The notes beneath the pieces are model-generated. The model saw nothing but the letters and a program-made list of their open reading frames with translations. It was not told the DNA's origin and did no database searches. 10,268 nt of DNA, from positions 1 through 10,268 of the forward strand of contig JAYWGM010000007.1 in assembly GCA_043778225.1 (NCBI GenBank), written 5' to 3'. Positions 1 through 10,268 of the stretch are shown piece after piece; position 1 is the stretch's first letter; every line of letters begins with the position of its first letter. Source of the DNA: Deinococcales bacterium (GTDB lineage Bacteria > Deinococcota > Deinococci > Deinococcales > JAAFIG01). The translations under genes were made by a program, and so were the position numbers.

Positions 1-813
1 CCCACCAGCCCAAAGTGCAATCTTGCCACTCGAGCCTTGGTTCAAGACAATGTTCTGATTAGCAATAACCGCCAATTCGCCACTCGAGCTTATCAAACCT
101 TGATTAACCGTCAAGTTCTTACTCGAGATAACACTGCTGACTCCTGTATTCTCGAGTTTTCCGTTAAAAGTCAAATCTTCATCAGTCACAATTCTCGAGT
201 TAGTTAAAACTGTGGTCTGGTTAAACTGAGCGCTTTTGGTAATGATTCGGCTATTCTCGAGTGTGATTCCTCGATTGCTGTTCAGGCTTTGTTCAACTAT
301 CAGCACAGCATTTTTGATGGTGGCGACTGCGTTTAAGTTTATGCTTCCTTTGATCAGTACAATTTTATTATCGAATCTCGAGGAAATATCACTGCTCGAG
401 TTGAGGTTTAGGCTACCTTGGACTGTAACCACTGGAATGGCGGTGTACTTGGCTTTCAAAGCGATTACATCTGGTTTTGGAACGGTCACGATTGGTGCTA
501 AGAATTTTGGTTTACCGTTTAAGCAAAAACCTTGTCCAGAATTATCCGAGCAACTGGCAGCACTGGTACTCGAGACTTGACCACCATTCAAGACAATGTT
601 TCTCGAGTTTAAGATTAAGCCAGTATTTGCATGGACACTCGAGCCATTTTGTAAAGTGAACCCTTGGTTACTCTGAAAAGTTGTCCCAGCGATAATTCCG
701 TGTAGCATTATATCTTTTTGGCTTGTCATTCCTCGAGCTTCGGTTTGTTGTTCTTGGATTGGAGCTTGTCCACAAGATGCTATTGCAGTGGCTAGGATTG
801 CCGATATGAGCAT
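1..813 (-). CDS. Putative lipoprotein with beta-solenoid-like repeats (partial; 3' end lies beyond the left edge)
   Basis: Manual translation gives a frame open from ATG 813 to base 1 (271 codons, no stop): MLISAILATAIASCGQAPIQEQQTEARGMTSQKDIMLHGIIAGTTFQSNQGFTLQNGSSVHANTGLILNSRNIVLNGGQ...NQNIVLNQGSSGKIALWAGG. A hydrophobic stretch ends in the lipobox IAS-C (Cys14). GGGAGG lies 4 nt upstream. An alternative in-frame ATG is at 882. The ORF track omits it because it has no stop in the window. Confidence 0.85.
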   Translation of the reverse strand, partial: MLISAILATAIASCGQAPIQEQQTEARGMTSQKDIMLHGIIAGTTFQSNQGFTLQNGSSVHANTGLILNSRNIVLNGGQVSSTSAASCSDNSGQGFCLNGKPKFLAPIVTVPKPDVIALKAKYTAIPVVTVQGSLNLNSSSDISSRFDNKIVLIKGSINLNAVATIKNAVLIVEQSLNSNRGITLENSRIITKSAQFNQTTVLTNSRIVTDEDLTFNGKLENTGVSSVISSKNLTVNQGLISSSGELAVIANQNIVLNQGSSGKIALWAGG

Positions 814-976
814 AAAACCTCCCTTCTTTTTGTAGAGTTTAGGTTGTTGCGTAATTGTATTCCAGTCAGGTAAAAAATCCATATTTGTAGCCTACCTGTA
901 CATCCCAATTTTTCTTGCTCAAAACCAACATGACCAAGAAATACTAACAATTTGCTAAAACAAAATACTACCTCTC

Positions 977-985
977 TGGCATAAT
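977..985 (+). promoter_or_regulatory. Extended -10 promoter (TGgCATAAT) for a probably leaderless DUF790 transcript
   Basis: TG at 977-978 and CATAAT at 980-985 end 6 nt before ATG 992. There is no Shine-Dalgarno. This geometry is typical of leaderless mRNAs in Deinococcota. Confidence 0.55.
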
Positions 986-991
986 GCAACT

Positions 992-2233
992 ATGCTGCCA
1001 ACTGAGTTTTTAACCAATACCTTTCGTGGTGGAGTGATTACTCCTCATGCGCTCGAGCTTGATGCCGATAGCCTCGAGTTAGCCCGTGGCATCATCGATT
1101 TATTTGTACTGCATCATGGGCGCTCAAGACGCGACCTCGACGAAGCCCTAGAAGCCGATACCGCTGACAGCACGGATTACCGCGTCCGACGAGGTTTAGC
1201 TCATTTATTGTACTCAGAATGCTGCGAATTTAGCAGCGTCAGCCTGATTGAACCAAGTCTGGCTCGAGCCGAAGTTTTTGCGTTGGCAGCCAAGCATCGT
1301 CCAACACTGGCGACAGCCGCCGCCACACTGGATATACAGGCCACTATCTTCACTCAAAACCTTAGCCGCCCTGTTTCTCGAGCCAACCTCGAGCAGAGCC
1401 TTTACGCCGACTTACGCGAGGCTCAAGTGATTGCGTTGACTGCCCCAACGCCAGAATGGTTACTCGAGCGTTACAATTTAGCTCAAGCCCAAGGGATTTT
1501 GTACCGTGCTTCAGAATTATTGGTCACAGCCCATCGCAACAACCCGGGGCAGTACAAGCTCTTATTTAAATACCTCAAACTTTTTGGTTTAATGCACCGC
1601 ATCAACGGCGACCCCGATGCAGGTTATACCATCATGCTCGATGGACCCTCGAGCTTATTTCAGCCCAGCACCCGCTATGGTATTGCTTTTGCCAAGTTTT
1701 TACCTGCGCTACTGCACGTCTCGCGCTGGACACTGCAAAGTAAAATTCAGGTTCGTCACTACGATGGTTCTCGAGACCAAGCCGAATACACCCTCGATCA
1801 TACCACCAGCCTTAAATCTCATTACAGTGCTGGCAAAATGTTTGATAGTCTGCTCGAGCAATCCTTTGCTTCACGGTTTTCACAACTCGAAACCCCATGG
1901 CAACTCGAGCGCGAAGTGGACATTGTAGACCTTGGTGGAACAGTCATGATTCCAGATTTTAGACTGGTTCACCCAGACGGAAGAAGCATTTTGCTCGAGA
2001 TTATTGGATATTGGCGAGCCGAGTATTTGGAGCGTAAACTCCGAAAAATTCAAGCCTCCGAGCGTTCAGACCTGATTCTCGCGGTTTCACAACGATTGAA
2101 TTTAGGCAAAGAAACAGCCATCAAACTCGAGCGCTATAACAACCAAATCATTTGGTTTAAGGGTGTTCTCGAGCCAAAAAACGTTCTAAAACTTGCCGAG
2201 CGTTTGCCGAGTTCTCGAGTTTACCCAATATAA
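992..2233 (+). CDS. DUF790 family protein (Bax1-like predicted nuclease, restriction-endonuclease-like fold)
   Basis: 413 aa. Motifs recognised from the family: N-terminal MLPTEFL, RGLAHLL, LYADL, LLERYNLAQAQGILYRA, LDGPSSLF..STRYG..FAKFLPALL, FDSLLEQSFA, and C-terminal WQLEREV...IPDF...LLEIIGYW.AEYLERKL (PD-...-E nuclease-like core). Confidence 0.9.
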   Translation: MLPTEFLTNTFRGGVITPHALELDADSLELARGIIDLFVLHHGRSRRDLDEALEADTADSTDYRVRRGLAHLLYSECCEFSSVSLIEPSLARAEVFALAAKHRPTLATAAATLDIQATIFTQNLSRPVSRANLEQSLYADLREAQVIALTAPTPEWLLERYNLAQAQGILYRASELLVTAHRNNPGQYKLLFKYLKLFGLMHRINGDPDAGYTIMLDGPSSLFQPSTRYGIAFAKFLPALLHVSRWTLQSKIQVRHYDGSRDQAEYTLDHTTSLKSHYSAGKMFDSLLEQSFASRFSQLETPWQLEREVDIVDLGGTVMIPDFRLVHPDGRSILLEIIGYWRAEYLERKLRKIQASERSDLILAVSQRLNLGKETAIKLERYNNQIIWFKGVLEPKNVLKLAERLPSSRVYPI

Positions 2234-2259
2234 AAAATCCCCCAAATCGGGGGATTTTT
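2232..2259. terminator. Bidirectional rho-independent terminator between DUF790 and pilQ
   Basis: Perfect inverted repeat AAAAATCCCCC (2233-2243) / GGGGGATTTTT (2249-2259) with a 5-nt loop. There is a T-tract on both strands, and it lies between two convergent stop codons. Confidence 0.9.
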
Positions 2260-2272
2260 GTGAATACTTATT

Positions 2273-3829
2273 TTACTTAATGATGTCAGCTGTAACAACA
2301 ACCAAGAGTTGCTTTTGCTCATCTGAAGTTTTGGTGGTCTTGAACAAATCACCAAGAATCGGAATGGCGCTCAGAATTGGTACACCACTGGTGGTCGAAT
2401 CCTGAGTAGTTGCTAATAAACTGCCAAGCAGGAGTGTTTGACCACTTTTTAAACGAACCACAGATTTAGCGGTACTGTCCACAAAATCAATACGGTTTGG
2501 ATTTGGATTTGTAGAGTTTTGTACCGAACTGACTTCTGCACTCAAATCTAAGGTAATACTGCCATCGGCTGCAACTGTAGGAGAAACATCAATCTTGACA
2601 CCGAAGGTCAGCGTTTTATTGATTGGCGCTCCTCCCTGCCCTGTACTTGCAATGCTAATCTCAATTCGTCCGCCTGAGCGAATCGAACCCGTACCGTTGT
2701 TAAGCACTGTTAAACTCGAGTCGTTGATACGGCGTGACAAACCCTGAGTCTCGAGCGCATTCAAAGCGGCTGTCACATTCAGTCCAGCTAAACTACTGGT
2801 TGCATTACCTACAAAGTTAAGCACTCCACCCAGAATCGAACCTGAAAAATTACCTAAACCAATACTTGTCCAGTCAACACCTAAAGAACGGGTTGCGGAA
2901 TCACTATTTTCTTGAATACGGATACCAATATTGACCAGTTGTTGCGGTTTATCTAAACGGGGCAGCAATGCAATCAATCCAGCCACTGAGGCTTCAGGTC
3001 CACGGATAATCAGGGTATTCGAGCCATCATCTGAAACAATGCTGATGTTTGGAGTTGCCTGTACCGCCGCCGCATTTGGCGCAGCCACGCCTTGGGTGGT
3101 GTCTCCTGCGGTGCTTGGTCCCGCCACCAATTGCCTTAGAATTTCGGCAAGACGACTGGCTTTACCAAAAGAAACCGCATAAATTTCTTGAATCACCCTC
3201 GAGGTATCGGTTGGCAGTTGCGCCGCCGCAACATCTATTTGCGCCAACAAAGCAGCAATGTCAGTATGCTGTGTTTGGGTGGCAGTAATCACCAAGCGAT
3301 TAGAACCCGTCACTGGAACAATTTTCACATCAGCAAATTGGGCGCTCAGGGCTTTGGCAATATTTTCGGCATTGGATTTGATTTCGTAAGTCTTGACCAC
3401 CAAAACGGCTTGTGGTGTATTCGGGGTAACTGGAGCAGTTTGTACTGGGGCTGGTGGACGGAATTTCTGTACCACTTCGGGTGGTCCAACCACAACAACA
3501 TCGTTTGGCAAAAGTTCGTAATCCAAATTATTCAAAGAGACAACCATACTCCAAACCTGACGGAACGGAATAGCTTTGAAGTTATAGGAGACTGTTTTAG
3601 CTGCGATACCTTCAGTCGTGGCTTGGAGCTTGACCAAACTCGCGAGTTCGCGTAAATACTGCGACAAATCCATACCACTGCTGGGAATGTCAACGGTCAC
3701 CAATTGGTCAAACCGAGCATCGTTAGGAAAGCGGTCGCTGACAATTCGCTGAGCAAAAGCGGGGGTGCATAGACTTGAGAGGGCGAAAAAGGCGATCAGA
3801 AGTACGTTTCTGAGTTTTGTCATAGTCAT
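2273..3829 (-). CDS. pilQ: Type IV pilus secretin PilQ (short form)
   Basis: Signal peptide ending AFA, then an N0-like domain, two Secretin_N-like repeats (..SNRLVITAT.. and ..SNTLIIRGP..), and a C-terminal secretin domain with LKSGQTLLLGSLL and GVPILSAIPILGDLFK. It is the last gene of a pilMNO operon. I placed the start at ATG 3829 because GAGG (3837-3840) lies 7 nt upstream; GTG 3832 and ATG 3823 are alternatives. Confidence 0.9.
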   Translation of the reverse strand: MTMTKLRNVLLIAFFALSSLCTPAFAQRIVSDRFPNDARFDQLVTVDIPSSGMDLSQYLRELASLVKLQATTEGIAAKTVSYNFKAIPFRQVWSMVVSLNNLDYELLPNDVVVVGPPEVVQKFRPPAPVQTAPVTPNTPQAVLVVKTYEIKSNAENIAKALSAQFADVKIVPVTGSNRLVITATQTQHTDIAALLAQIDVAAAQLPTDTSRVIQEIYAVSFGKASRLAEILRQLVAGPSTAGDTTQGVAAPNAAAVQATPNISIVSDDGSNTLIIRGPEASVAGLIALLPRLDKPQQLVNIGIRIQENSDSATRSLGVDWTSIGLGNFSGSILGGVLNFVGNATSSLAGLNVTAALNALETQGLSRRINDSSLTVLNNGTGSIRSGGRIEISIASTGQGGAPINKTLTFGVKIDVSPTVAADGSITLDLSAEVSSVQNSTNPNPNRIDFVDSTAKSVVRLKSGQTLLLGSLLATTQDSTTSGVPILSAIPILGDLFKTTKTSDEQKQLLVVVTADIIK

Positions 3830-3844
3830 CACTATACCTCGAGT

Positions 3845-4792
3845 TTATGGTTTTTGTAACTTAATGGTAATGGTTTGCTCGCCCAATGCGAGAACCGCTT
3901 CGGTTTCGGAAAATGAACGTAAGGTCACTTTGCTATCCTTAAAGATAGCCGACCCAACTTCAACCACAGCAATACCTTGGCTGGTGCGAAAAACAGCTTT
4001 ACGCACTGCCGAAGAAAGAACAAAGCCAACAAACTGAACCTTTTGGGTATCAACAAAAACCTCGAGTTCCGGACGAACAATCACCGGCGGGGCAACCACC
4101 ACAGGAGGCACAACCACGACTGGTTCTGGCTTAGGTCGGAGCAAGTCTATCGAAGCACTTGAACCAACAGTTACGATGTCATTTGAAACGATGTAATAGT
4201 CGAGCGAACCAAGTGCCAAAAGCACATTCCAAGCCAAACGCAATGGCAAGCCTTTTAGGTTGTAATCAATGTTACGGTTTGGGATATTGACTGGAATAAC
4301 CTGCAATTTAGCCAAAGCAACCACTTCGCGCACCGCAGCTTCGAGGGTTTTGCCACCCGAAAAGTTCAGGCTTACGGGTGCGGCAGAAGCCGTCGTTGGA
4401 AGGGTAGCAGGGCTGGCATTCAGAACCCGAAGCCGTTCAATCGACTCTTTATTTGAAACAACCATGACATTCTTCTCGAGAAGCTCGTAATCAAAGTTAC
4501 CCAGTGCCATCGTCACATTCCATGCGTCACGGAACTTCACATCGTTTAATGGATAATTGACCGCTTGTTGTGGCACATTCTCGAGAATTGGTTGTAGACC
4601 GATTGTTCCAGCCAATTCTTTGATGTAGGTATTTAAGTCAATACCAGCAGGCAGATTGACGGTGACACGTTGATCAAAACGCGCCTCTTTGGGCAGACGA
4701 TCATCATAGGGTTGTTGCGCCAAACCGACGCTGCCCCCTATCCAGAGTGCCATTGCGAGTAGCGAAATTTGAATTTTCATGGACGACCTCAT
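3845..4792 (-). CDS. Secreted protein: two PilQ-N0-like domains plus a C-terminal PilW/PilP-like domain (putative pilus adaptor)
   Basis: 315 aa with a Sec-type signal peptide (..GGSVGLA-QQ). Hand alignments: aa 30-112 match the PilQ N-terminus (about 37/84 identical); aa 139-220 repeat aa 42-123 (27/82, ungapped); aa 242-315 match the C-terminus of the upstream gene (about 29/75). The ATG overlaps the upstream TGA (ATGA); ATG 4780 is an alternative start. The CDS itself is secure, the function is inferred. Confidence 0.8.
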   Translation of the reverse strand: MRSSMKIQISLLAMALWIGGSVGLAQQPYDDRLPKEARFDQRVTVNLPAGIDLNTYIKELAGTIGLQPILENVPQQAVNYPLNDVKFRDAWNVTMALGNFDYELLEKNVMVVSNKESIERLRVLNASPATLPTTASAAPVSLNFSGGKTLEAAVREVVALAKLQVIPVNIPNRNIDYNLKGLPLRLAWNVLLALGSLDYYIVSNDIVTVGSSASIDLLRPKPEPVVVVPPVVVAPPVIVRPELEVFVDTQKVQFVGFVLSSAVRKAVFRTSQGIAVVEVGSAIFKDSKVTLRSFSETEAVLALGEQTITIKLQKP

Positions 4793-6333
4793 CGTTTTAC
4801 CAAGGGTAGAGTTAAGAGTTCATTACCGAGCGCCAAAACCACTTCTGTTGGACTGACTGATTTAAGAATGATATTTGAATCACGAACCAAGGCATCTCCT
4901 TCGGCAACTGACAGTAAACCACGATTTGACTGAAAAAAGGCTTTCTTGACTGTGCCTATTGAAAAACCAGCATACTCGAGACGCAAATCATCCTGAACCA
5001 CACGGCGCAACTCGAGTAAATCGGCTGAGGGTGTTGCTGGGGCTGGGGTGGTAACGATTGGGTCGGTGGGGGTTGTTACAGGAGCAGTGGTTATTGGGTC
5101 AGTTGGGGTTGTCACAGGGGCAGTGGTTGTCGGGTCAATTGGGGTTGGAGTCGTCGGGGTTGTCACAGGAGGCGTGGTTGTATTGGTTGTTGGGGCAGTT
5201 GTCGTTGGGGTTGTTGGGGTCGTTGGGGTCGTTGGGGTTGTTGGGGTCGTCGGGGTTGTTGGAGTTGTATTAGTCGTTGGCGTTGCTGGAGCAGTTGTCG
5301 TTGGAGTCGTTGGGGCTGGCTCAATCTTAAAAATCGGTGGCTCAGGTGTTGTAGGACGAGTTGTTGAGGTCGTACTTGGCGTTTGAGTGACCGATGGTAC
5401 TTGTGGGTTGCTCGAGGGAACAGTGGCTGACGTATTTGTACCAGAAGTATTGCCAGTTGTCGAAGTTGTACTTGGCGGAGTCACGGCTTGAATTGGTGGC
5501 TGCACTCGAGGTGAAGATGCAAGAATTGACGGGGTAATCGAAAAAGCTGGGCGGGCAATTGGTGTGGTGGCGATTGGGCGTGGCTTTGAGGCAACAGCTT
5601 GAGGCGTGCTGGTAACAACTGTTTTTGGAATAACTGGGCGCTGTGCCGAAACCACAACAGGAATTGGCTTAATAGCAGTGGTTGTTCCAGCCCCAGCCAC
5701 TGCTCCTGTATTGACTGCTGGGCGCGGTACAAATGGCGAAGTAACGATTTGGGTTCTGATGGTTGGGGTTGCTGTGGGTCGTGGCACACTCACACTGACG
5801 GTTGGCTGAAAGCTAACTTCAACTGGCGCACCTTGGCGACCAGTATTCACCACAGCAACAGTTGTACCCGACTGCGGCAATGGCGCAAAAGGGTTCACAA
5901 CTTTAGGGGCAACTGGCTTAGGGGCTGGTTTGATGGCTGGCTTGGTCGCGGCTGTTGCTGTTGCACTTGTCGTGGGTGTGGCTGGCTTTGGTTTATCAGC
6001 AATCAATGGGATTGTCCCCGTTTCAACACCTGTACCCGAGGCTGTTGTATTTGGGGCTGTTGGGTCTGGTGTTGTTGTTGTGGTCGTTGGGTCTGGTGTG
6101 GTTGGTGTTGTCGGGTCGGGTGTTGTGATGGTTTGGACAATTGGGTCTGGTACTGGCGCATTGGCTGTACCTGAATTCAAGGCAAACCAAACGCCTACAC
6201 CTCCAAGCAGGACTGCTAGGGCTGTGCCTAAAACAACTGGGGTAGAAACCTTAGGTAAGTTCATACCCTGTTTTTTAGGGGCTGTGGTATCAGTTACTTC
6301 AGACTCGGACAGATCATCTTCGAAGTCGCTCAT
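4789..6333 (-). CDS. pilW: PilW-like (Thermus nomenclature) competence/pilus protein with a membrane anchor, long Pro/Thr-rich linker and PilP-like C-terminal domain
   Basis: Lies between pilO and pilQ. It has an acidic N-terminus, one TM helix (VVLGTALAVLLGGVGVWFAL), an NPFAPL motif, about 390 aa of P/T-rich sequence, and a C-terminal beta domain (LEYAGFSIGTVKKAFFQSNRG...VVLALG). Start moved to ATG 6333 because GGAGG (6341-6345) is 7 nt upstream and the ATG overlaps the pilO TGA; 514 aa. Confidence 0.75.
   Translation of the reverse strand: MSDFEDDLSESEVTDTTAPKKQGMNLPKVSTPVVLGTALAVLLGGVGVWFALNSGTANAPVPDPIVQTITTPDPTTPTTPDPTTTTTTPDPTAPNTTASGTGVETGTIPLIADKPKPATPTTSATATAATKPAIKPAPKPVAPKVVNPFAPLPQSGTTVAVVNTGRQGAPVEVSFQPTVSVSVPRPTATPTIRTQIVTSPFVPRPAVNTGAVAGAGTTTAIKPIPVVVSAQRPVIPKTVVTSTPQAVASKPRPIATTPIARPAFSITPSILASSPRVQPPIQAVTPPSTTSTTGNTSGTNTSATVPSSNPQVPSVTQTPSTTSTTRPTTPEPPIFKIEPAPTTPTTTAPATPTTNTTPTTPTTPTTPTTPTTPTTPTTTAPTTNTTTPPVTTPTTPTPIDPTTTAPVTTPTDPITTAPVTTPTDPIVTTPAPATPSADLLELRRVVQDDLRLEYAGFSIGTVKKAFFQSNRGLLSVAEGDALVRDSNIILKSVSPTEVVLALGNELLTLPLVKR
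5041..5136 (-). repeat. Coding 36-bp imperfect tandem repeat (DPxTTAPVTTPT x2 plus a partial copy)
   Basis: Asp codons recur at 5136, 5100 and 5064. The peptide reads DPTTTAPVTTPT-DPITTAPVTTPT-DPIVTTPA. Confidence 0.85.
5201..5263. repeat. Coding 9-bp tandem repeat (GTYGTYGGR)x7 encoding (PTT)n
   Basis: Read directly: gtcgttggg gttgttggg gtcgttggg gtcgttggg gttgttggg gtcgtcggg gttgttgga. Confidence 0.9.
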
Positions 6334-6995
6334 CGCGGAACCTCCGGTGTGGTTGGATTTGGACAAAGCGGATTAAGTGGGCGATCGACAACCCCTCGAG
6401 CCGCATCATAGACATAAGCGATTACGGAAACGGCGGCGGTTAGTTTAGGGTCGGCGGTACTTTCTGTGGTGGCATTGTTGCCGCCGCCAACGTTAAGGTT
6501 AATCGAGTCCATACGCAAGAAACGCTGTTGACTCTCGAGTGACTGCAAAATACCAATCATGGAGGTAAAAGAGCCAGTCACATTTAAGGCTGTACTGACC
6601 GCCCGTACTCCAGCCGGTAGCGTACCTGAAGTTGCACCTGCTGACCTTGCTAGTGTATTGATTTGCCCTTTGTTGTTGCCAATTTGCAGCTTGAAGGTTC
6701 GCATCAAGTCGGCATACTGCTCTTTACTCGGCAAGGCATTCAAAAACTCACGGCGTTGGACTTGTAGGTCAGCCACCACCGTACAAAGCTGTGGCACATT
6801 GGCTTTAGCCCGGTTGCCAACAATGATTTTCTGGTCAAGGTCAGCAATTTCAGTGCGTAAAACAGCTTGTTCATCTAGGGTCACTTGGTACATATTAAAG
6901 TACCAAAGAACAGCCGCCAAAATGGTTAGGACAATCACAATCAGCGCAATAATTTGACCCGTCAGACGTGAAAAAAGCGAAGAGATATTTGACAT
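6330..6995 (-). CDS. pilO: Type IV pilus assembly protein PilO
   Basis: 221 aa with an N-terminal TM helix, a coiled coil, FLNALPSKE, and LNVTGSFTSMIGILQSLESQQRF. Third gene after pilM and pilN, with a TAATG overlap with the pilN stop. Confidence 0.88.
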   Translation of the reverse strand: MSNISSLFSRLTGQIIALIVIVLTILAAVLWYFNMYQVTLDEQAVLRTEIADLDQKIIVGNRAKANVPQLCTVVADLQVQRREFLNALPSKEQYADLMRTFKLQIGNNKGQINTLARSAGATSGTLPAGVRAVSTALNVTGSFTSMIGILQSLESQQRFLRMDSINLNVGGGNNATTESTADPKLTAAVSVIAYVYDAARGVVDRPLNPLCPNPTTPEVPR

Positions 6996-7684
6996 TATTG
7001 CCCCCCCGTTGGTGGTGGTGTGACGGGTGGTGTTGGCACAGATGAATTTGCAGCATCCACCAAGCCAACCGTGGCATTAAAAGTATAGAGTAGGCTCGAG
7101 GTATTGCTGCCTTGTCCTCGAGACACCGAACCCAGATTAATTCCAAAACGGTCGTTGTTTTCAAAAGCACGTTGGAACGTTTCAACATCGTTTAAGCTGG
7201 TGGCTTGGGCATTAAAAGTGACCTCAGTGGCAATTGCCTTACCATCATAAGCGCCACTGGCAGCTTGACTGGTAACGGCGGCGGCATCCACACGACGCAA
7301 AGTCATGTTTTGCAATGAAGCCGCCAAACGGTTGGGGTTGTCGGTGCTGCGTGGAATCTGTGAAGTGAAAGTGCGGATTTCTCGAGACCACGCCACCCGC
7401 TCGCGCTCGAGTTGGGCTTTGATGCTGGTCGTGGCTTCGAGTTCGCGCTGTTGGGCGGTCAGTTCATTTTGGGCTGTGATGTATTTTTGCAACAACGCCA
7501 ATTCGGTGTTGCGGTCATCTCGAGTTTGCGCCAATTGGTCACGTTCGGCATTGGCAGCCAGCTGCATCCCAATCATCACCGCTAAAGCCACCAATGGCAC
7601 AGCAATCGCAATTAAACGCCACCAACCCGGCTCAACGCGCTTACGCAGTGTCTTTGGTAAGAGGTTAATTCTAATCAAGACCAC
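6995..7684 (-). CDS. pilN: Type IV pilus assembly protein PilN
   Basis: N-terminal IRINLLPK (the PilM-binding INLLP motif) followed by a TM helix, a coiled coil and a periplasmic domain. The start is GTG 7684 or TTG 7678, overlapping the pilM 3' end. Confidence 0.92.
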   Translation of the reverse strand: MVLIRINLLPKTLRKRVEPGWWRLIAIAVPLVALAVMIGMQLAANAERDQLAQTRDDRNTELALLQKYITAQNELTAQQRELEATTSIKAQLERERVAWSREIRTFTSQIPRSTDNPNRLAASLQNMTLRRVDAAAVTSQAASGAYDGKAIATEVTFNAQATSLNDVETFQRAFENNDRFGINLGSVSRGQGSNTSSLLYTFNATVGLVDAANSSVPTPPVTPPPTGGQ

Positions 7685-8849
7685 TCACCCCCCGCATGGC
7701 AAGACCGAGCGGTACAGCTAACTCGGCTGCCGAAGAACGTAAAAATGCAGAATCAAATAAACTGTCGTCAAAACTGACCGAGAGCCATGGATCGCCAACT
7801 TCGACTCGAAAACCAAGGGTGTCGCCAATTGCATCGGCAAGCCCACGCAATTTTGCGCCGCCGCCCGAGAGGTACATTCGGTCTACCGTAATATCGCCAG
7901 ACTGGACACGGTAAAACTCGAGTGAACGACGGATTTCGGTGGTCAAATCGAGTAACGGTGTACGAATCGCATCAAAAATTTTGGCTGGCGAATACTTTTC
8001 TTTGTTGACATCAAAGTCGAGTAAATCCTCTTCATCTTCGGTAGGAATGGTGGCAGTGGCGTATTGCAACTTAATTTCTTCGGCAGCATTAAAGTCTAGG
8101 TTAAAGGCTTTTTGAATTGCCACCGTAAAATCGTCGCCAGAGACATTGATGGTACGGTTTAAGAGAATTCGCTCGCCGCGTACCAGTGCGATGTTACTGC
8201 TCGAAGCACCAATCTCGAGAACCACACCGACCTCGCCACCTTCGGTAAACCGAGCGCCCGTTAGGGTAGTTTTATTCAGATGCTCACCAAGGAGACTACC
8301 CTTTAAGGCTCGCAAGCCAGCAAATGGTTTGACATCTATAACCACTGGCTCGAGACCCGCCAGTTTAATCACTTCGACCAAACGGGCAATCACTTCTTGT
8401 TGGGCAGCAGCAATCATTACTTCCATCTGACCATCGGCGGGAATGTCGTCTGGATTATCGAGTGTATCGTAATCAAGCACAACTTCGTCTATCGGAAAGG
8501 GAATATAGCGTTCAGCTTCCCATTTGATGGCATCGTCTAGCTCTTTGCTGGTCATTTTTGGCACAGAGACAATACGGGTAATCGCCGATTGCTGCGCTAC
8601 GGCAGTGACTACATACTTGTTACGGATTTTTTTCTCCGCAAGCGCGGCTTTGATTTCATTGGCAATGGCTTGTGGCTCGACCACTTGCCCGTCGCTGACA
8701 GCGCCGGGAGGGGTTGGACGAATCGCAATACTACGCAATGTTGGCGGACTGCCCGCCTTTAACTCCACAATTTTGATCGTACTCGTACCAATCTCGAGAC
8801 CAATAGCCTCGATTTTAGGATTGACGAGCCGATTCATCAGGTCTTTCAT
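7671..8849 (-). CDS. pilM: Type IV pilus assembly protein PilM (actin/FtsA-like)
   Basis: Motifs IGLEIGTSTIKIVEL, AIKWEAERYIPFPIDEVVLDY, LEIGASSS, EIRRSLEFY, YLSGGGAKLRGL and AVPLGLAMRG. Start moved to ATG 8849 because GAGGGGG lies just upstream (8853-8859); 392 aa. Confidence 0.95.
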   Translation of the reverse strand: MKDLMNRLVNPKIEAIGLEIGTSTIKIVELKAGSPPTLRSIAIRPTPPGAVSDGQVVEPQAIANEIKAALAEKKIRNKYVVTAVAQQSAITRIVSVPKMTSKELDDAIKWEAERYIPFPIDEVVLDYDTLDNPDDIPADGQMEVMIAAAQQEVIARLVEVIKLAGLEPVVIDVKPFAGLRALKGSLLGEHLNKTTLTGARFTEGGEVGVVLEIGASSSNIALVRGERILLNRTINVSGDDFTVAIQKAFNLDFNAAEEIKLQYATATIPTEDEEDLLDFDVNKEKYSPAKIFDAIRTPLLDLTTEIRRSLEFYRVQSGDITVDRMYLSGGGAKLRGLADAIGDTLGFRVEVGDPWLSVSFDDSLFDSAFLRSSAAELAVPLGLAMRGVSGLD

Positions 8850-9078
8850 ATGCCCCCTCTGGTCGAGGAACTCCAAATTGCGCGACGACTTTGATTAAAT
8901 CCACTTGCAGACCCGACAAGTATACAACGGAAATGCGTTTCATAGTACAAACGTGTTCGGGGGATGACTGCTGGCGTGCCAAACATAGGCTTTTGCCAGC
9001 ACCTGACTTCAAAATGAGAATCGGCAATCATATTCACTGCTCAGTATACAGTGACAGCGACACAAATTGCATCTATCC

Positions 9079-9110
9079 AAAAAAAAGGTACGCTCTGGGG
9101 CGCACCTTTT
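9079..9110 (-). terminator. Rho-independent terminator downstream of the dehydrogenase gene
   Basis: The minus-strand RNA reads AAAA-GGUGCGC-CCCAGA-GCGUACC-UUUUUUUU: a 7-bp stem with one G-U pair (which pairs only on this strand) followed by U8, about 16 nt after the stop. Confidence 0.8.
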
Positions 9111-9126
9111 CTTCTCATAAAGCGAA

Positions 9127-10149
9127 TTAAGCTGTTCTGTAGGCTTCAAGCAGCACCTGGGCAAATTCGGAAGTGGACTGTGTACCACCAAGGTCGCGGG
9201 TGCGTGGTCCATGCTCGAGGGCAATTTCGACGGCTTTCTCGAGTCGGGTGGCGGCTGATACTTCGCCAATATGCCGCAGCATTAAGGCGGCAGCTAGAAC
9301 AGTGGCGGTTGGATTGGCTATTGCCTGCCCAGCAATATCAGGGGCGCTACCATGAACACTTTCAAAAACTGCATATTGATCGCCGATGTTGCCACTGGCA
9401 GCAATACCAAGCCCACCGACCAAACCAGCCGTTAAATCCGAAATAATATCGCCAAAAAGGTTGGTCGTGACAATCACATCAAATTGCTCGGGTCTCGAGA
9501 CCAATTGCATGGCGCAGTTATCGATAATAATGTCCTTGACAGCTATATCAAAGCTCGAAGCCGCCGCCATGGCGGTGTTTAGGAACAGACCTTGGGTCAC
9601 GGGCAGCACATTGGCTTTATGGGCAATGTGCAGCAACTTTCGCTCACGCCCTGATGCCAGTCGTGCCGCATATGCACCAATTCGTTGTGAAGCCCGCTTG
9701 GTGATAACCGCTTCGGCAATGGCTAGTTCGCCATCCATATACGAGCGTTCTTGTTCGACATACAAACCTTCGGTGTTTTCGCGGACAATCACCAAATCCA
9801 CACCCGCCCTCGAGCCGGGGACAGCATGGTGTTTAGCAGGGCGCACATTGGCGTATAAATCCAGCGCGCGGCGCATATAGCGAATCGCGCCTTGGAAACC
9901 AGCCACTTTTTTGGAGGGGCTGGTGGCTGCCCCAAATAAGGTCGCTTTGGCACTTTTAACAGTTTCTAGGGTGATGTCTGGAATACTGTTACCAGTGCGT
10001 TCAAACAATTCCCAGCCAGCTTCAGCGTGCAACCACTCAAACTCGAGTTCACCCGTGACCTGCATACCCTCGAGAACGTGCTTAGCGGCTTGGATGACCT
10101 CATGTCCGATGCCATCGCCTTCGATTAAACAAATGGTGTGTTTTGCCAT
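9127..10149 (-). CDS. hicd: Homoisocitrate/isocitrate dehydrogenase (alpha-aminoadipate lysine pathway)
   Basis: 340 aa beta-decarboxylating dehydrogenase. [60 protein letters not shown] and HGSAPDIAG closely match Thermus/Deinococcus HICDH as I recall it. It retains the Arg of GAIRY associated with dual isocitrate activity. Confidence 0.85.
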
Positions 10150-10155
10150 TGCTCT

Positions 10156-10184
10156 AGTCTAGGCGCGAAGAACCAATCTGACAA
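10156..10184 (-). promoter_or_regulatory. Sigma-A promoter TTGTCA-17 nt-TAGACT for leaderless hicd mRNA
   Basis: -35 TTGTCA (10184-10179), an exact 17-nt spacer, and -10 TAGACT (10161-10156) ending 6 nt before ATG 10149. No Shine-Dalgarno. Confidence 0.75.
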
Positions 10185-10208
10185 GTTGTCTCGAGCAGGG
10201 TGACAAAG

Positions 10209-10268
10209 AAAGGTTAAAAGGTTAAAAGGTTAAAAGGTTAAAAGGTTAAAAGGTTAAAAGGTTAAAAG
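10209..10268. repeat. Perfect 8-bp tandem repeat (AAAGGTTA)n, at least 7.5 copies, truncated by the window end
   Basis: Read directly from the sequence; no mismatches over 60 bp. Confidence 0.97.

Follow-up and report, generated by a model that had tools for sequence, protein, structure and literature searches.

The window, that is the whole 10,268-nt stretch of DNA analysed (contig JAYWGM010000007.1), carries a pilMNOWQ operon on the minus strand with an extra gene between the PilW-like gene and pilQ. The operon is tightly packed, with pilM, pilN and pilO (6330..8876) as its upstream genes, and has the following features:

7671-8876, minus strand: pilM (Pfam PilM_2, 1e-56)
6995-7684, minus strand: pilN (Pfam PilN_bio_d, 2.6e-21)
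6330-6995, minus strand: pilO (Pfam T2SSM_b, 2.2e-8; PilO, 4.2e-4)
4789..6366, minus strand: PilW-like gene, 525 aa, with a TM helix (44-62), a 382-aa Thr/Pro-rich linker and a C-terminal HR domain (from the TM helix and composition)
4792..5016, minus strand: HR domain of the PilW-like protein (residues 451-525), parent of domain 3 of the extra protein (BLASTP; AF2 pLDDT 74.1; Foldseek)
3845..4792, minus strand: extra gene, open reading frame of 315 aa
3845..4780, minus strand: extra gene from the conserved ATG, 311 aa (GAGG at 4790-4787; orthologue starts)
2273..3832, minus strand: pilQ secretin, 519 aa, with an N0-type domain, two Secretin_N domains and a barrel (Pfam Secretin 1.9e-33; Secretin_N 4.1e-18)
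3449..3757, minus strand: N-terminal N0-type domain of PilQ (residues 26-128), parent of domains 1 and 2 of the extra protein and predicted socket for domain 3

The 525-aa gene has the features of a PilW, namely a TM helix, a long flexible linker, an HR-like C-terminal domain and a position between pilO and pilQ, while its protein gave no match to Pfam or NCBIfam. The best Foldseek match of its HR domain was the HR domain of GspC (3oss_C; E 2.7e-3; TMt 0.77; rmsd 2.2), with PilP and PulC HR among the next. PilW is described as having an HR-like C-terminal domain and as bridging PilQ to PilMNO, and the stability of Thermus PilQ is reported to require it (PMC13039148). A search for canonical PilP (PF04351) gave no match in the window's genome and equally none in control genomes (0/14), so that its result carries no information. 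The closest solved relative of PilQ is DR_0774 from D. radiodurans (8co1; E 1.3e-52). The PilQ N0 aligned to residues 109-144 of DR_0774, which fall within what its authors name the inner-membrane-related region (PMC10828601).

The extra gene was confirmed as an intact open reading frame of 315 aa that begins with a signal peptide, as the first-pass annotation had read it. The ATGA overlap by which that annotation coupled the gene to its neighbour is present in the sequence (4792-4789, overlapping the pilW stop) but does not appear to be the real start. Translation probably starts at a second ATG (4780, MKIQ), 9 nt past the pilW stop, since all 14 aligned database orthologues (14/14) and the profile match begin at that ATG; a GAGG is located 6 nt upstream of it. 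Residue numbers for the extra protein follow the 315-aa frame (ATG 4792). The gaps to the operon neighbours are 9 nt and 12 nt, and within the operon around the extra gene a single promoter-like consensus match (3860-3831) and weak terminator-like stems were all that was seen, fewer than in shuffled sequence. The location of the gene inside an operon with few internal signals suggests fixed co-expression rather than regulation.

The only hydrophobic segment of the extra protein is the N-terminal signal peptide, with the most hydrophobic 19-mer at residues 7-25. The protein contains no Cys and thus no lipobox, so the mature form is predicted to be soluble in the periplasm; it has neither the lipid anchor of PilP nor the TM helix of GspC and PilW that provide inner-membrane attachment. 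No Pfam family matched the 315-aa protein at E<=1, including STN (PF07660), type_II_gspD_N0 (PF21305), PilP (PF04351), GspC, TcpQ (PF10671), Secretin and Secretin_N. The PilQ N-terminal domain was also unmatched by PF07660 and PF21305. NCBIfam gave a chance match only (E 0.086) and a PDB sequence search found no relative, the best hit (E 1.9) being an unrelated chain. The lack of a secretin barrel proposed at first pass was borne out by Pfam Secretin and Secretin_N, which were present in the neighbouring PilQ and absent from the extra protein, which ends with its HR domain. Having neither the PF00263 barrel nor the Secretin_N ring domains, the extra protein falls outside the secretin (PilQ/GspD) family.

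Domain composition of the extra protein

The extra protein could be divided into five parts:

4718..4780, minus strand: cleavable Sec signal peptide (residues 5-25; GLA then QQ; cleavage site from reading the sequence, no predictor)
4415..4708, minus strand: domain 1 (residues 29-126), secretin-N0 fold (35% identity to PilQ N0, E 4e-22; VIA fold matches)
4139..4378, minus strand: domain 2 (residues 139-218), second N0-fold copy, without the N-terminal motif (36% identity to PilQ N0, E 6e-13)
4073..4138, minus strand: Pro/Val-rich linker (residues 219-240, 22 residues), predicted disordered (pLDDT <50 at 228-239)
3848..4072, minus strand: domain 3 (residues 241-315), beta sandwich of the GspC-HR/PilP type (38% identity to the C-terminus of the PilW-like protein, E 7e-12; VIA)

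Pairwise BLASTP, with E-values that refer to single comparisons, aligned residues 24-173 of the extra protein with PilQ 26-179 (54/155 identical; E 4e-22), residues 145-229 with PilQ 51-134 (31/85 identical; E 6e-13), and domain 1 with domain 2 (23/70 identical, 33%; E 1e-14). These values lie far beyond chance and near the counts made at first pass, and they bear out that domains 1 and 2 are homologous to each other and to the N-terminal domain of PilQ. The homology to PilQ begins at residue 24, at the signal-peptide cleavage site. Domain 1 retains the LPxxARFDQxVTV motif, which in PilQ is found before and within strand beta1; the motif is near-invariant in PilQ (P36, R40, F41, D42), and P34, R38, D40 and Q41 were invariant in an alignment of 14 orthologues of the extra protein.

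The AF2 model of the extra protein had a pLDDT of 80.7, with values of ~90 in domains 1 and 2. VIA matched domain 1 to the N0 domains of GspD (4jtm; Z 8.4; rmsd 2.0; 74 of 81 aligned) and InvG (2y9k; Z 9.4) and to DotD (Z 9.6), and domain 2 to EscC (3gr5; Z 10.6) and the N0 of Neisseria meningitidis PilQ (4ar0; Z 9.9; rmsd 2.4; 84 aligned). Two secretin-N0-type folds, as first proposed, are thus predicted on this model (Z 8.4-10.6), and Foldseek matched 4jtm to the N0-type domains of the protein with a TMt of 0.73. An Atlas feature search returned N0/STN clusters with scores of 0.75-0.86, which are leads as they fall under the tool's level of 0.9. The secretin structure from D. radiodurans (8co1) was absent among the fold matches listed, which is no sign of a different fold.

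The Pro/Val linker placed after domain 2 at first pass was recovered with 9 Val and 8 Pro in 23 residues and a pLDDT <50 at 228-239. An RPKP stretch following domain 2 aligns with the RPPAP that follows the PilQ N0, and from the sequence the linker is a probable fusion junction of both parental linkers.

Residues 244-314 of the extra protein aligned with residues 455-524 of the PilW-like protein (27/71 identical, 38%; E 7e-12), confirming the match of domain 3 to the PilW-like C-terminal domain, and the homology extends to the final residues of both proteins. VIA matched domain 3 to GspC HR (3oss_C; Z 8.6; rmsd 2.5; 65/65 aligned) and to PilP (3jc8_Pa, Z 7.9; 2lc4, Z 7.8; 2y4y, Z 7.8). A Z near 8 is in the caution range for VIA, yet these matches span the domain in full and every one is an HR or PilP entry, which agrees with the PilP/GspC-HR fold, a six-strand beta sandwich, that had been proposed (Z 7.8-8.6). 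Judged by sequence, the extra gene is paralogous to PilW in part only, through the HR domain, and is not itself a PilW. We conclude with high confidence that the extra protein is a secreted, soluble periplasmic protein consisting of a signal peptide, two N0 domains, a Pro/Val linker and an HR domain.

Distribution, origin and selection

Within a phylum sample of 301 genomes from 55 genera, the full architecture was found in four genomes, all of them from the window's genus. At order level, full-length copies were present in 5 of 41 genomes, with contig-edge fragments of the gene in two further genomes of the genus. A word-indexed homologue search recovered close orthologues only (73-100% identity); partial relatives emerged only with an exhaustive profile search of 1.84 billion representatives, which gave 62 matches and a single cluster with the full architecture. 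Two multi-stretch matches (P0021, 1301 aa; P0055, 1894 aa) were repetitive proteins that matched neither N0 nor HR and showed spurious, scattered fragments of Pfam families; both were dropped. The orthologues, drawn from several sources, fall into 15 clusters when grouped at 90% identity, and the gene is intact in all five full loci, with no internal stops in any match from the order and phylum genome samples. An assembly artefact was ruled out by the identical gene order in five genomes and 15 database clusters. A listing of sequencing runs contained three DNA runs from one study, two of them possibly the source of this DNA, and no RNA run. No description of an N0-N0-HR protein was found in the literature searched, from which most subscription journals fell out of scope. 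Outside this genus the architecture turned up neither in the sampled genomes, nor among the 1.84 billion representatives, nor in that literature, in line with the candidate new subunit of the first-pass annotation, and we consider the extra gene with high confidence to be a new gene that the pilMNOWQ operon has gained in this genus only.

In four loci from three other genera of the family, pilW directly adjoins pilQ and each protein has a single N0 or HR domain. PilQ frames in other genera of the window's own family measure 562-745 aa. Four other-genus loci without the extra gene have PilQ frames of 501-518 aa with the same layout (N0, Secretin_N, barrel), and the suggested co-occurrence of the gene with a short PilQ, together with the idea that a short PilQ needs an extender, was rejected. 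Since the other genera examined do without the extra gene, four of these loci with an equally short PilQ, no structural need for it is evident.

The homology to PilQ from the cleavage site onwards and to PilW as far as the stop codon is the pattern expected of a tandem-duplication junction gene. We infer that the gene arose when a tandem duplication spanned the pilW/pilQ boundary, its breakpoints lying in the pilW linker and in the linker that follows the PilQ N0, so that pilW and pilQ stayed intact. The junction would fuse the 5' end of pilQ (ribosome-binding site, signal peptide and N0) to the 3' end of pilW (HR and stop), and the second N0 would stem from a later internal duplication. In a tree of N0 domains, domain 1, domain 2, the PilQ N0 of the genus and one further PilQ formed a clade (support 98/83) with the other genera of the family outside, and in a tree of HR domains, domain 3 was sister to the PilW HR of the genus (85/83); the HR tree is moderately supported, and the alignments of these short domains span 78-93 columns. 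The first-pass annotation had called the gene long diverged from both neighbours. The copies are indeed just 33-38% identical, but the trees place the origin inside the lineage of the window's own family, so that on these sequences the divergence is fast, not old.

Change since the duplication was least in the PilQ N0 (stem 0.33) and domain 3 (0.43), and greatest in domain 1 (0.96), domain 2 (1.59) and the PilW HR of the genus (0.93). This is the distribution expected if domain 3 and the PilQ N0 retained the old interface, and the stem lengths are suggestive of such an interface being kept while the PilW HR and domains 1 and 2 may have co-adapted as a new pair.

The dN/dS ratio (omega) of the extra gene was 0.08-0.11 overall and <0.2 in each domain (domain 1, 0.03-0.06; domain 2, 0.05-0.17; domain 3, 0.08-0.15), compared to 0.06-0.12 for pilQ and 0.07-0.12 for pilN, all values being rough as dS is saturated (>1). 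Protein identity within the genus was similarly 72-85% for the extra protein and 73-85% for PilQ. With an omega of 0.08-0.11 and intact copies in 5/5 full loci, neither neutral evolution (dN/dS near 1) nor frequent disruption was seen, and the gene is under purifying selection.

Predicted docking and possible roles

Complex prediction of PilQ 26-128 with residues 238-315 of the extra protein gave ipSAE values of 0.53, 0.73 and 0.73 (median 0.73), with 0.00 for the best of three controls. The ipSAE mark is reached by 116/157 solved complexes and 2/215 mismatched pairs, counts that apply only roughly here because alignments made for this analysis were used. Partner pLDDT was at least 87 and contact agreement between the runs was given as at least 0%, with one run scoring lower (0.53). 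The predicted interface joins beta1 and alpha1 of the N0 to the first strands of the HR domain, and the GspC-GspD contact is reported to use the same mode (PMC3169554). The prediction supports docking of domain 3 on the PilQ N0 in the manner of GspC-GspD. As similar HR-N0 complexes have been solved (3OSS, 6HCG), the pass denotes likeness, not proof, and may reflect memory of those structures; nor does the method distinguish domain 3 from its paralogue, the PilW HR. Of the bindings proposed at first pass, that of domain 3 to the PilQ N0 is supported by this prediction, at the level of likeness only.

Our leading, still tentative reading, with a probability of roughly 0.45, is that the extra protein acts as a stoichiometric adaptor inserted in the link between PilW and PilQ. 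Domain 3 would occupy the beta1/alpha1 edge of the PilQ N0, as GspC-HR does on GspD-N0, domain 1 with its kept beta1 motif would offer a substitute socket to which membrane-anchored PilW could dock by its HR domain, and domain 2 and the rigid linker would serve as a spacer or an additional tier. Counting against the adaptor, the predicted socket residues are identical to those of the PilQ N0 at only 11/21 positions in domain 1 and 5/21 in domain 2, and domain 3 and the PilW HR have only 5/17 plug residues in common.

The extra protein could instead be a secretin assembly or stabilising factor with no relay to PilW, a reading that we regard as unlikely. Its HR domain would grip the PilQ N0 during or after export and the two N0 domains would form a hoop around or under the PilQ N-terminal ring, making the protein a soluble counterpart of GspB/OutB and of BfpG/TcpQ; PilW would keep the link to the platform and cede part of its role in secretin stability, the PilW dependence of Thermus PilQ (PMC13039148) being in keeping with this. 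The predicted docking of domain 3 on the PilQ N0 fits such a factor, as does the HR domain of GspB/OutB, which is reported to bind the secretin N0 and to be required for secretin assembly (PMC9239104). BfpG, a signal peptide followed by an N0-like domain, is likewise reported to bind BfpB 17:17 and to promote its multimerisation (PMC12531336), and a BfpG chain (9u5s_R) was among the Foldseek matches (TMt 0.62). However, domain 3 on the canonical N0 edge would displace the PilW HR, which would then require another site, and a simple hoop does not explain why domain 1 conserves the motif of the HR-binding edge so strictly.

Paralogy of the extra protein to both interface domains would also suit a competitive modulator or decoy, capping the PilQ N0 through domain 3 and/or sequestering the PilW HR through domains 1 and 2, and so uncoupling the secretin from the platform, for example in alternating between DNA uptake and pilus extension or in holding unengaged secretins closed. 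The predicted docking takes the very edge that the PilW HR would use, and the HR domain of OutB and that of OutC are proposed in one account to compete for one N0 surface (PMC9239104). This role is nevertheless distinctly unlikely: the gene is embedded in the operon at 9 and 12 nt from the genes beside it, with few promoter- or terminator-like sites, all three domains are under similar constraint, and a decoy would need neither a second N0 domain nor a rigid linker that is conserved.

Head-to-tail self-assembly, with the HR domain of one molecule on an N0 of the next, would yield chains, or stacks of rings, that vary in length between PilW and PilQ, the stacking envisaged at first pass. Such a self-extending connector, with stacked 12-15-fold rings or chains under PilQ and the last unit capped by PilW, seems improbable to us. 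One chain does carry a plug and two sockets, which the 22-residue Pro/Val linker would keep apart, but the divergence of the predicted sockets from the PilQ N0 noted above means that domain 3 need not recognise domains 1 and 2. That the gene is a decaying, functionless by-product of duplication is hardly credible, for despite its narrow spread (1/55 sampled genera) it is intact in 5/5 full loci and 15 clusters (90% identity), with no stops within any match and an omega of 0.08-0.11 at dS >1, selection data that already contradict decay.

Relation to known secretin partners

The HR domains of PilW, PilP and GspC resemble domain 3 in the six-strand beta sandwich (Z 7.8-8.6) and in the predicted N0 interface of the type seen in the GspC-GspD crystal structure. 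PilW and GspC, however, have a TM helix and PilP a lipobox, whereas the extra protein is without a membrane anchor and has two N0 domains ahead of its HR domain where PilW-type proteins have a long linker. GspB/OutB/ExeB of some type II secretion systems is likewise described as a second HR protein aimed at the secretin N0 surface that the main coupler also uses (PMC9239104), and GspB (4wfw) was among the fold matches. GspB differs in its inner-membrane anchor, its C-terminal extension touching the peptidoglycan and its lack of N0 domains, and common ancestry with the extra protein is shown no further than the fold.

BfpG and TcpQ, and more loosely DotD (3ady and 7mud; VIA Z 8.3-9.6), also combine a signal peptide with an N0 fold without a barrel and are encoded next to the secretin gene, and BfpG is reported to bind its secretin stoichiometrically (PMC12531336). 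Each of them has a single N0-like domain and lacks an HR domain, compared to two N0 domains and an HR domain in the extra protein; the target of BfpG is a special segment of the lipoprotein-secretin and not an HR domain; and the N0 copies of the extra protein, unlike BfpG/TcpQ, are recent paralogues of the N0 of its own PilQ. The extra protein is thus an analogue of BfpG/TcpQ and not a member. RcpC, the alignment complex of the Tad pilus, described as a distinct protein forming a conduit or connection in the periplasm beneath the secretin (PMC12307814), is in function comparable to a modular periplasmic extension, but its domain families are unrelated, and it is TM-anchored and has an experimentally shown dodecameric ring, whereas the extra protein is known from sequence and models.

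PilQ of D. radiodurans (DR_0774) and T. thermophilus has stacked N-domain rings, and domains 1 and 2 derive from the N-terminal-most domain of PilQ, which in D. radiodurans forms the ring closest to the inner membrane. Long secretins such as T. thermophilus PilQ carry their extra rings in cis (N0-N5; PMC5745081), in contrast to the N0 copies on a separate polypeptide seen here. As stand-alone N0-like partners (BfpG/TcpQ) and second HR proteins (GspB/OutB) are already known, neither the parts nor the principle is new, only their combination in one soluble protein.

In type IV pili and type II secretion alike, the contact between N0 and HR domains is the universal joint that connects outer-membrane secretins with platforms in the inner membrane. 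In the operon studied, a single soluble protein has received copies of both halves, and it has been under selection throughout the radiation of the genus. The host genus is uncultured and known from metagenomes only, which sets a practical limit. If the extra protein is an adaptor, the joint would be modular enough for daisy-chaining, and the operon would offer recently diverged, paralogous N0/HR pairs as a natural system for studying how duplication leads to a re-partitioning of binding specificity, as well as a clear case of a gene born where a tandem duplication joined two genes in the operon of an envelope-spanning machine. If the protein were self-extending, the length of the channel or tether would be set by subunit number and not by the length of a single polypeptide, and a trans-envelope machine would have gained a new tier via a single tandem duplication across a gene boundary.

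The pilus operon and its additional gene

A type IV pilus operon of tightly packed genes occupies the (-) strand of the window, with an extra gene between the genes for a PilW-like protein and PilQ:

7671-8876 (-), pilM (Pfam PilM_2, 1e-56)
6995-7684 (-), pilN (Pfam PilN_bio_d, 2.6e-21)
6330-6995 (-), pilO (Pfam T2SSM_b 2.2e-8, PilO 4.2e-4)
4789-6366 (-), gene for the PilW-like protein, 525 aa (no match in Pfam or NCBIfam)
3845-4792 (-), extra gene, a 315-aa ORF (no match to curated sequence models)
2273-3832 (-), pilQ (Pfam Secretin 1.9e-33, Secretin_N 4.1e-18)

The PilN_bio_d domain of PilN is of the Thermus type, DR_0774 of D. radiodurans (8co1; E 1.3e-52) is the closest solved relative of PilQ, and Deinococcota make up most of an Atlas cluster of comparable secretins of 500 aa; all three point to a probable source in the Deinococcota. 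The genome assembly comprises 107 contigs and is 89% complete. Upstream of the operon, with a gap of ~250 nt to pilM, lies an Iso_dh gene of the isocitrate/isopropylmalate dehydrogenase family (9127-10149 (-); Pfam 3.2e-96). A DUF790 gene (992-2233 (+); Pfam E 2.1e-125), which we take to code for a Bax1-type nuclease, partner of XPB-like helicases, is convergent with pilQ, and between the two stops (2238-2254) a hairpin of high G+C content, with runs of T on either strand, is a plausible bidirectional terminator. A partial ORF of 294 aa (1-882 (-)) that runs off the window has an N-terminal lipoprotein-like signal (Cys behind a hydrophobic stretch) followed by repetitive sequence rich in Asn/Ser/Thr/Gly, and may code for a beta-helix-like surface protein.

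The first-pass annotation had described the extra gene as coupled by an ATGA overlap. Two in-frame ATGs are present at 4778-4792 (-) and the upstream one does overlap the pilW stop; however, the start in 14 of 14 aligned orthologues is the second one (4780), which has a GAGG 6 nt upstream, so the gene probably starts 9 nt past the pilW stop. The pilQ start follows ~12 nt past the stop of the extra gene. The same annotation had proposed that the product joins two N0-type domains homologous to the PilQ N-terminus (D1, D2) to a C-terminal HR/PilP-type domain (D3). Pfam and NCBIfam models matched none of the three and Pfam found no secretin barrel, as had been claimed, and pairwise alignment bore out every proposed similarity: residues 24-173 with PilQ 26-179 (54/155 identical, E 4e-22), D1 with D2 (23/70, E 1e-14) and residues 244-314 with PilW-like 455-524 (27/71, E 7e-12). 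Residues 145-229 also aligned with PilQ 51-134 (31/85, E 6e-13); D2 lacks the N-terminal LPxxARFDQ motif. The PilQ similarity begins at the signal-peptide cleavage site and the PilW similarity extends to the C-termini of both proteins.

Fold comparison supported the proposed architecture. An AF2 model built from a 41-row alignment (15 orthologues plus PilQ N0 and PilW HR segments of related loci) had a mean pLDDT of 80.7 and a pTM of 0.60, with ordered domains at 29-126, 139-218 and 241-315 and disorder at residues 1-28 and 228-239. Foldseek, followed by a VIA second look at its matches, paired D1 with GspD N0 (4jtm; Z 8.4, rmsd 2.0, 74 aligned), InvG N0 (2y9k; Z 9.4) and DotD (Z 8.3-9.6), D2 with EscC (3gr5; Z 10.6) and the PilQ N0 of N. 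meningitidis (4ar0; Z 9.9), and D3 with GspC HR (3oss_C; Z 8.6, rmsd 2.5, 65/65 aligned) as well as PilP (Z 7.8-7.9). D1 also scored with hubs of phage baseplates and signalling domains of TonB receptors, which have the N0/STN-type fold in common. The copied PilQ domain aligns with DR_0774 residues 109-144; in PMC10828601, residues 34-155 are named the inner-membrane-related region, below what its authors call 'N0'. This counterpart is the ring nearest the inner membrane.

The PilW-like protein has a single TM helix at residues 44-62, a linker of 382 residues (29% Thr, 21% Pro) and a C-terminal domain (AF2 pLDDT 74.1) whose top Foldseek match was GspC HR (3oss_C; E 2.7e-3, TMt 0.77, rmsd 2.2), with PilP (2lc4, 3jc8_Pa, 2ivw, 2y4y) and PulC HR (6hcg_e) among the following matches. 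We named it for the agreement of this layout with T. thermophilus PilW. According to PMC13039148, the gene for that protein sits between pilO and pilQ, its C-terminal domain is structurally GspC HR-like, and its proposed role is to connect PilQ with PilMNO. The linker is coded by tandem 9/27/36/51-nt repeats, notably at 5057-5291 and 6043-6127 (-), which give a strong local GC skew (0.37). PilW frames measure 527-592 aa in the window's genus; in other genera, those that are full-length measure 382-500 aa. Together these features suggest an unusually long, possibly glycosylated periplasmic tether.

Distribution and maintenance

A word-indexed search returned 15 clusters (90% identity) from several sources, of 307-312 aa, which share 73-100% identity with the query across 99% of its length. 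An exhaustive profile search across 1.84 billion representatives yielded 62 matches at E<=1e-3, just one of which, the protein's own cluster, fell below 1e-30. The remaining 61 were checked with domain HMMs: two were discarded as repetitive false matches and 59 each had one N-terminal N0 or one C-terminal HR domain (HR in 7 proteins), the single-N0 matches being full or fragmentary secretins, mostly ~450-850 aa. In none of the 59 did the HMMs detect N0 together with HR, or N0 twice. Outside the window's genus, a soluble protein combining N0 and HR was not found in sequence databases, nor was one found described in the literature searched, outside which most subscription journals lay. The Atlas holds barrel-less proteins with STN/N0 features in other phyla, among them clusters of 318-398 aa from Verrucomicrobiota, Bacillota and Planctomycetota as well as an unnamed 356-aa cluster, mostly Planctomycetota, that aligns with residues 32-299 at TM 0.49; these are leads that may represent independent multi-N0 accessory proteins of analogous architecture.

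Full-length copies were present in 5 of the 41 genomes of the order sample, every one in the window's genus, and in two further genomes of the genus the gene's 3' end lay at a contig edge directly upstream of pilQ. An eighth, 57% complete, gave no match whatever to the extra-gene query, so its pil locus may be unassembled. An evenly drawn phylum sample of 301 genomes yielded full-length copies in four (1 of 55 genera). Within the family, pilW directly abuts pilQ in 4 loci that belong to 3 other genera. PilQ frames of only 501-518 aa, with the N0, Secretin_N and barrel layout of the window's PilQ, are present in four other-genus loci that lack the extra gene, and the idea of an extender required by short secretins is therefore not supported.

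In a comparison of four genomes from the genus, the extra protein shared 72-85% identity with the copy in the window; the corresponding ranges were 73-85% for PilQ, 69-81% for PilO and 79-88% for PilN.

dN/dS (Nei-Gojobori)
extra gene, 0.08-0.11
pilQ, 0.06-0.12
pilN, 0.07-0.12
pilM, 0.02-0.04
pilW, 0.18-0.27
D1, 0.03-0.06
D2, 0.05-0.17
D3, 0.08-0.15

dS was saturated (0.84 to >2, some undefined) and the ratios are rough, yet far below 1. Neither a ratio near 1 nor the frequent disruption that would have argued against function was seen: the extra gene gave 0.08-0.11 and no copy in the order and phylum samples contained an internal stop, indicating that the gene is maintained.

Proposed origin by duplication

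In an N0 tree (81 domains, 93 columns) built, like the HR tree, on short domains, D1, D2, the genus's PilQ N0 and that of one further 510-aa PilQ formed a clade (support 98/83), outside which the PilQ N0 domains from other genera in the family fall; D1 and D2 were weakly sister (94/38). In the HR tree (26 domains, 78 columns) the genus's PilW HR was the sister of D3 (85/83). The 510-aa PilQ (P0018, a match of the profile search) shares 55% identity with the PilQ of the window; its N0 branches beside D1 and D2 and not the genus's PilQ N0 (weak support, 97/43), and it may mark the lineage nearest the duplication.

At its 5' end the extra gene corresponds to the 5' end of pilQ, at its 3' end to that of pilW, which makes a single tandem duplication the simplest history. 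With breakpoints in the Pro-rich pilW linker and the Pro-rich linker behind PilQ N0, such an event would spare both parents, and its junction would yield signal peptide-N0-linker-HR; the second N0 would stem from a later internal duplication. We infer this two-step history from sequence comparison, in which RPKP behind D2 still aligns with RPPAP behind PilQ N0 and no nucleotide trace of the duplication is left at 33-38% identity.

Predicted interface and candidate role

We predicted the complex of PilQ 26-128 (26-row alignment) with extra-protein residues 238-315 (15 rows), as the first-pass annotation had suggested. ipSAE was 0.53, 0.73 and 0.73 (median 0.73) compared to 0.00 for the best of three controls, with contact agreement between runs of at least 0% and partner pLDDT of at least 87; in a benchmark, rough here because own alignments were used, the mark was attained by 116 of 157 complexes of solved structure and by 2 of 215 pairs of mismatched partners. 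The confident interface comprised PilQ 40, 43-50, 52-55, 58, 62-63, 65-68 and 90 (strand beta1, helix alpha1) and, in D3, 255-263, 265, 267, 269, 274 and 276 (first strands) with 296 and 314-315. This predicted mode is that of GspC HR-GspD N0, described in PMC3169554 as antiparallel beta1-beta1 augmentation with alpha1 contacts. The model favours D3-PilQ N0 binding without proving it, and in it D3 still resembles a competent plug for PilQ N0. Given the solved structures of related complexes and the close paralogy of PilW HR with D3, the result speaks for plug-likeness and for neither binding itself nor a choice of D3 over PilW.

Our leading reading, to which we give a probability of roughly 45%, is that the extra protein is an adaptor inserted between PilW HR and PilQ N0, in a chain that would run PilW HR, D1, (D2, linker), D3, PilQ N0. 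It is favoured by the beta1-edge motif, near-invariant in PilQ and retained in D1, and by the predicted socket residues, of which 11/21 are identical to PilQ in D1 compared to 5/21 in D2. Stem lengths were 0.33 for PilQ N0, 0.96 for D1 and 1.59 for D2, and 0.43 for D3 compared to 0.93 for the genus's PilW HR; mean patristic distances to family-level outgroups were 1.47, 2.34 and 3.06 for PilQ N0, D1 and D2. Slow evolution of D3 and PilQ N0 compared to PilW HR, D1 and D2 fits an old interface kept and a new pair co-adapted.

By analogy with GspB/OutB and BfpG combined, the protein could instead be a stabilising factor that would hold on to PilQ N0 and arrange its own N0 domains round the ring without a PilW relay, an unlikely reading. 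Somewhat less likely still is a competitive modulator, for which OutB and OutC, two HR proteins with a proposed competition for one N0 surface, offer a precedent (PMC9239104). Head-to-tail self-assembly appears improbable, and a decaying by-product, contradicted by the selection data, very much so.

The domains concerned and the plug-and-socket principle, by which the HR of PilP, GspC or PilW sits on a secretin N0, are textbook knowledge. Second HR proteins (GspB/OutB; PMC9239104), stand-alone N0-like secretin partners (BfpG/TcpQ, DotD; for BfpG, PMC12531336) and separate-subunit periplasmic conduits (RcpC; PMC12307814) are already described. Parts and principle being known, the new element, judged from the sequence, would be the joining of N0 and HR domains in one soluble protein. 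While its mechanism is one that we infer, the extra gene is real and conserved, with a clear evolutionary origin.
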